Positions 1 to 64,000 are shown, counted from the stretch's first letter. The stretch: 64,000 nucleotides of DNA from Flavobacterium sp. (GCF_027533505.1 NZ_JAPZUB010000056.1:77-64076); one strand, 5' to 3'. Notes: generated by a model not told the origin, from the letters alone. Numbers and translations: made by a program.

Positions 1-27
1 AAACCCGTAACTTCCGTTTTGGGAGTG

Positions 28-60
28 CAAATATAGAAACCTATACACCCTATATCCAAA
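28..60 (-). promoter_or_regulatory. Bacteroidota sigma70-type promoter (TTTG-N21-TATATTTG) driving a gene beyond the left edge
   Basis: Plus strand CAAATATA at 28-35 and CAAA at 57-60 give minus-strand -7 and -33 boxes at consensus spacing. Confidence 0.6.
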
Positions 61-149
61 AAAAACGAAGATGAGTTATTAACAATTGTATAAAAATACA
101 ATAAGAAAGCTGTAGCCTATTAAAATGGTGTGCTTTACAAACCGAGATG

Positions 150-830
150 TTACTTTTTTGCTTTTAAATTTTGTGCTAATTTTTCCCAGTGGGCATTTAA
201 CTCGTCAAAATCAATTGGATTGGCTGCTTTCTGTTCTACCAATCTTCCTTCAACAAAAGCGCGATATAAAATAGTTTCTATCCAATAATCTTCATTGTCC
301 TCCAAAGGACGATAAGTGGCTTTAAGATTTAAATCAAATAAATGAGCCGTTGTATTTGACCAAAAGGCCTTCCAACCACTTTTATACTCTTTAATCAACT
401 CAAAAGTCGAAATACCTGTTTGTCGGTGTATCAATTTAATTAATATCTGCCCCTGCTTTCGGGATAACTTTTTTAAACGCGGTTTAAATTCTTCCTCCAA
501 ATAGGCTTCAACAATCTTCATATAGCGCCTTTTTTCTCGAGCCGTTTTCAAACTTCCTGCCGTCTTTCGGATTGCCATTAACTTTTCGGCCGTTAACTTT
601 GCATAGGGATACACCTTAAAAACCCTATTTTGAAGTAGTAAAAATGCTTTTTTGTCTTCTTCATTCATCGCATTTTTTGAAATCAACACTTCATCCAGTA
701 AAATAGTATCAATGGTTACCGTATCAATCGCTACCGTTTGTGAGGATGTCGATGGAACAGAAGGCTTATCGTCTTGTGCATGAAGATGACAAGAAAAAAG
801 GAACAAAAAAAATGCAGCTATAACTCTCAT
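150..830 (-). CDS. DUF4294-family secreted protein
   Basis: The ORF extends to 878, but ATG at 830 gives a signal-peptide-like start (MRVIAAFFLFLFSCHLHAQ). The core RVFKVYPYAK...LIKLIHRQTG...KAFW is typical of this Bacteroidota family. Confidence 0.75.
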   Translation of the reverse strand: MRVIAAFFLFLFSCHLHAQDDKPSVPSTSSQTVAIDTVTIDTILLDEVLISKNAMNEEDKKAFLLLQNRVFKVYPYAKLTAEKLMAIRKTAGSLKTAREKRRYMKIVEAYLEEEFKPRLKKLSRKQGQILIKLIHRQTGISTFELIKEYKSGWKAFWSNTTAHLFDLNLKATYRPLEDNEDYWIETILYRAFVEGRLVEQKAANPIDFDELNAHWEKLAQNLKAKK

Positions 831-907
831 AAAATCGAATACAAAATTATACAAAACCATATACAACTGTAGTGCCAAATCTTTATTTTAGCCCAAAAAA
901 CATTTCT

Positions 908-1996
908 ATGGGCAAAAAAACCTTACTCAACAAAGCATCACTTCATTTTTTGGAAAACTATTTAAACAATGCATCGCCGACAGGATATGAATCGGAAGGG
1001 CAACGTTTGTGGATGGACTATTTAAAACCCTATGTGGATACCTTTATCACCGACACCTACGGAACGGCTGTTGGGGTAATTAATCCAGAGGCAAGTTATC
1101 GGGTGGTTATTGAAGGCCATTCCGATGAGATTTCATGGTACGTAAATTATATTACAGATAATGGTTTAATTTATGTGATCCGTAATGGCGGTTCCGATCA
1201 TCAAATTGCCCCTTCCAAACGCGTTAACATTCACACCAAAAAAGGAATTGTTAAAGGAGTCTTTGGATGGCCTGCGATTCACACCCGAAATCGTGGGAAA
1301 GAAGAGTCGGCTTCATTGCACAACATTTTCATTGACGTAGGTTGTGCCACCAAAGAAGAAGTAGAAAAATTGGGCATTCATGTAGGCTGTGTTATCACCT
1401 ACCCCGATGAATTCATGGTTTTAAATGGCGATAAGTTTGTATGCCGGGCCTTGGATAATCGGATGGGGGGATTTATGATTGCAGAGGTCGCACGATTGTT
1501 GAAGGAAAACAAGAAAAAACTTCCCTTTGGACTTTATATTGTCAATTCGGTGCAAGAGGAAATTGGTTTGCGAGGCGCTGAAATGATTACTCAAACTTTA
1601 AAACCTAATGTAGCTATTGTTACTGATGTTTGCCATGACACTTCTACTCCGATGATTGAGAAGAAAATCGAAGGAGATTTACAAATTGGCAAAGGTCCTG
1701 TTGTAGCCTACGCCCCAGCGGTTCAGAATAAATTAAGAGATTTGATAACCGATACGGCAACTGTGTGCAACATTCCTTTTCAACGTCATGCGACTTCGAG
1801 AGTAACAGGAACCGACACCGATGCGTTTGCCTATAGTAATGGTGGTGTTGCTTCAGCCTTAATTTCACTTCCGTTACGTTATATGCACACAACTGTTGAA
1901 ATGGTACATCGTGACGATGTTGAACATGTGATTCAGCTTATTTATGAAACTCTTTTACGCATCGAGGATCAACACAATTTTTCCTATTTTAAATAA
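908..1996 (+). CDS. M42 family metallo-aminopeptidase
   Basis: Motifs GHSDEI, RALDNRMG, QEEIGLRGA, DVCHD, GTDTD and RYMHT. The ORF opens at 872; ATG at 908 is the likelier start. Confidence 0.9.
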   Translation: MGKKTLLNKASLHFLENYLNNASPTGYESEGQRLWMDYLKPYVDTFITDTYGTAVGVINPEASYRVVIEGHSDEISWYVNYITDNGLIYVIRNGGSDHQIAPSKRVNIHTKKGIVKGVFGWPAIHTRNRGKEESASLHNIFIDVGCATKEEVEKLGIHVGCVITYPDEFMVLNGDKFVCRALDNRMGGFMIAEVARLLKENKKKLPFGLYIVNSVQEEIGLRGAEMITQTLKPNVAIVTDVCHDTSTPMIEKKIEGDLQIGKGPVVAYAPAVQNKLRDLITDTATVCNIPFQRHATSRVTGTDTDAFAYSNGGVASALISLPLRYMHTTVEMVHRDDVEHVIQLIYETLLRIEDQHNFSYFK

Positions 1997-2001
1997 TAAC
2001 G

Positions 2002-2030
2002 AAGGGCTGTCTATAGAAGACAGCCCTTTT
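2002..2030 (+). terminator. Intrinsic terminator after the M42 peptidase
   Basis: AAGGGCTGTCT-ATAGA-AGACAGCCCTT, a perfect 11-bp stem followed by T residues. Confidence 0.8.
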
Positions 2031-2046
2031 CCTTAATAACCAGGGA

Positions 2047-2490
2047 TTATAAAATCTCTTTACCCACTACCCCAGCCGGTTGAGAAACAGGAACCAAGGG
2101 TCGTACTATCGGTAAGGAATAGTCCTCTTGTTGTTGCCATTGATTGCTTTCGATAACTGATTCATTAAATCGAACCATATCCTCCAACGTAGGCTCTATT
2201 GTTAACCATTGATAGGATTGAGGCGAGGTGTCGGTAATTTTATAGCCTTCTTCGATTTCCTCTTCAGTCGATTTTTGATAATGCCCCACAACCGGAGCCA
2301 ACACATATTGAAGGGTTTGCGCATCAATTTCAGACGCTGTTTCAGGTTTACTTATTTTTTCCTTTGCCACAAAAGCCGTAACATTTGAATCCTCAGCTTC
2401 CATTTGAAATTGTTCTAAATCGCCGTGCGCTAAGGCAAAATTACTTATGAATAAAACGGCTAATCCTAAATACATTTTTGTTGTTTTCAT
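2047..2490 (-). CDS. Hypothetical secreted acidic protein
   Basis: 147-aa ORF with an N-terminal signal peptide (MKTTKMYLGLAVLFISNFALA); no recognisable domain. Confidence 0.65.
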   Translation of the reverse strand: MKTTKMYLGLAVLFISNFALAHGDLEQFQMEAEDSNVTAFVAKEKISKPETASEIDAQTLQYVLAPVVGHYQKSTEEEIEEGYKITDTSPQSYQWLTIEPTLEDMVRFNESVIESNQWQQQEDYSLPIVRPLVPVSQPAGVVGKEIL

Positions 2491-2590
2491 GATCCTATTA
2501 ATTTAGTGTGATTGATGATGATTAAAATACCTTGCATAACCTAGTAGCCTTGTCAGCGTTGACATAATTAACTGCTCGATTATATACTAC

Positions 2591-2618
2591 TAGACGATAC
2601 TTCGAAACTGTTGTTACA
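2591..2618 (-). promoter_or_regulatory. ECF-sigma-type promoter (TGTAAC-N16-CGTCTA) upstream of the hypothetical secreted protein
   Basis: Plus strand TAGACG at 2591-2596 and GTTACA at 2613-2618, 16 nt apart; fits the AAC/CGT ECF consensus. Confidence 0.5.
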
Positions 2619-2647
2619 AAAAAAGGCCGCTTTTTTGAAGCGACCTT
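2618..2647 (-). terminator. Intrinsic terminator after purC
   Basis: AAGGCCGCTT/AAGCGACCTT stem with one mismatch and a T-run on the minus strand. Confidence 0.6.
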
Positions 2648-2670
2648 GTAATTTTAATATTCCATTAACA

Positions 2671-3621
2671 TTAGCGTTCTTGTAAATATGCATTTACATT
2701 ATGTGCAATTCGCTCCTCAAGACTTTCTAGATCGGCTTTGACAAACTTTTCTCCCATAATCGTCTCATATAATTCGATATAACGTTCAGAGACAGAGTTA
2801 ACATATTCTTCAGACATTTCCGGGATGGTTTGCCCCTCTTTCCCTTGAAAATTATGGGCAATTAACCATTGACGGACAAATTCTTTGGATAATTGTTTTT
2901 GAGCTTCGCCATTCTCTTGTCGTTCTTCATACCCTTCGGCATAAAAATAACGTGACGAATCAGGCGTATGGATTTCATCAATAAGTACGATTTCACCTGA
3001 TTTCGTTTTACCAAACTCATATTTGGTATCCACCAGAATCAAACCACGGGCTGCTGCAATTTCGGTGCCCCGTTGAAACAGTGCACGTGTGTATTTTTCG
3101 AGTATTAAATAATCTTCCTCCGAGACAATACCATTGGCTAAAATGGCTTCTCTGGAAATATCCTCATCATGCACTCCAAAATCAGCTTTGGTAGTGGGTG
3201 TAATTATGGGTTCAGGAAAGCGGTCATTTTCTTTCATGCCTTCTGGTAAATCTACGCCACATAGCTTACGTTTTCCAGCCGCATATTCTCGAGCAGCATG
3301 TCCTGATAGATACCCACGTACTACCATTTCTACTTTAAAAGGTGTGCAAAGATGTCCCACGGCTACATTGGGATCGGGTGTTGCCAATAACCAATTGGGC
3401 ACAATATCGGAGGTCAACTCCATAAAACGGGTTGCGATTTGATTTAAAATTTGACCTTTATACGGTATTCCTTTGGGTAAAACGACATCAAAAGCGGAGA
3501 GACGATCGGTGGCAATCATGACCAAAATCGCATCGTTAATAGTATACACCTCGCGAACTTTTCCGCGATATACAGATTTTTGTCCCGGGAACTGGAACTG
3601 GGTACTCGTAAGTGTTTGCAT
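2671..3621 (-). CDS. purC: Phosphoribosylaminoimidazolesuccinocarboxamide (SAICAR) synthase
   Basis: Motifs [35 protein letters not shown] and SKEFVRQW. Confidence 0.95.
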
Positions 3622-3782
3622 TTGTGTTGTGTTGTTGTGAGGTGCAAAAGTAATTTATTGGTTAAAAATAATCAATCAGAGCGCAAAATTTATTGAAATG
3701 AATTGTACAATGGATATGAAAAGAATGCCGATTCAACTATTTTTTTTAAATAAATATGTGTTTGCGAATAGACTACAAAATG

Positions 3783-3815
3783 AAAAAGGCTTCCTCATTC
3801 ATTAACAGGGAGCCT
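3783..3815 (-). terminator. Intrinsic terminator after phoH
   Basis: AGGCTTCCT...AGGGAGCCT stem with a T5 tail on the minus strand. Confidence 0.55.
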
Positions 3816-3840
3816 AATTCATATCTAAAATAGTCTTTCA

Positions 3841-4791
3841 TTAATCTTGGTTTTCGATTCGTTTGTAAGCATCGATAATTTTTTTGACCAAACGATGACG
3901 CACAATATCTTTATCATCCAAGTACAAAATACCCACACCTTCTACATCTTTCAAAATCAAAAGTGCTTCCTTCAATCCTGAAATGGTTCGTCGCGGTAAA
4001 TCGACCTGTCCTGGATCTCCGGTGATAATGAACTTGGCATTTTTCCCCATACGCGTCAAAAACATTTTCATCTGAGAATGGGTCGTATTTTGGGCTTCAT
4101 CCAAAATTACAAAGGCATTATCCAACGTACGCCCGCGCATAAAGGCCAAGGGTGCAATTTGAATAATCCCCTTTAGAAGATAATCCTCCAAGGTTTGAGG
4201 GGGAATCATATCGCGTAAGGCATCATATAGCGGTTGCATGTAGGGATCCAGTTTTTCTTTCATATCGCCCGGCAAAAAACCAAGATTTTCCCCTGCTTCT
4301 ACGGCGGGACGTGTTAGAATGATTCGCTTGACTTGTTTTTCCTTCAACGCTTTAACCGCCAATGCCACTCCGGTGTAGGTTTTACCCGTACCAGCGGGCC
4401 CCACAGCAAAAACCATATCATTTTTCAGTACAGATTCCACCAATTTTTGTTGGTTAGGTGTAATGGCTTTGATTAGCTTTCCCCCCAAGCCATGGACCAA
4501 AATTTTGTCGTGGTCGGGCATCCGTTGTTCCTCAAAAGAATTACTTTGAATAACCCGATCGATAACATTGGTGTCAATATTATTGTAGCGGGTAAAATGC
4601 AACATCAATCGGTTAAAACGGGTTTCAAATTCGTCCAACTCTTCTTTTTCACCAAAAGCTTTTAAAGTGGTTCCCCTTGCAACTATTTTTAGCTTGGGAT
4701 AATATTTTTTGATGGTCTCTAAATGAGCATCTTGAGCGCCCCAAAATTCTTTTGGAGCGATGTCGTGCAGTTCGATGATACGTTCGTTCAA
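3841..4791 (-). CDS. phoH: PhoH-family (PhoH2/YbeZ-like) ATPase
   Basis: Motifs GPAGTGKT, LTRPAVEAGE, LGFLPG, RGRTL and DEAQN. The ORF opens at 4845; TTG at 4791 (MNERIIEL) is the likelier start. Confidence 0.92.
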   Translation of the reverse strand: MNERIIELHDIAPKEFWGAQDAHLETIKKYYPKLKIVARGTTLKAFGEKEELDEFETRFNRLMLHFTRYNNIDTNVIDRVIQSNSFEEQRMPDHDKILVHGLGGKLIKAITPNQQKLVESVLKNDMVFAVGPAGTGKTYTGVALAVKALKEKQVKRIILTRPAVEAGENLGFLPGDMKEKLDPYMQPLYDALRDMIPPQTLEDYLLKGIIQIAPLAFMRGRTLDNAFVILDEAQNTTHSQMKMFLTRMGKNAKFIITGDPGQVDLPRRTISGLKEALLILKDVEGVGILYLDDKDIVRHRLVKKIIDAYKRIENQD

Positions 4792-4898
4792 ATGCCGTGG
4801 TTTTAGGGTTAAAAATTCCTTAGAATTACTTAGCTTTGCATGCATCTCAAATTTAAGAAAGACTGCGGTTTGTTCCCAAATTAGTTATAAACAATTTT

Positions 4899-5720
4899 AT
4901 GTCAATAATTACCCTTACTACCGATTTTGGACACAAAGATTATTTTGTGGGTGCATTAAAAGGGCAGTTGTATACACACTATCCTGAGGTGCGGATTGTG
5001 GATTTATCGCATGAAGTTGCCGCTTTTGACTTGGCGCAGGCCAGCTATCTTGTGGGAGCCGGTTACCGTCATTTTCCGAAAGGAACTGTTCATATCATAG
5101 GTGTTGATGCAGGAAGAACACCTTCCAAAAGGCATATTGCTGCGCTGTGGGAGGGACATTATTTTATTGCGGCTGACAATGGCGTATTGGGTATGATTTT
5201 CCGTAAAAAAGTTCCCGAAACACTTGTCGAAATTACGATACACGATCGATTGCATGAGCAAGCGACTGACATGGAGGTTTTTGCCACAGTTGCGGTACAT
5301 TTAGGCAAAGGAGGGGCACTCAGTGTGATTGGAAAAACCATTACAACACTTAATGAAGTGACCGAACTGCAACCCGTTATTGATCAGGAACAGCGTCAAC
5401 TGAAAGGCTATGTGATGTATATTGATCATTTTGGCAATGCGGTGACCAACATTGAGCAGTCTATGTTTGTGGAATCCGCAAGAGGACGTTCGTATGAAAT
5501 CCTTGTAAAACGCGAAAAACTAAAAACAATATTCCCGCATTATCATGCCATTGAAGCCCTGGACGCTAAAATCGACCATGCTGGGAAAACAATGGCTATT
5601 TTTAATGAAGCTGGATATTTAGAAATTGGCATCTACAAAAGCACCTTACATACTGGAAATGCCGCTAGTTTGTTGGGATTACGCTATCGAGATGCCATTT
5701 GGATTGAATTTAAATCATAA
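4899..5720 (+). CDS. SAM hydrolase / SAM-dependent halogenase superfamily protein (DUF62)
   Basis: Motifs ITLTTDFG, FPKGTVH...VD, AADNG and IDHFGNAVTN. Confidence 0.85.
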   Translation: MSIITLTTDFGHKDYFVGALKGQLYTHYPEVRIVDLSHEVAAFDLAQASYLVGAGYRHFPKGTVHIIGVDAGRTPSKRHIAALWEGHYFIAADNGVLGMIFRKKVPETLVEITIHDRLHEQATDMEVFATVAVHLGKGGALSVIGKTITTLNEVTELQPVIDQEQRQLKGYVMYIDHFGNAVTNIEQSMFVESARGRSYEILVKREKLKTIFPHYHAIEALDAKIDHAGKTMAIFNEAGYLEIGIYKSTLHTGNAASLLGLRYRDAIWIEFKS

Positions 5721-5725
5721 CTATT

Positions 5726-6022
5726 ATGTTGGTTCGTATTGTAAAGCTCTCTTTTCATGAGGAGCATATTCCCACTTTTTTGACGCAATTTGAACTCATG
5801 AAATCCCACATTCGAAACAGTCCCGGCAATCGCTTATTGGAGTTGTACCAAGATGTTCAAAATCCAGGGGTTTTCTTTACTTACAGTTATTGGGATGATG
5901 AAACTGCTTTAAATCAGTATCGGCAATCGGCCTTATTTGATGAAATTTGGACGTTTACCAAAAAACTTTTCAACGACAAACCCGAAGCTTGGAGTGTGAA
6001 TAAATTAGTAAGTTTGCAATAA
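5726..6022 (+). CDS. Antibiotic-biosynthesis-monooxygenase (ABM) family protein
   Basis: 98 aa with a dimeric alpha-beta barrel pattern (PG..LLELYQD...FFTYS.W...AL..YR.S.LF). Confidence 0.8.
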   Translation: MLVRIVKLSFHEEHIPTFLTQFELMKSHIRNSPGNRLLELYQDVQNPGVFFTYSYWDDETALNQYRQSALFDEIWTFTKKLFNDKPEAWSVNKLVSLQ

Positions 6023-6062
6023 ATTTAAAAGACTGCGTTTACCTAGTAAGGAAAAATATACT

Positions 6063-6788
6063 ATGAAATCAATACTATTCAGAGAAATAAAATCGTTTTT
6101 CGGCGCTCCAGTAGGCTACTTGGTTATCGCCATTTTTTTGCTTTTGAACGGTTTATTTCTTTGGATTTTTGAAGGAGAATTCAACATTCTCAACAGTGGT
6201 TTTGCCGATATGACTCCCTTTTTCACTTTGGCGCCATGGATTTTATTGTTTTTAATACCTGCGGTGACCATGCGAAGTTTCTCGGATGAAAAAAAACAAG
6301 GTACCCTCGAATTATTACTTACCAAACCCTTGAGTCTTTGGCAAATTGTGGGTGGCAAATTTTTGGGAGCGGTTGTCCTCATTGCCCTTGCTATAGTGCC
6401 TACGCTACTTTATGCATTTGTGTTAAATGATATGGGAATGAAAGACAATCCATTTGATTTTGGGAGTACTGTTGGTGCCTATTTTGGATTGTTATTTTTA
6501 ATTTCAGGCTACGCTGCTATTGGGATTTTCACTTCTACGCTGTCTGAAAATCAAATTGTAGCTTTTATACTTTCTGTATTTCTATGTTTTCTTTTTTATT
6601 ATGGATTTGAAGGGGTCGCCGTGTTTTTTGGATCGGCTGGTGACTACATCTCAAGAATAGGTATGGAGTACCATTTTAAAAGTATGGGTAAAGGGGTTTT
6701 GGATACCCGTGACATTCTCTATTTTTCCTCTGTTGCTTTCTTTTTCTTATCGTTAACCGTTTACCAATTAAAAGGTCTTAAATCATAA
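6063..6788 (+). CDS. gldF: Gliding motility ABC transporter permease GldF
   Basis: Multi-TM protein with TMRSFSDEKKQGTLELLLTKP and GVLDTRD; directly upstream of gldG. Confidence 0.93.
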   Translation: MKSILFREIKSFFGAPVGYLVIAIFLLLNGLFLWIFEGEFNILNSGFADMTPFFTLAPWILLFLIPAVTMRSFSDEKKQGTLELLLTKPLSLWQIVGGKFLGAVVLIALAIVPTLLYAFVLNDMGMKDNPFDFGSTVGAYFGLLFLISGYAAIGIFTSTLSENQIVAFILSVFLCFLFYYGFEGVAVFFGSAGDYISRIGMEYHFKSMGKGVLDTRDILYFSSVAFFFLSLTVYQLKGLKS

Positions 6789-8464
6789 TGAAGCAAAAAC
6801 AGGCAAAACAAATCGCCATCACGCTCGTATTGTTAATCGTAATCAATGTTTTGGGGAATTTGGTCTTCAAACGGTTTGACCTTACCGCTGACCATCGGTA
6901 TACCTTATCAGCTACTTCGATGACTATTGTAGATAAAGCAAAAGAACCGCTCTATATCGATGTATATTTGGAAGGAAGTTTTCCCGGTGAATTTAAAAAA
7001 CTACAAAGTGAAACCCAACAATTGCTAGAGGAGTTTAAAGCTAAAAACAGCAATATCATCTTTCAATTTATCAACCCTTTGGAAGATGAAAACACGTCTG
7101 AAGCCACCCTTCAAAAGTTATTTGAACGTGGTTTAACTCCCATAAATATCACGGTAAATCACAAAGGAAAACAAACCGAAGAGATGGTATTCCCTTGGGC
7201 CGAGGTTCGTTACGGCGATCGTGTAACCAAAGTCCCTCTCCTTAAAAACATGATGGGTGCCTCGACAGCGCAAAAAGTAGAGAGTTCGGTGCAACATTTA
7301 GAATATGCATTTGCCAACGGATTTAATACAGTGTTGGAAAAAAGACAGAAAAAAATTGCTGTTATCAAAGGGAATGGCGAATTGCACGAGTTGTTAATAG
7401 GCGATTTTCTCCGAACGGTCAAAGAAAATTATTTTATTGGCCCTTTCACCCTGGACTCTGTGGCAACCAATCCTGTAAAAACCAATTTCGATTTACAAAA
7501 ATATGATTTAGCCCTTATTGCCAAGCCCACGGAAGCCTTTACCGATGCGGAAAAACAAGTGCTTGATCAATATATGGTAAACGGTGGAAAATCCCTATGG
7601 TTATTAGATCAGGTGAATATTGAAATGGATAGTTTGATGACCACGGGTGAAGGATTGGCTTTTCCGAGGGACTTGAATCTGGATGATTTGTTCTTTAAAT
7701 ACGGTATACGTATCAAACGTGACTTGGTTAAAGATGTCATGGCATGTCCGATCACCTTGGCCACGGGGCAACAAGGCAATGCTACACAATACAATCAGTA
7801 TCCTTGGCTGTATGCTCCCGCTGTGTATGCAGATGCCAAAAATCCGATTGTAACCAATTTGGACGTAATTAAATTTGATTTCTGTACCCCAATCGAACTT
7901 TTACAGAATTCCATACAAAAAACGGTATTACTTCACTCCTCACCCTATTCAAAAGCGGTGGGCACACCTATTCCCGTAGCTTTAAATATGGTAGCCGAAC
8001 GTCCTGAGCCGGCTTCCTTTCCGAAGGGTGGCGGGTTGATTCCGTTGGCAGTATTGTTGGAGGGACAAATGCATTCGGTCTATGAAAACCGTATCCCCGC
8101 TTTTAAAGACGCCAATTTCAAATCCGTTGGAAAACCGGGAAAAATGATTGTCATTGCCGATGGAGATGTCATTCGAAACCAATACGATAAAAACTACCAA
8201 CCTTTAGAATTAGGCTATGATAAATGGACTGGTAAAATGTATGCCAACAAAGAGTTTTTACTCAATTGCGTCAATTATTTATTAGACGACACGGGACTTA
8301 TCAACATCCGAAATAAAGAGGTGAAGTTAGCCCTATTGGATACTGAAAAAGTCAAAGAGAAGTACACCTTTACGCAAATCGTTACTGTGGTATCGCCCTT
8401 AGTGATTTTAGGTGTTTTCGGACTGTTTTTTACACTACTTCGCAAACGTCGTTATGCCCGCTAG
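6788..8464 (+). CDS. gldG: Gliding motility ABC transporter accessory protein GldG
   Basis: Motifs RFDLT.D.RYTLS and N.EFLLNCVNYLLDD plus a C-terminal TM; TAATG coupling with gldF. Confidence 0.93.
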   Translation: MKQKQAKQIAITLVLLIVINVLGNLVFKRFDLTADHRYTLSATSMTIVDKAKEPLYIDVYLEGSFPGEFKKLQSETQQLLEEFKAKNSNIIFQFINPLEDENTSEATLQKLFERGLTPINITVNHKGKQTEEMVFPWAEVRYGDRVTKVPLLKNMMGASTAQKVESSVQHLEYAFANGFNTVLEKRQKKIAVIKGNGELHELLIGDFLRTVKENYFIGPFTLDSVATNPVKTNFDLQKYDLALIAKPTEAFTDAEKQVLDQYMVNGGKSLWLLDQVNIEMDSLMTTGEGLAFPRDLNLDDLFFKYGIRIKRDLVKDVMACPITLATGQQGNATQYNQYPWLYAPAVYADAKNPIVTNLDVIKFDFCTPIELLQNSIQKTVLLHSSPYSKAVGTPIPVALNMVAERPEPASFPKGGGLIPLAVLLEGQMHSVYENRIPAFKDANFKSVGKPGKMIVIADGDVIRNQYDKNYQPLELGYDKWTGKMYANKEFLLNCVNYLLDDTGLINIRNKEVKLALLDTEKVKEKYTFTQIVTVVSPLVILGVFGLFFTLLRKRRYAR

Positions 8465-8503
8465 TGTTAATAAAAAAACTTTTTTTAATCATCCGCTTTA
8501 GGA

Positions 8504-8511
8504 TATATTTG
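8504..8511 (+). promoter_or_regulatory. -7 promoter box (TATATTTG) for dnaN
   Basis: Matches Bacteroidota TAnnTTTG and ends 15 nt before the dnaN ATG. Confidence 0.6.
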
Positions 8512-8526
8512 TAAAAAATAAAAAAA

Positions 8527-9645
8527 ATGAAATTCATTGTATCGAGTTCGTATTTATTAAAGCAACTTCAAGTTTTAGGAAGTGTTATCAACAGCAGCAA
8601 TACCTTGCCGATTTTAGATAATTTCCTGTTTGAATTGAACCAAAATGCGCTTACCGTTTCGGCCTCTGATCTAGAAACTACGATGTCAGCAACCCTTGAA
8701 ATTGAGTCTACCAATACAGGAAGTGTTGCGGTGCCTGCCAAGTTGTTGTTGGATATCTTAAAAACGTTTCCCGAGCAACCGCTAACCTTTACAGTGGAGG
8801 AAAACAATACCATCGAAATCAGTTCAAATTCAGGTAAATACGCATTAGCCTATGCGCCAGGAGAGGAGTTTCCAAAATCGGTACAGTTAGAAGATCCTTC
8901 CTCAACCCTTGTCCCCGCTGAAGTTTTGGCTACTGCGATTAGCAAAACTATTTTTGCTGCTGGAAATGACGACTTACGCCCAGTGATGTCGGGTGTGTTT
9001 TTCCAGTTTGCTCCAGAAGGATTAATTTTTGTGGCCACTGATGCGCACAAATTAGTAAAGTATGCTCGAACTGACGTTAGCGCTTCGCAAGTGGCTGATT
9101 TTATCATGCCCAAAAAACCGTTGAATATTTTAAAAAATATTTTGGGAACTTCAGACGCGGAAGTGAAAATCGAATACAACGATTCTAACGCCACGTTCTC
9201 TTTTGAAAATTACATTTTAACTTGTCGTTTGATTGATGGCAAGTATCCCAACTACGAAGCGGTGATACCTAAGGAAAACCCTAATAAGTTGATTATTGAT
9301 CGCACACAATTCTTTAACTCGGTACGTCGTGTGGCTATTTTTTCCAACAAAACCACCCACCAAATTCGATTGAAAATTGCCGGTGCCGAATTGAATATTT
9401 CAGCGGAAGATATCGATTACAGCAACAAAGCTGAGGAGCGTTTGACGTGTGATTATCAAGGTGATGACATGCAAATCGGGTTTAACTCCCGCTTTTTATT
9501 AGAAATGCTTTCCAACCTACAATCGGATGAAATTCAATTGGAAATGTCTATGCCTAACCGCGCTGGAATTCTGACGCCTGTCGATGGTTTGGATGAAGGC
9601 GAAACCGTTACTATGTTGGTGATGCCTGTGATGTTGAACAACTAA
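8527..9645 (+). CDS. dnaN: DNA polymerase III beta sliding clamp
   Basis: 372 aa with NTLPILDN, DDLRPVMSG, ATDAHKL, RLIDGKYPNY and IGFNSRFL. Confidence 0.97.
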   Translation: MKFIVSSSYLLKQLQVLGSVINSSNTLPILDNFLFELNQNALTVSASDLETTMSATLEIESTNTGSVAVPAKLLLDILKTFPEQPLTFTVEENNTIEISSNSGKYALAYAPGEEFPKSVQLEDPSSTLVPAEVLATAISKTIFAAGNDDLRPVMSGVFFQFAPEGLIFVATDAHKLVKYARTDVSASQVADFIMPKKPLNILKNILGTSDAEVKIEYNDSNATFSFENYILTCRLIDGKYPNYEAVIPKENPNKLIIDRTQFFNSVRRVAIFSNKTTHQIRLKIAGAELNISAEDIDYSNKAEERLTCDYQGDDMQIGFNSRFLLEMLSNLQSDEIQLEMSMPNRAGILTPVDGLDEGETVTMLVMPVMLNN

Positions 9646-9678
9646 ATAAAACACTAACCCAACCTTTTATACTGAAAG

Positions 9679-9707
9679 AAGCCGCTTGTTTAAAGCGGCT
9701 TTTTTTT
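9679..9707. terminator. Bidirectional terminator between dnaN and the Usp gene
   Basis: AAGCCGCTT-GTTTA-AAGCGGCTT followed by a T-run, between convergent genes. Confidence 0.8.
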
Positions 9708-10536
9708 ATTCATGCATGGCCAAAACAGGAATACTCAAATGATTGGCCATTTTCTCGGTAAAGGATTGTGCAAACAATTGGGCGAAAAATCCTTTTTTAT
9801 AAGTCATCATCGCCAATACATCAATGGAGTTTCCACTAATGAAATCAGCAATTGTTGCTTCTACATCGTCGTTGGGGATAATATGAAATTGAACGGGTTC
9901 CAACGCAAAATGGCTTTTCCAATCATCATAAGTAGCCGGCGTATTGTCGGTATCACGCGTTTCCACATACAAACATTTTACCTTGGCTTGTAATCCTTTG
10001 GCTAACTGAATAACTTCTTGCAGTGCTTTTTTATCTTTTTCTCGAAATCGAGTGGTGAATGCAATTGTTTCAATTCCGGTAAAAGAGGCTTCTTTGGGCA
10101 CGCTCAATACGGGAACCTTCAAATTAGAAATCGCTTCCGTAGTATTGGTGCCCAAAAAATATTCACTCCAACCGGAAGCACCCGCCGTACCCATCACGAC
10201 AAAATCAGCATGTTCCTCTCGAATCAATTCCTTAAGGTTAAAAACCAAATCACCATCGCGTAAAGCATGTGTCAAACGTACCCTCTCGGCCTTGTGTTTT
10301 GCCACAATCACCTTCAATTTTTCTGCTTCCACCTTGAATCGATCAAAATTAATCAACTCCAAGGAATCAAAAAGGGTCTTGTAATTTTGAGGGGCAAATT
10401 GATGGTCGACAATAGGTAATTCGTAGGTATGCAAAAGAATAATCTCTGCATGATACTGTTTTGCCAATGCAAGGGCATAACTAAATGCATTTGTGGCCAC
10501 TTCAGAGAAGTCGGTAGGGAAGACAATTTTTTTCAT
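9706..10536 (-). CDS. Universal stress protein (tandem Usp domains)
   Basis: Starts MKKIVFPTDFS, contains VVMGTAGASG and ends IPVLAM. Confidence 0.9.
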   Translation of the reverse strand: MKKIVFPTDFSEVATNAFSYALALAKQYHAEIILLHTYELPIVDHQFAPQNYKTLFDSLELINFDRFKVEAEKLKVIVAKHKAERVRLTHALRDGDLVFNLKELIREEHADFVVMGTAGASGWSEYFLGTNTTEAISNLKVPVLSVPKEASFTGIETIAFTTRFREKDKKALQEVIQLAKGLQAKVKCLYVETRDTDNTPATYDDWKSHFALEPVQFHIIPNDDVEATIADFISGNSIDVLAMMTYKKGFFAQLFAQSFTEKMANHLSIPVLAMHE

Positions 10537-10657
10537 GATTTCAGTTTTTGTCTTGTAAAATTACTTCCTACTTTCCTACAAAAACATGATAATCATCATA
10601 CTAAAGATACGATAACCTAAAATTAAAACGCAGTTAATACTCCCGAATTAATCCGAG

Positions 10658-12073
10658 CTACATTTCAAAAAACTGATCTTGAAAACCTATCAAATACAAT
10701 CGTTCCTTGGCACGGGTTACGGCGGTGTACAACCATCGTACATCCTCCATTTGAAGTCCGTCGGGAAGATAAGGTTGTTCTACAAAAACAGTATTCCATT
10801 GCCCGCCTTGTGATTTATGGCCTGTAATCGCATAGGCAAATTTTACTTGTAGCCCATTGAAATATTCATTTTGCCGTAAGTGTTCTAAGCGTTTGTATTT
10901 GGATGGTTCGTCGGCGTAATCTAGTAAAACTTCTTCATACAAGCGTTGCGATTGCTCTTGGGTCAATGAAGGAGCTTCGCTAGTTAACGTATCTAATATG
11001 AGTATCGTTTCAAAAGGGATTTGGTCAGGATAATCAACCATTCTAATTTTTACGCGCGCAAATTGAAAACCATACAGTGCTTTGAAACCATAAATTTCAA
11101 GCACTTCAATAGTATCACCGTTGGCAATAAAACCGGCTTCATCGGTCTCTTTCAACCAAAAATAATTATTTTTCACAACCATCAAATAATCCCCCACCGA
11201 GAGTTCACTCTCCTTAAACAAGATACGGGCGCGAATTTGCTGATTGTATTGATTGGCGCGTTTATTGGAACGAACGATAAAAGCAGTATCCTCAATGGAG
11301 TATTGACTGTAGGCATTATTGATGGCGTCTTGAATATCATACCCATCAACCAAGCGAATAATATCTTTGAATCCGCGCAATTGAAATTGAAATCCTTCAA
11401 AAAAAGCGTCGTGTAATACTTCGCGTAACTGGGTTGCATTCCATAATATCCCCGACTTTTCCTCTTGACGCATAACCTCGTCCAGTGTAATGGTATCGAC
11501 TTTTTTTTGATAATGAAGCGACAAGGATTCAATATTCAATGCAGGCGAATCAGTGCGATTAACGGGGGGCAACTGAGCCGTGTCGCCCAAAAGAATGAGT
11601 TTGCAATTTTGATTGTTGTAGACATAAAAAATCAAATCATCCAATAATGAACCCTGTTGATACATACCTGAACCGCCATCATAATCGGAAATCATCGAAG
11701 CTTCATCGACAATAAAAAGCGTGTTTTTATGCTTATTTTGTTGCATGGTAAAAGTGACATTACCCGCCTTTTTCTTCGGAAAATAGATTTTTTTATGGAT
11801 GGTAAATGCGGGCTTATTTGCATAATTGGATATTACTTTGGCGGCACGACCTGTTGGTGCCAACAAAACCGACTTGTATTGAATATCTGGTAAACTTTGA
11901 ACCAAAGCCGCAATCACCGTTGTTTTCCCCGTACCCGCATAGCCTTTTAATACAAAAATCGAATCGTCGTTGGGTTCAAACACAAACTTTGTTATTTTTT
12001 GAAAAAAAACATCCTGTTTCAACGTGGGTTGAAAGGGAAAAGCCTGTTGTAATCGTTGGTAAAATTTTTGCAT
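10658..12073 (-). CDS. RecD2/UvrD-like superfamily-1 ATP-dependent helicase
   Basis: Walker A GYAGTGKTT, LAPTGRAAK, VDEASM, LGDTAQLPPV, HKSQG and WLYTAVTRAK. The ORF opens at 12103; ATG at 12073 is likely. Confidence 0.88.
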   Translation of the reverse strand: MQKFYQRLQQAFPFQPTLKQDVFFQKITKFVFEPNDDSIFVLKGYAGTGKTTVIAALVQSLPDIQYKSVLLAPTGRAAKVISNYANKPAFTIHKKIYFPKKKAGNVTFTMQQNKHKNTLFIVDEASMISDYDGGSGMYQQGSLLDDLIFYVYNNQNCKLILLGDTAQLPPVNRTDSPALNIESLSLHYQKKVDTITLDEVMRQEEKSGILWNATQLREVLHDAFFEGFQFQLRGFKDIIRLVDGYDIQDAINNAYSQYSIEDTAFIVRSNKRANQYNQQIRARILFKESELSVGDYLMVVKNNYFWLKETDEAGFIANGDTIEVLEIYGFKALYGFQFARVKIRMVDYPDQIPFETILILDTLTSEAPSLTQEQSQRLYEEVLLDYADEPSKYKRLEHLRQNEYFNGLQVKFAYAITGHKSQGGQWNTVFVEQPYLPDGLQMEDVRWLYTAVTRAKERLYLIGFQDQFFEM

Positions 12074-12171
12074 AGGACAACAAAGATAGGAGTCTGTCTT
12101 CAAATTTGCCCTCTCGGAAGTCTGCCTTATATTAACAATATTTCGTAAGTTTGCCTCCTCCCGATTAGTTC

Positions 12172-12975
12172 ATGGAAAGTATACTTGATAAAACATATAA
12201 ACGCTTAGTCATTCAGGTTTCTCTGAACGGCTTGTCGTTTGCCGTCATCAATACGATTACTGAACAAATTGAGGTTTTGCAACCGCTACCCTACCCTCCT
12301 TATCAACGTAATACTCCTATCGAAGATTGGTTCACCGTAGTTTTTCACGATCATCCCGAATTGCGTCTGCGGTATGATACCATACAAATTGTTCATACCA
12401 ATGCACTCAACACTTTTGTGCCAACCCCTTTTATTGATGCAGAGTTTAAAGGAAGTTACTTGCAATTCAATACCCGGGTTTTTGAAACCGACTTTTTTGC
12501 CTTTGATACCTTGGCATCCCACGAAATGACCAATGTGTATATCCCGTATGTGAACATGAATAACTTTTTCATCGATCAATACGGTTCGTTTGATTACTGC
12601 CATGCACATTCCATTTTGGTTCAAAAATTATTGGAATACAGTAAGCATTCGGTCGAACCTGTAATGTATGTGCATCGCGCTCCTTCCCATTTTGAAATTG
12701 TAGTAATTGCGCAACGGAAGTTGTTTTTTTTCAATGCGTTTGACTATCAAACCCCTGAGGATTTTATTTATTACATATTATTTACTGCCGAGCAGTTGCA
12801 ACTTAATCCAGAGCAATTTCAATTGGAGTTGTTGGGTACATTTGAGGAAGACGATGCCTATTACCAAATGGCCTATACCTATATTCGACAGGTACAGCTC
12901 ATGCCGTTGCGCGCTATCAATAATGGGCGAAGTGAACAGGAAAACCGTCACCATTTTATTCTTGTTCACGCATGA
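12172..12975 (+). CDS. DUF3822 family protein
   Basis: Bacteroidota protein upstream of rsmD, with LFFFNAFDYQTPEDFIYYILF. Confidence 0.8.
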   Translation: MESILDKTYKRLVIQVSLNGLSFAVINTITEQIEVLQPLPYPPYQRNTPIEDWFTVVFHDHPELRLRYDTIQIVHTNALNTFVPTPFIDAEFKGSYLQFNTRVFETDFFAFDTLASHEMTNVYIPYVNMNNFFIDQYGSFDYCHAHSILVQKLLEYSKHSVEPVMYVHRAPSHFEIVVIAQRKLFFFNAFDYQTPEDFIYYILFTAEQLQLNPEQFQLELLGTFEEDDAYYQMAYTYIRQVQLMPLRAINNGRSEQENRHHFILVHA

Positions 12976-13529
12976 GAATTATTTCCGGAAAATACAAAGG
13001 GCGTCGATTGGTAGCTCCTAAAAACTTACCCGTTCGCCCCACCACGGATATGAGTAAAGAATCCTTGTTTAATATCTTGAATAACCATTTTCATTTTGCA
13101 AACTTGAAGGTGTTGGATTTATTTGCCGGAACGGGAAATATCAGTTATGAATTTGGATCCCGCGGTTGTGAAGATCTAACTTGTGTGGATGCCAACTACA
13201 GTTGCATTCAATACATTAAGAAAACAGCACAGGAACTGAACCTCAATATTACTCCGATAAAAAGTGATGTTTTTTCCTTTTTGGAACGTCATCGAGGAAA
13301 TTATGATGTGATTTTTGCTGACCCACCGTACGATATGGCAGAAAAAGATTTTCATCGATTGGTGGGGTTAATCTTTACACAAGATTTGTTGGATGAACAA
13401 GGGGTTTTGGTGGTTGAACATTCGAAGCACACCCCAATAAAAGATTTGGAAAATTTTGCCTACTATAAAAACTATGGTGCTTCGGTTTTTTCCTTTTTTG
13501 AATATCCTGAAATTGAAGACGAAGCATAA
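12972..13529 (+). CDS. rsmD: 16S rRNA m2G966 methyltransferase RsmD family
   Basis: Motifs MRIISGKYKGRRL, RPTTD, LDLFAGTG and DPPY. Confidence 0.92.
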   Translation: MRIISGKYKGRRLVAPKNLPVRPTTDMSKESLFNILNNHFHFANLKVLDLFAGTGNISYEFGSRGCEDLTCVDANYSCIQYIKKTAQELNLNITPIKSDVFSFLERHRGNYDVIFADPPYDMAEKDFHRLVGLIFTQDLLDEQGVLVVEHSKHTPIKDLENFAYYKNYGASVFSFFEYPEIEDEA

Positions 13530-13532
13530 AAA

Positions 13533-13844
13533 AGCAGACCTGTAAGCCGGATTCTGTATTCCAAATACTCGGAACCCTTATCATTTATCTAGCCGCGTTA
13601 TTACTAACGCGATCCATCTGCCTACCCCCCGGCAACGGACGAGTAACCCTTAACTGCCGGTATACATGGCATTGCACCGCATAGAGTTTACCTGATTTCA
13701 CTACAGCCGAACTGTACATCCTTTCTGTTGCACTGGTCCTTCTCGTTCAAAAAACGAGCGACGGGTGTTACCCGCTATGCTACTCTTTGGTGTCCGGACT
13801 TTCCTCTCTCCCAACGAATCGGGACAGCGATAAGGCGGTCTGCT
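13533..13844 (-). ncRNA. rnpB: RNase P RNA, bacterial type A
   Basis: The minus strand contains GAGGAAAGTCCGG, AGTGCAACAGAAAG and ACAGAATCCGGCTTA. The P1 ends are complementary (AGCAGACC / GGTCTGCT). Confidence 0.97.
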
Positions 13845-13848
13845 GGCG

Positions 13849-13856
13849 CAAAGATA
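13849..13856 (-). promoter_or_regulatory. -7 promoter box (TATCTTTG) for rnpB
   Basis: CAAAGATA on the plus strand lies immediately upstream of the rnpB 5' end. Confidence 0.7.
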
Positions 13857-14027
13857 GTTTTAATTGTTTGTAAAAAGCGGCTTTCTATTTTTAAAAAAGT
13901 AAAAGTAACTATTGGTCATGACAGCATCCATCTACAAGGCAGGATGTGAATAAGTTTTGATGAAAAAGGGATGGGGTAAGCGAACTGATTTTGTAAAAAA
14001 ACTATATTTGTAATCCAATTGAGATTC

Positions 14028-15110
14028 ATGGAACAATTTGTAGTATCTGCCCGAAAATACCGTCCGCAAACGTTTAAAGATGTTGTGGGACAGCAGGCTA
14101 TTACCAATACGTTATTGAATGCCATTGAAACCAATCACTTGGCGCAAGCGTTACTTTTTACAGGTCCTAGAGGAGTAGGAAAAACAACCTGTGCACGTAT
14201 CCTTGCCCGAAAAATCAATCAGCCAGGGTATGACGACCCCAATGAAGACTTTGCCTTTAATGTGTTTGAATTGGATGCCGCATCCAACAATTCGGTAGAT
14301 GACATTCGCAATTTGATTGATCAGGTACGCATCCCACCCCAAACGGGACAATATAAAGTGTACATCATCGACGAGGTTCACATGCTGTCCACGGCGGCTT
14401 TCAATGCGTTTTTGAAAACATTGGAAGAACCCCCAAAGCATGCCATTTTTATTTTGGCGACTACAGAAAAGCACAAAATCATTCCAACCATCTTATCGCG
14501 TTGTCAAATATTTGATTTCAAAAGAATCACCGTCAATGATGCCAAAGAGCATTTAGCGGAAGTAGCACGAAGTCAAGGGGTGCAATTTGAAGATGATGCT
14601 TTACATATCATAGCCCAAAAAGCCGATGGCGCTATGCGAGATGCCCTGTCAATTTTTGACCGTGTGGTATCCTATTGTGGAACAAATTTGACCCGTCAAG
14701 CAGTGACTGAAAATCTCAATGTATTGGATTTTGAGACTTATGTTGCGATGACCAATTTAATTTTAGCCCATGACATTCCTCAAATTTTAGTAGCTTATCA
14801 TCACGTTTTGGCCAAAGGATTTGATGGCCATCACTTTATTGTGGGTTTGGCATCGCATTTTAGAGATTTGATGGTATGTAAAAATCCAGCGACACTTGCC
14901 TTATTGGAAGCGGGAGAACAGGCACAAATGCTGTATAAAGAACAAGCTGAAAAATGTGAAAGTGACTTTTTACTAAAAGCCATAGCCTTGGCCAACGAAT
15001 GCGATTTAAAGTATAAAACATCGCAAAATCAGCGTTTATTAGTAGAACTTACTCTGATGCAATTGTGCTCCATCTCCTTTGATGGAGAAAAAAAAAAGTT
15101 GACTTCATAA
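14028..15110 (+). CDS. dnaX: DNA polymerase III gamma/tau, frame-0 (gamma-length, 360 aa) portion
   Basis: Motifs SARKYRP, GPRGVGKTT, ELDAAS, IIDEVHML and FILATTE. A TATATTTG box at 14003-14010 supports ATG 14028. Confidence 0.95.
   Translation: MEQFVVSARKYRPQTFKDVVGQQAITNTLLNAIETNHLAQALLFTGPRGVGKTTCARILARKINQPGYDDPNEDFAFNVFELDAASNNSVDDIRNLIDQVRIPPQTGQYKVYIIDEVHMLSTAAFNAFLKTLEEPPKHAIFILATTEKHKIIPTILSRCQIFDFKRITVNDAKEHLAEVARSQGVQFEDDALHIIAQKADGAMRDALSIFDRVVSYCGTNLTRQAVTENLNVLDFETYVAMTNLILAHDIPQILVAYHHVLAKGFDGHHFIVGLASHFRDLMVCKNPATLALLEAGEQAQMLYKEQAEKCESDFLLKAIALANECDLKYKTSQNQRLLVELTLMQLCSISFDGEKKKLTS
15088..15098 (+). other. Candidate recoding site in dnaX (A10 run containing in-frame A_AAA_AAG)
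   Basis: GAA AAA AAA AAG TTG ACT TCA TAA in frame 0. The -1 frame is open from 15098 to 15796. Confidence 0.75.
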
Positions 15111-15796
15111 TTCCGCCAACGTATTACAGCACAAGTAAATACTCCATCACTGAACTAAAAAATCAGAAAAAAGAAACGACATCCTCACCAGCCATTGAAA
15201 CTAGCATCCCTCAGCCTTCAGCAGCAGTGATACCGGTATCGGATCCATTGGAAGTTCCCAAATCGGATGCATCGCGTATCGAACCACCTGTTTCCAAACC
15301 TTTACAAACAATAGTGCCTGGTCAGACCGAAATAGGAAAAGTTTCGGCTTTGTCGCTATCGAGTATTCGTGCGAAAAAGGAACTGTTGGAACAGCAAAAA
15401 AATACAGTTCGCGAAGAACAAAAAGCGTTGCCAACGGAACCTTTTACAGCCACAGAACTATTGGAACAATGGTATAAATATGCCGACCGATTAAATGACA
15501 AAGGGCACAAAATTATGGAGGCATTATTGCGCATCAATGATCCGCGACTGGAAGGCACTACCATTATTCATACGTTACCCAATCAGGGGTCAAAATTGGA
15601 CTTTGACAAAGAAAAGCCTGAGCTTGTTGCATTTTTACGCGCCAAACTACACAATCATGAAATCGGACTTGAAGTCGAAGTCAATGAAGAAGTTAAAAGT
15701 AAAATTGCCTTTACGCCCCAAGATAAGTACCTTCGACTACAAGAAATCAATCCTGCATTGGAATTGTTGCGGAAACAATTTGACCTTGATGTATAA
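15098..15796 (+). CDS. dnaX: DnaX tau C-terminal portion, reached by a -1 shift; the track calls it from GTG 15227
   Basis: The -1 frame reads VDFIIPPTYY..., then a P/S/T-rich linker and LSLSSIRAKKE...LQEINPALELLRKQFDL, as expected for a tau tail. Confidence 0.7.
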   Translation, partial: VDFIIPPTYYSTSKYSITELKNQKKETTSSPAIETSIPQPSAAVIPVSDPLEVPKSDASRIEPPVSKPLQTIVPGQTEIGKVSALSLSSIRAKKELLEQQKNTVREEQKALPTEPFTATELLEQWYKYADRLNDKGHKIMEALLRINDPRLEGTTIIHTLPNQGSKLDFDKEKPELVAFLRAKLHNHEIGLEVEVNEEVKSKIAFTPQDKYLRLQEINPALELLRKQFDLDV

Positions 15797-15802
15797 CGTT
15801 TT

Positions 15803-16708
15803 TTAGAACTTTATAGATTCAATTTTTCCGTGATACATTGCCTTTACGATGCCATCGGAGAGACCAATTTTAGGAACATAGATTTTTCTAGCTCCACTCC
15901 ATTTCATGGCGTTTAAATAAATCTTTGTCGCTGGAATAATTACGTCGGCACGGTCTGTATTCAGCGCTAATTCTGCTACACGTTGTTCATAAGTCAACGA
16001 ATTTAAATATTGATATTGTGCATTTAAATACAGATAAGAAAGGGGCTGATCGGGTAATTTTCCTGACAGTTTAAAGAGCTTGTTAATGTTGCCACCAGAT
16101 CCCACTAAAATAACATCGTCATAAGGTTGACATTGGGTGCGCACCCATTCTTCGATGGCATTCCATGTTTCATCGGGAACGCGATCATTGAGTAAACGTA
16201 CGGTTCCGTTTCGGAAGGATTTGGAGGCAATCATTTTACCCTCAGAAAACAAGGAAAACTCTGTACTACCTCCCCCAACATCGACATACAAATACGTTTT
16301 GTCGGCTGTAATAAAGGAGTGTAAATCGGAGGAAGCAATGATCATGGCCTCGGTTTTTCCGTCAATAATTTCAATATCAATAGTTGCTTTTTCCTTGATG
16401 AGTTTCACCACATCGGGTCCGTTTAACGAATCGCGCATAGCCGAAGTAGCACAGGCTTTATAACGTTCAACTTTGTAGACTTTCATCAACAATCGAAATG
16501 CTTCCATGGCATCGACCATGCGTAATGCATTTTCTTGAGAAATGATTCCGGTGGTAAATGAATCTTGCCCTAGACGAATAGGCACCCGAATTAAAGAGGA
16601 CTTATTAAACTGCGGCTCTTTTCCTTCTTGCTCTACAATGTTAGTGATTAACAAGCGCATCGCATTGGAACCAATATCAATCGCAGCATATTTACGAATT
16701 GCAATCAT
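15803..16708 (-). CDS. ppx: Exopolyphosphatase Ppx/GppA family
   Basis: Motifs AIDIGSNAMRL, RLGQD, ATSAMRD, DVGGGSTE and GSGGN; adjacent to ppk1. Confidence 0.92.
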   Translation of the reverse strand: MIAIRKYAAIDIGSNAMRLLITNIVEQEGKEPQFNKSSLIRVPIRLGQDSFTTGIISQENALRMVDAMEAFRLLMKVYKVERYKACATSAMRDSLNGPDVVKLIKEKATIDIEIIDGKTEAMIIASSDLHSFITADKTYLYVDVGGGSTEFSLFSEGKMIASKSFRNGTVRLLNDRVPDETWNAIEEWVRTQCQPYDDVILVGSGGNINKLFKLSGKLPDQPLSYLYLNAQYQYLNSLTYEQRVAELALNTDRADVIIPATKIYLNAMKWSGARKIYVPKIGLSDGIVKAMYHGKIESIKF

Positions 16709-16723
16709 AGGTTTGGGGCTATA

Positions 16724-18838
16724 TTAAGGGAGTAAGGGTTGTTCATCATAGAGGCGTTGAAAATAGGCATACATTTCATATTGTGCTCTAAATACGGGCG
16801 AATGTTCATCACGCGTCCGGTAACGATTGTCTAATTTTTCGGAATGAAAACGGGCTTTCACATTTCCTTTCCATCCAATTTCAAACGTATCGATAAGAAT
16901 TTTTTTGATATCGGCTTGATAAATGGGGCAAGTAACTTCTACCCTACCGTCAAGATTTCGCGTCATAAAATCGGCCGAAGAAATATAGATATCGGGGTTC
17001 CCTTCATTTCCAAAAATAAAAACGCGGGCATGTTCTAGTAAATTATCGACGATACTTATGGCTTGAATATTCTCACTCATCCCAGGAACTCCCGGAATTA
17101 ATGAGCAAATTCCACGTATTTGCAAACGAATTTTTACCCCCGCATTACTCGCTTCATACAGTTTATCAATCATCTCAAAATCAGAGAGTGAATTCATTTT
17201 TAAATCAATCGTTGCTCCTTTGCCGAGGGTAGCATTGAGAATTTCGCGGTCAATTAATTTATAGATGCGATTTCTTGTATAATGAGGGGAAACAATAAGG
17301 TGTTTGTAGCGGTGCAAACGGTAATTGATGTCAAAAAACTCAAAAATTTTAGTAACATCTTTAAGGATTTGTTGATGACTCGTAAATAAGGTGACATCGG
17401 TATACACTTTGGCCGATGATTCATTGAAATTACCTGTAGAAATGAATCCGTATCGTTTTAACTTATGCTCTTCTATTCGTTCGACAACACAAATTTTACT
17501 GTGTACTTTTAATCCTTTGATGCCAAAAATCAATTCAATGCCTTCTTGTTGCATCATTTCTGAGTACGAAATATTACTTTCTTCATCAAAGCGGGCTTGC
17601 AATTCAATTTGAACTACAACCCGTTTGCCATTTTTAGCTGCATTAATGAGGGAACTAATAATTTGCGAGTTTTTGGCCAGACGGTATAATGTAATTTTTA
17701 TGGAAGTAACTTTAGGATCTAAGGCGGCTTCTCGTAAAAACTTAATGAGGTAAGAAAACGATTGGAAAGGGGCATACACCAAATAATCTTTTTGCGCAAT
17801 TTTTTGTAACATATTCCCCTCCAATGAAAGTCCCGGAACGGGTAGCGGTACTTTCTTTTGATACAATAAATCAAATCGTCCTAAGTTGGGGAAATCCATA
17901 TAGTCACGACGGTTGTGGTAACGTCCGCCTGGAATCACACTGTCTGATTTATCAATACCCATTCGATTAAGGAAGAAACTTAAGGTATCTTTATCAATCA
18001 TGGTATCATAGACAAACCGTACAGGTTCACCAACACGACGCTCTTTGACAGAGGACGCAATTTTCTGTAACATACTCTTATTCAAATCACTATCAATATC
18101 CAATTGGGCATCGCGAGTAATTTTGATCATGTGAGCAGAAATACTTTCGTAGTCGAAAATATTGAATATGGAACTCAAGTTATAGCGAATCACATCATCC
18201 AAAAGCATAATATATTGTTTGTTTTCAAGGGCAGGTAAAACCACAACGCGATTGATGTTTTTGGGGATTTCTATAAGGGCGTAACGGACTTCTTTCGGTT
18301 TCATTTTCCCAAATAAACCTGACTTGTTTTCGCTTCGCATAACCAATTTGACCGCCAAGTAGCCGGAGGTATCTTTTAATAGTGGAAATTCAGCCAAATC
18401 ATTTAAAATGACCGTAACTAATTCTGGACTAACATTTTGAATAAAAAAATCATGAACAAAATTTTGATGTTCTTGACAAAGTTGATTTTCGTTAACTATA
18501 ACTATATTTTCCTTTTCTAACTCTTTTTCAATGGTGCTAAGGATACGAAGACTATCGGATTGTTGCTTGATAACTATTTCAGTGATTTCTTTTACTAATT
18601 GTTGCGCAGAGATTCCGCCTAATATTTTCTCACCAGTTTGTCCAGAGAGACTTAAACGACGAATAGCCGCATAACGCACCCTGAAAAATTCATCTAAATT
18701 ATTGGAAAAAATACCTAAAAAACGAAGTCTGTCGAGCAAAGGAACTGTGGGATCAGCGGCCTCTTGAAGAACACGAGCATTGAAGGTGAGCCAACTTTTT
18801 TCGCGGTCAATATAAGTGAATTTACGTGAGTTTGTCAT
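16724..18838 (-). CDS. ppk1: Polyphosphate kinase 1
   Basis: Motifs SWLTFNARVLQEA, NLDEFFRVR, ELQARFDEE, LKVHSK, STGNFNE, LEHAR and SADFMTRN. Confidence 0.96.
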   Translation of the reverse strand: MTNSRKFTYIDREKSWLTFNARVLQEAADPTVPLLDRLRFLGIFSNNLDEFFRVRYAAIRRLSLSGQTGEKILGGISAQQLVKEITEIVIKQQSDSLRILSTIEKELEKENIVIVNENQLCQEHQNFVHDFFIQNVSPELVTVILNDLAEFPLLKDTSGYLAVKLVMRSENKSGLFGKMKPKEVRYALIEIPKNINRVVVLPALENKQYIMLLDDVIRYNLSSIFNIFDYESISAHMIKITRDAQLDIDSDLNKSMLQKIASSVKERRVGEPVRFVYDTMIDKDTLSFFLNRMGIDKSDSVIPGGRYHNRRDYMDFPNLGRFDLLYQKKVPLPVPGLSLEGNMLQKIAQKDYLVYAPFQSFSYLIKFLREAALDPKVTSIKITLYRLAKNSQIISSLINAAKNGKRVVVQIELQARFDEESNISYSEMMQQEGIELIFGIKGLKVHSKICVVERIEEHKLKRYGFISTGNFNESSAKVYTDVTLFTSHQQILKDVTKIFEFFDINYRLHRYKHLIVSPHYTRNRIYKLIDREILNATLGKGATIDLKMNSLSDFEMIDKLYEASNAGVKIRLQIRGICSLIPGVPGMSENIQAISIVDNLLEHARVFIFGNEGNPDIYISSADFMTRNLDGRVEVTCPIYQADIKKILIDTFEIGWKGNVKARFHSEKLDNRYRTRDEHSPVFRAQYEMYAYFQRLYDEQPLLP

Positions 18839-19325
18839 TTTGTAATGCGCTGGGAGTTATAAATCGTATTGTTTTTCCTTTAGTGATTGAAGCCCAACTT
18901 TCTGCTTCAAATGCAATTGTTACCCAAGCTGCTGTGGGAACATTAGGAATAAACAAGTCCCCAAATTTATTAACAAAATCTGTAATAGCATTGTTATGAC
19001 CAAAAAGAAATACCTCAGTGTATTCAGGTTTCATTTTTTTAACGAATCGTTCTAAATCGTTTACATCAAACGTATAAAGTTCCTCGACGATTTCAAGAGT
19101 TGGAAATGGCACCTCTTGATTCGCCGTGATTAGTTTTGCTGTTGCTCGAGCTCTAACTGCCGGACTTGAATAGATTTTTTGAGGCATGCATTGCTGACGA
19201 AGTAACTCTTTTCGCATATTTTCGGCATTCGTAATTCCACGTTCATTTAAGGGGCGCAATCGATCATCCAAAGGAAATTCCCAAGAAGATTTAGCATGTC
19301 GTATTAGTGAAAGACTGAATTTCAT
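18822..19325 (-). CDS. sixA: SixA-like histidine phosphatase
   Basis: Motifs LIRHAKS, SSPAVRA, GHN and VPTA. Confidence 0.85.
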   Translation of the reverse strand: MKFSLSLIRHAKSSWEFPLDDRLRPLNERGITNAENMRKELLRQQCMPQKIYSSPAVRARATAKLITANQEVPFPTLEIVEELYTFDVNDLERFVKKMKPEYTEVFLFGHNNAITDFVNKFGDLFIPNVPTAAWVTIAFEAESWASITKGKTIRFITPSALQNDKLT

Positions 19326-19504
19326 TTTTTTTGTAAGATTTTACATGTTATATATGTCTTTTTTTGCCTTTTATCCATTTTTTTTACACTTTATCGATTT
19401 TTTATTTGGTCAGCTAAATTTAACACTGTACTTACGATTTGTTAAAAGTATGCATTTTGTCGATGTTTTTTGACTTCGTTTGTAGTATTAAATGCGTTTT
19501 AACA

Positions 19505-19555
19505 TCGATGAATGCTGAAAATTATGTCGTTGAAAAACATATATTTTTCGACGAA
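19505..19555 (+). promoter_or_regulatory. Three phased direct repeats TCG(A/T)(T/C)GAA, candidate transcription-factor site
   Basis: TCGATGAA at 19505, TCGTTGAA at 19527 and TCGACGAA at 19548 (22/21-bp spacing), upstream of the adhesin operon. Confidence 0.45.
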
Positions 19556-19680
19556 TGATTGAAAAACATGGAAAAATGGAAGTTTAACGAGTTTTAGCGC
19601 AGTTCACAGATAAAATTGAAATAGCAAAACTTATCAACATAATTTTGAACAATGTTAACTTTTTCCTAAAAGTATAAAAC

Positions 19681-20223
19681 ATGAATAGTATCAACCCAAA
19701 TAAATCAAACATGAACAAACCCCATGGTTCCCGCTCGTTTTGGAGTTTTATAGTCATCACATTGACTTTATTCTTCACGTTTTCAAGCGAAGTCTTTGCA
19801 CAGGGCAGGCAAAATGCCCCATCAGTCCGATCATTAGATGCCTACATCAATGGTGGAAATGATCCCGAGCGCACGCGCTTGAAGGATTTGGTCTTCGAGG
19901 TACAGTCCTCGGTTTACTTTTTCGACAACGTAGTCAAAACCTACGGTAGTACACCTGTAAATGTCTATACTGACTTCAACGGATTTATCCGTTTACCACA
20001 GGCAAATTTTCAAAAACAAACCATCGAATTGATTACTATTCGCATTGACGAACCTTCCCAAATTATCGGTGCATTAAATTTGAATACGCTATCAAGTTTC
20101 ACCAAGCTTCGTTATGTGTATGTGTTAACAGCTTTTCCATACACGCTACCTCAAATTTCGCAGGTAGTAACGTCAGCTGGAACAAACTATATTGTTGTAT
20201 TTAAAAGCGAACCTGGATCTTAA
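19681..20223 (+). CDS. Hypothetical exported protein heading the T9SS adhesin operon
   Basis: 180-aa ORF with a hydrophobic signal segment ending VFAQ; 26 nt upstream of the adhesin ATG. Confidence 0.7.
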   Translation: MNSINPNKSNMNKPHGSRSFWSFIVITLTLFFTFSSEVFAQGRQNAPSVRSLDAYINGGNDPERTRLKDLVFEVQSSVYFFDNVVKTYGSTPVNVYTDFNGFIRLPQANFQKQTIELITIRIDEPSQIIGALNLNTLSSFTKLRYVYVLTAFPYTLPQISQVVTSAGTNYIVVFKSEPGS

Positions 20224-20249
20224 TCCAGTTTATTTAAAAGTTGAATACC

Positions 20250-23200
20250 ATGAAAAACAACTATATGACTTTCAAATCGAACAAAACCCACTTTTTACTG
20301 CTTCAGCTCATCCTTCTTTTTGGAAGCTTAAGTTTGCTTCATGCACAGGTTTATGTTCCGTTTTCACAACGTACCTCTTCGTTTACGCCTACACAAACGG
20401 TTTACAATGTGAAAGGAGATTTTACCATGATTGGTAATACCAACCTGACCTTACAAAACTATGGGAATAATACTAATAACAACAATAATACTATGGTATA
20501 TGTTGATGTTGATGGTAATTCACCCATTGGATTAGGAGGAAGTCCTACTTTTAACTCCTCTTCAGCTAACTTAACTTTCTCAACAGAAAATGGAGCTATC
20601 CCTTCTTGTTCTAAAATCGTTTTTGCTGGATTATATTGGACAGGTCGGGCTAGTCAATCCACTGCTGGAACTTCAAATACTTTTAATGTAATTCGTACCA
20701 TTAATGGAACTAGTTACACAAAACAATTTGATAAACGAAGAGTAATGTTAAGAGGTCCTAGCGCATCTACATATACTATGATGACGGCTACTAATAATAA
20801 CATTTATTACCCAACTAACACATCAGACTACATCTATTCTGGATATACAGAAATTACAGACTATGTTCGTCAAAACGGTTTGGGAACTTATACAGTAGCA
20901 GATATTGCTCTTCGTGATGGTAACGGAGGTGGAACAGGATACTCTGGAGGATGGGGTATAGTAGTTGTATATGAAAACTCCAAAATGAAGTACCGAGACA
21001 TCACAATTTTTGACGGTCATGCATACATGAATGGTTTATCAACAACGAACCTACCGGTTTCTGGTTTTAACACCGTACAAAACGGAAATGTAGGTGTCAA
21101 ATTAGGTTTGATGGCTTCTGAAGGGGATGTTAGCCTTACTGGTGATTTTTTCAGAATTCAGAATCTAAACACCGCTAATTATACTAATTTATCGCACAGT
21201 GGTAATAGCGCCTCTAACTTTTTTAACTCGTCCATAGCGACCGGTGGAAATACTCGTAATCCGAATTTACAAAATAATACGGGGATCGATATTTCCATGT
21301 TTAATTTGAATAACACCAATAACGCTATTATTGGAAATAGTCAAACGTCAACCAATTTCCAATACGGAAGTGGTGGTGACGTATATGCTATTTTTAATAT
21401 CACCATGGCGGTTGATGCTTATATTCCAGAACCTGAAGGTTTATTGACTGTAACACAACTCAATGGTGTCAATGTCTCTGCAGCACCTTACACAATTCAG
21501 CCTGGTCAAGACATGACTTTTACGGTTGATATTCGCAATCAAGGTACCGAAGCAATCAACAATGCAAAAATTGTGATTCCTGTCCCTTACAATGCGACTT
21601 ATGTACCTAATACGGCTTCGGGTAGTGTATTTTTTACTCCGCTTCCAACACCCAATTCAATCACGTTTAACCCTTCATTAGGGGCTACAGGTTCAATTGT
21701 TTGGGATTTTGGTCGTTTACCATTACCTACTACTCCCAACCAAGTGTTGGCTCGTTTGACATTTAAATTAAGAGCGACAACGGATTGTACTATTTTAAAT
21801 AATAGTGCTTGTGGTAATGCCATATTAGTAAATGGTACTTTATCTGGTACAGGTGCAATAACAGGAGTAGTATTTAATAACCGTCCTTTAATTCAAGGTC
21901 ACACCTCAAACGGAACATGTATTGGGGAGCCTATTACACAATCGATATCAATTGCAATAAATGGAACCAATTATGTTAATGCAAATTGTCAAGGGGTACC
22001 TGCAATTCGAAACTTTGCGTATTGTGGTTCTGGAAATACGGTTCCTGTCACTGATGTAGCCTCAAGTTTTCCTGTAGGCTCTTCTTTCTACAATGAATTC
22101 CCTGTAGATTCCAATACGATTCAATATACAAGCACAAACCCCTTTCCAATTACACCCGGTTCAACCGTAACCTATTATGCTGTACCTGCTGGTGCAAGCG
22201 GTTGTTTTATTCCATTTACGATTTCGCGTTGTAATAAAATTATCGCCAATGATGATGCCGGTTCGTCGGTTGTTGGTGCTGCGGGTGGAGTTTCATTTAC
22301 CAATGTTTTAATCAATGATACATTGAATGGAAACCCAGTGACAACATCACAAGTAGTTATTTCGCAAATTTCAACATCCAATGCTGGGGTAACATTATCA
22401 GGTAACAATGTTGTTGTTGCTCCAGGTACCCCTGCTGGCAACTATACTTTAGTTTACCAAATTTGTGAAGTATCCAATCCAACCAACTGTGATACTGCAA
22501 CAGTTACAGTACCTGTCTCAGCTGCTGTTATTAATGCTGTTGATGATTCTGGAAGCGCTAATGGCGCTACTGGTGGCACAGCAGTACCTAATGTATTGGT
22601 TAACGATACATTAAACGGACAGCCTGTAGTATTAGCGCAGGTAAATTTAACCCAAGTTTCTACTTCAAATCCAAATGTAACTTTAGATCCTACAACGGGT
22701 GCGGTGAATGTAGCTGCTGGAACTCCGGCCGGTAATTATACTTTAGTATACCAAATCTGTGAAATCGTAAATCCATCGAACTGTGATACCGCTATCGTAA
22801 CAGTAACTGTTGCTGCGCCTATCATTGTGGCTAATGACGATGCAGGAACTCCTGTAAACGGTTTTGCAGGTGGAACTTCATTCACTAACGTTTTAGTAAA
22901 CGATACCTTAAACGGGCAGCCTGTGGTGGCTTCTCAAGTGAATACTACTTTCGTTTCTTCTACCCATCCAGGTATTACCCTTGTTGGTACTGATGTGGTA
23001 GTAGCGCCTGGTACACCTGCGGGTTCATACCAATTGGTATATCAAATCTGTGAAGTAATCAATCCTTCGAATTGTGATACTGCTACAGTATTTGTTACTG
23101 TTCATCTACCACAGATCATTGCTAACGATGACAACTTTACAATTCTTTGTTCAGCTAACGGTTCTTTAGGTAATGCAATCTCAAATGATACTTTGAATGG

Positions 23201-24959
23201 ATTACCAATAACTAGTGGATTAGTAAACTTTACAATTCTATCTGGTGCAGCACCAAATATTGTAATTGATACCAATGGAAATATTTCACTTACTGAGACG
23301 GGTAGTTGTGGAACTTATACTTTCACTTACCAAATTTGTGAAGTTTTAAACCCAAATAACTGTGACACTGCTACTATAACAATTACTATCCAAGATACAA
23401 CCAACCCAACGTTCGTAGAAGCGTTACCTGCGGATGTAACAGCGGAATGTTCTAACGTTCCTGCTGCGGTAACTTTAACCGCTACGGATGATTGTGGTGA
23501 GGCTAACGTAACTTTCAACGAAGTAACTACTGCGGGGGCTTGTCCGGGTGCTTATACCTTGACACGTACGTGGACGGCAACAGATGCTTGTGGCAACACT
23601 ACATCACACGTTCAAACCGTAACGGTTCAAGATACAACCAACCCAACTTTCGTAGAAACGTTACCTGCGGATGTAACGGCGGAATGTTCTAACGTTCCTG
23701 CTGCGGTAACTTTAACCGCTACGGATAACTGTGGGGCGGCTAACGTAACTTTCAACGAAGTAACTACTGCGGGAGCTTGTCCTGGTGCTTATACCTTGAC
23801 ACGTACGTGGACGGCAACAGACGCTTGTGGTAACACAACCACGCACGTTCAAACCGTAACTGTTCAAGATACAACCAACCCAACGTTCGTAGAATCATTA
23901 CCTGCAGATGTAACAGCGGAATGTTCTAACGTTCCTGCTGCGGCTACCCTTACTGCTACTGACAACTGTGGGGCAGCTAACGTAACTTTCAACGAAGCAA
24001 CTACTGCGGGGGCTTGTCCTGGTGCATATACCTTGACACGTACGTGGACGGCAACAGATGCTTGTGATAACACAACATCGCACGTTCAAACCGTAACTGT
24101 TCAAGATACGACAGCGCCTCAGATTGCAACAGCATATCAAACTGTAATTAGTGCTACTTGTGATGCAGTTCCTGCAGCTCCAGAATTACAGTTTACAGAT
24201 AACTGTGCTGCTACGGTTACTGTAGTGTTTAATGAAACAAGTACTACACCTGTTAATGGATCGTATACAATTGTTCGTACATGGACAGTTTCTGATAGTT
24301 GTAATAACACAAACACGTATACACAAACTGTAAACGTTACTGTTAATGCAACGACAAATCAGTATGCTTATCCTGAGGCTGTATGTACCGATGATAATAC
24401 TTTATTAATTGATATTGCTGCTGTTATTGCTACGCAGTTCCCTGGTACAGATACTACTTCTGGAACTTGGACTGACATGAACAATTCAGGAGGTTTAAAT
24501 ACAACAACTGGAGTATTTAATCCATACCAATTGCCTGATGACACTTATGTAATTAAGTATACATTACCAACAGCAACGTGTCCGATTGAATTCTTAGTAT
24601 CTATTAATGCAAATGATGAAGTTTGTACTGTATTACCAGCTTGTCAACCTATCATTGTTAACAATGCAGTTACACCAAATGGTGACGGTGCTAATGATTT
24701 CTTTATCATTGAAAATATTCAAGATATTACATGTTACCCGGAAAATACGGTTGAAATTTACAACCGTTGGGGTGTGAAAGTATTTGATACTACAAATTAC
24801 GACAACACTTCAAGAGTATTCCGTGGAATTTCAGAAGGTAGAGCAACCGTAAATCAGTCTGCTGAATTACCAACAGGTACCTACTTCTACATTTTGAAAT
24901 ATAAAAAAGCGGATGGTAACTTTGTAACTAAAAACGGATATTTGTATTTGTCAAGATAA
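20250..24959 (+). CDS. Large T9SS type-B-CTD (gliding-motility-associated C-terminal domain) adhesin, SprB-like
   Basis: Signal peptide, DUF11-like segment, 4 ANDD Ig-like repeats and HYR-like repeats. The CTD reads [14 protein letters not shown]...N.VEIYNRWG...GTYFYIL...GYLYLSR. Confidence 0.9.
22239..23390 (+). repeat. Four roughly 97-aa ANDD/AVDD Ig-like repeats in the adhesin
   Basis: The N/V-DD motif codons start at 22248, 22539, 22833 and 23124 (291-294 bp period). Each repeat ends YQICE..NP.NCDTA.V. Confidence 0.8.
23391..24101 (+). repeat. Three near-identical 237-bp (79-aa) HYR-like tandem repeats, with a degenerate fourth from 24102
   Basis: CAAGATAC starts at 23391, 23628, 23865 and 24102; the first three copies are nearly identical at DNA level. 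Confidence 0.95.
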
Positions 24960-24965
24960 TCTATC

Positions 24966-24994
24966 AACGGGGGGTTATGCCCTAACCCCCGGTT
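24966..24994 (+). other. Intra-operon GC hairpin between the adhesin and sprF-like genes
   Basis: GGGGGTTA-TGCCC-TAACCCCC stem with no U-tract; possibly stabilises the mRNA. Confidence 0.5.
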
Positions 24995-25015
24995 GTTAAT
25001 TTAACACCCAAATAA

Positions 25016-25927
25016 ATGAAAACAAGAATTTTAATTTTCGGAATGCTGTTAACGGGTTGGATGAGCTTTGCTCAACAAGACGCCCAGTATACGCAATATA
25101 TGTATAACACCATCAATATCAATCCAGCTTATGCAGGGTCGCGTGGTGTGATGAGCTTTTTCGGGTTACACCGAACTCAGTGGGTAGGTTTAGATGGAGC
25201 ACCGGTAACCAATGCGTTTTCGATGAACACTCCTATTGAATTTACCAATTTGGGACTAGGATTATCTTTTGTAAACGATCGTATAGGTCCAACGTCTGAA
25301 AATACAATTTCAGCGGATGTTTCCTACTCGGTTCAAACTTCAGAGAATTATAAATTATCCTTTGGAGTAAAAGCAACAGGGAACTTATTCAACTTGGATG
25401 TTACGCGTTTGACTTATCAAAATCCAAATGACCCCTTATTACAAAATTTGAATAACAACTTTAGTATGAATGTAGGGGCAGGCGTTTATTTCCACTCTGA
25501 TAAATCATATGTTGGGTTGTCGGTTCCTAATTTCTTTGAAACCAAGCGTTACGATGATAATGATGTGGCCGTTTATAAAGAGCGAATGAACTTTTATTTA
25601 ATTGGTGGATACGTTTTTGATTTGTCACCCAATTTAAAATTCAAACCCGCTTTCTTGTCTAAAGTTGTTGAAGGGGCTCCCTTTCAATTGGATGTTTCTG
25701 GTAACTTCTTAATTCAAGAAAAACTGACGCTAGGTGCTGCTTGGCGTTGGGGTGCAGCCATGAGTGCTATGGTTGGATTTCAAATTACAGACGGTTTATT
25801 TGCCGGATATGCGTATGATTTGGAAACCACACGTTTGGCAAACTATAACTCAGGATCTCACGAGATTTTCTTGCGCTTTGAATTATTCAGACGCGATGAT
25901 CGAATTGTATCACCAAGATTCTTTTAA
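25016..25927 (+). CDS. T9SS membrane protein, PorP/SprF family
   Basis: AQQDAQYTQYMYN..NINPAYAG, RTQWVGLDGAP, GYAYD and C-terminal GSHEIFLRFEL...SPRFF. Confidence 0.93.
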   Translation: MKTRILIFGMLLTGWMSFAQQDAQYTQYMYNTININPAYAGSRGVMSFFGLHRTQWVGLDGAPVTNAFSMNTPIEFTNLGLGLSFVNDRIGPTSENTISADVSYSVQTSENYKLSFGVKATGNLFNLDVTRLTYQNPNDPLLQNLNNNFSMNVGAGVYFHSDKSYVGLSVPNFFETKRYDDNDVAVYKERMNFYLIGGYVFDLSPNLKFKPAFLSKVVEGAPFQLDVSGNFLIQEKLTLGAAWRWGAAMSAMVGFQITDGLFAGYAYDLETTRLANYNSGSHEIFLRFELFRRDDRIVSPRFF

Positions 25928-25945
25928 TCTAATTACCAGCACACC

Positions 25946-27898
25946 ATGAAAAATAAATTTTTACATATCGCTTTAATCGCCATTGCTACCTGTAGTACTT
26001 TGACGGCTCAAAATAACAAAGTGGCCAAAGGAACCAAGCAATACGATAACTACGCCTATGTTGATGCGATAAAAACCTACGAACGTATTTTTGCGAAGGG
26101 ATACAAATCTCAAGATATGCTGCAAAAGTTAGGAGACTCCTATTATTACAAAGGAGATTATGACAATGCAGCCAAATGGTACACCGAATTATTTGCGTTT
26201 ACCAAAGAGGTAACTCCTGAATACTATTTCCGTTATGCTCAAGCATTAAAGGCAACAAAAGATTATAAAAAAGCCGATGAGATGATGGCTGCTTTTAACC
26301 AAAAAAGTGGGAATGAGCAACGTGCTAAATTGGCGGCATCGCAAAAGGACTATATGGCCCAAATCAAGAAAAACTCAGGACGCTTTACGCTTGAAAACGC
26401 AGGCATAAACTCGGAGTACTCGGATTATGGAACGTCCTATTATGGCACTAAAGTTGTTTTCTCTACTGCCCGCGATACGGGAGGAATAGGAAAACGTAAA
26501 CACACTTGGACCGGAGAAAGTTTTACCAATTTGTACACTGCTGACCTGGGGGAACAAGGAGCTTTATCCAATCCTAAACGTATGAATGAAGGTTTGAATT
26601 CACGTTTTAATGAATCGACATCAGCCTTCACCAAAGATGGAAAAACCGTATACTTCACTCGAAACAGCTTTTTGACCAAACGTGAGAAAAACAGTAAAGG
26701 GTCTACGTTACAGAAAATCTACACTGCAACCTTAGAAAATGGAAAATGGGTAAATATCAAAGAATTACCTTTTTGTAGTGAGGATTACCAAGTGGCGCAC
26801 CCAACCTTGAGCGCAGACGAGAAAACATTGTACTTTGCTTCGGATATGCCTGGAACTAAAGGAGTTTCTGACTTGTATAAAGTGGCTATCAATGGCGATG
26901 GCACTTTTGGAACTCCCGAAAACTTAGGCGATGTAATCAACACTGAGGGACGTGAAACGTTTCCAATGATTGCTGCCGACGGGGAATTTTACTTTGCCTC
27001 TGACGGACACCCTGGATTAGGTGGTTTGGATGTATTTATGGCCAAAGTACAACCCGATGGTAGTTTCAAACGCGTACACAATGTGGGTGAGCCTGTAAAT
27101 AGCAATAAAGATGATTTTGCTTTCATTATTAACGCCAAAGACCGAACAGGATACGTATCTTCCAACCGCGAAGGGGGTAATGGTAATGATGACATTTACC
27201 GTTTCAAAGAAAACACCCGATTGGTCGATTGTGAACAAGCGGTACACGGTATTGTTACCGACAAAGAAACAGGCAAACCTTTGGCAGGGGTATCCGTAGT
27301 GTTGCAAGATCAAAACTTCAAAATCTTGAAGGAAATGAAAACCGATGCAGAAGGAAAATTTGATTTTGGTACGCAAGATTGTGAAACCAAGTTTTATATC
27401 AAGTCTACTTTACCGGAATACAACACAGTCGATACTCCTTTAATGACCGCGAATGAAACTGGTAAAACGTTTGTTCATGTAGAAATGGAGCGCACGGTTA
27501 AACCTGTAACGGTTGGCGACGACTTATTTAAAGCGTTTGGTATTAAGATCATTTATTTTGACTTAGATAAATCAAATATCCGTCCGGATGCTGCCGTTGA
27601 GTTGGCCAAAATTTTGGATATCTTAGAACAATATCCTACAATGGAAATCGATGTGCGTTCGCATACCGACTGTCGTCAAACTTATAAGTACAACATGTCC
27701 TTATCTGATCGTAGAGCAAAATCTACCGTGGCTTGGTTGATCAAAAATGGTATTGCTGCGAGTCGTTTGACAGGCAAAGGTTACGGAGAGTCACAATTGG
27801 TTAACGATTGTGCTTGTGAACCAACCAACAAGTCCGAATGTACCGAAGAACAACACCAAGCCAACCGTCGTTCAGAATTCATCATTACTAAATTATAA
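25946..27898 (+). CDS. OmpA-family PorE-like protein (TPR, PD40 propeller, carboxypeptidase-regulatory-like and OmpA domains)
   Basis: PD40 motifs LYFASDMPG and FYFASDGHPGLGGLD; OmpA motifs IYFDLDKSNIR, SHTDCR and NRRSEF. Confidence 0.9.
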   Translation: MKNKFLHIALIAIATCSTLTAQNNKVAKGTKQYDNYAYVDAIKTYERIFAKGYKSQDMLQKLGDSYYYKGDYDNAAKWYTELFAFTKEVTPEYYFRYAQALKATKDYKKADEMMAAFNQKSGNEQRAKLAASQKDYMAQIKKNSGRFTLENAGINSEYSDYGTSYYGTKVVFSTARDTGGIGKRKHTWTGESFTNLYTADLGEQGALSNPKRMNEGLNSRFNESTSAFTKDGKTVYFTRNSFLTKREKNSKGSTLQKIYTATLENGKWVNIKELPFCSEDYQVAHPTLSADEKTLYFASDMPGTKGVSDLYKVAINGDGTFGTPENLGDVINTEGRETFPMIAADGEFYFASDGHPGLGGLDVFMAKVQPDGSFKRVHNVGEPVNSNKDDFAFIINAKDRTGYVSSNREGGNGNDDIYRFKENTRLVDCEQAVHGIVTDKETGKPLAGVSVVLQDQNFKILKEMKTDAEGKFDFGTQDCETKFYIKSTLPEYNTVDTPLMTANETGKTFVHVEMERTVKPVTVGDDLFKAFGIKIIYFDLDKSNIRPDAAVELAKILDILEQYPTMEIDVRSHTDCRQTYKYNMSLSDRRAKSTVAWLIKNGIAASRLTGKGYGESQLVNDCACEPTNKSECTEEQHQANRRSEFIITKL

Positions 27899-27923
27899 TC
27901 GCAATTATAAATTGTTTAAACCC

Positions 27924-27955
27924 GAAAACGCCCTGCTTAATGTGGGGCGTTTTTC
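27924..27955 (+). terminator. Intrinsic terminator of the adhesin operon
   Basis: AAAACGCCC...GGGCGTTTTT stem with a T-tail. Confidence 0.75.
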
Positions 27956-28366
27956 ATTGTACTCCCCCTCTATTTCCATTCCCTTAAAGTACGCTTCCAT
28001 CAAGGATGGACGATACAACATTTGCAGTGCACTTTTCCCGCTTTGTTGCCTTTACAAGGCCGCGTTGTAAACATTCTGAATATCATTGCTACATAATGAT
28101 AAATCCATGCTTAAATGCATTCAAACAAACGATTATTGCAGGCGGGTACGGTTTACATTTAAAAGCAAATGGAACGCGAAACTTGTATTTTCTGAAAGGC
28201 AAGTTCAAATACGGTTTAAGGCTTTCAAAGCTTTCGAGTAATCACTAATCCAAATCGTCATAGAACATTTTTTAAAGCTAACGAAAAGCCTTAAAAATTG
28301 CCTTTACATCAAATGTTGATTGCACCGTTCTATCCTGCAGTGCTTTTTGAAAAATGAGGTTGTACT

Positions 28367-28432
28367 CAGCCCGGATAGAGCCGGCATCCCCCGATGGATA
28401 TCGGGGATATAGGCGAAAGCCGGATCGGGTTG
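28367..28432 (+). ncRNA. Structured intergenic RNA motif resembling Flavo-1
   Basis: Nested pairings CAGCCCG/CGGGTTG, CCGGC/GCCGG and CCCCGAT/ATCGGGG. The layout GGATAGAG.CGGCATCC-[stem]-GATATAG.CGAAAGCC matches my recollection of Flavo-1; not verified. Confidence 0.5.
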
Positions 28433-28470
28433 TAAAGAACGTGGAATTGTGTTGCTGCCCAACATAAAAC

Positions 28471-28496
28471 AAAAAAAAACCACTCCGGAGAGTGGT
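28471..28496 (-). terminator. Intrinsic terminator after the CAP gene
   Basis: ACCACTC-CGGA-GAGTGGT stem with T9 on the minus strand. Confidence 0.8.
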
Positions 28497-28527
28497 CATT
28501 TCAAAATCAAACAAAACTATAAATCAA

Positions 28528-29025
28528 TTATCTTTTCATAAATATGTTCGTAAAGTAACGGCGTCCGTTGGCGGGATTAATGGTAATTGATACGCCAAAG
28601 TGGGTGTAATCGCCTTCGATGTTGGCTTTGTGGCCTGGGCTATTCAACCAAGCATTCAATGCAGAGGCTGGAGTTGAAAAATTGTAAGCTACATTCTCAC
28701 CTACCCGTACAGCGCCCAATACATGCTTGATATTGTCGGCACGCTCCTCAAATAGGTCGTGACTTACCACATTATTTTCAATCATGTATTCGTTATGCTC
28801 AAAGGATTTGAATGAGATGTGGTTTACGATTTCCAAGCGGTTTAACCCTTGGCTGGCACGGTAATCGTTTAAACGGGTAGCTAAATCCGTTTCTTCTGCG
28901 GTATAATCATAAGCAGTGACTAATCGATAATCGTTGGTTGAAGTAGCTTCTTCATCTTTGGAACACGATACTAATGTAAACACCAATGCGATTGGTAAAA
29001 ACATTCTAAGTAGTTTTGCTTTCAT
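28528..29025 (-). CDS. CAP (SCP/Tpx-1/Ag5/PR-1) domain lipoprotein
   Basis: Lipobox LVSC; motifs NDYRASQGL, SHD, GENVAYN and WLNSPGHKANI. Confidence 0.9.
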   Translation of the reverse strand: MKAKLLRMFLPIALVFTLVSCSKDEEATSTNDYRLVTAYDYTAEETDLATRLNDYRASQGLNRLEIVNHISFKSFEHNEYMIENNVVSHDLFEERADNIKHVLGAVRVGENVAYNFSTPASALNAWLNSPGHKANIEGDYTHFGVSITINPANGRRYFTNIFMKR

Positions 29026-29197
29026 AGTAGTAGGTTAAGTTTTGACGGATAGATGTGGGGCAAATATCTTGTCAGTTAGTAATTGATGAACGTTGTTTTG
29101 ATTTGGTTACCCAAACTTACTACTATACCGTTAAAGTGACAAATAAAATCGATGAATTACACTATAAATTTAAATTTATAGGTATTTTTCTTACAAT

Positions 29198-29842
29198 TTA
29201 TGGAGATAAACGTTCTATTTTCCAGTGGAAGTCAGCCTGAAGTGTATACCGAATGCGATCGTGAAGTCGGTTGGGACGCCCTTGCCAGAATTCGACCGAA
29301 TGAGGACGGACGAGATAACCGCCCCAGTGCGCAGGTCTTGGAATGGGTTGTTGTGCAAAGGTTTGTTCGAGGTCTTTTAACTTTTCATCCAAAAAAGTGC
29401 GGGAGGGTATGGGTTGACTTTGTGCTGAGACTAGGGCTCCCAATTTACTACCGTCGGGTCGTGAGTCAAAATACGCATCAGAAACGGCCTCTGGTGTTTT
29501 TTCGGCAGTGCCTTTAATGATGACCTGTCTTTCGATACCCGGCCAGAAAAAAGAAAGGCATACCTGCGGATTTACGGCTAAGGCCCTCCCCTTTTCGGAT
29601 TCATAATTGGTGTAAAAAATAAAACCTTCTTCGTTGTACTTTTTGAGTAATACTACGCGTGATTTGGGAAAACCATCCAATCCAATGGTTGCAACCGTCA
29701 TGGCATTAACTTCATCGACGCCCCCGAAATCTTCGGCTTCATGAAACCAACGATGAAAGAGATTGATAGGATCTTCAGGTATTTGAGTTTCCAGTAACTC
29801 GCTTTTGGTATAACTTTTACGGTAATCGCCTAAATCGTGCAT
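29198..29842 (-). CDS. pdxH: Pyridoxamine 5'-phosphate oxidase
   Basis: Motifs SRVVLLK, FYTNYES.KG, ERQVII, YFDSRP and EFWQGRPNRLHDR. Confidence 0.95.
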   Translation of the reverse strand: MHDLGDYRKSYTKSELLETQIPEDPINLFHRWFHEAEDFGGVDEVNAMTVATIGLDGFPKSRVVLLKKYNEEGFIFYTNYESEKGRALAVNPQVCLSFFWPGIERQVIIKGTAEKTPEAVSDAYFDSRPDGSKLGALVSAQSQPIPSRTFLDEKLKDLEQTFAQQPIPRPAHWGGYLVRPHSVEFWQGRPNRLHDRIRYTLQADFHWKIERLSP

Positions 29843-29880
29843 GATTTTTTTTTACAAAATTACGGTAAAGTACGATAAGT

Positions 29881-30795
29881 TTACCGTTGGGGTATTTCAA
29901 ATTCTTTCCCATCTTCGGCAAGCCATACGTGTGGAAAAATAGTTTCAGCTTCGGTTTTAAATGGTTCCGTCGAGCCGTAACGGGTTGAAAAATGCCCTAA
30001 AAGCAGTTGACGGACCTCGGCTTGCAAAGCGATGGAAGCGGCTTGCTTAGCTGTAGCGTGCATCGTTCGTTCGGCGAGATGCCATTCATTTTCCAGAAAA
30101 GTACTTTCATGATACAACAAATCTACTCCTTTGATCAAGGGCACTATGCGCGCATCATAACACGTATCACTGCAATAGGCATAGCTGCGCGCCATGGCAG
30201 GATCAAACGTAAGTACTTCGTTGGGTATCACACGGCCGTCTTCGAGGGTAATGTCGCCACCGTATTGAATTTTTCGAAAATACACCGGCTCGATTTCCAA
30301 TTCGGTGATGGCTGGCATATTCAGTTTTCGTTCTTTATTTTTTTCTTGAAATAAAAACCCGTTGGTATAGACGCGATGGTTGAGCGGAATGGTAGCTACC
30401 CGAACTTTCTCGTCCTCATATAAGATTTCGGAGGAGGTGGATTCTAACTCATGAAAATATAAGTTATAACCGGTATACGACCCTGACGCGCGAAGTTGTA
30501 ATAAACTAATTTCCTTGATGCCTTTGGGACCGTAAACATGCAAATCGTTTTCTCGATTGAGTAACATGAAGGTAGAAAGGAGTCCGATGAGTCCATAAAA
30601 ATGATCCCCATGCAAATGAGAAATAAATATATGGTTAATCTTGGAAAACTTAATCTTGCTTTTTCGCAATTGTACTTGCGTTCCTTCGGCACAATCAATC
30701 AAAAAAATATGGTTTTTGATTTCTAATACCTGTGATGTAGGATTAGAAAAAGTACGCGGGGTAGCGGCGTAACAACCGAGGACTGTGAGTTTCAA
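29881..30795 (-). CDS. rnz: Ribonuclease Z
   Basis: Motifs IDCAEGTQ, SHLHGDH, SDT, HESTF and GHFSTRY. Confidence 0.93.
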   Translation of the reverse strand: MKLTVLGCYAATPRTFSNPTSQVLEIKNHIFLIDCAEGTQVQLRKSKIKFSKINHIFISHLHGDHFYGLIGLLSTFMLLNRENDLHVYGPKGIKEISLLQLRASGSYTGYNLYFHELESTSSEILYEDEKVRVATIPLNHRVYTNGFLFQEKNKERKLNMPAITELEIEPVYFRKIQYGGDITLEDGRVIPNEVLTFDPAMARSYAYCSDTCYDARIVPLIKGVDLLYHESTFLENEWHLAERTMHATAKQAASIALQAEVRQLLLGHFSTRYGSTEPFKTEAETIFPHVWLAEDGKEFEIPQR

Positions 30796-30996
30796 TTACG
30801 AATCGGTTTTTTGGTTTTCAATTTTTCCAAGGCGAATAATTTTAAGAATCAATACAATAATGATTCCCAAATTGAGTCCTAACTTCAAATAATCAAAGTC
30901 GCCCGTTTTGATGTTCTCGAACAACCTTCGCACAAAAAGAAAGGTCAGTCCAAATAAAACTACGGTATAAATATATACAAAGGTTTTATTGCTCAT
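30796..30996 (-). CDS. Small two-TM hypothetical membrane protein
   Basis: 66 aa with two hydrophobic segments; fills the gap exactly between its operon neighbours. Confidence 0.6.
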   Translation of the reverse strand: MSNKTFVYIYTVVLFGLTFLFVRRLFENIKTGDFDYLKLGLNLGIIIVLILKIIRLGKIENQKTDS

Positions 30997-30997
30997 A

Positions 30998-31327
30998 TTA
31001 AAATCCTAAATCACGTTCAATTTCCTCCATTTCGATGATGTCATGCGCTTCTTGCAGTGAAGGTACAACATGCAAATGCGCGGGTACAGCATTAAAGTCA
31101 ATGGCTTTCACCACAATTACAAAGGACTTTTTTCCTTTTTGATGGGTTTTAGCCAAAGGAGAAAAAAGTTTTACTGCGTTTACATCAACTTCGATATGCG
31201 TTAAATCAATAATTAGATTTTGGGGTACAAATTGCCCATGCTCACGGGTCACTTTGGCACAAAAATCGGCTACGGGTTCGACTGTATCCCGAACAATAGT
31301 GGTATGTCCTTTTGTTTCTACTTTCAT
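30998..31327 (-). CDS. Conserved Flavobacteriia hypothetical protein of the pyrB-rnz operon
   Basis: 109 aa ending VVPSLQEAHDIIEMEEIERDLGF; coupled to pyrB. Confidence 0.75.
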   Translation of the reverse strand: MKVETKGHTTIVRDTVEPVADFCAKVTREHGQFVPQNLIIDLTHIEVDVNAVKLFSPLAKTHQKGKKSFVIVVKAIDFNAVPAHLHVVPSLQEAHDIIEMEEIERDLGF

Positions 31328-32256
31328 TAGGGTTTTAATTTTGAAGCCAACAAATAAATGACCGCCATTCGAATAGCCACGCCATTTTCTACTTGATCCA
31401 AAATGACTGAATGGGCACCATCAGCGACTTCGGAGGTAATTTCAACTCCACGATTGATCGGCCCAGGGTGCATGATCACAATTTCTTTGGACAACGAATT
31501 CAAAAGCGCTTGATTGACGCCATATTGCTGCACATAGTCCCGCGTGGAAGGAAAATACGAAACATCCAAACGTTCGTTTTGAATACGAAGCATATTCGCC
31601 ACATCACACCATTCGAGGGCTTGACGCAAATTGGATTCTACTTTGACACCTAAACTTTCAATATACTTAGGAATGAGCGTTTTGGGGCCACATACACGTA
31701 CTTCGGCACCTTGCATTTGGAGGGCAAAAATATTGGAAAGCGCTACCCGCGAATGTAAAATATCGCCCACAATGACCACTTTTTTTCCAGCCACATCGCC
31801 CAAACGTTCGCGTATGGAATAGCTGTCAAGTAACGCTTGCGTAGGATGTTCATGAGCGCCATCGCCAGCGTTAATGATACTTGCATTGACATGTTGCGCC
31901 AAGAAATAAGCCGCGCCAGGGTGCGCATGACGCATGACCACCATATCTACTTTCATGGCCAAAATATTATTGACGGTATCGATAAGGGTCTCTCCTTTTT
32001 TGACCGACGATTGGGCTGCCGAAAAACTAATGACATCGGCTGACAAACGTTTTTGGGCCAATTCAAAGGATAACTTTGTACGGGTACTGTTTTCAAAAAA
32101 GATATTGGCAATGGTAATATCACGTAGGGATGGAACCTTTTTGATGGGTCGGTTGATCACTTCTTTAAAATGATCGGCGGTTTCAAAAATCAGTTGAATA
32201 TCTTGTGGTTTTAGATATTTGATGCCGAGCAAATGATGGACAGAAAGTTCAGACAT
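31327..32256 (-). CDS. pyrB: Aspartate carbamoyltransferase catalytic subunit
   Basis: Motifs FFENSTRT, HEHPTQALLD, GDILHSRV, LRIQNER and MHPGPINRG. Confidence 0.97.
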   Translation of the reverse strand: MSELSVHHLLGIKYLKPQDIQLIFETADHFKEVINRPIKKVPSLRDITIANIFFENSTRTKLSFELAQKRLSADVISFSAAQSSVKKGETLIDTVNNILAMKVDMVVMRHAHPGAAYFLAQHVNASIINAGDGAHEHPTQALLDSYSIRERLGDVAGKKVVIVGDILHSRVALSNIFALQMQGAEVRVCGPKTLIPKYIESLGVKVESNLRQALEWCDVANMLRIQNERLDVSYFPSTRDYVQQYGVNQALLNSLSKEIVIMHPGPINRGVEITSEVADGAHSVILDQVENGVAIRMAVIYLLASKLKP

Positions 32257-32268
32257 GGGTGTGTTGCA

Positions 32269-32811
32269 TTAAGGTTGTGTGACCAAATAAACGGCATCTT
32301 CGCCCTCTTTTTCTTGCCAACAAACTTTGACAACTTCATCGTTGATGGCATCTACTTGACGTCCGCGGTAATCGGGTTGAATGGGTAAATGACGGCTAAA
32401 TCTCCGGTCGATTAGGGTTAGTAACTCCACCTCCGAAGGACGCCCAAAGGATTGAATTGCTGTGAGCGCAGCGTTAATACTTCGTCCGGTGAACAAAACA
32501 TCATCTATGAAAACGACTTTTTGATTTTCAACCAAAAAATCGATTTGTGTTTTATTGGCCTCCAAAGGTTTTCCACTGCGACGGAAATCATCGCGAAAAA
32601 AAGTGATGTCTAAAAATCCCAACCGAATGGAGGTTACCCCGTAATCATTTTGCAACAATTGAGTTAACCGTTGCGCAAGATATTTACCTCTCGGTTGCAG
32701 TCCAATCAATACGGTATGCTGAAAATCGGAATGGTTCTCGATCAACTGACAAGCCAAACGATGCAGGATAATGTGTACTTCGGTAGCATTGAGTAGTAGT
32801 TTTTGACTCAT
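32269..32811 (-). CDS. pyrR: Pyrimidine regulatory protein / UPRT PyrR
   Basis: Motifs LDITFFRDD, IDDVLFTGRSI and DRRFSRHLPIQPDY. The ORF opens at 32868; ATG at 32811 is likely. Confidence 0.93.
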   Translation of the reverse strand: MSQKLLLNATEVHIILHRLACQLIENHSDFQHTVLIGLQPRGKYLAQRLTQLLQNDYGVTSIRLGFLDITFFRDDFRRSGKPLEANKTQIDFLVENQKVVFIDDVLFTGRSINAALTAIQSFGRPSEVELLTLIDRRFSRHLPIQPDYRGRQVDAINDEVVKVCWQEKEGEDAVYLVTQP

Positions 32812-32866
32812 GGAGAAGTGTGCTGTTTGGGTGGTAAAAGTACGGATTTTTTCTTCATCATCGTTC

Positions 32867-32893
32867 AAAAAAAATCCCCTGACGAGCAGGGGA
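32867..32893 (-). terminator. Intrinsic terminator after the glutathione peroxidase gene
   Basis: TCCCCTG-ACGAG-CAGGGGA stem with T8 on the minus strand. Confidence 0.7.
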
Positions 32894-32898
32894 AGCTA

Positions 32899-33495
32899 TT
32901 ATTTAGAAATCCAATCCACGATTTTGGCATCCATGGGCGAAATTTGAGGCGAAATCACTTGCTCCAAATGACCCTCGGTTCCGATGAGATACTTTTGAAA
33001 GTTCCACTCCACCCGACTGTCTTGCAACCCATTTCGGGCTTGTTGGGTAAGAAACTGATAGACTTCACACATATCACTACCTTTTACAGAAACCTTTGCC
33101 ATCATAGGAAAACTGACGCCGTAATTTTTTTGACAAAAAGACGCAATCTCCGCATTGGTTCCCGGTTCTTGTTGTCCAAAATTATTGGCTGGAAAACCCA
33201 CAATCACAAAGTTTTTATCTTTAAACTTTTGATACAAGGCTTCCAAGTCTTTGTACTGTGGTGTCAATCCACATTTGGAAGCGGTGTTCACAATTAAAAT
33301 TTTCTTTCCTTTTAAAGACGAAAAATCAAAGGTATTGCCTTCCAAATCTTCTACTTTAAATTGGTAAATCGTTTCTTTGGCCATAGGGGTTTCATTTTGT
33401 GTCGCTGGAATAGCTGCTTGGGCTATCGATGTTTCACTTTGTTTGCATGAAAGCAAACCGTAAATTAAGGCAACGGTGATTAATTTTAGTTTCAT
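32899..33495 (-). CDS. Glutathione peroxidase family lipoprotein (Cys type)
   Basis: Lipobox LLSC; motifs VNTASKCGLTPQY, GFPANNFGQQEPG and WNFQKYL. Confidence 0.92.
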   Translation of the reverse strand: MKLKLITVALIYGLLSCKQSETSIAQAAIPATQNETPMAKETIYQFKVEDLEGNTFDFSSLKGKKILIVNTASKCGLTPQYKDLEALYQKFKDKNFVIVGFPANNFGQQEPGTNAEIASFCQKNYGVSFPMMAKVSVKGSDMCEVYQFLTQQARNGLQDSRVEWNFQKYLIGTEGHLEQVISPQISPMDAKIVDWISK

Positions 33496-33583
33496 GAATT
33501 ATTTTTGTTTAAAAATACAATAAAAAAATTAAACACTTTTGCCAAGCACCTCCAAAATTTATGTTAATTTTCAAAAAAATAAA

Positions 33584-33607
33584 ATCCAAAAGATTCGAAC
33601 TTACGTA
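33584..33607 (+). promoter_or_regulatory. Candidate autoregulatory ECF promoter (ATCC-N16-CGTA)
   Basis: ATCC at 33584 and CGTA at 33604, upstream of the ECF sigma gene; ECF genes are commonly autoregulated. Confidence 0.35.
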
Positions 33608-33653
33608 GATGATGTAACTCTAAATAAAATTTGTGAAACTAATAGACGCTATT

Positions 33654-34187
33654 ATGACCCAGGAACAATTGATTCCGCTCTTACAAAATAAGGACGAGCG
33701 GGCTTTTACTACGATGTATGACATGTATTCCAAAAGTTTATTTGCGGTGATTTCGAATTTAATTAAAGATTCGGAAGAAGCCGAAGATGTGCTGCAGGAA
33801 GCTTTTGTCAAAATTTGGAAAAACATCGACACATACAACGACAGCAAAGGTCGTTTTTACACTTGGATTTTAAACATTGCTCGAAACACGGCCATCGACA
33901 AACTCCGCTCTAAAGGCTATAACAACAGCCAAAAAAACCTATCAGTAGAAAACTTCGTATCTATGGTAGGAGACAACAGTCGCATGAACCATCGCATAGA
34001 CACTATTGGGATTAAAGATTTTGTGAAAAAATTAAAACCCAAATGCATCCAGTTGTTGGATTTGTTGTTTTTCAAGGGATATACCCAGCAAGAGGCTTCT
34101 GAAGAATTGAATCTTCCTCTTGGAACGGTAAAAACCCAAAATCGGAATTGTATAAATGATTTAAGAACGTATTTGAACGTATCATGA
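33654..34187 (+). CDS. ECF RNA polymerase sigma factor
   Basis: Region 2 AEDVLQEAFVKIW...TWILNIARN.AID and region 4 TQQEASEELNLPLGTVKT. The ORF opens at 33633. Confidence 0.93.
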   Translation: MTQEQLIPLLQNKDERAFTTMYDMYSKSLFAVISNLIKDSEEAEDVLQEAFVKIWKNIDTYNDSKGRFYTWILNIARNTAIDKLRSKGYNNSQKNLSVENFVSMVGDNSRMNHRIDTIGIKDFVKKLKPKCIQLLDLLFFKGYTQQEASEELNLPLGTVKTQNRNCINDLRTYLNVS

Positions 34188-34972
34188 AAGCAGCAGAAAT
34201 AATTGAATCTGGACAACTCGAATTGTATGTGTACGGCGTTTTAACGACTGAAGAAACGGCAGCAATTGCGTCACTAGCAAAAAAAGAAAATGAGGTTAAT
34301 GAGGAAATCATTGCCATTGAAAAATCGGTTATTAACCTTTCCTCAAGTTTGGCTCCTGCCCTATCTGCGGGCGTATTTGAACGGTTAAAAACTTCTTTAG
34401 CACTCACATCAACCTCTGTTATCCCAATACCGCGTCGTCGTAACACGACCATGTACCTGGGTTGGGCCGCTTCGATTGCTTTGCTATTGGGTGTCGTTTT
34501 CCAGTACAACCAAACTAACGAAGTGACGACACAATTGAAATCGACCGAAACGGAAAAATCGAATTTACAAAAATCGGTTGTCACGTTAACCCTTGAAAAG
34601 CAACAAACAGAAGTCGCTTTGCAGGTGATTCGCGATCGTCAAAATACAGTCGTTGCCTTGGCAGGGCAAACCGTTGCACCGCAAGCCACAGCGACTATTT
34701 ATTGGAATCAAAAGACACAACAAGTTTATGTCGATGTCTCGGGATTGCCTGAGCCGCCCCAAGGAAAAGTCTATCAAATATGGTCGTTAAAGTTAACCCC
34801 AACACTCACGCCAACGAGCATAGGTTTACTCAACGATTTTACCAAAAATTCAGCTAAAGTTTTTGCCGTGGAAACTACGGATGATGCCCAAGCTTTTGGA
34901 ATTACTCTTGAACCTGCGGGAGGTAGCGCCACACCTACTATGGAGCAATTGTATACCCTCGGAAAAGTCTAA
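34184..34972 (+). CDS. Anti-sigma factor, RskA type
   Basis: N-terminal SGQLELYVYG, one TM, and C-terminal GKVYQIW...FGITLEPAGGS..PT; overlaps the sigma stop. Confidence 0.88.
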   Translation: MKAAEIIESGQLELYVYGVLTTEETAAIASLAKKENEVNEEIIAIEKSVINLSSSLAPALSAGVFERLKTSLALTSTSVIPIPRRRNTTMYLGWAASIALLLGVVFQYNQTNEVTTQLKSTETEKSNLQKSVVTLTLEKQQTEVALQVIRDRQNTVVALAGQTVAPQATATIYWNQKTQQVYVDVSGLPEPPQGKVYQIWSLKLTPTLTPTSIGLLNDFTKNSAKVFAVETTDDAQAFGITLEPAGGSATPTMEQLYTLGKV

Positions 34973-34994
34973 CCCTTTCAACACCCCAAATCCA

Positions 34995-35029
34995 AAAAAA
35001 GGTTCAACACATAAAGTTGAACCTTTTTT
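34995..35029. terminator. Bidirectional intrinsic terminator
   Basis: AAAAAAGGTTCAAC-ACATAAA-GTTGAACCTTTTTT, a perfect inverted repeat between convergent genes. Confidence 0.85.
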
Positions 35030-35041
35030 CATTATAATATG

Positions 35042-38000
35042 TTAGGCTTTTTTGGGCTTCGCGTATAGCTTTCGATAGCGCCAAAACACAAAAGAGGCAA
35101 ACACCATAAAGACGACAAAAATCCGAATGTAGATGTCAACATTTTGTTTTTCTCCAGTCGCATACGAGTGCATGCCTGTAAGGTGGAAATTGACCCCAAA
35201 ATAGGTCATTAAAATAGACGCAAAGGCCAAAACACTCATAAAGTTAAATGCAAACAAACCGCGTAAACCAGGAACCAATCGAGCGTGAATCACAAAAGCA
35301 TACACCATAATACTGATCAAAGCCCAAGTTTCTTTCGGGTCCCAGCCCCAATAACGACCCCAACTTTCATTGGCCCACTGTCCACCCAAAAAGTTACCAA
35401 TGGTCAATAGCACTAATCCAATGGTTAAGGCCATTTCGTTGATATAGGTAATTTCTTTGATATGCAATTCCATGGCATTTTTGTTTTTGGCCGTGGTCAC
35501 CAGCATCAAGAACATGGCTACGATTCCCAAAATCATTCCCAAAGTAAAGGGTCCGTAACTGGCCACAATGACGGCCACGTGAATCATCAACCAATAGGAA
35601 TTTAATACGGGTTGTAAATTGGCAATCTGTGGATCCATCCAACTCATGTGCGCTACCATCAAAATCATCGAAGCTACAAAGGTTCCCGCAGCAATGGTTA
35701 ATTTTGACTTTTTATCAAACGCTAAAGTGAAAAACATGGTCGCCCACGCCACATATATCATACTTTCATACGCATCACTCCAAGGCGCATGTCCCGATAC
35801 ATACCAGCGGGCAATCAACCCCAAAGTATGGGTTGCAAACAGAAGACCAATAATCACATGAAAAGTAGTGATCGCATAGCGCAACGGTTTGTTGTTGGTG
35901 AAAATTTGAACAATCACTAAAATCAACATGAGGCTCCCCGCCAACATATACCAAGTGAACAAACTTCGAAATACATCGTATTTGTTCAACAGTATTTCGG
36001 AGGTAATTTGATCATCGGAGGGACGAACGGCTTTACCAAACTTCTTCTGGTAATCTTCAATCCCCTGAAGCAAGGTATTGGCCATCGTGTAATTTTGGGT
36101 AGTAGCGCCTTTTCCTAATTCATTGAGATAATAGGGAAATGCGTTTTTAATTTTATCCAAATCGGTTCCCGTGGGTTGATTGATTTCCATAAAGGATACC
36201 CACTTATTCCCTTTGTCGTTGGGTACTGGGAATATTTTCAAAATTCCCCCGTACATCGCGCTAAACATGAGATTGATTTTTTTATCGGCCTCTACAAAGT
36301 CTTTTTGAAAGTTGTTGGGATTGGTCGTTTTGTAAGCGTCCTCAAGGTATGGCGATAACTTGTAATTCCCTTCAGGTGTAATAAAATCTTTAAATCGAAC
36401 GTATTTTGCTTCTTTGTCTACCCCGATTAACTTACGAATGCTGTCGTTCCCGCGTTTCAAATAGATGATGGGTAAATTTTCCCAAGCTTTCGGATACATG
36501 ACCATAGAAAGAAATACCTGATCGGCATTGAGTCCTTCATACGTATCGCTTTTACTCACTTTTCGCAATAATTCAGAAGAAAACGTATTTACAGGTTTCA
36601 TGCGTCCGCCTTCATCTTGAATGACCAAGCGTCCAAATTGTGCGGCTTGTTTCTCAGGAACCGCATATTTTTTTACCGAATCCAAGTAATTGAACACAAC
36701 CTCTTTTTTGGGCTTGGCAGGCGCATGTTGGTGTCCGTCATGATCAGAATGTTGCGCAGCTAGTGACCCTGATAAGCCAAACAACAATAGCAGTGTTAAG
36801 GCCGCTTTTTGTTCTTTGAGTTGCCCTAACTTTCGTTTTAAATTGGCAAAGCGTGTGTTTTTGTCGAATAAAATGGCCAACATGGCAAAAAACAGTAAGA
36901 AATAACCAATGTAGGTAATCAATGTTCCCCAAAAATCATGGTTTACTGAAAGAATTGTTCCTTTTTCATCGGGATCGAAGGAGGATTGGAAAAAACGGTA
37001 GCCTCCATAATCTAATATATGGTTCATGTAAATCTCGGCATCGGTCTTTTTCGCTTTATCAATAACGGTAACGATACTCTTGAAAGCAGAATAACTTTTC
37101 TCTGTCCCTGGATATTTATCAGCGATAAAATCGTTCAACTTCATAGAGAACGGCAATTCATAAACCTTACTTCCAAATTGGAGTGTAAACTCTAAATCCC
37201 CAACTTTAATGATGCGGGGCTCCCCTGTTTTTCCTTTTGAGCCTACTAAAGTCACTCGTTCCGTTTTACCTCCGGTGTGAATTTTAACCGTAAGAGCGTC
37301 ATCAGCGTTTTTGGCTTTGTAATCACCCCCAGAGACAAAATCTTTTACACCACGCATCGGAGGTTCAGGAAAAACAAACTGTGAACCTCCCACGTTATAT
37401 AAGGAGCGGAGCATCAATGCCGCTTCGGTATTGGCTGTTACCTCGCCTTTCAACTGGTCGGCCATGCGCATGAAGTTGCCCGCAAACGGCGTTTTTAGGG
37501 TTGTATTTGTGGCATCGGAAGTGATATTGATGGCGCCTTCCATGGGTTTGTTAAAGGCAAATAACAAGCCGTGGATGCTTTGCACTTCGCCTTCAGCAAG
37601 GTAATGTTCGTGTCGTTCGCCGTTGCCTGCCTCAACCAATTTGAAATACAATTTCCCTTTTGGATCAGCTTTGATCGATTCCTTGACATTCATCAAAAAA
37701 CTGTCGTATTCAATGGTAAATGGTACCGTGTCAAAACGTTCTTCGAGGGCAAAATGATTGGAGGCAAAAGGGGGATACACCGCTTCAGAAAGAATCAGTG
37801 GTTTTTCTAAAATACGCCGTTTTAATTCCCCTTTGTAATTTCCATCCACCAAAACGGTAAGGAAAGTTCGATCGGAATAAAACTGATTAGCACTTTCCCC
37901 TTCGCGTATGGGCATCATCCCCTCATAACTGATGTAACGGGTGATTCCTGCGCCAATAATGATAAATATAAAGGAAAGGTGGAGTAACAATGTAGCCCAA

Positions 38001-38227
38001 TTTTTGCGCAAATGCAATTGGTAGCGCTTGATGTTTCCAATAAAGTTAATTAAAAAAAAGAATAGAATAAGCTCAAACCAGCGGGTATTATACACCCAAA
38101 TCCGAGCGGTGTCGGTATTGTAGGCACTCTCAATAAACGTTCCCGCTGCCATAGCGGCGGCATAAACTATGAATAAAACCGCCATTAAACGGGTAGAAAA
38201 CAAGAGCGCAAGAATTCGATTCGCCAT
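35042..38227 (-). CDS. ccsA: Fused system II cytochrome c biogenesis protein CcsBA
   Basis: ResB-like N-terminal half; C-terminal WLMIHV and the WWD domain WANESWGRYWGWDPKETW. Confidence 0.92.
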   Translation of the reverse strand: MANRILALLFSTRLMAVLFIVYAAAMAAGTFIESAYNTDTARIWVYNTRWFELILFFFLINFIGNIKRYQLHLRKNWATLLLHLSFIFIIIGAGITRYISYEGMMPIREGESANQFYSDRTFLTVLVDGNYKGELKRRILEKPLILSEAVYPPFASNHFALEERFDTVPFTIEYDSFLMNVKESIKADPKGKLYFKLVEAGNGERHEHYLAEGEVQSIHGLLFAFNKPMEGAINITSDATNTTLKTPFAGNFMRMADQLKGEVTANTEAALMLRSLYNVGGSQFVFPEPPMRGVKDFVSGGDYKAKNADDALTVKIHTGGKTERVTLVGSKGKTGEPRIIKVGDLEFTLQFGSKVYELPFSMKLNDFIADKYPGTEKSYSAFKSIVTVIDKAKKTDAEIYMNHILDYGGYRFFQSSFDPDEKGTILSVNHDFWGTLITYIGYFLLFFAMLAILFDKNTRFANLKRKLGQLKEQKAALTLLLLFGLSGSLAAQHSDHDGHQHAPAKPKKEVVFNYLDSVKKYAVPEKQAAQFGRLVIQDEGGRMKPVNTFSSELLRKVSKSDTYEGLNADQVFLSMVMYPKAWENLPIIYLKRGNDSIRKLIGVDKEAKYVRFKDFITPEGNYKLSPYLEDAYKTTNPNNFQKDFVEADKKINLMFSAMYGGILKIFPVPNDKGNKWVSFMEINQPTGTDLDKIKNAFPYYLNELGKGATTQNYTMANTLLQGIEDYQKKFGKAVRPSDDQITSEILLNKYDVFRSLFTWYMLAGSLMLILVIVQIFTNNKPLRYAITTFHVIIGLLFATHTLGLIARWYVSGHAPWSDAYESMIYVAWATMFFTLAFDKKSKLTIAAGTFVASMILMVAHMSWMDPQIANLQPVLNSYWLMIHVAVIVASYGPFTLGMILGIVAMFLMLVTTAKNKNAMELHIKEITYINEMALTIGLVLLTIGNFLGGQWANESWGRYWGWDPKETWALISIMVYAFVIHARLVPGLRGLFAFNFMSVLAFASILMTYFGVNFHLTGMHSYATGEKQNVDIYIRIFVVFMVFASFVFWRYRKLYAKPKKA

Positions 38228-38367
38228 TTTATTTTAAAATTTACGCAAAAGTAACGCAAAAAATAAAACACATCGTGGCGAAAGGATGGAATTTAAAGGA
38301 ATATTAGGAAATGTTGTGAAAGCATGCATCAATTGGGAAATTCCCTTTTTTTACTACCTTTACGACC

Positions 38368-39117
38368 ATGATACGATTGGTCATTATTGGCTCCGGAAAT
38401 GTGGCACAGCATCTGATTCAAGCATTTGAAAAATCGCTGGTTCAGGTGGTTGCTCGTCACCCAGAAGCGTTACATTCGCTTGCAATCCCTTGTCCCGTAG
38501 TGACTTCGCTAGACGAGGTGGCCGACGCAGATGTGTATCTGCTTGCCGTGAGTGATCATGCTATTGCCTCTTTGGCGCATGAAATTCCAGGGTCGGGGAA
38601 ATTGGTGGTGCACACCTCGGGCGCAACGGGAATGCAGGTACTTCCCAAGCACCATCGCTTTGGCGTATTATATCCATTACAAACCTTCACCAAAGGAAAA
38701 GCATTGGATTACAGCATCATCCCCTTTTGCCTAGAAGCTGAGAAAAAGGAAGACTATATCCTTTTGGAGCAACTTGCACGTACCGTTTCTAATACCATTT
38801 TTCCCATCGATGAACAGCAGCGCTTGGCCTTGCATTTGGCGGCAGTTTTTGTATGCAATTTCACGAATCATTTGTACCAATTGGGCGCTGACCTTTGTGT
38901 TGCGCAGGGTGTTTCCTTTGATGTGCTTAAACCCTTAATCATGGAAACCGCGGCCAAAGTACAAATTCTAACTCCAGCCCAAGCCCAAACCGGACCAGCC
39001 CTTCGGGGTGATACAGTCACATTGGATCGCCATCAATCGATGCTTACACAACCTTATCCTAAAGAAATTTATCAATTACTCACCCAATCTATAATTGATT
39101 ATGTCCAAAAGCTATAA
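38368..39117 (+). CDS. Rossmann-like / DUF2520 domain protein
   Basis: Motifs IIGSGNVA, AVSDHAI, HTSGA, YPLQTF and QTGPALRGD. Confidence 0.88.
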   Translation: MIRLVIIGSGNVAQHLIQAFEKSLVQVVARHPEALHSLAIPCPVVTSLDEVADADVYLLAVSDHAIASLAHEIPGSGKLVVHTSGATGMQVLPKHHRFGVLYPLQTFTKGKALDYSIIPFCLEAEKKEDYILLEQLARTVSNTIFPIDEQQRLALHLAAVFVCNFTNHLYQLGADLCVAQGVSFDVLKPLIMETAAKVQILTPAQAQTGPALRGDTVTLDRHQSMLTQPYPKEIYQLLTQSIIDYVQKL

Positions 39118-39628
39118 AGAAGTAATGAATGCCATTACGACATTTGTCTTTGATGTTGACGGAGTTTTAACCGACGGCACCGTGCACGTGTCTCCAACGG
39201 GTGAAATGCTCCGTGAAATGCATATTCGCGATGGTTTTGCAATGAAAGCAGCCCTTGAAAGTGGGTATTCGGTTTGCATAATTTCGGGGGGAAGTAATGA
39301 AGGCGTGCGGATTCGTTTACGCAATTTGGGCATTACGGATATTTATTTGGGTACGCCCGACAAGGTAGAAACCTTCAAAGAATACTGTGAACTATACCAA
39401 ATCAACCCGGCACACGTTTTGTATATGGGCGATGACATTCCCGATTTTCATGTGATGCAACGCGTTGGGTTACCCACTTGTCCTCAAGATGCAAGTCCCG
39501 AAATCAAGGCGATTTCCCACTACATTTCGCACAAACACGGTGGAAAAGGAGCTGTACGGGATGTTATTGAACAAGTAATGAAAGTACAAGGCAAATGGCT
39601 CGCCTATTATAATGGCCAACACGATTAA
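39101..39628 (+). CDS. kdsC: KdsC-family HAD phosphatase
   Basis: Motifs FDVDGVLTDG, DGFA, ISGG, YMGDDIPD and GGKGAVRDVIE. Confidence 0.88.
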   Translation: MSKSYKEVMNAITTFVFDVDGVLTDGTVHVSPTGEMLREMHIRDGFAMKAALESGYSVCIISGGSNEGVRIRLRNLGITDIYLGTPDKVETFKEYCELYQINPAHVLYMGDDIPDFHVMQRVGLPTCPQDASPEIKAISHYISHKHGGKGAVRDVIEQVMKVQGKWLAYYNGQHD

Positions 39629-39655
39629 TTTTTAAAGACATTCGATTACACAACC

Positions 39656-40591
39656 ATGAACTATTTCAAACTTATACGGTTTCAAAATTTGCTTTTACTT
39701 GCCTTCATGCTTCTCATTTTTCGGTATGGATTTTTGATGCAACAAAACATTTTTTTAGCATTGACCGACTTTGAATACAGTCTTTTCATTTTGGCCATGG
39801 TTTGCATCGCGGCTGGAGGCTATGTCATCAATGATATTTTTGATCAAGAGGTGGATGCAGTTAACAAACCGGAACGCCGTATCATTGGCGTTTCCATTTC
39901 GGAAGAAAAAGGCTATTATGCCTACGGAGCGCTCTCGATTTTAGGTGTAGCCTTGGGTTTTTATTTATCTAATGTGATTGAAAAACCCGGATTTGCGGTC
40001 TTCTACGTCTTGGTGGTCGCCCTATTGTATGTGTATGCCGCTTCACTCAAACAAATGCCTGTCATTGGAAATTTGGTAGTGGCATTATTGGCTGGCGCGA
40101 GCATCCTCTTTATTGTGATTTTTGATTTGTACCCCGTGACGTATGACGGCAATCGGCAAACGATGAAAGTAATGTTTGATATGCTCAAGGATTACGCGCT
40201 ATTTGCTGTGGTGCTTACCTTTTTACGTGAAATAATTAAAGATCAAGAAGATATTGAAGGAGACCAACGCGAAGGATTGCAGACCCTACCCATTGTTTTA
40301 GGTCAACGAAAAACAAATTACATTACCGCAAGTATTGCACTCGCCGCGGGTGCTGTTTTACTGCTCTACACGTTTACCCAAGTATTGGAATATAAACTTT
40401 GGATTACCGTAATTTATGCTACGGTTACGGTGATTGCCCCCTTATTTTGGGTGGCGATTAAGGCGTGGGCAGCGCGTGCAAAAGCCGATTATCGATTGAT
40501 GAGTCGCGTACTCAAATTGATTTTCTTTTTCGGTATACTTTCCATAGCAGTACTCACCTACAACGTGATTCAAAATGCCAAAATCGTTTAA
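39656..40591 (+). CDS. UbiA-family prenyltransferase (DGGGP-synthase-like)
   Basis: Multi-TM protein with the aspartate-rich motifs INDIFDQEVD.VNKP.R and REIIKDQEDIEGD. Confidence 0.88.
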   Translation: MNYFKLIRFQNLLLLAFMLLIFRYGFLMQQNIFLALTDFEYSLFILAMVCIAAGGYVINDIFDQEVDAVNKPERRIIGVSISEEKGYYAYGALSILGVALGFYLSNVIEKPGFAVFYVLVVALLYVYAASLKQMPVIGNLVVALLAGASILFIVIFDLYPVTYDGNRQTMKVMFDMLKDYALFAVVLTFLREIIKDQEDIEGDQREGLQTLPIVLGQRKTNYITASIALAAGAVLLLYTFTQVLEYKLWITVIYATVTVIAPLFWVAIKAWAARAKADYRLMSRVLKLIFFFGILSIAVLTYNVIQNAKIV

Positions 40592-41174
40592 AATCATCCT
40601 TGCTTCGGGTTCGCCCCGACGGCAACAGTTTTTTAAGGAATTGGATTTGAACTTTGAAATTCGACTGAAAGAAATTGACGAAGTATATCCTGAAACCTTG
40701 CGCGCAGAGGAAATCACCAATTATATTGCTCGCGAAAAAGCCCGCGCATTTGAAGGTTCACTTGCCGACGACGAATTGCTAATTACCAGCGACACCTTAG
40801 TTTGGCTCAACGATCGTGCCTTGGGAAAACCCAAAGATTATGACGACGCTGTAGCCATGTTGCAACAACTATCGGGTGTAACGCATGAAGTGATTACCTC
40901 CGTGTGTTTTAAAACGTCAGCCTCTGAAGCGTTGTTATTTGATAAAACAAAAGTAACCTTTGCTTCGCTCGATTTGGAGGCCATTCACTACTACCTCAAC
41001 CGATACCAACCCTTTGATAAGGCGGGTGCTTATGGAATTCAGGATTGGATTGGACTGGTCGGTATTGCCAAAATCGAAGGTTCCTACACCAATGTCGTTG
41101 GCTTACCCACTGAAAAAGTTTATCGCTTTTTAACAACACACTACTTAAAAATAGTTGTACTTTTAAAGGGATAA
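40575..41174 (+). CDS. maf: Maf-family nucleoside triphosphate pyrophosphatase
   Basis: Motifs ILASGSPRR, SDT, LGKP, DKAGAYGIQ and NVVGLP. Confidence 0.92.
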   Translation: MPKSFKIILASGSPRRQQFFKELDLNFEIRLKEIDEVYPETLRAEEITNYIAREKARAFEGSLADDELLITSDTLVWLNDRALGKPKDYDDAVAMLQQLSGVTHEVITSVCFKTSASEALLFDKTKVTFASLDLEAIHYYLNRYQPFDKAGAYGIQDWIGLVGIAKIEGSYTNVVGLPTEKVYRFLTTHYLKIVVLLKG

Positions 41175-41192
41175 AAAATACCGATTCAATAC

Positions 41193-41438
41193 ATGGAAAC
41201 GGAACAAGAGCTTAATGCCAAGATTTTAAAAATTACCATGGTGATTCGCGATAATTATCCCGAATTGCATCACTACCTCAACGAAATGCCTGTCACAATT
41301 CCGGTGGATCAAAATCCGGAAATTAATGTACAACATTTAAAAAAATACTACGATTCCTTGGTGGCGATTTTTCGGAATTATGTAGCCGAACACCAACTCA
41401 ATTACATCAACCAACGTAACGCAGAAGGTCATTTATAA
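41193..41438 (+). CDS. Small conserved hypothetical protein
   Basis: 81-aa ORF (YPELHHYLNEMPVTIP) in operon spacing with mscS. Confidence 0.7.
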   Translation: METEQELNAKILKITMVIRDNYPELHHYLNEMPVTIPVDQNPEINVQHLKKYYDSLVAIFRNYVAEHQLNYINQRNAEGHL

Positions 41439-41439
41439 T

Positions 41440-41967
41440 ATGGATTTCCAACGTTTTTCCACTGAATTTATCGCAACATTCATCGTCATTATGGCAGTGA
41501 TTATTTTACGAGTAGTGATGGCGAAACTCGTACGTCGTTATGCGCAAAACAATCACACATTGGAGCACCGTACTAATTTGATAATCAAATATATTAATTT
41601 ACTGATTAACATCGTTGCTTTCATTGCCTTGATCATTGTTTGGGGCGTACAACAAGAAGATATTTTTCTCACAGTCTCTTCGGTTACCACCGTAATTGGA
41701 GTGGCTATGTTTGCCCAATGGTCGATTTTGAGCAACGTTACTTCGGGCGTGATTCTCTTTTTCTTTTTCCCGTTTAAAATTGGCGACGTGATTAAAATTC
41801 ACGACAAAGATTTTCCCGTAGAAGGAGAAATTGAAGACATCAATGCCTTTCATGTGGATTTACGCACACGAGAAGGCGAACGAATCACATATCCCAACAA
41901 TTTATTATTGCAAAAAGGAATTTCGATTGTGCAGCATGAGGCAGACCCTCGAGAGTTTATGGATTAG
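41440..41967 (+). CDS. Small-conductance mechanosensitive channel (MscS) family protein
   Basis: TM segments followed by FPFKIGDVIKI...GEIEDI...ITYPNNLLLQK. Confidence 0.88.
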   Translation: MDFQRFSTEFIATFIVIMAVIILRVVMAKLVRRYAQNNHTLEHRTNLIIKYINLLINIVAFIALIIVWGVQQEDIFLTVSSVTTVIGVAMFAQWSILSNVTSGVILFFFFPFKIGDVIKIHDKDFPVEGEIEDINAFHVDLRTREGERITYPNNLLLQKGISIVQHEADPREFMD

Positions 41968-41985
41968 CATTAAAAGTACGTAACC

Positions 41986-42414
41986 ATGAAGCTAAGTTTT
42001 TTATTAATAACAACATTTTTTATCCTAAACCTATCTTTTGCTCAAGTAACTAAACTAGATGATTGGGATAGTGCTAAAGAGCAATCGGAATTGTCAGGAA
42101 AAAAGATTCTAATCATTTTAACGGGGGCAGAGTGGTGCAAACCTTGTGTGAAAATGGAGAAAAATGTAATGGAGAATCAACAATTTATTGATTATGCCAA
42201 TCAAAACCTTATAATTTTTGAGATTAACATTCCGCGAAATCAAAATTATAATACAAAAACAATGAAAGACTATTTGCATTTCAAAAACAAATACGTAACA
42301 AACGCATTACCAATAATGATTTTAGTCGATAAAAACGGTACGGAGATATTAAGAATTTCTAATAATCTAAGCTCATTAGAGAACGTACTTGAGAAATTAA
42401 AAAAATACAACTAA
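41986..42414 (+). CDS. Exported thioredoxin-like protein
   Basis: Signal peptide, WCKPC active site, and cis-Pro motif ALPIMILVD. Confidence 0.85.
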   Translation: MKLSFLLITTFFILNLSFAQVTKLDDWDSAKEQSELSGKKILIILTGAEWCKPCVKMEKNVMENQQFIDYANQNLIIFEINIPRNQNYNTKTMKDYLHFKNKYVTNALPIMILVDKNGTEILRISNNLSSLENVLEKLKKYN

Positions 42415-42633
42415 GTCTACTACAATTAAACTCCCCAATCGAATTCCCTCTTCTCCTGACTGTTTTCACCTAACCCTTTATCGCACAACTACCTTAGAAC
42501 GCTTATAAAGAAAGGACTCCAAAAACCTCCCAATATCATTTCGCCCCCTTTTCTATTTTTGTTAAAGAAAACGAAAAACAAAAACCCACTTCAGGGAAAT
42601 CCTTACTTTTGAATGAAATCAAAAAGTATACTC

Positions 42634-45126
42634 ATGCGTCAATCGTTTTGGTGGGTAGCCCTGGTGTGGACAAGCCTCGTTGCCACTGCGCAACGTCCAG
42701 AAAAACCTAGTGCTTCAGACATTTATCATCAAATTGAAAAATTAAATTTTCTAGGGAATGTGCTCTACGTAGCTGCACATCCCGATGACGAAAACACCCG
42801 ACTCATCGCTTACCTCGCCAATCACGTTCATGCCCGAACAGGCTATTTGTCGCTCACCCGCGGCGATGGGGGACAGAATCTAATCGGTCCCGAATTACGG
42901 GAGTTGCTCGGTGTTATTCGCACGCAAGAGTTGATCGAAGCACGAAAAATTGACGGCGGAGAACAATATTTCACCCGCGCTAACGATTTTGGTTTTTCTA
43001 AAAATCCAACGGAAACGCTTGCGATATGGGATAAAGAGCAGGTATTGAGCGATATGGTTTGGGTTATCCGTCAATTTCGCCCCGATATTATCATCAATCG
43101 TTTTGATCATCGTTCCCCCGGAACCACCCATGGGCATCATACCGCCTCTGCGCAATTGGCATTGGAAGCTTTTGACCTTAGTGCTTCAGCCGCTTCATTT
43201 CCTGAGCAGTTAGCATTTACCCAACTTTGGCAACCCAAACGTATTTATTTTAATACTTCGTGGTGGTTTTATGGCAGTAAAGAAAAATTTGAAAAAGCCG
43301 ATAAGTCCAATTTAACGGGCTTAGACATTGGTGTTTTTTATCCCTACAATGGAAAATCCAACCAAGAAATCGCCGCTTTGAGTAGCAGTTGCCACCAATC
43401 ACAAGGTTTCGGAAACACGGGTACTCGCGGAAGTGAAATGGAATATTTAGAATGGTTAAAAGGCGATAAACCCATCGCTTCATCCCATCTTTTTGAAGGT
43501 ATCGATACCACTTGGAACCGCTTACCGGAAGGAAAACCTATTGGAGACCTTTTGGAAGGCGTTCAAAAATCGTTCAACTTCAATAATCCTGCGGCAAGTC
43601 TCCCCGAGTTGGTTAAAGCGTATGCCTTAATTCAAGAAATCGCTGATCCGTTTTGGCGGGAACAAAAATCGGAGGAAATCAAACGAATTATAGCAGCATG
43701 TGCGGGACTTTATCTAGAAGCCGTAGCCGACACTCAAGAAGCTACTCCTGGAAGTACTCTTGGCATTAAAGTCGAAGCCATCAACCGAAGTACGGCCGCT
43801 ATTCGTTTGACACGAATAGAATCCTATCCTTCAACCCCAGTAGCATGGAACAATGTTTCACTTCCCTACAATCAGGCCAAGACCCATAGTTTTACTTTGA
43901 CATTACCGGCGAACTACCCCTACACGGCACCTTACTATTTGGAAGAATCGGCAAGTTTGGGAATGTATACAGTTTCATCGCTTACCCGTCGTGGCAAACC
44001 CGATGTGGAGCGCCCGACCTGCATTACTTTTACCCTATCGATTTTAGGGGTTGATATTCCCTACACCAAAAAGGTAGTGTACAAGTACAATGACGATGTA
44101 AAAGGCGAAGTCTACCAACCGCTCGATATCGTGCCTGCGGTAACTTCGTCAGTCAAAGACAAGGTGATGATTTTTCCCAAGAATAGAGCGCGAGAAGTTC
44201 AAGTAGTCGTCAAAGCAGGGAAAGACAACATCGCGGGAACCGTACGTGTGGAAGTTCCCGCCACTTGGAAGATGAGCCCCGAATCCATCCCTTTTTCGCT
44301 CCAACGAAAAGGCGAAACGACTACGCTAACCTTTACGCTTACACCACCAAAAGAAGCCTCAGAAGCGGTTATACAGAGTGTAGTTACCGTGGGTGAAGCA
44401 ACCTATTCATGGGATAAAGTGGATATTCAATACCCCCATATTTACAAACAAATGGTATTGAAACCCGCAACGGCCAAAGCGATCAAGTTGGATATCAAAA
44501 CCAATGAAGAGAAAATTGGCTATATCAGGGGCGCTGGCGATGAAGTCCCCACAAGTTTGCAGCAAATGGGGTATTCGGTGACGCTTTTACAACCCGAATC
44601 GTTGACAGCCCAAACACTTCAAGCCTTTGATGTAGTGATTACGGGAATTCGGGCCTACAATGTGGTCAGTGCATTGGGGTACAAGCAAGCCTTGTTATTG
44701 GATTTTGTAAAAAATGGAAAAACGTTAATTGTGCAGTACAATACCTTGGATGATTTTGTGACCAAAGACTTTGCCCCCTACCCGATCAAAATTTCGCGCG
44801 ATCGCGTCACTGAAGAGACCGCAGAGGTGCGCTTCTTACAGCCCAACCATCGAATCATGACAAGCCCCAACAAGCTTACCCTTGCCGATTTTAAAGGATG
44901 GAAACAAGAACAAGGACTCTATTATCCGAGCGAATGGGATCGTCAATACACAGCACTCCTTTCGGCAAATGATACGGGAGAAAAACCCAATGACGGCGCA
45001 TTATTGGTGGCAACCTATGGAAAAGGAACGTATATTTACACGGGGTTAAGCTTTTTCCGAGAGCTTCCAGAAGGAGTTCCAGGAGCTTATCGATTATTGG
45101 CCAATTTAATTTCGGCCGGAAAATAA
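42634..45126 (+). CDS. Secreted PIG-L/LmbE-family deacetylase with C-terminal accessory domains
   Basis: Motifs AAHPDDEN, TRGDGGQN, DFGFSK and HGHHTAS. A TACTTTTG box at 42604-42611 makes ATG 42634 likelier than 42613. Confidence 0.88.
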   Translation: MRQSFWWVALVWTSLVATAQRPEKPSASDIYHQIEKLNFLGNVLYVAAHPDDENTRLIAYLANHVHARTGYLSLTRGDGGQNLIGPELRELLGVIRTQELIEARKIDGGEQYFTRANDFGFSKNPTETLAIWDKEQVLSDMVWVIRQFRPDIIINRFDHRSPGTTHGHHTASAQLALEAFDLSASAASFPEQLAFTQLWQPKRIYFNTSWWFYGSKEKFEKADKSNLTGLDIGVFYPYNGKSNQEIAALSSSCHQSQGFGNTGTRGSEMEYLEWLKGDKPIASSHLFEGIDTTWNRLPEGKPIGDLLEGVQKSFNFNNPAASLPELVKAYALIQEIADPFWREQKSEEIKRIIAACAGLYLEAVADTQEATPGSTLGIKVEAINRSTAAIRLTRIESYPSTPVAWNNVSLPYNQAKTHSFTLTLPANYPYTAPYYLEESASLGMYTVSSLTRRGKPDVERPTCITFTLSILGVDIPYTKKVVYKYNDDVKGEVYQPLDIVPAVTSSVKDKVMIFPKNRAREVQVVVKAGKDNIAGTVRVEVPATWKMSPESIPFSLQRKGETTTLTFTLTPPKEASEAVIQSVVTVGEATYSWDKVDIQYPHIYKQMVLKPATAKAIKLDIKTNEEKIGYIRGAGDEVPTSLQQMGYSVTLLQPESLTAQTLQAFDVVITGIRAYNVVSALGYKQALLLDFVKNGKTLIVQYNTLDDFVTKDFAPYPIKISRDRVTEETAEVRFLQPNHRIMTSPNKLTLADFKGWKQEQGLYYPSEWDRQYTALLSANDTGEKPNDGALLVATYGKGTYIYTGLSFFRELPEGVPGAYRLLANLISAGK

Positions 45127-45240
45127 ATGCATATGAAATCAGACAACGAATCCCGCTGGACCAATCGATACACATGGCTGTTGGTCATTAACGCTGTGTA
45201 TATCTTAATTTTCTTTTTACTCATGCAAAATTACTCTTAG
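45127..45240 (+). CDS. Unannotated 37-aa single-TM protein between the PIG-L and symporter genes
   Basis: MHMKSDNESRWTNRYTWLLVINAVYILIFFLLMQNYS*. It fills the gap exactly, from the PIG-L stop at 45126 to the symporter ATG at 45241. Confidence 0.7.
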   Translation: MHMKSDNESRWTNRYTWLLVINAVYILIFFLLMQNYS

Positions 45241-46959
45241 ATGCAGCAAATCGATTGGATTATTTTATCGGTCACATTACTTACCATTGTGGTGTATGGG
45301 GTATACAAAACCCAAGGCAGCCGTAATGTCGAAGAATATATTTTGGGCAACAAACAAACCAATTGGTTTACCGTAGGGATTTCGGTAATGGCCACACAAG
45401 CCAGTGCGATTACCTTTCTTTCTACGCCAGGGCAAGCCTACCACGATGGTATGGGCTTTGTGCAATTTTACTTCGGTTTGCCCATTGCTATGGTGGTCAT
45501 TTCGCTCACCTTTATTCCCATTTACCATAAATTACGAGTCTTCACTGCTTACGAGTACCTGGAGCAGCGCTTTGATTTAAAAACCCGATCGCTGGCCTCC
45601 ATTCTCTTTTTGATTCAACGGGGATTGGGAACAGGATTAACCATTTATGCCCCTTCCATCATTTTATCAACGCTTTTGGGGTGGAATCTAACGTTACTCA
45701 ACGTCATTATTGGAATTCTTGTAATTATCTATACCTTTTCGGGAGGAACCAAGGCAGTCAATGTGACGCAAAAACAACAAATGTTTGTTATCATGAGTGG
45801 CATGTTTATTACCTTTTTTCTTATTTTATACATGTTGCCCAATGATATGACCTTTTCCAATGCGTTGCATATCGCAGGGGCCAATGAAAAAATGAATATT
45901 GTCGATTTTTCATTTGATCCTGAAACGCGCTATACTATTTGGAGCGGAATCGCAGGTGGATTTTTCTTGAGCTTAGCTTATTTTGGAACCGATCAATCGC
46001 AGGTAGGCCGTTATCTTTCAGGAAAATCAGACAAAGAAAGTCAGATGGGTTTGATTATGAATGGGTTTTTGAAGGTTCCCATGCAGTTTTTTATTCTTTT
46101 GATAGGCGTCATGGTTTTTGTGTTTTTCCAATTTCATGAAGTGCCTCTAAATTTTAACCCTGTCAACAAAGCGGCTATTGAAAAATCGCCTTATGCTGCC
46201 CAATACCAACAGTTGGAAGAGCAACTCAAAGCCCTCACCGAGGAGAAAAAAGAATACAACTTACTGTATATTGACCATCTTAATCAAAATTACGATAATC
46301 CTATTTTACGGAATCGTTTGACGGCCATTTCTGGTAAGGAGCGTGATCTTCGTGACCAAGCTAAAGAACTCATTGCCAAAGCCGATCCAAAAGCGGAGAC
46401 CAACGATAAAGACTATGTGTTTTTGTACTTCATTTTAAATTACCTTCCCAAGGGATTGATCGGTTTACTGCTCGCAGTAATTCTTTCTGCAGCCATGTCG
46501 TCGTCGGCATCGGGATTGAATGCCCTGGCATCAACTACGGCGATTGATATTTACAAGCGCAATCTGAAAACGGAAAAGAGTGACCGGCACTATGTCATGG
46601 CTACCCGTTATTTTACGCTACTTTGGGGCATAATTGCCATTTTGTTTGCCTGTGTGGGAACGCTTTTTGAAAACTTGATTCAATTGGTTAACATTGTTGG
46701 GTCGATTTTCTACGGCACTGTTTTGGGTATTTTCTTGGTAGGCTTCTACATCCGTTCCATCAAAGCGCATGCGATTTTCTATGGGGCCGTACTTTGCCAA
46801 TTGTTGATTTTCTATATCTATTATCTGGATGTGGTGAGTTTCCTATGGTTGAATTTTATTGGTGCCATGTTGACCATCACCTTGGCGTGGATAATTCAAA
46901 AAACACAACCCAAAGCCCCAAATGCATCTGAAATCACAGCGGAAACACCCCTTACTTAA
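45241..46959 (+). CDS. Sodium:solute symporter (SSS) family protein
   Basis: Motifs SVMATQASAITF, TAYEYLEQRFD, GTDQSQVGRYL and AAMSSSASGLNALAS. Confidence 0.92.
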   Translation: MQQIDWIILSVTLLTIVVYGVYKTQGSRNVEEYILGNKQTNWFTVGISVMATQASAITFLSTPGQAYHDGMGFVQFYFGLPIAMVVISLTFIPIYHKLRVFTAYEYLEQRFDLKTRSLASILFLIQRGLGTGLTIYAPSIILSTLLGWNLTLLNVIIGILVIIYTFSGGTKAVNVTQKQQMFVIMSGMFITFFLILYMLPNDMTFSNALHIAGANEKMNIVDFSFDPETRYTIWSGIAGGFFLSLAYFGTDQSQVGRYLSGKSDKESQMGLIMNGFLKVPMQFFILLIGVMVFVFFQFHEVPLNFNPVNKAAIEKSPYAAQYQQLEEQLKALTEEKKEYNLLYIDHLNQNYDNPILRNRLTAISGKERDLRDQAKELIAKADPKAETNDKDYVFLYFILNYLPKGLIGLLLAVILSAAMSSSASGLNALASTTAIDIYKRNLKTEKSDRHYVMATRYFTLLWGIIAILFACVGTLFENLIQLVNIVGSIFYGTVLGIFLVGFYIRSIKAHAIFYGAVLCQLLIFYIYYLDVVSFLWLNFIGAMLTITLAWIIQKTQPKAPNASEITAETPLT

Positions 46960-47600
46960 GGCAAGATAAAGTAATAGATCGCCACAAAATGACTGGTACT
47001 TCCTGCCAATACAAAGAGGTGCCAAATAGGATGGTAATAGCGTTTTCGATCGTTGGCATAAAAGTAAATTCCCGCGGTGTAAAAGAAGCCCCCTAAGGCA
47101 ATTCCAATAAGCGCTTCTCGCGATAGTCGTTCGATCATAGGGTCAATGGCAATGACGCATATCCAACCCATTAACGCATATAAACCAAGGGAAATGCGCT
47201 CCTGGTGGCGAAAACGCGAAAATTTGAAACCGAAACCCACGATAGCCAAAGTCCAAATGAGAACAAGCAACGTCCAACCCCATACCCCTTGAAGTCCCAC
47301 CAAAACTACAGGAGTATACGTTCCGGCAATGAGCACATAAATACTCAAATGATCCAGACGCTGCCCTATTTTTTTATGACGCAAACGCCAAACCGCATGA
47401 TAAAAGGTTGAAGCGGCATACAACAGTAACAAACTCCCCCCAAAAGTCAATGCTGCAATAGCCGTCACCCAATCAGCGTACTGCACACTTTTTTGGAGCA
47501 ATAAAAAAAGAGCGACACACGATAAAATTGTGCCCATCCCGTGGGTGATGACATTGTACCGTTCTTCTATTTTTCTGTTCTTACGAGGTTTGAGCATCAT
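46956..47600 (-). CDS. PAQR / hemolysin-III family membrane protein
   Basis: Motifs EERYN.ITHG, STFYH, LDHLSIYVLIAGTYTP and WHLFVLAGS..H. The ORF opens at 47618; ATG at 47600 follows a TATCTTTG box. Confidence 0.88.
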   Translation of the reverse strand: MMLKPRKNRKIEERYNVITHGMGTILSCVALFLLLQKSVQYADWVTAIAALTFGGSLLLLYAASTFYHAVWRLRHKKIGQRLDHLSIYVLIAGTYTPVVLVGLQGVWGWTLLVLIWTLAIVGFGFKFSRFRHQERISLGLYALMGWICVIAIDPMIERLSREALIGIALGGFFYTAGIYFYANDRKRYYHPIWHLFVLAGSTSHFVAIYYFILP

Positions 47601-47616
47601 ACGGCAAAGATACTTC

Positions 47617-47640
47617 AAAAAAAAAGCCCCTTATTGGGGC
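47617..47640 (-). terminator. Intrinsic terminator after the DUF2911 gene
   Basis: GCCCC-TTATT-GGGGC stem with T9 on the minus strand. Confidence 0.65.
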
Positions 47641-47647
47641 CTTTTAC

Positions 47648-48499
47648 TTATTTACTCCATTCTTTTATAGAGTCATTATTCATTTTGACATAATCGTCAT
47701 TTTTCTCTTTTTGGGCTCCCGCCAACGACAACTTAGCCGTTTCAATGGCGCCTTTTTTATCCCCTAATTTCGCTTGAATCAAGGACTTTAGACGCAAATG
47801 CCAAAACGGTGCATCTTCCCCTGGTTTTACCATGCTGATGGCTTTGTTGATAAACTCCAAGGCCTTGTTGTGGTCAATGTTGGCTTGGTAATAGTACTGT
47901 GCTGATGAAAAATAATCGCCAGCCGTTGGACCCGCCAATACTTTTGCAATACTTGCCATAGCCGCTTTTTTGGAAGGCACTTCAAATTTTAATGCCACAA
48001 ACGTTTTTTCCCAAGCAATTTCCAACTCTGCCGAATCATTCGTAACATTGCCGATACTCAAGGTAAACGTCTCCACACGACGATCGGTCAAAATAGGTTT
48101 AGCATTTGCACGTAACGCTACTTCTGATTCTTTAAACTCTTCAGGCGTACCCCAATTGTCGGTATTCTTGTAAAAAATAATTTCCCAAGTATCTGCTTTG
48201 GGCACTGTAAATAAGGCATATTTCCCTTTCGGTAAAACCTTTCCCTCTATAGTTACATCATCAGAAAATGTGATTAGGGAATTGTAATTGGCTCCCGTTC
48301 TCCATAATTTCCCAAAAGGAACCAAATCCCCAAAAATAGTACGTCCTTTGGCACTTGGACGGGAGTAGTCTAATGTAACATCGGTTAACCCTACCACTTG
48401 TTGAACAGTGGTTTTTGGACTCGGTTGTGGTGTTTTTACTTGCGCTTCAATGGCATAGGTGGCCAACATGAAGGCGACAGCATAGATTAGTTTTTTCAT
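47648..48499 (-). CDS. DUF2911 domain exported protein with C-terminal TPR-like helices
   Basis: Motifs PQPSP...Q.VGLTD..LDYSRPSAKGR.IFG.LVPFGKLWRTGAN. Confidence 0.85.
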   Translation of the reverse strand: MKKLIYAVAFMLATYAIEAQVKTPQPSPKTTVQQVVGLTDVTLDYSRPSAKGRTIFGDLVPFGKLWRTGANYNSLITFSDDVTIEGKVLPKGKYALFTVPKADTWEIIFYKNTDNWGTPEEFKESEVALRANAKPILTDRRVETFTLSIGNVTNDSAELEIAWEKTFVALKFEVPSKKAAMASIAKVLAGPTAGDYFSSAQYYYQANIDHNKALEFINKAISMVKPGEDAPFWHLRLKSLIQAKLGDKKGAIETAKLSLAGAQKEKNDDYVKMNNDSIKEWSK

Positions 48500-48639
48500 T
48501 TGTTCTGTTTTTTAGTACCGTCAAAATTACTAAATCACGGTAGGCAAACTGTTAATTTAAACTTAAATGAATATAAATTTTGTTTAACATACTTTTCTAT
48601 TAGTTAAACAAACTATATCTTTACCCAAAATATAAACGT

Positions 48640-49110
48640 ATGAAAATTTACACCCTTAAGTCCAAACAAAAATTGCCCATCTCGTTGGAGCAAGCTTGGG
48701 ATTTCTTTTCCGACCCGATGAACTTGAACACCATTACACCTGATGATATGGGATTCAAGACCCTTTCGGGAGCCGATCGCAAAATGTATCCTGGACAGGT
48801 AATTCAATATATTGTAACGCCGCTATTAGGCATTCCTATGAAATGGGTTACTGAAATTACACACGTAATTGACAACGAATATTTTGTCGATGAACAACGT
48901 TTCGGTCCTTATGCCTTATGGCACCACAAACATTTTTTCAAAGAAATTCCGGGTGGTGTTGAAATGGAAGATATCGTTGATTACAAATTGCCCATGGGCG
49001 TTTTGGGACAACTGATGCATCCGGTGTTGGTCCGTCCGCGGTTGGAACAAATTTTTGCCTATCGTACCCAAAAACTTATCGAATTATTTGGTGAATATAA
49101 ATCAGCATAA
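48640..49110 (+). CDS. SRPBCC family protein
   Basis: Motifs AWDFFSDP.NL..ITP, WVTEIT, FVDEQR.GPY..WHHKH and DIVDY. Confidence 0.85.
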   Translation: MKIYTLKSKQKLPISLEQAWDFFSDPMNLNTITPDDMGFKTLSGADRKMYPGQVIQYIVTPLLGIPMKWVTEITHVIDNEYFVDEQRFGPYALWHHKHFFKEIPGGVEMEDIVDYKLPMGVLGQLMHPVLVRPRLEQIFAYRTQKLIELFGEYKSA

Positions 49111-49112
49111 TC

Positions 49113-49811
49113 ATGAAAAATATACTACTCATTGGCGGTTCCAAGGGAATTGGTCGTGCTTTAGCCCAACAATTGCAATTTGAAAGCAATCTTTTTGTTG
49201 CTTCACGAAGTATTGAAGACTTGGGCGATTTAAAGTTGACCCACATCCCTTTTGACGCTACACACGACACCTTAGATACGAGTGCGTTACCCGCTGAACT
49301 TCACGGATTGGTATACCTTCCTGGAAGTATAAATTTACGTCCGTTTAAAGGACTAAAACCTGAAGCCTTTGAGTCCGATTTGCATATCAACTTTTTAGGC
49401 CTGGTCAAAGTAATGCAAACGGTTTTACCGCAACTCACGGCTGCGCCACAATCGAGTGTTGTGGCCTTCAGTTCGGTAGCGGCAACGATGGGAATGCCTT
49501 TCCATACCTCTGTTGCAGCTGCCAAAGGAGCCATTGAAGGGTTTTCCAAAGCGTTTGCTGCCGAATATGCCCCTAAAGTTCGCATGAATGTTATCGCTCC
49601 TTCGTTGACGGACACTCCATTGGCAGACAAATTTTTAAATTCGGAGGAGAAAAAGGAAAAGGCAGCCTTGCGCAACCCCATGAAAAAAGTAGGAACGCCC
49701 CAAGATATTGCGCAAATGACAGCCTTTTTGCTGAGCGAACAGAGCAATTGGATTACGGGACAGGTATTTGCCGTCGATGGTGGAATGTCTACACTTTTAG
49801 TCAATGGATAA
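49113..49811 (+). CDS. Short-chain dehydrogenase/reductase
   Basis: GGSKGIG, RMNVIAPSLTDT and WITGQ..VDGG. The catalytic YxxxK is degenerate (V-AAA-K). Confidence 0.88.
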   Translation: MKNILLIGGSKGIGRALAQQLQFESNLFVASRSIEDLGDLKLTHIPFDATHDTLDTSALPAELHGLVYLPGSINLRPFKGLKPEAFESDLHINFLGLVKVMQTVLPQLTAAPQSSVVAFSSVAATMGMPFHTSVAAAKGAIEGFSKAFAAEYAPKVRMNVIAPSLTDTPLADKFLNSEEKKEKAALRNPMKKVGTPQDIAQMTAFLLSEQSNWITGQVFAVDGGMSTLLVNG

Positions 49812-51099
49812 AATTTCTATTTTTTGGTTTCGAAGAGACCTCCGGGTGACTGACAATGTTGGGCTGTTTCATGCGTTAAACAGCGGCCATCCTGTTTTGC
49901 CTATTTTCATTTTTGACACCAGTATTTTGTCACAATTACCGCCCGATGATGCCCGCGTGAGTTTTATACACCGTTGCTTGGAGGAAATTCAAAGTGCCTT
50001 GCAACAAGTGGGTAAATCATTGGCGGTTTTTCATGGAACCCCTGAGGCGGTTTTTACCGAATTGGTGAAGAAGCACGTTATCGATACCGTATATACCAAC
50101 CACGATTATGAACCCTATGCCCGTAAACGTGACAAGACGTTACACCAACTCTTTCAAGCGCATAACATTGCTTTTAAAACTTCGAAAGACCAAGTGATTT
50201 TTGAAAAAAATGAAGTGGTTAAAGACGATGGTACGCCTTATGTGGTTTATACCCCCTACAGCCGACGTTGGAAAGAACGTTTCAAAACCATTACCGTAAC
50301 ACACCATCCATCGGAGACGCTGCTCCATCAAGTGTGCGCGCATGATTATCCGTTCCTTACGTTGGAAGATATTGGATTTAAACCAACTGCAATTGCCGTT
50401 CGACCCTACGATATCTCGGCTTCGTTGATTCAGAATTATGAAGCCACGCGCAACTTTCCAGCGCTAAATAAAACCTCTTTTTTGGGGATTTACTTACGGT
50501 TTGGTGCCGTTTCCATTCGGCAGATGATCGCCAAAGCCATAGCTGAAAAAAACGAAACCTTTTGGAATGAATTGATATGGCGCGAATTTTTCATGCAAAT
50601 TCTATGGCATTTCCCGCATACGGTTCATCAAAGTTTTAAGTCAAAATACGATGAGATTGCCTGGGATAACAACACCGATTGGTTTGAAAAATGGTGCCAA
50701 GGGCAAACAGGTTACCCCATTGTTGATGCCGGAATGCGCGAACTCAATGCGACAGGCCATATGCACAACCGCGTTCGCATGATTACGGCCAGTTTTTTAT
50801 GCAAACATCTCCTTATCGATTGGCGTTGGGGTGAAAGTTATTTTGCCTTAAAACTTCTCGACTACGAACAAGCCAGTAATGTTGGCAATTGGCAATGGGC
50901 CGCAGGAAGTGGTGTAGATGCTGCGCCGTATTTTCGTATTTTCAATCCTACAGAGCAGCAAAAAAAATTTGATAAAGATTGGAAATACATTCGCCATTGG
51001 GTTCCCGAAGTAGACACTACTGCGTATACCCAACCCATTGTTGACCATAAAGAAGCCCGTGATCGTTGTTTGCGGGTATACAAAGCCGCTGTAGGATAA
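49804..51099 (+). CDS. phrB: DNA photolyase (CPD photolyase / cryptochrome family)
   Basis: Motifs [38 protein letters not shown] and [10 protein letters not shown]. Confidence 0.88.
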
Positions 51100-51115
51100 C
51101 CCAAATGTAGACCTC

Positions 51116-52570
51116 ATGAAACTGGTATGGCTTAAACGCGACTTACGCTTGCAGGATCACGAAGCTTTATTTCGTGCCTTAGAAAGCAAGGAAAAAGTCC
51201 TTTTGCTGTATATTTTCGAACCCTCCCTGCTGCAGGATTGCCATTACAGTGTGCGCCATTTTGATTTTATCCGACAAAGTTTACAGGATTTACAACAGGA
51301 GCTTCTGCCCTACCATACGCAAATATTGGTCGTGGAAGAGGAAGCCACGAGTGTATTTCAAAAGCTGATAGACCGGTGTTGTATCACTGGTGTTTATTCG
51401 CATCAAGAAACGGGTATCCAACGAACTTTTCATCGGGACATCGCTGTGGCCGAATTGTTGCGTGCTAATGGCATTCCCTGGTTTGAATACGTTACCAATG
51501 GTGTCATTCGGGGCTTACGAAACCGACAAACCTGGAAAGAAGATTGGTATGATTTTATGGAAAAACCATGCTTTCCCTTCAGCGCCAACGGTCGATCGTT
51601 TGTAAAATACGCTGAAATCGAAAAGCTAGAAATTCATTTTAAAATTCCCTCCCTAGAAACTCCCTCCGACACCCCTTTTCAAAAAGGTGGGCGTCGTATG
51701 GGATTGCGCTACCTGCAATCCTTTTTACAAGAACGGGTTGAAAATTACAGCCGCCATATTTCCAAACCCGAATTGGGACGCAAAGGGTGTAGCCGTTTAT
51801 CACCCTATATTGCGTGGGGGAACGTATCCATACGGGAAATTTATCAATGGACATGGAACACCCGTCAAAAAGGAAAATTCAAACGTCAAATCGACAATTT
51901 TGCCTCCCGTTTGCGCTGGCAAGCCCATTTTATTCAAAAATTTGAAATGGAATGTTCGATGGAATTTCATCCCGTCAACAAAGGCTATATGCACATTCAA
52001 CTTCCCGTTAATACGGCCTATCATGAAGCTTGGTGCACGGGGCAAACGGGAGTTCCTTTGGTCGATGCCTGCATGCGCTGTTTGAATACTACGGGCTACC
52101 TTAACTTTCGAATGCGGGCGTTGGTGGTTTCGTTTTACACCCACCATTTGATGCAACCTTGGCAAAATTGCAGTCCCCATCTCGCCCAGCAATTTTTAGA
52201 TTTTGAACCGGGCATTCATTATCCACAAATCCAAATGCAAGCGGGCGTTACGGGTGTAAACATGATTCGCATTTACAATCCTATCAAAAATTCGATGGAG
52301 CATGATGCCGAGGGCACGTTTATTCGCAAATGGGTACCCGAACTGCGGAATATTCCAGCGCCGTTCATTCATGAGCCTTGGAAACTAACGCCTATCGAAC
52401 AAATGCTGTATCACTTTGAACCGGGCTATGACTATCCTTTTCCCATTGTTCCCTTGGAAGAAGCTCAAAAAGCTGCTACCGATTTTTGGTGGGGACTGCG
52501 CAAAAAAAACGAAGTTCGCAAAGACAGCAGCCGGGTTTTAGCCAAACATACCTTCCCCGATCGCGATTAG
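51116..52570 (+). CDS. Second cryptochrome/photolyase-family FAD-binding protein
   Basis: Motifs [47 protein letters not shown] and RIYNP. Confidence 0.85.
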
Positions 52571-53223
52571 ATACGAGTCGCCATTGCTTCAAACGAAAGT
52601 TCGTCAAAATGTTTGACTACCCAATCGGCTCGACTATAATCTTGATTTTTCGAATGAAAGCTGTCGTACCCAATGCAAAATACTCCAGCGCCTTTGGCCG
52701 CTGCAATGCCGTTGGTACTGTCTTCAATGACCATACATTCCTGCGCTTGGTGTTGCGACAACCGAACCGCCTCTAGAAATATTGCGGGATGCGGTTTGGA
52801 CTGCGGAAAATCTTCACCCGAAACAATATGCGTAAAATAGGGAAACAATTGAAAGCGATTAAATACCCTCTGAATCGTGACTTTGGCCGAGGAAGAGGCT
52901 AAAATAAGTTGGATATCATTCGCTTTGAGTTCCTTGATTAAACGTTCTACGCCATCGAGCAGCGTCAAATCGTCTTTATGGTCAAAAGCGTCGTTAAACA
53001 AATCGCGTTTGGCTTGCACTAATTCTTCAACGGATTGGGATAGTTCAAATTGCGCTTTTAGTTTTTGAAAAATATTCTTGGTGGAATTACCTGTAAATGA
53101 GGCATACAAGTCGGGCGAAACGGTAATCCCTAATTGATTAAAAAGTTGGTGATACGCAAAATGATGCACGGGCTCGGTATCAACGATTACCCCATCCATA
53201 TCAAAAATAACAGTTTTGAGCAT
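52567..53223 (-). CDS. HAD-superfamily phosphatase (beta-PGM-like)
   Basis: Motifs [22 protein letters not shown] and IEDSTNG. Confidence 0.9.
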
Positions 53224-53720
53224 TAGCTTTGTTTGAAGAGTTGGATTAAATAATAAAAAATAGTCCCAAAAAGCGCTATCAAAATACCCCCAATGACATA
53301 AGCCGTCCCCGAAAAATCAGGATGCAAAGCAACTTGTACCGTTTGCCATTGAATAGCCGCAAAAATCCCGACCAGAACCACTTTCAAACTGCGCATCATT
53401 TGCAAAGCCCAACCGTAGAGTCGCGGCGCATTATCGGTAGTCACCTTAACCGGATAATTAAACCATTCGGGATGACGCCCTAGGAAGGTAAGCAAAACAT
53501 ACAACGCTGTCCCTACGGCCACTTCTATTAGAAAAAACACTTTCCCGCCATAGCCGTCGGGATTGCCCTGGCCGTCAAAATGGATGGCGATCGTTTCGGG
53601 CAACTTTGGGTACATGAGGAGGGCGTATATCCAAGAACCCAACAAAAGGAAAAGCGCCAATACTTCTAGTAGACGATCGGTGGCGGTGAGTGGAACTAGG
53701 ATTTTGGGAGGGTGTGCCAT
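53223..53720 (-). CDS. DUF1648 membrane protein
   Basis: LPETIAIHF...G.PDGYG and FNYPV plus TM segments. ATG 53720 is coupled to the tcdA stop (TAATG). Confidence 0.8.
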   Translation of the reverse strand: MAHPPKILVPLTATDRLLEVLALFLLLGSWIYALLMYPKLPETIAIHFDGQGNPDGYGGKVFFLIEVAVGTALYVLLTFLGRHPEWFNYPVKVTTDNAPRLYGWALQMMRSLKVVLVGIFAAIQWQTVQVALHPDFSGTAYVIGGILIALFGTIFYYLIQLFKQS

Positions 53721-54436
53721 TATTTTTTCAACAAATAACGTACAACGGTTTCTGCGGCATGGAGTCCAAACAAACAAGGCATCCAAGAATTCGTTCCGTA
53801 AAACGATTTTTTAAAATTGCTTCCGTCGGTATGTTTTACACTATCATAATCCGGACGTTCGCTGGAGTAAACCACTTTGATACCCCCTGAAATTCCTTCC
53901 TTTTTAAGGCGTTTCCGCACGTGTTTGGCCAAGGGACAGTAATCGGTTTTGCTGATATCGGTGACTTTTACCTTAGCTGCCAAATATTTTCCACCTGCAC
54001 CCATATTACTGATTACTTTGACGCCTTTGCGTTTGGCGGCCAATAATAAATTCAATTTGGGAGTTACACTATCGATACAATCTAAGACATAATCAAACTC
54101 AGGCGAAACCAATTCAAAGGCCCGTTCGGGTGATAAAAACTCTTTCAAAGGAGTCAATTCCAATTCGGGGTTGATGTCCCACAAACGCGCGGCCATAAGT
54201 TCAACTTTAGGTAAACCTACTGTAGAATGCAACGCGGGTAATTGCCTGTTAATGTTGGTGATATCTACGACATCGCCATCCACAATAGTCATTTTTCCGA
54301 CGCCTGCACGCGCTAAAAATTCGGCGGCAAACGAACCTACGCCTCCCAAACCTACTACCAATACATTTGCCTGACGTAATTTTTCTAAACCTTCCGTCTT
54401 AAATAATAGTTCTGCACGTTCTTGCCAAACAGCCAT
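53720..54436 (-). CDS. tcdA: tRNA threonylcarbamoyladenosine dehydratase (ThiF family)
   Basis: Motifs GLGGVGS, DGDVVDITNINRQ, DCID and SNMGAGG. Confidence 0.9.
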   Translation of the reverse strand: MAVWQERAELLFKTEGLEKLRQANVLVVGLGGVGSFAAEFLARAGVGKMTIVDGDVVDITNINRQLPALHSTVGLPKVELMAARLWDINPELELTPLKEFLSPERAFELVSPEFDYVLDCIDSVTPKLNLLLAAKRKGVKVISNMGAGGKYLAAKVKVTDISKTDYCPLAKHVRKRLKKEGISGGIKVVYSSERPDYDSVKHTDGSNFKKSFYGTNSWMPCLFGLHAAETVVRYLLKK

Positions 54437-54446
54437 GATTTTAGAA

Positions 54447-54502
54447 TTATGAGTTATGAATTATGAGTTATGAGTTATGAGTTATGAGTTATGAGTTATG
54501 AA
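54447..54502. repeat. Heptamer tandem array (TTATGAR)x8
   Basis: Eight contiguous 7-mers: six TTATGAG and two TTATGAA. Confidence 0.95.
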
Positions 54503-54509
54503 TGGACTG

Positions 54510-54517
54510 CAAAAATA
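54510..54517 (-). promoter_or_regulatory. -7 promoter box (TATTTTTG) for tcdA, between two heptamer arrays
   Basis: CAAAAATA on the plus strand matches TAnnTTTG. Confidence 0.55.
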
Positions 54518-54530
54518 AGGATTTGGTGGG

Positions 54531-54607
54531 AGAAGAAAGAAGAAAGAAGAAAGAAGAAAGAAGAAAGAAGAAAGAAGAAAGAGAAAAGAGAAAAGAGAAA
54601 AGAGAAA
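54531..54607. repeat. Heptamer tandem array (AGAAGAA)x7 followed by (AGAGAAA)x4
   Basis: Eleven contiguous purine-only 7-mers between the tatD stop and the tcdA promoter. Confidence 0.95.
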
Positions 54608-54635
54608 AGACTCTTGCAGCGCAGCGGTCTTGCTT

Positions 54636-55277
54636 CTATTTCCCAAACACCTGCGCTACATTCCGTTGGATTTGTTGTTGGAGCTCGTTGACTTCCACAT
54701 TACGATAAAGGGCGGCTTGGGCATATACCGCGGCGATAGATACCTCTAGGGTATCGGTTTCCAGAAAAAAGCGATCCTTGGGAACCGTCAAAAACGTTTC
54801 GCGAAGGTCGGGATTGTGTAACAAGTATTTCCCAAACGAAAGGTATAATCCATGCCGCACGAGCTCTTGGGCCAATTGGGCGCTTTTGGAAAATCCATGA
54901 ACTATTAAAGGAACGGAAATATTCAGTTGTTTTTTTATCGAAAGTAGTTCTTGAAACGCCCCAACTAGGTGAAGCACAACCGGTTTTTGATGGTGTTCTG
55001 CCAATACAAGGTGGGCTTTAAAGACGTCGCACTGTAGGTCAAAGGGCACCTCAATACGTTTATCCAAACCGCACTCCCCTATAGCCCAACAGCCCTTTTG
55101 TGTGAGGTGTTGCGCCACAATATCCAAATGTTCGGGCCATTTTTTTTCATCAATATACCAGGGATGAATCCCGATGGAGTACACCGGTGATTTTCCCTCA
55201 AAAGCCCAAGGATATTCATTGACAAGTTCGACCACTTCGGGCGAGTTTGTATAACGATGGGTGTGTAGATTGAACAT
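54636..55277 (-). CDS. tatD: TatD-family hydrolase
   Basis: Motifs NLHTH, GIHPW, IGECGLDK, HGF and FLETD. Confidence 0.9.
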   Translation of the reverse strand: MFNLHTHRYTNSPEVVELVNEYPWAFEGKSPVYSIGIHPWYIDEKKWPEHLDIVAQHLTQKGCWAIGECGLDKRIEVPFDLQCDVFKAHLVLAEHHQKPVVLHLVGAFQELLSIKKQLNISVPLIVHGFSKSAQLAQELVRHGLYLSFGKYLLHNPDLRETFLTVPKDRFFLETDTLEVSIAAVYAQAALYRNVEVNELQQQIQRNVAQVFGK

Positions 55278-55464
55278 GAAACAAGCATTAACGATTACGT
55301 CACCTTCCTTTTTGATCGGTTGTGGCCATTGAAATCACTAACGAAAGTACGTAAAGATTTTTATTTTTTGGAACATGAATTTGAGAGTCGTTTGTAGGAA
55401 CGTCTATTTCTTATTAAAAATGCACCCATTACAATTGCCAAAAAGGCATTTTTATTGTGCTTTT

Positions 55465-55568
55465 TTTGAACGTTTTCTTCGAACGTTGTTCGGACGTTCT
55501 TCGGGACTTGTTCGGCAAAATGCCGTTTTTCGGGGGTTTTTCCGAACAAGTCCCGAACAAGTCCCGAA
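55465..55568. repeat. 11-mer repeats forming an inverted repeat
   Basis: TTCGAACGTTG/TTCGGACGTTC/TTCGGGACTTG on the left. TTCGGGACTTGTTCGG (55500-55515) is the exact reverse complement of 55542-55557 and of 55553-55568. Confidence 0.9.
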
Positions 55569-55586
55569 GGAGGTGGTGTGGATTTA

Positions 55587-55703
55587 GCCCCCTAGCCCCC
55601 AAAGTGGGGATTAGTTGATGGTTGTCGGTTGATGGTTGTTAGAAGTTGGTCTTGAAACTTCGCGAGGGATTTGGAATTTGATTTTTGAAATTTGAATTTT
55701 TGA
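55587..55703. repeat. REP-like CCCC/GGGG hairpin plus two degenerate heptamer arrays
   Basis: GCCCCCTAGCCCCCAAAGTGGGGA at 55587-55610, four NRGTTGW units at 55612-55639, and five ATTTGAA-like units at 55669-55703. Confidence 0.65.
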
Positions 55704-55759
55704 TTGATATTGGCATACTGCTTCTATTTAACTCTTTACTTTTTGTCTTGACAGAGGTG

Positions 55760-56110
55760 AGTCGTTGGACGTATGAGTGACTAGTGATTAGTGACTAGTC
55801 GTTAGACGTTAGACGTTAGACGTTAGTTAAGGAGGACATGTTAGCACGCCCATTTCTAATTTATAATTCAACATTTAAAATACCTCCAAAAAGGGGTCTT
55901 TGTTCTTTCTTCTTTGTTCTTTCTTCTCAACTTAAAAGTCGTTAGAATTTAGAGTAATTAGTGATTAGTGACTAGTGATTAGTCGTTAGACGTTAGACAT
56001 TAGACGTTAGTCAAGAAGGACGTGTTAGAAAACCCATTTATAATTTAAAATTCAACATTTAAAATACTTCCAAAGAGGGTCTTTGTTCTTGCTTCTTTGC
56101 TCTTTTTTCT
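55760..56110. repeat. Two tandem roughly 170-bp direct repeats, each a mosaic of four heptamer arrays
   Basis: Copies at 55760-55927 and 55937-56110. Each has the order (TAGTGAY)n, (GTTAGAC)n, spacer, (ATTTAAA-like)x4, spacer, (CTTTSTT)x4. Confidence 0.92.
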
Positions 56111-56148
56111 AAAACAAACGATTCAGCCTTTGAATGACTCACAATATC

Positions 56149-56176
56149 AGTTGCTTAGCTTCTCAGCGGCTTTTTT
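56149..56176 (+). terminator. Terminator-like hairpin upstream of the integrase promoter
   Basis: AGTTGCT...AGCGGCT stem with G-U wobbles, followed by T6. Confidence 0.4.
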
Positions 56177-56229
56177 AATAAACGGTTTAGTGGTTCAGCT
56201 TCTCGATGATTTTTTACTTCATTTTTTTG

Positions 56230-56237
56230 TATATTTG
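56230..56237 (+). promoter_or_regulatory. -7 promoter box (TATATTTG) for the integrase
   Basis: Ends 19 nt before ATG 56257. Confidence 0.6.
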
Positions 56238-56256
56238 TCATTCAACTACACGCCAT

Positions 56257-58005
56257 ATGACTTTAATTATTCGAAAAATTGAACACAAAGGAGCGGTACG
56301 CATTGGCATTTTTTTTGAAAGGAATAATGCGATACAGCAACAATTAAAAGGGATTGGAGCTACCTATAGCAAGACGTTTCAATGTTGGTATATTGATTAC
56401 AACAAAGCAGCGTATCAACAGCTAAAAATTTTATTTCCCGATTTACAAATACAGCAACCGGTGGCCGGCGAAACGAGTAGCCGTGACCTTCCACCCATAG
56501 CCCAAAGCGAACTTCAGTTAGGTTTACCTCCTTTGGTAAACAACCCTGAACCTATAACGAACAAGGCTTCGTTAGCCCATAAGTTGCGATTAGAATTATT
56601 ACCACCCTTGGGGAAATATTGGGTTTTTAAAATTCGGTATGTGCAATCGGTTGTGAATCAACTTAAGTTGGTAAAAGGCGTATATTGGCATTCGACGTAC
56701 AAAGTATATATGGCCAATCGGCATCCGAAAGTGAAAGAAGCGGTGGAACGTATTTTGGAAGTTTCCAATTTTTTTCCTGAAAACTATTTGGAAAAAGAGG
56801 TTGTTTTTGAAGGCAAGTCGATTGTTTTGCGTCCACACCTTGAGAATGTGAAATGGATGCAGGTGTATGTTCCTGCACAATTGGTGTTATTGGAAAAAAT
56901 AAAACGCATTTCGATGGTTCGGTACAGTAAACCGAATGCTTGTTTTTTATTGCCTGCAACCCCAGCTGTTGTTAATGCATTAGTGGTACATTTTGAACCG
57001 CATCGTGTTGTGATTCAATCGGAATTGCCTCAGGGATATGTAAACCGACGAAATGTTGTTAATAAAAAGCAACTTGATTTGGCGCGAACAAAATCACATT
57101 TGTTTTCCAAACTTCCTGAGCCGGCACATTATTTTGTTTCCAATTACATGGATACGTTAATGGCGGTGAATTATAGTGTTTCAACCATTCGTACTTATAC
57201 ACAACAATTTTTACAATTTTTACGCGATTTTGAGTACAGAGACCCCAAGGATATCACGTATAAAGAAACGGTTCGTTATTTAGCCTCCTTGATGGAACGC
57301 GGATTGAGTGCAACCTCTGGTCATGCGATGGTGAATGCATTGCTGTTTTATTATAATCAGGTGGAACAAATACCGGGTTATGAATTAAAACTACCTCGGC
57401 CTAAAAAGGAAAAAAAGTTGCCTACTGTTTTGACAAAGGAAGAATGTTTATTGCTTTTTGGGGTGGTTGAAAATCCGAAGCATAAGTTATTGTTATTAAT
57501 TGGTTATGGAGCGGGTTTACGCGTGAGTGAAATTGTGAATTTAGAGTGGCGTGATATTCTGTTTGCGGAACACAAGATTCACATCAGGAATGCGAAAGGA
57601 AAGAAAGATAGAATGGTGATGTTGCCTATGCGTATAGTTCGTTCATTGGAATACTATAAAGAGACGTATCAAACCAAAAAGTACGTATTTGAGGGGCAAT
57701 TTGCAGGTGAGCCCTATTCTGTGCGAAGTGTTCAGGAGGTTATGCGAATGGCATTAAAGAAGACTGGTTTGGAGAAAAAGGCCACGGTACATTCGTTACG
57801 ACATAGTTTTGCTACACATTTGCTGGAGCATGGAACGGATATTCGATATATTCAGCAGATATTGGGTCATTCGAGTATCAAGACCACAACGATTTACACG
57901 CATATTAGTGCAAGTGCTATGAATAAAATCATCAGTCCATTGGATCAGATTACCGAACAAGAATATGAGAAAAAAAGTGAATACGAATTGAAACCTAAGA
58001 AATAG
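56257..58005 (+). CDS. Tyrosine recombinase (integron-integrase-like / Xer-like) with a long N-terminal extension
   Basis: SAM-like segment NYSVSTIRTY and catalytic set GLRVSE, AKGKKDR, HSLRHS, LGH and TTTIYTH. The ORF opens at 56206; 582 aa from ATG 56257. Confidence 0.92.
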   Translation: MTLIIRKIEHKGAVRIGIFFERNNAIQQQLKGIGATYSKTFQCWYIDYNKAAYQQLKILFPDLQIQQPVAGETSSRDLPPIAQSELQLGLPPLVNNPEPITNKASLAHKLRLELLPPLGKYWVFKIRYVQSVVNQLKLVKGVYWHSTYKVYMANRHPKVKEAVERILEVSNFFPENYLEKEVVFEGKSIVLRPHLENVKWMQVYVPAQLVLLEKIKRISMVRYSKPNACFLLPATPAVVNALVVHFEPHRVVIQSELPQGYVNRRNVVNKKQLDLARTKSHLFSKLPEPAHYFVSNYMDTLMAVNYSVSTIRTYTQQFLQFLRDFEYRDPKDITYKETVRYLASLMERGLSATSGHAMVNALLFYYNQVEQIPGYELKLPRPKKEKKLPTVLTKEECLLLFGVVENPKHKLLLLIGYGAGLRVSEIVNLEWRDILFAEHKIHIRNAKGKKDRMVMLPMRIVRSLEYYKETYQTKKYVFEGQFAGEPYSVRSVQEVMRMALKKTGLEKKATVHSLRHSFATHLLEHGTDIRYIQQILGHSSIKTTTIYTHISASAMNKIISPLDQITEQEYEKKSEYELKPKK

Positions 58006-58018
58006 TTACATAAATTTG
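57988..58018 (+). promoter_or_regulatory. Consensus promoter TTG-N20-TAAATTTG overlapping the integrase 3' end (Pc-like)
   Basis: TTG at 57988-57990 and TAAATTTG at 58011-58018 match Bacteroidota -33/-7 spacing. Confidence 0.6.
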
Positions 58019-58042
58019 AATATATTTACTAGTTACAAGCAA
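58003..58042 (+). other. Candidate attI-like recombination site
   Basis: TAGTTACA is repeated at 58003 and 58030; G|TTACAAGCAA begins at 58032. The site function is inference. Confidence 0.4.
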
Positions 58043-58200
58043 CCCTAAAAGACCGACAGTGCGACCATCAAACGACAGAAAAAAAAGCCACCGCACATTT
58101 TAGCACATTTGGTCTTGCCCGACACACAAGCCAACCCTTCGCAAAACCAAAAGAGCTAAAATTTTCCTACCGCACGGACTGACATTCCGAAAATAAGTAT

Positions 58201-58225
58201 TAAATTTGACCAGTTTTGTCAAAAC
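58201..58225 (+). promoter_or_regulatory. -7 box overlapped by an inverted-repeat operator upstream of the Xre gene
   Basis: TAAATTTG at 58201-58208, TTTGAC-N7-GTCAAA at 58205-58223, and GTTTTG-T-CAAAAC at 58213-58225. Confidence 0.55.
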
Positions 58226-58237
58226 ACATATTGTCTT

Positions 58238-58531
58238 ATGAGTAACTTTGGTGACCTAATACGAATAGCAAGAGAAGAGAAAGGTTTGTTCCTGCGACAA
58301 GTTGCAGCTGAACTGGACATTGACCAAGCTATCATTAGCAAATTTGAACGCAACGAACGCAAGCCGACAAAGGAACAGGTTCTGAAATTTGCTAAGTTCT
58401 ATAAGCTCGACAAGGAAACTTTATTAGTTGAGTGGTTAAGCGACAAAGTAGCTTACGACCTGCAAGACGAGAATTTGGCTGACAAAGTTTTGAAAGCTGC
58501 TGAACAGAAAATTAAATACAAGAAAAAGTAA
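58238..58531 (+). CDS. Xre-family HTH regulator (controller-like)
   Basis: REEKGLFLRQVAAELDIDQAIISKFERNERKP HTH_3 pattern; TAATG-coupled to res. Confidence 0.9.
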   Translation: MSNFGDLIRIAREEKGLFLRQVAAELDIDQAIISKFERNERKPTKEQVLKFAKFYKLDKETLLVEWLSDKVAYDLQDENLADKVLKAAEQKIKYKKK

Positions 58532-61422
58532 TGCTTCATTATATCATACAAGAAAAGAAAAACAAATGGTTGCAGTCTGACGACTGCACCATTAGTGATT
58601 TGATAAAGTATATCCGTGACAAAGGACAGTTACGTGATACGCAAATTGAAGCAATTGAGACTTATTTGTTTTTGAAAATACAAGGACAGAATAAACCACT
58701 TTGGCAATTATTTTCAGAAGGCTTTTTCACTAACGGCACAGACTTATCAAAACTTAATATTAATCAAACGGCAAGAGATTTTTTAACCGCCAACAAAGAC
58801 GCTTTTGCATTGTATGACTTTGCAAGAACAAAAAACGGAAACGGTTCTTTACTCCCCGAACTCGAAAAACTAATTGTTGACAAACCAACTGAATTAGATT
58901 ACGACACTATTATAAAAAGCATTTTCTACAATGTAAGCTATGCCGACTACTTAATGAGTTTGCCGATGGGTGCAGGTAAAACATTTCTAATGGCTGCTTT
59001 CATTTATTTGGACTTGTATTTTGCCGACAACGAACCAGAGAATAAAGCATTTGCACATAATTTTTTGGTGCTTATTCCTTCGGGCTTAAAATCTTCTATC
59101 GTTCCGAGTTTAAAGACAATTGAAAATTACGACCCTTCTTGGGTGTTGCCCGAACCATCGGCAAGCAAACTAAAAAAACTATTGAAGTTTGATGTTTTGG
59201 ACGAGCAGAAATCAGCGAAGAAAAGTAACAAGGCAAGAAACCCCAATGCTCAAAAAGTAAATGCTTGCTTACCTAATCCATTCGGACAAGTGTTTGTTGT
59301 AAATGCAGAGAAAGTGATTTTGGAAAGTTTCAAATTCAATGCTCAAACAGAATTGGAACTGGAGGAAGAAGAAAAAGATACAAGCAACGATTTAAAAAGA
59401 TTGTTCGGACAAATTCCGAACTTGACAATCCTTATAGATGAAGTTCACCACGCTGCAACCGATGATATTAAATTACGGCAAGCCGTAAATTATTGGCACA
59501 GCAAAGGGAACATCACAACCGTTTTAGGTTTCTCGGGAACGCCATATTTGCAGGGTGCTGAAACTATCAAAGCAGGTGATTACGCTTTTAAGTTTTCTCA
59601 AATAACCAACACGGTATATTATTATCCATTGGTTACAGCAATTAAGAAATTTCTGAAAACACCAACAGTAAAAATCGGACAAAACCTTGACCGTTTTCAA
59701 ATCATTAAAAAAGGAATTGAGGACTTTGATACACTATACAAGAAAACTGTTTATGAAAATGGTGCTATTGCTAAAATAGCTATCTATTGCAGTAACATTG
59801 AGGTTTTAGAAGAAGAAGTTTATCCGTTCCTGACAAGTGAATTGAAAATAAATCCTGCCGAGATTTTAAAATTTCATGGAGGAAATAAAAAATACACTTT
59901 GCCAAAAGAGAATGAATTAGAATTCCGTTCATTGGATTTGGCTATTTCAAAAAAGCGTTACATTCTTTTAGTTCAAGTGGGAAAAGAAGGTTGGGACTGT
60001 CCAAGTTTAACAGGTGTAATCCTTTCGCAAAAAGGCGACAGCCCACAAAATATGGTGCTGCAAACATCTTGCAGATGTTTACGCCAAGTGGACAAAGGAA
60101 AAGAAGAAACTGCTTTGATTTGGTTGAATAAAGATAATGCCGATACATTGAACAAACAGTTAAAGCAAGAACAAAACAGCAGCATTGACGAACTGAACAG
60201 CACCAAACGAATTGGGAAAGCCGAAATGGTTGAACGCCACAGCCGTATGGAATACTTGCAGTTGCCGAAAGTGGAATTTTATCAAATGAAAGTTACTTAT
60301 CAAAGCATTGATGAGGAAGAAACAGCAAACACAAAAGCCAAGTTAAAAGCTATCATTAAAAAGATGGAAGATTACAAGGCTTCTGCCTTAATCAGCACCA
60401 GTGAAATTTCAAACATTGATACTGGAACTATTGACATTATTAACGAAACAGGAATTGCATTTGCCAATTACAACCAATGGCTTTTTGAAATGAGCCGCCA
60501 AAGTTTTGGGTTGATTTCGGAAACACAATTGCATCAATACGATACAGAATTAAACGAAATATTTGAAACCGTTTCTTTTGAAAAAGACGGAAACCGCTTT
60601 TTCAATGAACTGTATGATTTGCATTTGATACAATCAAAAATTCGTGTTGCGTTTAGCATCAAAAGAGATTTACAAACCGACACAGAAGTAATTCCAAAAC
60701 AAGCGGAATTATTGATTGCCGAACGCTTGACCAATGTAGAGAAAAATCCAAAACTCTATCCGAACGAAGCTGATACAAACAAAATTCTTGAATTAGATAA
60801 AAGCAATGCCGATGTTGAATTTGACTGGGCAGAAGTTGAAAAGGCTTATCTGGTAATGAAGGAGACAATGATAAGTCAAGGAATGGAAAAGTGGGTTCCT
60901 GAATATGAAACTTTCAAATCCGATAAAGATTATTCTCTACCAACAAAATCTAAAAATAATTCCTTTCATTATTTACCCTACAATTTTGGAGCTAGCGGAA
61001 GCAGTGGTTTTGAAATACAAGCACTTCAAGAAACCTTAAGATTAGCTGATTTCAAAACTAAAGAGTTGGAAATATACTACAATGGCGAACGTGGCTTAAC
61101 CGAATTTGTCATTAACTGCTTTGCCAAAGAAGGAAAGTATTGGAAAAACATTGGGAAATACACTACTGACTTTTTAATTGTGAAACGAACCGCTAAAGAT
61201 AAAATTCATAAAGCCCTACTTATTGAAACCAAAGGTGCTTTGTATGCAGAAGACAAGGTTTTTCAGAAAAAGAAAAACTATGTAGAAACAGAGTTTTTAA
61301 AACTCAACCAAGATAAATTCGGCTATCAACGTTTCGACTTCCTGTATTTGGAAGACAGCAAAAACATTGCAGCCAACATCACAGAATTGAACAATAAGTT
61401 AAACCAGTTCTTCAATGATTAA
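58531..61422 (+). CDS. Type III restriction (Res)-like SF2 helicase-nuclease
   Basis: Motifs SLPMGAGKT, DEVHH, FSGTP, VGKEGWDCP and QTSCRCLR; C-terminal PD-(D/E)xK-like TTDFLIV...LIETKG. Confidence 0.82.
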   Translation: MLHYIIQEKKNKWLQSDDCTISDLIKYIRDKGQLRDTQIEAIETYLFLKIQGQNKPLWQLFSEGFFTNGTDLSKLNINQTARDFLTANKDAFALYDFARTKNGNGSLLPELEKLIVDKPTELDYDTIIKSIFYNVSYADYLMSLPMGAGKTFLMAAFIYLDLYFADNEPENKAFAHNFLVLIPSGLKSSIVPSLKTIENYDPSWVLPEPSASKLKKLLKFDVLDEQKSAKKSNKARNPNAQKVNACLPNPFGQVFVVNAEKVILESFKFNAQTELELEEEEKDTSNDLKRLFGQIPNLTILIDEVHHAATDDIKLRQAVNYWHSKGNITTVLGFSGTPYLQGAETIKAGDYAFKFSQITNTVYYYPLVTAIKKFLKTPTVKIGQNLDRFQIIKKGIEDFDTLYKKTVYENGAIAKIAIYCSNIEVLEEEVYPFLTSELKINPAEILKFHGGNKKYTLPKENELEFRSLDLAISKKRYILLVQVGKEGWDCPSLTGVILSQKGDSPQNMVLQTSCRCLRQVDKGKEETALIWLNKDNADTLNKQLKQEQNSSIDELNSTKRIGKAEMVERHSRMEYLQLPKVEFYQMKVTYQSIDEEETANTKAKLKAIIKKMEDYKASALISTSEISNIDTGTIDIINETGIAFANYNQWLFEMSRQSFGLISETQLHQYDTELNEIFETVSFEKDGNRFFNELYDLHLIQSKIRVAFSIKRDLQTDTEVIPKQAELLIAERLTNVEKNPKLYPNEADTNKILELDKSNADVEFDWAEVEKAYLVMKETMISQGMEKWVPEYETFKSDKDYSLPTKSKNNSFHYLPYNFGASGSSGFEIQALQETLRLADFKTKELEIYYNGERGLTEFVINCFAKEGKYWKNIGKYTTDFLIVKRTAKDKIHKALLIETKGALYAEDKVFQKKKNYVETEFLKLNQDKFGYQRFDFLYLEDSKNIAANITELNNKLNQFFND

Positions 61423-61447
61423 TGGTTAATTGTAAATTGTTAATGAA
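61419..61447. repeat. Left heptamer array (TTAATTG-like x4) of the four-helix element
   Basis: TTAATGG TTAATTG TAAATTG TTAATGA fills the gap from the res stop to ATG 61448. Confidence 0.8.
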
Positions 61448-61807
61448 ATGACAGAGAATATTATAAAAAATAAAAGTTTTGCATTTGCAATTAGAGTTGT
61501 AAAACTATATCAGTTTTTATGTGAAACAAAAAAGGAGTTTGTTCTTTCAAAGCAATTGTTGAGAAGCGGAACTGCTGTTGGTGCATTAGTTCGAGAAGCT
61601 GAACACGCTGAAAGCAAAGCAGATTTTAAACACAAAATGTCAATTGCTCAAAAAGAAATAAATGAAAGTATCTATTGGCTCGAATTGCTAAAAGAAACGG
61701 ACTATTTAACCAATGAACAATTTCAAAGCATCAATGCAGATGCAGTAGAAATAATCAAACTACTTACATCAATAATCAAATCGACCAAAGCAAACATTAA
61801 CAACTAA
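61448..61807 (+). CDS. Four helix bundle protein (23S rRNA-IVS-protein / bAvd-like family)
   Basis: 119 aa with KSFAFAIRVVKLY, LSKQLLRSGTAVGALVREA, AESKADFKHK.SIA.KE..ES.YWLELL. Confidence 0.92.
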   Translation: MTENIIKNKSFAFAIRVVKLYQFLCETKKEFVLSKQLLRSGTAVGALVREAEHAESKADFKHKMSIAQKEINESIYWLELLKETDYLTNEQFQSINADAVEIIKLLTSIIKSTKANINN

Positions 61808-61828
61808 CAATTGATAATTAACAATTAG
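61794..61828. repeat. Right heptamer array (CAATTAA-like x5), inverted relative to the left array
   Basis: ACATTAA CAACTAA CAATTGA TAATTAA CAATTAG, ending 5 nt before the mod ATG. Confidence 0.8.
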
Positions 61829-61833
61829 AAAAA

Positions 61834-63702
61834 ATGCCAATAAAATACATTCCATATTACCCTAACACGGTTGAAGGACAAGCAGTTTTGAATAATATAA
61901 CACGCAATCAAAGAGTATTGCGATACCGTGAAAATGATAAGGTTTTTGACCGCATAAAAAGAGGTATGCCCTTTTATGAAGTAGAACCTATTGAAACAGT
62001 AGGAGCACCTTCTAAAAATTTGGTTATACGTGGCGAATGTATATCGGCTTGTGCATATTTGAAGGAACAAGGAATTAAGGTTGATTTGGTTTGCATTGAC
62101 CCACCATTTGCAAGTGGTATTGATTATTCAAAAAAAGTTTTTATCCGTAGAAATCCAAATATTGCCAAAAAAATTGAAGAGGCTGAACAACAAATGGATA
62201 TTGAGGAATTAAGAGCATTTGAAGAAAAAATGTATGGAGACATTTGGTCAAAAGAAGATTATCTCAATTGGATGTATGAAAATCTTTTAGCTATTAAATC
62301 AGTTATGGATGAAAAGGCCAGTATTTATGTTCACCTAGATTGGCATATTGGCCATTATGTAAAAATACTTATGGATGAAGTCTTTGGAGAGGACTTGTTT
62401 AGAAATGAGATTATATGGTATTATGCTGATTATATACAAGGTAATGCCACCACAGGTTTTGCTAAAAAGCACGATGTGATATATTTCTATACAAAATCGG
62501 ACAATTATACCTTTCAAAGGGTAACCGAAAAACTTGACAAGCCAGTTGAAAGAAATAAAGTAGTATGGGACAAAGAAACCCAGACACTAAAAGTTGCGAG
62601 AGATGAAAATGGTAAAATAATCTATGAAACATTTACAGAAAAATTCCTTGATAGTGTTTGGGCAATTGGTCAAACTTCAGTGACAAGAAAAACTAGTAGT
62701 GAAAATGTCGGTTATTCAACACAAAAGCCCAAAGCACTGTTAGAAAGGTTCATTAAGGCAAGTAGTAATGAAGGAATGATAATCGCTGATTTCTTTGGCG
62801 GTAGTGGAGTAACAGCAAAAGTAGCAAACGACTTAGGCAGAAAATTTATTCATTGTGATATTGGAATAAACAGTATTCAGACAGTTAGAGATAGATTAGT
62901 TGAAGCCAAAGCCAACTTTCAAATATTGGAAATAAAAGACGGTGTTAGCTTATTCCGCAACCCACAGCAAACAATGGATAAGTTGGCAACACTTATTCCA
63001 GGATTACAAAAAGGAGTAAAAGGAATTAGCAATTTTTGGTTTGGTGCAATCACAAAAAGTAAAGAAGGCATTGTGCCGGTTTACGTTCCCAATTTGCTTA
63101 ATACACAAGAAAAGGTTTTGGACATTCCCACCATAAACACCATAATCAATCAGGAACTATCAAACTTAGAAGTCAATGCCAAAAAAGTAATTGTGTATTA
63201 CATAGACATTGACGACCAAAAGGCATTGGAGAAATTTATAAAAGACAACAACGCCACAGAAATAGAGGTTGAATTAAAAGACCTTAAAAATCTATTGCAC
63301 GATGTAGTAATTGAGGACATTATAGATTTTAAAACTACTAAAACAAAAGACGGTTACGAAACAGAAATAAACAAATTCATTAGCGACCGTCTAATTCAGA
63401 AAATCGGTGAATTTAACCAAAAAGGAAATTTACAATCTGTTGCCAAAGGCAAGAAATTCAATCCCATCAACATCAGTGAAGAAGGATTAGAACTCATTGA
63501 GCTTATTGCCCTTGACTGCGAAAACACAGAAGGACAATGGCACAGCACCACAGAAATTAAAATTGACAAACTCGGTTATGTAATTACCAACGGAGTAAAA
63601 TCAAAAAACTTTTGGAACGGCAAAATTACCAGCGACAAAAATCCATTGAGAATAAAAGTGAGAAACATAAGCGGAGACGAAACAATAAAAACAGTAGAAT
63701 AA
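61834..63702 (+). CDS. Type III Mod-like N6A/N4C DNA methyltransferase
   Basis: Catalytic DPPF, YVHLDWHIGHY, YSTQKP..LLERFI and SAM-binding DFFGGSGVT. Confidence 0.9.
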   Translation: MPIKYIPYYPNTVEGQAVLNNITRNQRVLRYRENDKVFDRIKRGMPFYEVEPIETVGAPSKNLVIRGECISACAYLKEQGIKVDLVCIDPPFASGIDYSKKVFIRRNPNIAKKIEEAEQQMDIEELRAFEEKMYGDIWSKEDYLNWMYENLLAIKSVMDEKASIYVHLDWHIGHYVKILMDEVFGEDLFRNEIIWYYADYIQGNATTGFAKKHDVIYFYTKSDNYTFQRVTEKLDKPVERNKVVWDKETQTLKVARDENGKIIYETFTEKFLDSVWAIGQTSVTRKTSSENVGYSTQKPKALLERFIKASSNEGMIIADFFGGSGVTAKVANDLGRKFIHCDIGINSIQTVRDRLVEAKANFQILEIKDGVSLFRNPQQTMDKLATLIPGLQKGVKGISNFWFGAITKSKEGIVPVYVPNLLNTQEKVLDIPTINTIINQELSNLEVNAKKVIVYYIDIDDQKALEKFIKDNNATEIEVELKDLKNLLHDVVIEDIIDFKTTKTKDGYETEINKFISDRLIQKIGEFNQKGNLQSVAKGKKFNPINISEEGLELIELIALDCENTEGQWHSTTEIKIDKLGYVITNGVKSKNFWNGKITSDKNPLRIKVRNISGDETIKTVE

Positions 63703-63980
63703 TGCCAGTATATTTAGTAGTTACAGACGACACATTTTCATTAGATAAAATTAAGCACAAATTCCCTGCTGACTTTGTGGAAGTTTTTAACAATACATTT
63801 CTTTTAAGTTATTAGCTTTCAGACTGGCAACTTAATGACGAAATTGCTGAATTAATTTATGAAGAATATCCAAATTTTGAAATTGTAATTACAGAAGTTA
63901 ATAAAGCAGATTTGTTTCATTTTAAGGAAGCGGACAAGTATGTAAAATATCTTTTTGACAGAGAACAAACTAAAAACTAA
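63702..63980 (+). pseudogene. 92-codon ORF interrupted by an in-frame TAG at 63813-63815
   Basis: ATG 63702 is coupled to the mod stop. The same frame stays open after the TAG (LSDWQLNDEIAELIYEEYP...EQTKN) until TAA at 63978-63980. Confidence 0.6.
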
Positions 63981-64000
63981 AATGCCAACCCTTCGCAGTC

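What the first reader, a model, noticed from the sequence alone, without database searches (positions are those of the whole stretch)
56257..64000. Candidate Bacteroidota integron-like platform: integrase, embedded Pc-like promoter, GTT crossover and co-oriented defence cargo
Seen: a full TTG-N20-TAAATTTG promoter overlaps the integrase 3' end (57988-58018). TAGTTACA is repeated at 58003 and 58030, and GTTACAAGCAA starts at 58032, just after the predicted TSS. A 200-bp leader and same-strand restriction-modification cargo follow. No tRNA target, transposase, or phage or conjugation gene is visible. Established: integrons are integrase plus attI (G|TT crossover) plus Pc, the Treponema denticola integron has a co-oriented integrase, and cassettes often encode anti-phage defence. 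Inference: a non-IntI cassette-capture system that IntI/attC models would miss. The distal cassette boundary is outside the window, so an ordinary integrative island remains possible.
Basis: partly seen in the sequence, partly recalled or inferred. Interest (0 to 1): 0.85.

Follow-up and report, generated by a model that had tools for sequence, protein, structure and literature searches.

The report
Integron-like gene-cassette platform in Flavobacterium
The end of this window holds the recombinase gene, insertion site and first cassette (a restriction-modification system) of a gene-capture platform that works like an integron but uses a different recombinase, and it occurs in many Flavobacterium and other Bacteroidota genomes without being described in the papers I could search.

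Summary
In 71 orthologous loci a fixed 32-nt block (AAAAAGTTGTATATATTTGATGATATTTACTA) follows the recombinase gene, and conservation stops at GTT (window 58032-58034). Near-identical strains carry at least three different sequences from that point. Downstream in other genomes lie arrays of up to 14 units per 10 kb. Each unit starts GTT+N7 and ends N7'+AAC, followed by a 109-149-nt imperfect palindrome. I closed 131 units (median 690 nt). Most hold one ORF on the recombinase strand.

The palindromes show strong covariation (94.5% paired against 62% shuffled). A model built from them finds 220 of 225 sites downstream, on the recombinase strand.

The window's unit runs from 58032 to about 64131. 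It is a 6.1-kb XRE plus type III restriction-modification cassette, and its closing GCTTGTAAC is seen 131 nt beyond the window in an identical contig.

The 582-aa recombinase resembles XerA and IntI but lacks the IntI-specific insertion. It carries a 255-aa N-terminal module of three repeats.

Verdict: a real integron-like platform, but not an IntI integron. Promoter activity, strand chemistry and catalysis are inferred. The "second site" at 63709-63724 is not a boundary.

The parts
56257..58005 (+). Tyrosine recombinase gene (582 aa): N-terminal three-repeat module, SAM-like core-binding domain and catalytic domain, with R422, K447, H512, R515, H538 and Y547
   Evidence: Pfam Phage_integrase and Phage_int_SAM_4. 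These catalytic residues are invariant in the 17-sequence alignment A1 and their motifs were located in the window protein. The best NCBIfam hits are XerA_Arch and the integron-integrase model, both below their cut-offs. The alignment to VchIntIA (2a3v) skips IntI residues 178-246.
56257..57021 (+). N-terminal module (residues 1-255): three repeats of a beta-beta-alpha-beta-beta-alpha unit, with no Pfam family
   Evidence: AlphaFold models (pLDDT 79 for the module). There is no significant PDB match; the only weak hits are to the XPB damage-recognition and SMARCAL1 HARP domains. The module matches 229 clusters at 50% identity with E<=1e-3, many of them 555-608-aa proteins.
57988..58018 (+). 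Promoter-like element: TTG (57988-57990), 20 nt, then the Bacteroidota-type -7 box TAAATTTG (58011-58018). It would start transcription about 58024-58026, reading into the cassette.
   Evidence: Sequence. The -7 box is at a fixed -21 register in 54 of 71 loci. Activity is not shown.
58000..58034 (+). attI-like site: a conserved block (consensus AAAAAGTTGTATATATTTGATGATATTTACTA) plus GTT. It holds two AGTT boxes 27 nt apart (58004-58007 and 58031-58034).
   Evidence: It is in the same register in 71 loci, with 0.8-1.0 conservation per position, and conservation ends after GTT.
58032..58034 (+). GTT junction, where the platform ends and the cassette begins
   Evidence: Homology with same-species contigs stops at 58034/58035. 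Two variants of equal depth split at 58035 in run X1. A metatranscriptome contig joins another unit's attC-like 3' end to 58032.
58032..64000 (+). Cassette 1, which runs on to about 64131 outside the window. It starts GTTACAAGC and is closed by GCTTGTAAC.
   Evidence: The identical contig L086 extends 157 nt past the window and shows ...GGGCAGCTTGTAAC. No internal attC-like site scores above noise with filters off. Related closed cassettes are in L084 (6.3 kb) and L071 (8.5 kb).
58035..58237 (+). A/C-rich cassette leader. It contains the recurrent motif GCCAACCCTTCGCAAAACCAAAAGAG (58130-58156) and a second -7 box TAAATTTG (58201-58208).
   Evidence: The same leader is 95% identical in L054, whose recombinase is only 55% identical. 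Variants are seen in metagenomes.
58238..58531 (+). XRE-family HTH regulator (97 aa)
   Evidence: Pfam HTH_3; PADLOC HTH_VI and capH-like.
58531..61422 (+). Type III restriction subunit-like protein (963 aa)
   Evidence: Pfam ResIII, E=2e-7. There is no PADLOC hit.
61448..61807 (+). 23S rRNA intervening-sequence family protein (119 aa), bracketed by 32-nt inverted repeats (61414-61445 and 61795-61826)
   Evidence: Pfam 23S_rRNA_IVP; inverted repeat I2.
61834..63702 (+). Type III DNA methyltransferase (622 aa)
   Evidence: Pfam N6_N4_Mtase; PADLOC MTase_III, E=7.5e-44.
63702..63815 (+). Small ORF (37 aa) inside the cassette. It contains the TATTTAGTAGTT look-alike at 63709-63724, which is not a boundary.
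   Evidence: Gene call in L086; translation; no hit with the site model.
63984..64000 (+). Start of the A/C-rich cassette trailer, with a second copy of GCCAACCCTTCGCA
   Evidence: The trailer is homologous to those of the L071 and L084 cassettes.

Best explanation
Window 56257-64000 is the proximal end of an integron-like gene-cassette platform. A 582-aa tyrosine recombinase of the XerA/IntI neighbourhood is encoded immediately upstream of its insertion site, on the same strand. It lacks the IntI-specific insertion and has an extra N-terminal module of three repeats.

The insertion site is a 32-nt conserved block that ends in GTT at 58032-58034. Mobile units are inserted at that GTT. Each unit consists of GTT+N7, usually one short ORF on the recombinase strand, the reverse complement N7'+AAC, and a 109-149-nt imperfect palindrome ending ...AAC.

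Repeated insertion builds an array, and recombination between neighbouring sites would release a unit as a circle. In this genome the first unit is a 6.1-kb cassette encoding an XRE regulator and a type III restriction-modification system.

Shown here:
- the exact junction;
- strain-to-strain replacement of the first unit;
- the arrays;
- the pairing between each unit's two ends;
- covariation in the palindromes;
- identical units in different arrays, bounded at AAC|GTT.

Inferred:
- that this recombinase catalyses the reaction;
- that the palindrome is used as a folded single strand, as integron attC sites are;
- that the cut lies within GTT;
- that the conserved TAnnTTTG box 21 nt before GTT drives cassette transcription.
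For: 1. Junction. 71 loci share the block in one register and diverge after GTT. Same-species contigs with 98-99% identical upstream DNA lose homology at 58034/58035 and carry three other sequences after GTT: AAATGCAAT, GTATGAAAC and AGGTGCAAGCG. A fourth contig ends two bases past GTT.

2. Arrays. About 40 of 80 contigs end within 1.1 kb after the gene, the signature of repeats. Repeats of about 125 nt recur every 0.3-3 kb.

3. Closure. The first unit closes with its own reverse-complement 10-mer in 47 of 52 loci, against 16% for foreign 10-mers and 7 of 44 in upstream DNA. In all, 131 units were closed, with a median of 690 nt. R'' matches its own unit's start at 5.64 of 6 variable positions, against 2.58 of 6 for the next unit.

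4. Structure. There are 21 consensus pairs, 18 with compensatory changes. 94.5% of cells pair, against 62% when shuffled (0 of 500 shuffles reach it) and 29-44% when slid; the covariation score is 0.776 against 0.178. The three inner helices were not used to select the sites.

5. Site model. 225 hits at E<=0.01. 220 lie downstream of the recombinase gene on its strand. Four weak or partial plus-strand hits and one strong minus-strand hit lie upstream. There are none in the 64-kb window.

6. Cassette-like content. The dominant ORF is on the recombinase strand in 99 of 131 units, opposite in 10 and absent in 22. It covers about 90% of the unit, with 45 nt from GTT to ATG and 17 nt from stop to AAC. 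Functions are diverse: ParE, HepT, Fic, GmrSD, OLD-type ATPases, a TIR effector, methylases, secreted proteins and glyoxalase.

7. Mobility. The same unit, 99% identical, sits at different array positions in L010 and L048, with homology bounded at AAC|GTT on both sides and its palindrome travelling at its 3' end. The window's cassette start is joined to attI here and in L054, and to an attC-like 3' end in run X25.

8. Window cassette. The closing GCTTGTAAC is seen in the identical contig L086.
Against: There is no experimental evidence of recombination, and no circular or empty-site junctions were seen.

The window holds only one unit. That unit is nine times the median size and probably has its own promoter (58201-58208). 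The site after its R'' lies outside the window. Only 26 nt of it are known, and they do not match the common 5' arm. In L087 the same 20 nt are not followed by a recognisable 3' arm.

The R-box covariation is partly built in by the closure criterion used to collect sites.

The recombinase lacks the I2 helix that papers on integron integrases treat as the innovation allowing single-strand recombination (PMC7790495). The single-strand mechanism is therefore not a given.

Many loci are metagenome bins. The upstream genes of the window are absent from the 80 GTDB loci of other species, so whether the platform itself moves is open.

Promoter activity is untested. The metatranscriptome contigs come from other communities and may contain DNA.
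Confidence: 0.8

Rival explanations
1. It is a canonical integron whose IntI is merely divergent, so existing integron models already cover it.
For: The catalytic half scores 203 bits on the integron-integrase model TIGR02249. Structurally it is as close to VchIntIA as to XerA. The sites share the AAC...GTT core and the R''/R' logic.
Against: The score is below the curated cut-off (265) and comes in two stretches. The alignment to 2a3v omits IntI residues 178-246, the IntI-specific insertion that defines the family. A 255-aa N-terminal module is present that IntI lacks. The IntegronFinder 2.0 paper reports only Salinibacter ruber as a complete integron within Bacteroidetes proper.
Confidence: 0.05
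2. The architecture is a cassette array, but recombination uses duplex or cruciform DNA with ordinary two-strand exchange, as Xer-type enzymes do, not a folded single strand.
For: The enzyme is Xer-like and lacks the I2 helix. AAC|GTT is a duplex palindrome. The attI-like block contains an imperfect inverted repeat.
Against: Three inner helices covary strongly over 110-150 nt. That is expected if base pairing within one strand (or a cruciform) is what is recognised, and not for two ordinary duplex binding sites. There is a conserved asymmetry of about 5 unpaired nt on one side.
Confidence: 0.15
3. It is an ordinary integrative island or integration hot spot: the recombinase inserts and excises one large element, and the restriction-modification genes are simply island cargo.
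For: In the window alone only one 6.1-kb block follows the gene. The upstream context is not conserved between species.
Against: Orthologous loci carry up to 14 sites in 10 kb, separating single genes. Each unit has its own closing repeat. Single units move independently between arrays. No tRNA target and no flanking direct att repeats were found.
Confidence: 0.03
4. The palindromes are REP- or MITE-like intergenic repeats, or transcription terminators, that accumulate independently. The recombinase gene is an unrelated neighbour.
For: They are structured intergenic repeats. Some repeat families are shared between genomes.
Against: 220 of 225 hits are downstream of this gene on its strand, and none are elsewhere in the 64-kb window. 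Pairing between a site's 5' box and the start of the unit 0.3-8 kb upstream has no explanation under independent insertion. The sites match no Rfam family.
Confidence: 0.03

Closest known systems
Sedentary chromosomal integrons (for example the Vibrio cholerae superintegron with its roughly 120-nt VCR attC sites)
   Same: A recombinase gene lies next to an insertion site ending in GTT. There are arrays of short, mostly single-ORF, co-oriented cassettes. Each cassette carries at its 3' end an imperfect palindrome with an AAC...GTT core and cassette-specific R''/R' pairing. Sites within one array are very similar to each other. The cargo is rich in toxin-antitoxin and defence genes.
   Different: The recombinase lacks the IntI-specific insertion and has a 255-aa N-terminal module of three repeats. 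The recombinase and the cassettes are on the same strand, with attI directly after (in some loci overlapping) the stop codon. The paired R box is 9-10 bp, with only GTT+R conserved rather than GTTRRRY. There is an asymmetric loop of about 5 extra nt (xRAAC) next to GTT. The hosts are Flavobacteriales and Bacteroidales-type lineages.
Integrons with a co-oriented integrase (Treponema denticola type) and archaeal integrons
   Same: The integrase is co-oriented with the cassettes, and attI lies immediately downstream of the gene. For the archaeal integrons this is reported in PMC9668308.
   Different: Archaeal IntIs are reported to keep the IntI-specific additional domain (PMC9668308), and from my own recollection the Treponema denticola IntI does too. 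This family does not.
Xer-dependent modules: IMEX elements such as CTX phage, and pdif modules of Acinetobacter plasmids
   Same: Both involve a Xer-like catalytic core. CTX phage shows that a Xer-type enzyme can use a folded single-stranded hairpin. pdif modules are discrete gene modules bounded by recombinase sites. These statements are from my own knowledge.
   Different: Those systems use the host XerC/D and 28-bp dif-like sites. They have no dedicated recombinase with an extra N-terminal module, no fixed insertion site next to the gene, and no 110-150-nt palindromes with unit-specific end pairing.
Type III restriction-modification systems with a controller-like HTH (the cargo)
   Same: An XRE HTH, a ResIII-domain protein and an N6_N4 or MTase_III methylase lie on one strand.
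   Different: Here the whole system is packaged as one mobile cassette with an A/C-rich leader and trailer. It is interrupted by a 23S_rRNA_IVP-family gene bracketed by inverted repeats.

Membership tests
Integron (IntI-based) | Integrase is a tyrosine recombinase carrying the IntI-specific additional domain (I2 helix region near patch III) | tested here: not met
   TIGR02249 scores 203 bits against a cut-off of 265, in two stretches. The alignment to VchIntIA 2a3v covers IntI residues 11-177 and 247-319 only; the query has 28 residues where IntI has 70.
Integron (IntI-based) | attI insertion site adjacent to the integrase gene, with cassette junction at G|TT | tested here: met
   The conserved block ends at GTT in 71 loci. 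Strain variants diverge at 58034/58035. The exact phosphodiester within GTT is not resolved.
Integron (IntI-based) | attC sites: imperfect palindromes with R''/L''-L'/R' boxes, an AAC...GTT core, conserved in structure rather than sequence | tested here: met
   Sites are 109-149 nt with four helices; 18 of 21 pairs show compensatory changes; AAC and GTT are invariant. The spacing and the asymmetric loop differ from classical attC. The IntegronFinder attC model was not available.
Integron (IntI-based) | Array of short, mostly promoterless, co-oriented single-gene cassettes | tested here: met
   131 closed units with a median of 690 nt; 99 have their ORF on the array strand. 62 of 131 contain at least one TAnnTTTG somewhere, so the absence of promoters is not established.
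Integron (IntI-based) | Pc promoter in or next to attI/intI that expresses the cassettes | tested here: inconclusive
   TAnnTTTG is at a fixed -21 register in 54 of 71 loci. There are no transcription start data. The block may be conserved as a recombinase-binding site instead.
Integron (IntI-based) | Integrase-catalysed attI x attC and attC x attC recombination using the folded bottom strand | not testable with these tools
   This needs recombination assays.
Xer/dif systems and Xer-dependent modules | A recombinase of about 300 aa acting on a 28-bp dif-like site (11-6-11) | tested here: not met
   The protein is 582 aa with an extra module. XerC and XerD models score 168 and 163 bits against cut-offs of 335 and 330. 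The sites are 110-150-nt palindromes, not dif-like.
Integrative island, prophage or ICE | One large element bounded by direct att repeats, often at a tRNA gene, with excision or transfer genes | tested here: not met
   There is no tRNA. Units are bounded by inverted, unit-specific boxes. Orthologues hold many independent units.
Type III restriction-modification (cargo) | Adjacent Mod (N6/N4 methyltransferase) and Res (helicase-nuclease) subunits | tested here: met
   MTase_III E=7.5e-44 and N6_N4_Mtase E=1.4e-41. ResIII has only E=2e-7 and no PADLOC hit, and the nuclease motif was not examined.

The most novel reading that the evidence does not exclude
A second family of integron-type machines exists. 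It is a cassette-capture system, spread across Flavobacteriales and Bacteroidales-type lineages, whose recombinase recognises folded palindromic sites without the IntI I2 helix. Recognition may instead use a structure-sensing N-terminal module of three repeats. The system either evolved independently of integrons or split from them before the I2 insertion arose. It stocks defence, toxin-antitoxin and surface-protein genes in a phylum where integrons were thought to be nearly absent.
Probability: 0.65. Interest if true: 0.92.

Novelty: new variant of a known kind. Interest (0 to 1): 0.88.

Why it matters
Integrons are the textbook device for stockpiling and reshuffling genes. All known ones are defined by one recombinase family, IntI, and its special insertion, and detection tools look for exactly that.

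A platform with the same logic but another recombinase architecture would matter in four ways:
- It would reveal a large, uncharted pool of mobile cassettes in freshwater, wastewater and sediment Bacteroidota, including complete restriction-modification and other defence systems.
- It would give a natural experiment on how single-strand or structure-specific recombination can evolve without the I2 helix.
- It would explain why assemblies of these genomes so often break right after this gene.
- It would offer a new structure-specific recombination system for Bacteroidota genetics.

Tried and rejected
1. rRNA operon or another known RNA as the cause of contig ends after the gene. Rfam found none downstream, and the repeats match no Rfam family even at E<=1.

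2. The exact 14-mer GCCAACCCTTCGCA (58130 and 63984) as att-type direct repeats bounding the cargo. Rejected: it is part of a leader/trailer motif shared by related cassettes, and the true closing box is GCTTGTAAC beyond the window.

3. The ATATTTAGTAGTT look-alike at 63709-63724 as a second cassette boundary. Rejected: the unit's reverse-complement box lies later, and the site model scores nothing there with filters off.

4. Scanning for more copies of the attI 13-mer as inner sites. Uninformative, because inner sites are a different, structured sequence.

5. Conserved chromosomal neighbourhood. The window's upstream genes are absent from the 80 GTDB loci of other species.

6. Flavo-1 as part of the system. 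It lies upstream of the gene in five of the nine loci I scanned with Rfam, but not in the window.

7. A fold match for the N-terminal module. Nothing is significant.

8. Looking up the window's own contig past 64000. The exact-protein look-up returned other contigs. A scan for the terminal 26-mer found only L087.

9. The first version of the chain-walk drifted onto AT-rich chance matches. It was replaced by a stricter rule.

Full report
**Observation.**
- The ORF at 56257-58005 encodes a 582-aa tyrosine recombinase.
- TTG is at 57988 and TAAATTTG at 58011-58018.
- TAGTTACA is at 58003 and 58030, and GTTACAAGCAA starts at 58032.
- A 203-nt leader follows.
- On the same strand come an XRE regulator, a ResIII protein, a 23S_rRNA_IVP-family protein and a type III methyltransferase.
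- There is no tRNA gene in the window.

The octamer repeat alone is only mildly unusual: 6 copies against 1.7 expected.

**The recombinase family.** The protein belongs to a tight family of 555-608-aa proteins. At least 819 collection clusters match at E<=1e-20, named only "tyrosine-type recombinase/integrase" or XerD by their sources. The catalytic residues R422, K447, H512, R515, H538 and Y547 are invariant in a 17-sequence alignment.

The C-terminal half is closest to archaeal XerA and to integron integrases, but falls below both curated cut-offs. The alignment to the Vibrio integron integrase structure skips IntI residues 178-246, the IntI-specific insertion.

The first 255 residues have no Pfam family. 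They are predicted to form three beta-beta-alpha-beta-beta-alpha repeats. Only weak, non-significant resemblance to the XPB damage-recognition and SMARCAL1 HARP domains was found. The module matches 229 clusters at 50% identity.

**The junction.** I fetched 80 orthologous loci from species-representative genomes. About half of the contigs end within 1.1 kb after the gene, while the upstream flanks are complete.

Printing the 3' flanks showed that every locus carries the same block, AAAAAGTTGTATATATTTGATGATATTTACTA, followed by GTT. Conservation stops there. Anchored on GTT, 71 loci align without gaps, and the Bacteroidota -7 box TAnnTTTG sits at -21 in 54 of them.

Contigs from the same species share 98-99% identical upstream DNA with the window. 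They lose homology at 58034/58035 and continue with different sequences. In one lake metagenome two variants of equal depth (195x and 171x) split at 58035.

**The arrays.** An all-against-all comparison of the downstream regions revealed repeats of about 125 nt, recurring every 0.3-3 kb on the recombinase strand. Each repeat is flanked N7'-AAC [repeat] GTT-N7. Each unit starts with GTT+N7 and ends with the reverse complement N7'+AAC.

A chain-walk that follows this rule closed 131 units. Their median length is 690 nt, with an interquartile range of 508-980 and a maximum of 8.5 kb. Sites measure 109-149 nt.

The first unit closes in 47 of 52 loci, against 16% in two controls. The 5' box of a site matches the start of its own unit at 5.64 of 6 variable positions, and the start of the next unit at 2.58 of 6. 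This is the logic of integron attC sites, where the R' box of an excised cassette is rebuilt from its own 5' end.

**Structure of the sites.** An alignment of 69 reconstituted sites from different sequence families gives a common fold. It consists of a 9-bp R box with invariant AAC/GTT, then helices of 3, 4 and 5 bp separated by internal loops, with about 5 extra unpaired nucleotides (xRAAC) next to GTT.

Eighteen of the 21 pairs show compensatory changes. 94.5% of cells pair, against 62% after shuffling and 29-44% after sliding. The R-box signal is partly built in by how the sites were collected; the three inner helices are independent evidence.

A covariance model of the sites, built without the variable R-box pairs, finds 225 matches in 1.18 Mb.
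- 220 lie downstream of the recombinase gene on its strand.
- Four weak or partial plus-strand hits and one strong minus-strand hit lie upstream.
- None lie in the 64-kb window.

**Cassette content and mobility.** The dominant ORF is on the array strand in 99 of 131 units, opposite in 10 and absent in 22. It fills about 90% of the unit, starting 45 nt after GTT and ending 17 nt before AAC.

Pfam finds 85 different families among 109 ORFs. They include toxins of toxin-antitoxin pairs, GmrSD, OLD-type ATPases, a TIR effector, methylases, secreted proteins and a glyoxalase.

A unit that is 99% identical occurs at different positions in the arrays of two species. Homology begins at AAC|GTT and ends after the unit's own palindrome at the next AAC|GTT, so the palindrome travels at the 3' end of the cassette. 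One array holds two 96%-identical copies of a unit.

**The window's cassette.** A contig identical to 58006-64000 runs 157 nt further and shows ...GGGCAGCTTGTAAC. This is the reverse complement of the start GTTACAAGC, and it places the end of the unit at about 64131. With all filters off, the site model finds nothing inside the unit, so the look-alike at 63709-63724 is not a boundary.

Three observations tie this cassette to mobile relatives:
- The same leader, 95% identical, follows the attI-like block of a species whose recombinase is only 55% identical.
- A related five-gene cassette with a homologous leader and trailer is a closed unit followed by a canonical site in L071.
- In a metatranscriptome contig the window's cassette start is joined, at 58032, to the 3' end of another unit's palindrome.

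A sister strain carries a different type III restriction-modification system as a closed 6.3-kb unit.

What follows GCTTGTAAC is known for only 26 nt and is atypical. In L087 the same 20 nt are not followed by a recognisable 3' arm. The right-hand site of this particular unit remains unresolved.

**Mechanism.** The best-supported reading is an integron-like platform. Cassettes enter at the GTT behind the recombinase gene and accumulate as an array, and they can leave by recombination between neighbouring sites.

Several steps are inferences:
- that the neighbouring recombinase does this;
- that the palindromes act as folded single strands;
- that the cut lies within GTT;
- that the conserved TAnnTTTG box is a promoter.

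The 26 nt between the recombinase stop codon and the GTT are all part of the conserved block, which leaves little room for a terminator, though I did not scan for one. In five loci the reading frame ends at the TAG of ACTAGTT. Read-through from the recombinase gene into the array is therefore also possible. The window's cassette has its own -7 box 30 nt before the XRE start codon.

**Comparison with known systems.** The architecture matches integrons in the insertion site, the site logic, the array structure and the type of cargo. It fails the defining test for the integrase, and it differs in gene orientation, site spacing and host range.

Seven full-text searches, with three of the returned papers read for their Bacteroidetes passages, found no description of such a system in Flavobacterium or other Bacteroidota. 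The IntegronFinder 2.0 paper reports only Salinibacter ruber as a complete integron within Bacteroidetes proper. Papers outside the searched library cannot be excluded.

I therefore file it as a new variant of a known kind, not as a member of the IntI integrons.

Noticed in passing
window 55736-56113: Two copies of a 184-nt tandem repeat plus heptamer microsatellites (TTAGACG, TAGTGAT) lie in the 980-nt gap between the TatD-like gene and the recombinase start. The arrangement differs between near-identical strains.
   Followed up: partly
L011 9718-9796, L013 9618-9701, L016 9295-9354, L018 9782-9868 (minus strand); L022 7752-7886: The Flavo-1 RNA motif (RF01705, function unknown) lies 130-700 nt upstream of the recombinase gene in four loci and about 2.1 kb upstream in L022. 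It is absent upstream of the window's gene.
   Followed up: partly
window 61414-61826: The 23S_rRNA_IVP-family gene between res and mod is bracketed by 32-nt inverted repeats. Metagenome contigs break at 61473-61480 and 61644. It looks like a separately mobile insert inside the cassette.
   Followed up: no
window 58130-58156 and 63984-64000: The motif GCCAACNCTTCGCAAAANNAAAAGAG recurs in the leader and trailer of this cassette and the related restriction-modification cassette of L084, whose trailer, like that of L071, is homologous. It appears in many sequence contexts in metagenomes. It is the most deeply covered part in a metatranscriptome (depth 44). One metagenome has a variant joining 58035 directly to 58130.
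   Followed up: partly
L004, L007, L008, L030, L056 (recombinase 3' ends): In these loci the recombinase reading frame runs through the whole attI-like block and stops at the TAG of ACTAGTT, so the gene and the insertion site overlap.
   Followed up: no
L017 8858-8995 (minus strand): One strong attC-like site (89 bits) lies upstream of the recombinase gene on the opposite strand. It is the only strong hit outside the downstream arrays.
   Followed up: no
L081 12512-13843: A DDE_Tnp_1_6 transposase gene sits directly after the first attC-like site, in a strain whose recombinase is identical to the window's.
   Followed up: no
L002: A contig labelled as a Variovorax paradoxus bin carries an 88%-identical Flavobacterium-type recombinase and array, so it is probably mis-binned.
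   Followed up: no
L087 1-193 (minus strand) and L086 6127-6152: The closing box CAGCTTGTAAC plus the next 20 nt (ACGGGTAACTGTTGCACAAC) are shared by the window's 6.1-kb cassette and an unrelated unit of about 590 nt. In L087 a terminator-like hairpin follows instead of a 3' arm. This may be an array end or a degenerate site.
   Followed up: partly
window 13527-13846 (minus strand): Bacterial RNase P RNA, class A (194 bits). It is ordinary and confirms a chromosomal context.
   Followed up: no

What the first reader, a model, noticed from the sequence alone, without database searches (positions are those of the whole stretch)
61419..61833. Four-helix-bundle gene bracketed by inverted heptamer arrays and wedged exactly between res and mod
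Seen: four TTAATTG-type units run from the res stop to the ATG, and five CAATTAA-type units run from the last codons to just before the mod ATG. By my alignment 22/28 positions are reverse-complementary (24/28 allowing G-U), so the mRNA could loop out the whole gene and bring the res stop next to the mod start. Established: this family includes proteins encoded in 23S rRNA intervening sequences and the DGR RNA-binding protein Avd. Inference: a minimal operon-invading element that is neutral at RNA level (excised, bypassed or processed), with the heptamer arms as cis sites. No transposase or RT is in the window.
Basis: partly seen in the sequence, partly recalled or inferred. Interest (0 to 1): 0.78.

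Follow-up and report, generated by a model that had tools for sequence, protein, structure and literature searches.

The report
IVS-type four-helix-bundle cassette in operon
A 411-base cassette (one small, strongly conserved four-helix-bundle gene bracketed by inverted arrays of 7-base repeats) sits where related restriction-modification operons have only a 3-base spacer, and it has the same build as the elements that interrupt 23S rRNA in Coxiella, here found widely in protein-coding operons.

Summary
Two period-7 arrays (61414-61445 and 61796-61827) flank the 119-aa PF05635/TIGR02436 gene in inverted orientation. They are the only arrays of this motif in the 64 kb (0.02 expected by shuffling).

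About 55 of 80 res-mod homologues are empty alleles reading res-TAA-GAT-ATG-mod, so 61423-61833 is an insert.

The architecture holds across every relative examined here. Homologues at 64-97% identity in 80 genome loci, and 8 plasmid homologues at 35-56% identity in cyanobacteria, a spirochaete, Chloroflexota and Bacillota, carry inverted tandem-repeat arms. The repeat unit changes between lineages but the two arms stay complementary. The gene is nearly always co-directional with its neighbours, about 25-40 nt from each, and often lies in defence operons. Its dN/dS is 0.03-0.09.

The closest known thing is the Coxiella 23S rRNA intervening sequence: S23p ORF, tandem heptamers, terminal stem cut by RNase III.

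Still unproven are RNA-level processing here, the function of the arms (RNA stem or DNA ends), the route of mobility and the protein's job. Arm mismatches show no G-U wobble excess, and this AT-rich stem is thermodynamically unremarkable. Rejoined res-mod transcripts are unlikely.

The parts
61423..61833 (+). Inserted cassette (411 nt): left arm, 4HB ORF and right arm. It replaces the 3-nt spacer (usually GAT) of empty alleles.
   Evidence: The empty alleles read '...AACGAT TAA GAT ATGCCA...' in about 55 of 80 res-mod homologues. The window reads '...AATGAT TAA [TGGTTAATTG...CAATTAGAAAAA] ATGCCA'.
61414..61447 (+). Left arm: about 4.6 heptamer units (TAATGGT TAATTGT AAATTGT TAATGAA), G-rich and without C. 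It contains the res stop codon TAA (61420-61422).
   Evidence: The proximal sequence TTAATTGTAAATGGTTAATGAA-ATG is conserved among cassettes in unrelated contexts.
61422..61451 (+). A 9-codon mini-ORF (ATG GTT AAT TGT AAA TTG TTA ATG AAA TGA). Its start overlaps the res stop (TAATG) and its stop overlaps the 4HB start (ATGA). It may act as a translational-coupling relay.
   Evidence: Read directly. The same arrangement occurs in L002, L042, L083 and L102. The function is inferred.
61448..61807 (+). Four-helix-bundle protein gene, 119 aa (PF05635 23S_rRNA_IVP / TIGR02436; Avd-like).
   Evidence: PDB 2RLD matches at E=2e-41. dN/dS is 0.03-0.09 against 30 homologues.
61795..61828 (+). Right arm: about 4.6 to 5 heptamer units (ACATTAA CAACTAA CAATTGA TAATTAA CAATTAG), C-rich and G-poor. 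It overlaps the last 3-4 codons and the stop codon, and is followed by the A-rich GAAAAA before the mod ATG.
58531..61422 (+). res (963 aa; ResIII helicase domain). Its last codons (TTC TTC AAT GAT) carry synonymous markers shared with other occupied alleles but not with most empty ones.
61834..63702 (+). mod (622 aa; N6_N4_Mtase). The best PADLOC match is a Type III methyltransferase.
58238..58531 (+). HTH_3 (Xre/C-protein-like) gene whose stop overlaps the res start. It is the probable controller of the R-M operon.
56206..58005 (+). Tyrosine recombinase (Phage_integrase plus SAM-like N-terminal domain). It probably marks the border of the island that carries the R-M operon and is not part of the cassette.

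Best explanation
The 411 nt at 61423-61833 are a promoter-less gene cassette. It is of the same kind as the ORF-bearing intervening sequences of 23S rRNA in Coxiella (reported also for Leptospira): one Avd-like four-helix-bundle (4HB) gene bracketed by inverted arrays of a tandem heptamer. Here it sits in the 3-nt spacer between the translationally coupled res and mod genes of a Type III-like R-M operon.

Shown:
- It is an insertion relative to many empty alleles.
- The gene-plus-inverted-array architecture is conserved across phyla. The repeat unit changes, but the two arms stay complementary.
- The cassette almost always lies co-directionally between two genes, with the arrays filling the gaps.
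- The ORF is under strong purifying selection.
- Occupied res-mod alleles are scattered among empty ones and share synonymous markers in the last res codons.
- Recent paralogues in neighbouring spacers share only partial arms plus the ORF.

Inferred:
(a) The cassette is transcribed by read-through from the operon promoter.
(b) Period-7 arrays put stop codons in all three frames. Through TAATG/ATGA overlaps (mini-ORF 61422-61451) they relay ribosomes from res into the 4HB gene. The A-rich tail then lets mod initiate, so the insert is tolerated.
(c) In the transcript the two arms pair into a stem that closes off the gene. As shown experimentally for the Coxiella IVS, this stem is a likely RNase III substrate. 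Cleavage would release a 4HB RNA and separate the res and mod messages, without re-ligation.
(d) Within the res-mod family the cassette spreads by homologous recombination with short co-conversion tracts. Movement to new sites is rare, and its mechanism is unknown.
(e) The protein probably binds nucleic acid or a partner enzyme, as Avd does. Its role is unknown.
For: - Insertion and empty site.
- Scattered occupancy: the tree needs at least 4-5 gain or loss events. L102/L042 (occupied) and L103 (empty) have flanks 95.6% identical. The window's last 300 nt of res are 95.7% identical to the empty allele L092.
- Cassette versus flanks: proportion of synonymous differences (pS) between cassettes is 0.31-0.60, against 0.52-0.77 for the flanks.
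- Shared markers: TTC-TTC-AAT-GAT in occupied alleles, against TTT-TTT-AAC-GAT in most empty ones.
- Architecture across relatives: 80 genome loci. The consensus heptamer upstream equals the reverse complement of the downstream one within 1 mismatch or less in most loci. Upstream G>C occurs in 59/77 loci, downstream C>G in 60/77 and both in 50/77.
- Co-varying variants: GGTTAGT with ACTAACC (L040, L049, L050, L061, L063) and AAGGGTT with CCCTTAA (L041).
- Distant homologues with other units: CCAGTGA/TCACTGG, GGTCGGA/TCCGACC, AATCGTA/TACGATT and GATTTTA/TAAAATC.
- Context: 58 of 69 loci have both neighbours co-directional, with gaps of about 25-40 nt. Neighbours are very diverse and enriched for R-M and CRISPR genes.
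- Predicted closing stem: the MFE and centroid folds of 61405-61850 both pair the arms. At least 10 bp of arm-arm pairing appears in the MFE of 62/79 cassettes, against 33/158 random segments (p=3e-20). Same-locus arms pair better than cross-locus arms (p=1e-4).
- Stops in all three frames: 77-82% of arms, against 36-46% of composition-matched shuffles.
- Purifying selection.
- Paralogue boundaries fall inside the arrays.
- Precedent: the Coxiella IVS is 428 nt, with an S23p ORF, 2-3 tandem GACAGAT heptamers whose number varies between strains, and a 28-bp terminal stem cut mid-stem by RNase III (PMC4990558).
- Read-through transcription (thin evidence): a metatranscriptome contig spans res, the left arm and the start of the 4HB gene (61387-61537). 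An RNA contig spans a whole Flavobacterium cassette (L065 3942-4472).
Against: - No direct evidence of RNA cleavage here. The RNA data are assembled contigs and cannot show ends.
- Arm mismatches show no G-U excess (46 G-U, 72 A-C, 166 other). RNA-level selection would predict such an excess.
- The window's own arms are AT-rich, and their duplex energy is not better than chance. The whole-region fold has z=-1.86 only.
- A minority of loci have arms in direct rather than inverted orientation (L017, L048, L069, L079).
- Arrays also occur without any 4HB gene, as solo arrays, arms-only hairpins and other heptamer repeats in this window. The arrays are therefore not exclusive to the cassette.
- Synonymous divergence between cassettes in different contexts is saturated, so mobility is not recent, and no mechanism, target duplication or transposase was found.
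- The shared AAT marker also occurs in a few empty alleles (L117, L142, L145, L147). It could reflect a target preference rather than co-conversion.
Confidence: 0.6

Rival explanations
1. The arms act at the DNA level. They are terminal inverted repeats, or a cruciform or hairpin in single-stranded DNA, made of reiterated binding or cleavage sites. A trans-acting enzyme (a transposase or recombinase, or the 4HB protein itself with a partner) recognises them to mobilise the cassette. RNA pairing would be incidental.
For: The arm mismatch spectrum is symmetric or even A-C-biased, without the G-U excess expected for RNA helices. The cassette sits in dozens of unrelated sites. Recent paralogues in adjacent spacers have homology ending inside the arrays. 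ORF-less arms-only derivatives resembling MITEs exist (L014 6726-6824). An unrelated nuclease-fold gene family (GxxExxY, PF13366) has analogous inverted repeat arms at the same junction.
Against: No transposase lies in or next to the cassettes, and no target-site duplication is discernible. A 7-bp period is short for reiterated double-stranded-DNA protein sites. The unit sequence differs widely between lineages, which would require co-evolving specificity. In the Coxiella IVS the equivalent stem is demonstrably an RNA substrate (PMC4990558). Divergence between contexts is old.
Confidence: 0.2
2. The 4HB gene is a functional accessory of defence operons, for example a regulator or guard of R-M or CRISPR expression, or an Avd-like partner. 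It would be kept because it benefits the host. The arrays would be expression signals (stops in all frames, coupled restarts, an unstructured AU-rich leader for Bacteroidota ribosomes) rather than a stem or mobility ends.
For: Purifying selection is strong. Enrichment next to HsdR/HsdM/HsdS, MmeI, Mod, cas1/cas2 and HEPN genes agrees with the published CRISPR and defence association of PF05635 (PMC10910872, PMC10053308). Arms are enriched for stops in all three frames. The TAATG/ATGA relay mini-ORF is present. The gene is almost always in sense orientation.
Against: Most res-mod homologues work without it. The same close family also sits in housekeeping operons such as chorismate synthase, thymidylate synthase, purH, aconitase, cobU and acrB. 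An expression-signal role does not explain why the downstream array is the reverse complement of the upstream one, or why the arms co-vary. PADLOC has no model that matches it.
Confidence: 0.15
3. The arrays are ordinary slippage-generated heptamer microsatellites of AT-rich intergenic DNA, and their inverted arrangement around this gene has no function.
For: The window has unrelated heptamer arrays elsewhere (54447-54501, 55770-55826, 55953-56010). Heptamer arrays are known to be common in some Bacteroidota, cyanobacteria and Beggiatoaceae (PMC4679880). Copy number is polymorphic.
Against: Only two arrays of this motif occur in 64 kb, and both abut the ORF. The inverted arrangement recurs in 50/77 homologues and in all 8 distant homologues checked, with different units. 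Empty alleles carry no arrays, so the arrays came with the gene.
Confidence: 0.05

Closest known systems
ORF-containing intervening sequence (IVS) of 23S rRNA, Coxiella burnetii type (S23p IVS; a similar ORF-bearing IVS is reported for Leptospira)
   Same: The size is similar (428 nt against 411 nt). Both have a single PF05635/S23p four-helix-bundle ORF and tandem heptameric repeats directly upstream of the ORF, with copy number varying between strains. Both have complementary termini that close the element in a stem of about 28 bp. Both show sporadic distribution suggesting horizontal transfer, and neither has its own mobility gene (PMC4990558).
   Different: The host site is a 3-nt spacer between two protein-coding genes, not helix 9, 25 or 45 of 23S rRNA. 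The heptamer is TTAATKG, not GACAGAT. Here the ORF is under strong purifying selection and placed for translational coupling, whereas the Coxiella ORF is decaying and probably not translated. RNase III cleavage is shown there and only inferred here.
Avd, the accessory variability determinant of diversity-generating retroelements (bAvd, PDB 4DWL)
   Same: Same fold superfamily. It is a small basic four-helix bundle; the homologues 2RLD and 2GSC have five chains per entry (PMC10053308).
   Different: No reverse transcriptase gene and no gene with a variable repeat lie next to the cassette. Only res, mod, the HTH gene and an integrase are nearby. The template/variable repeat pair itself was not searched for. 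Avd genes are not described as bracketed by inverted heptamer arrays.
Intergenic heptamer direct repeats (TAACTGA type) of Beggiatoaceae, cyanobacteria and some Bacteroidota (MacGregor 2015)
   Same: Both are tandem 7-mers containing TAA, lying within a few nt upstream of start codons. They often overlap the stop codon of the gene before, give stops in all three frames and have a patchy, HGT-like distribution (PMC4679880). The Euhalothece 4HB gene is flanked by TAACTGG/TCACTGG arrays.
   Different: Those repeats were described as direct arrays upstream of many kinds of genes. They had no paired inverted array and no link to four-helix-bundle genes. A regulator-binding role was proposed for them.
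Homing elements (group I intron or intein with a homing endonuclease)
   Same: The same exact site is occupied or empty in diverged alleles. Occupied alleles are scattered in the host-gene tree. Flanking synonymous markers are shared among occupied alleles, resembling co-conversion.
   Different: No endonuclease domain was recognised in the 119-aa protein. There is no self-splicing RNA or intein. The insert is intergenic.
GxxExxY (TIGR04256 / PF13366 PD-(D/E)XK) small-gene cassettes
   Same: Both are genes of about 125 aa, co-directional and bracketed by inverted tandem-repeat arms. This one was found at the very same res|mod junction in L118 and L156.
   Different: The protein fold is unrelated (nuclease-like). 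The repeat unit is about 8 nt and GC-richer.

Membership tests
PF05635 / TIGR02436 four-helix-bundle protein (23S rRNA IVS protein, Avd-like) | Matches the family HMM above the curated cut-off over its full length | tested here: met
   PF05635 scores 94.5 bits (cut-off 33.8) over residues 3-107. TIGR02436 scores 104.1 bits (cut-off 24) over 6-114.
PF05635 / TIGR02436 four-helix-bundle protein (23S rRNA IVS protein, Avd-like) | Four-helix-bundle fold of about 120 aa | tested here: met
   phmmer gives E=2.1e-41 to PDB 2RLD over residues 1-116. The fold is inferred from this close solved homologue and was not modelled here.
23S rRNA intervening sequence element (Coxiella type; also reported for Leptospira) | Contains an S23p/PF05635 ORF | tested here: met
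   PMC4990558.
23S rRNA intervening sequence element (Coxiella type; also reported for Leptospira) | Complementary termini that fold into a stem closing the element | tested here: met
   Inverted arms of 23 nt at 87% or 32 nt at 78%. The MFE and centroid folds both pair them, with 29 arm-arm bp in the MFE. This is a prediction only.
23S rRNA intervening sequence element (Coxiella type; also reported for Leptospira) | Tandem heptameric repeats directly 5' of the ORF, variable in number | tested here: met
   4.6 units are present. The number varies among alleles and among strains.
23S rRNA intervening sequence element (Coxiella type; also reported for Leptospira) | Located in a 23S rRNA helix (9, 25 or 45) | tested here: not met
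   It lies between res and mod. Rfam finds no rRNA in the window or in 20 related loci.
23S rRNA intervening sequence element (Coxiella type; also reported for Leptospira) | Excised from the transcript by RNase III without re-ligation | not testable with these tools
   Only assembled metatranscriptome contigs were available.
DGR accessory protein Avd | Encoded next to a DGR reverse transcriptase and a template/variable repeat pair | tested here: not met
   The neighbours within about 5 kb are an integrase, an HTH gene, res and mod. No RT was seen among the families listed for the rest of the window (list truncated to 25 of 93 families). The template/variable repeat pair was not searched for.
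Transposase-mobilised inverted-repeat element (IS or MITE) | Terminal inverted repeats | tested here: met
Transposase-mobilised inverted-repeat element (IS or MITE) | Target-site duplication and a cognate transposase (in cis or in trans) | tested here: inconclusive
   No duplication is visible at the res|mod junction or between paralogue pairs. TTAA recurs in every unit, so a TTAA duplication cannot be excluded. No transposase lies in the cassette. The host genomes were not searched.
Homing element | Occupied and empty alleles of one exact site, with co-conversion of flanking markers | tested here: met
   The AAT marker also occurs in a few empty alleles, so co-conversion is likely but not proven.
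Homing element | Encodes a site-specific endonuclease | tested here: not met
   Pfam, NCBIfam, PADLOC and PHROGs find no nuclease family.
Integron gene cassette | An attC site with RYYYAAC ... GTTRRRY cores, and an IntI integrase | tested here: not met
   By inspection, the heptamers (TTAATKG / CMATTAA) do not fit the core consensus, and the arrays lie on both sides of the ORF. The nearby recombinase (56206-58005) was not classified as IntI.
Type III restriction-modification operon (host of the insert) | A Mod methyltransferase of the N6_N4_Mtase type plus a Res protein with a ResIII helicase domain in one operon | tested here: met
   Mod: PF01555 at 1.4e-41 and PADLOC MTase_III at 7.5e-44. 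Res: PF04851 at 2.1e-07 (weak). The gene order res then mod is atypical, and the nuclease domain was not identified.

The most novel reading that the evidence does not exclude
Four-helix-bundle cassettes are an autonomous, transposase-less class of mobile element found in many bacterial phyla. In this reading the Avd-like protein works together with its own heptamer-array arms, as an RNase III-released hairpin RNA or as a single-stranded-DNA hairpin. A host polymerase, reverse transcriptase or repair pathway then copies the cassette into stop/start junctions of operons and into rRNA hairpin loops. Under that reading the 23S rRNA IVSs, the intergenic heptamer arrays of cyanobacteria, Beggiatoaceae and Bacteroidota, and the arms-only hairpins are all products of one mechanism.
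Probability: 0.12. Interest if true: 0.9.

Novelty: new variant of a known kind. Interest (0 to 1): 0.68.

Why it matters
PF05635 'four helix bundle proteins' are among the commonest unexplained small genes in Bacteroidota and cyanobacteria. They are statistically linked to R-M and CRISPR loci, yet they have no known function. The only mechanistic knowledge comes from a few 23S rRNA intervening sequences.

This work shows that the rRNA IVS and the operon-embedded genes are one kind of cassette. The cassette has a conserved and co-varying architecture: inverted arrays of a short tandem repeat tightly abutting the start and stop codons. Exact empty sites exist for it.

Three old puzzles become testable: what IVS ORFs are for, why heptamer arrays populate certain genomes, and how genes get wedged into operons without breaking them.

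The finding also has a practical side. Such cassettes split or re-wire the polycistronic mRNAs of defence systems, and this should be considered when those operons are annotated or expressed.

Tried and rejected
- RNA evidence. Only metagenome and metatranscriptome runs hold this sequence. The laid contigs show read-through across the left arm and across a whole Flavobacterium cassette. Contig ends fall at the repeats for assembly reasons and say nothing about processing.
- G-U wobble test for RNA-level selection. The result was negative (G-U 46, A-C 72). The loci are not independent, so this is weak evidence either way.
- Duplex energy. It is significant family-wide against cross-locus and shuffled arms. 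It is not significant for this AT-rich instance against random genomic pairs.
- Search for rRNA contexts among relatives. No rRNA was found in 20 loci.
- Integron attC reading. Rejected, because the core consensus does not fit.
- Telomere-like reading. Rejected, because the G-rich strand has the wrong polarity.
- HEPN-like Rx4-6H motif. Not present; the protein has R-x3-H only.
- Literature. No paper in the library contains the dimeric heptamer strings. None links PF05635 or 'four helix bundle protein' to flanking arrays except the Coxiella IVS paper. Ralph & McClelland 1993 is not held.
- Recent mobility. Synonymous divergence between contexts is saturated. The only recent duplicates are within-locus pairs (L040, L027).
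- Promoter and terminator scan. Nothing above chance. The scan is sigma-70-based and not suited to Bacteroidota.
- PADLOC and PHROGs. No match for the 4HB protein.

Full report
**1. What is in the sequence**

The region reads as follows:
- res, 58531-61422
- a 25-nt gap
- a 119-aa ORF, 61448-61807
- a 26-nt gap
- mod, 61834-63702

The small ORF is a full-length member of PF05635 (23S_rRNA_IVP, 94.5 bits) and TIGR02436 ('four helix bundle protein', 104 bits). Its close solved homologue is 2RLD (E=2e-41). Mod is an N6_N4 methyltransferase whose best PADLOC match is a Type III Mod. Res carries a ResIII helicase domain. An Xre/C-protein-like HTH gene (58238-58531) overlaps the res start, and a tyrosine recombinase lies at 56206-58005. 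The rest of the window looks like ordinary Bacteroidota chromosome, with PorP/SprF, polyphosphate kinase and RNase P RNA.

**2.

Tandem Repeats Finder finds two period-7 arrays, 61414-61445 (AATGGTT, 4.6 copies) and 61796-61827 (ATTAACA, 4.6 copies). They are reverse complements: 32 nt at 78%, or 23 nt at 87%.

No other run of at least 3 TTAATTG/CAATTAA-type units exists in the 64 kb. Dinucleotide shuffles give 0.02 such runs per window and never two.

The left array contains the res stop codon. The right array encodes the last 3-4 residues and the stop of the small ORF.

**3. It is an insertion, and the empty site is defined**

A metagenome scan with Mod returned 80 res-mod loci. About 55 of them read '...TTTTTTAACGAT TAA GAT ATGCCA...', that is, the res stop, 3 nt, then the mod start. 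The window reads '...TTCTTCAATGAT TAA [TGGTTAATTG ... CAATTAGAAAAA] ATGCCA...'. The 411 nt at 61423-61833 therefore replace the 3-nt spacer.

The same cassette occupies the same junction in L083, L102 and L148, and in the genome loci L001, L002 and L042. L003 carries the cassette directly upstream of a mod-like start, but its flanking genes are much more divergent.

In a tree of the flanking res and mod sequence, the occupied alleles are scattered among empty ones, which needs at least 4-5 events:
- L102/L042 (occupied) and L103 (empty) have flanks 95.6% identical.
- The window's last 300 nt of res are 95.7% identical to the empty allele L092, but only 73-82% identical to other occupied alleles.
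- The cassettes themselves are 85-92% identical. Their proportion of synonymous differences (pS) is 0.31-0.60, against 0.52-0.77 for the flanks.

All occupied alleles share synonymous variants in the last res codons: (TTC) TTC AAT GAT, where most empty alleles have TTT TTT AAC GAT. I read this as spread among diverged res-mod alleles by homologous recombination with short co-conversion tracts. Because a few empty alleles also have AAT, a target preference for AATGATTAA, which resembles a heptamer unit, is an alternative.

One allele (L143) has a solo array and no gene at the junction.

**4. The junction is a general hot spot**

Other alleles carry different inserts at the same place:
- a GxxExxY/PF13366 gene with its own inverted tandem-repeat arms (L118, L156)
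- RhuM
- HicA/HicB
- a YafQ/RelE pair
- PtuA/PtuB-like genes
- an AAA_15/OLD-like ATPase

**5. The architecture holds across the relatives examined**

The protein has thousands of close relatives. In 80 genome loci at 64-97% identity, spanning Bacteroidota and MAGs assigned to several other phyla, most copies have (TTAATGG/TTAATTG)n immediately upstream and (CCATTAA/CAATTAA)n from the last codons onward.

- Where both arrays are scorable, the upstream consensus equals the reverse complement of the downstream one within 1 mismatch or less in most loci. It is 3 or more mismatches from the direct form.
- Upstream flanks have G>C in 59/77 loci and downstream flanks have C>G in 60/77. Both hold in 50/77.
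- Variant units co-vary: GGTTAGT upstream with ACTAACC downstream (L040, L049, L050, L061, L063), and AAGGGTT with CCCTTAA (L041).
- Eight distant homologues (35-56% identity) on plasmids of Euhalothece, Treponema, Nostoc, Anabaena, Planktothrix, Pseudanabaena, Chlorohelix and Monoglobus all have inverted tandem-repeat arms with quite different units. Examples are CCAGTGA/TCACTGG, GGTCGGA/TCCGACC, AATCGTA/TACGATT and GATTTTA/TAAAATC.
- Additional 4HB paralogues inside the loci are also array-flanked.
- A minority of loci have direct rather than inverted arms (L017, L048, L069, L079).

**6. Context**

In 58 of 69 loci both neighbours are co-directional with the 4HB gene, and only one locus is antisense to both. 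The gaps are typically 25-40 nt and consist of the arrays.

Neighbour families are very diverse:
- R-M and other defence genes: HsdR (8-10 loci), HsdM, HsdS, MmeI, Mod, RhuM, cas1/cas2, csx2 and a HEPN protein.
- Housekeeping genes: chorismate synthase, thymidylate synthase, PurH, aconitase, CobU and AcrB.

This fits a promoter-less cassette that depends on operon read-through and lands in, or survives only in, stop/start spacers.

**7. The protein matters**

dN/dS against the window copy is 0.03-0.09 over 30 homologues, with synonymous sites near saturation between contexts. The cassette is therefore old, the protein is functional, and movement to new sites is rare.

The only recent duplicates are within-locus pairs in neighbouring spacers of one operon (L040, 97% identical; L027, 94.5%). 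Their homology starts inside the upstream array and ends inside the downstream array, array lengths differ, and there is no target duplication.

**8. What the arms may do**

(a) *Translation.* A 7-nt unit containing TAA or TAG gives stops in all three frames. 77-82% of arms have this, against 36-46% of composition-matched shuffles. In the window, a 9-codon mini-ORF (61422-61451) starts by overlapping the res stop (TAATG) and ends by overlapping the 4HB start (ATGA). An A-rich run precedes the mod ATG. This would preserve the translational coupling that the empty TAAGATATG junction provides. It is an inference.

(b) *RNA stem.* The MFE and centroid folds of 61405-61850 both close the ORF with an arm-arm helix. 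Across cassettes, 62/79 have at least 10 arm-arm pairs in the MFE (median 25), against 33/158 random segments of the same length (median 3; p=3e-20). Same-locus arms pair better than arms taken from different loci (p=1e-4).

(c) *Precedent.* The Coxiella burnetii 23S rRNA IVS is 428 nt and carries an S23p ORF. Two or three tandem GACAGAT heptamers, variable in number, precede the ORF. [quoted passage not shown] The rRNA stays fragmented (PMC4990558). The window's element has every one of these parts except the rRNA location.

**9. Evidence that cuts the other way**

- The window's AT-rich arms are not thermodynamically exceptional: -21.0 kcal/mol, against -19.1 +/- 6.7 for random pairs and -19.7 for the direct-repeat control. 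The fold has z=-1.86.
- In the best arm-arm registers of 73 loci, mismatches are G-U 46, A-C 72 and other 166. There is no wobble signature of selection on the sense RNA. Inverted ends acting at the DNA level would explain the complementarity equally well.
- Heptamer arrays also exist without 4HB genes. Examples are three other arrays in this window (54447-54501, 55770-55826, 55953-56010), solo arrays and an ORF-less arms-only hairpin between two genes (L014 6726-6824).
- RNA data were too thin to show processing. One metatranscriptome contig spans res, the left arm and the 4HB start (61387-61537). Another run carries the empty allele. An RNA contig spans a whole Flavobacterium cassette.

**10. 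Comparison with what is known**

The protein family, its presence in rRNA IVSs, its homology to Avd and its statistical association with CRISPR and defence loci are published (PMC4990558, PMC10053308, PMC10910872). Intergenic heptamer arrays with stops in all frames are published for Beggiatoaceae, cyanobacteria and some Bacteroidota, but with no link to these genes (PMC4679880).

In the library available to me I found four points undescribed:
- that the gene is generally bracketed by inverted, co-varying tandem-repeat arms
- that it sits exactly in operon stop/start spacers
- exact empty/occupied allele series
- the equivalence of these operon cassettes with the rRNA IVS

The library is incomplete, and curated family descriptions could not be consulted. 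I therefore rate the finding as a new variant of a known kind, not as categorically new.

**11. Verdict**

The specific RNA-level claims (looping out, excision) are plausible by analogy with the experimentally characterised IVS, but they are unproven, and one test (G-U wobble) did not support them. Splicing with re-ligation is unlikely. The mobility mechanism and the protein's function remain unknown.

Noticed in passing
window 54447-54501; 54530-54600; 55770-55826; 55953-56010: Other heptamer arrays in intergenic DNA of this genome. (TTATGAG)x8 abuts the start of the minus-strand ThiF-family gene (53720-54436), followed by an (AGAAAGA/GAGAAAA)n run. (TAGTGAT/TAGACGT)n occurs twice, inside a block of about 190 nt that appears duplicated by eye, just upstream of the integrase gene. 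None flanks a 4HB gene.
   Followed up: partly
L118 2047-2501; L156 2038-2501: At the same res|mod junction, a 125-aa GxxExxY / PF13366 (PD-(D/E)XK) gene is bracketed by its own inverted tandem-repeat arms (for example CTCGCAGAGACGCTAAGACGCAAAG ... GCTTAGCGTCTTTGCGCCTTAGCGAG). A second, unrelated small-gene family therefore uses the same cassette architecture.
   Followed up: partly
L087, L104, L124, L129-L136, L139, L140, L149-L151, L159 (res|mod junction): The 3-nt res|mod spacer is an insertion hot spot. Other alleles carry RhuM, HicA/HicB, a YafQ/RelE pair, PtuA/PtuB-like genes (AAA_15 plus HNH) or an OLD-like ATPase there.
   Followed up: partly
L073 4382-4462; L077 3636-3719; L010 3736-3885: Flavo-1 RNA motifs (RF01705, function unknown) lie directly after the 3' arm of 4HB cassettes in two Flavobacterium loci, and lie in the same locus as a cassette in a Weeksellaceae MAG.
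   Followed up: no
L014 6726-6824; L029 5870-6031; L039 2864-2920; L143 1316-1353: Arrays occur without a gene. L014 has an arms-only hairpin (left array, short inner hairpin, right array) between two co-directional genes. L029 has inverted (GGTATGA)n/(CCTCATA)n arrays 75 nt apart. Solo arrays also occur, one exactly at a res|mod junction (L143). These may be relics or miniature derivatives of cassettes.
   Followed up: partly
L040 4001-4366, 5391-5759, 7006-7398; L027 4001-4360, 5998-6366: Two or three 4HB cassettes lie in successive spacers of one operon. Pairs are 94.5-97% identical at the nucleotide level, which points to recent local duplication. Array lengths differ greatly between the copies.
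   Followed up: yes
L001 5676-5707: An array-like stretch (CATTAACCATTATCAATTAACCATTAACCATT) lies in frame inside the mod coding sequence of the Cloacibacterium allele.
   Followed up: no
L065 position 3970: Public RNA and DNA runs show strains with one extra heptamer unit (+TTATTAA or +TTACTAA) in the left arm of a Flavobacterium cassette. This is copy-number polymorphism by slippage.
   Followed up: no
L163 1483-2737: In Nostoc punctiforme plasmid pNPUN01 the array-flanked 4HB gene sits directly upstream of xisH-xisI and near TnsA/Mu-type transposase genes. MacGregor (2015) had noted that heptamer-array genomes tend to carry XisH/XisI.
   Followed up: no
window 56206-58005 and 58238-58531: A 599-aa tyrosine recombinase and an Xre/C-protein-like HTH gene precede res. 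The R-M operon is probably carried on an integrative island at the end of the window.
   Followed up: no
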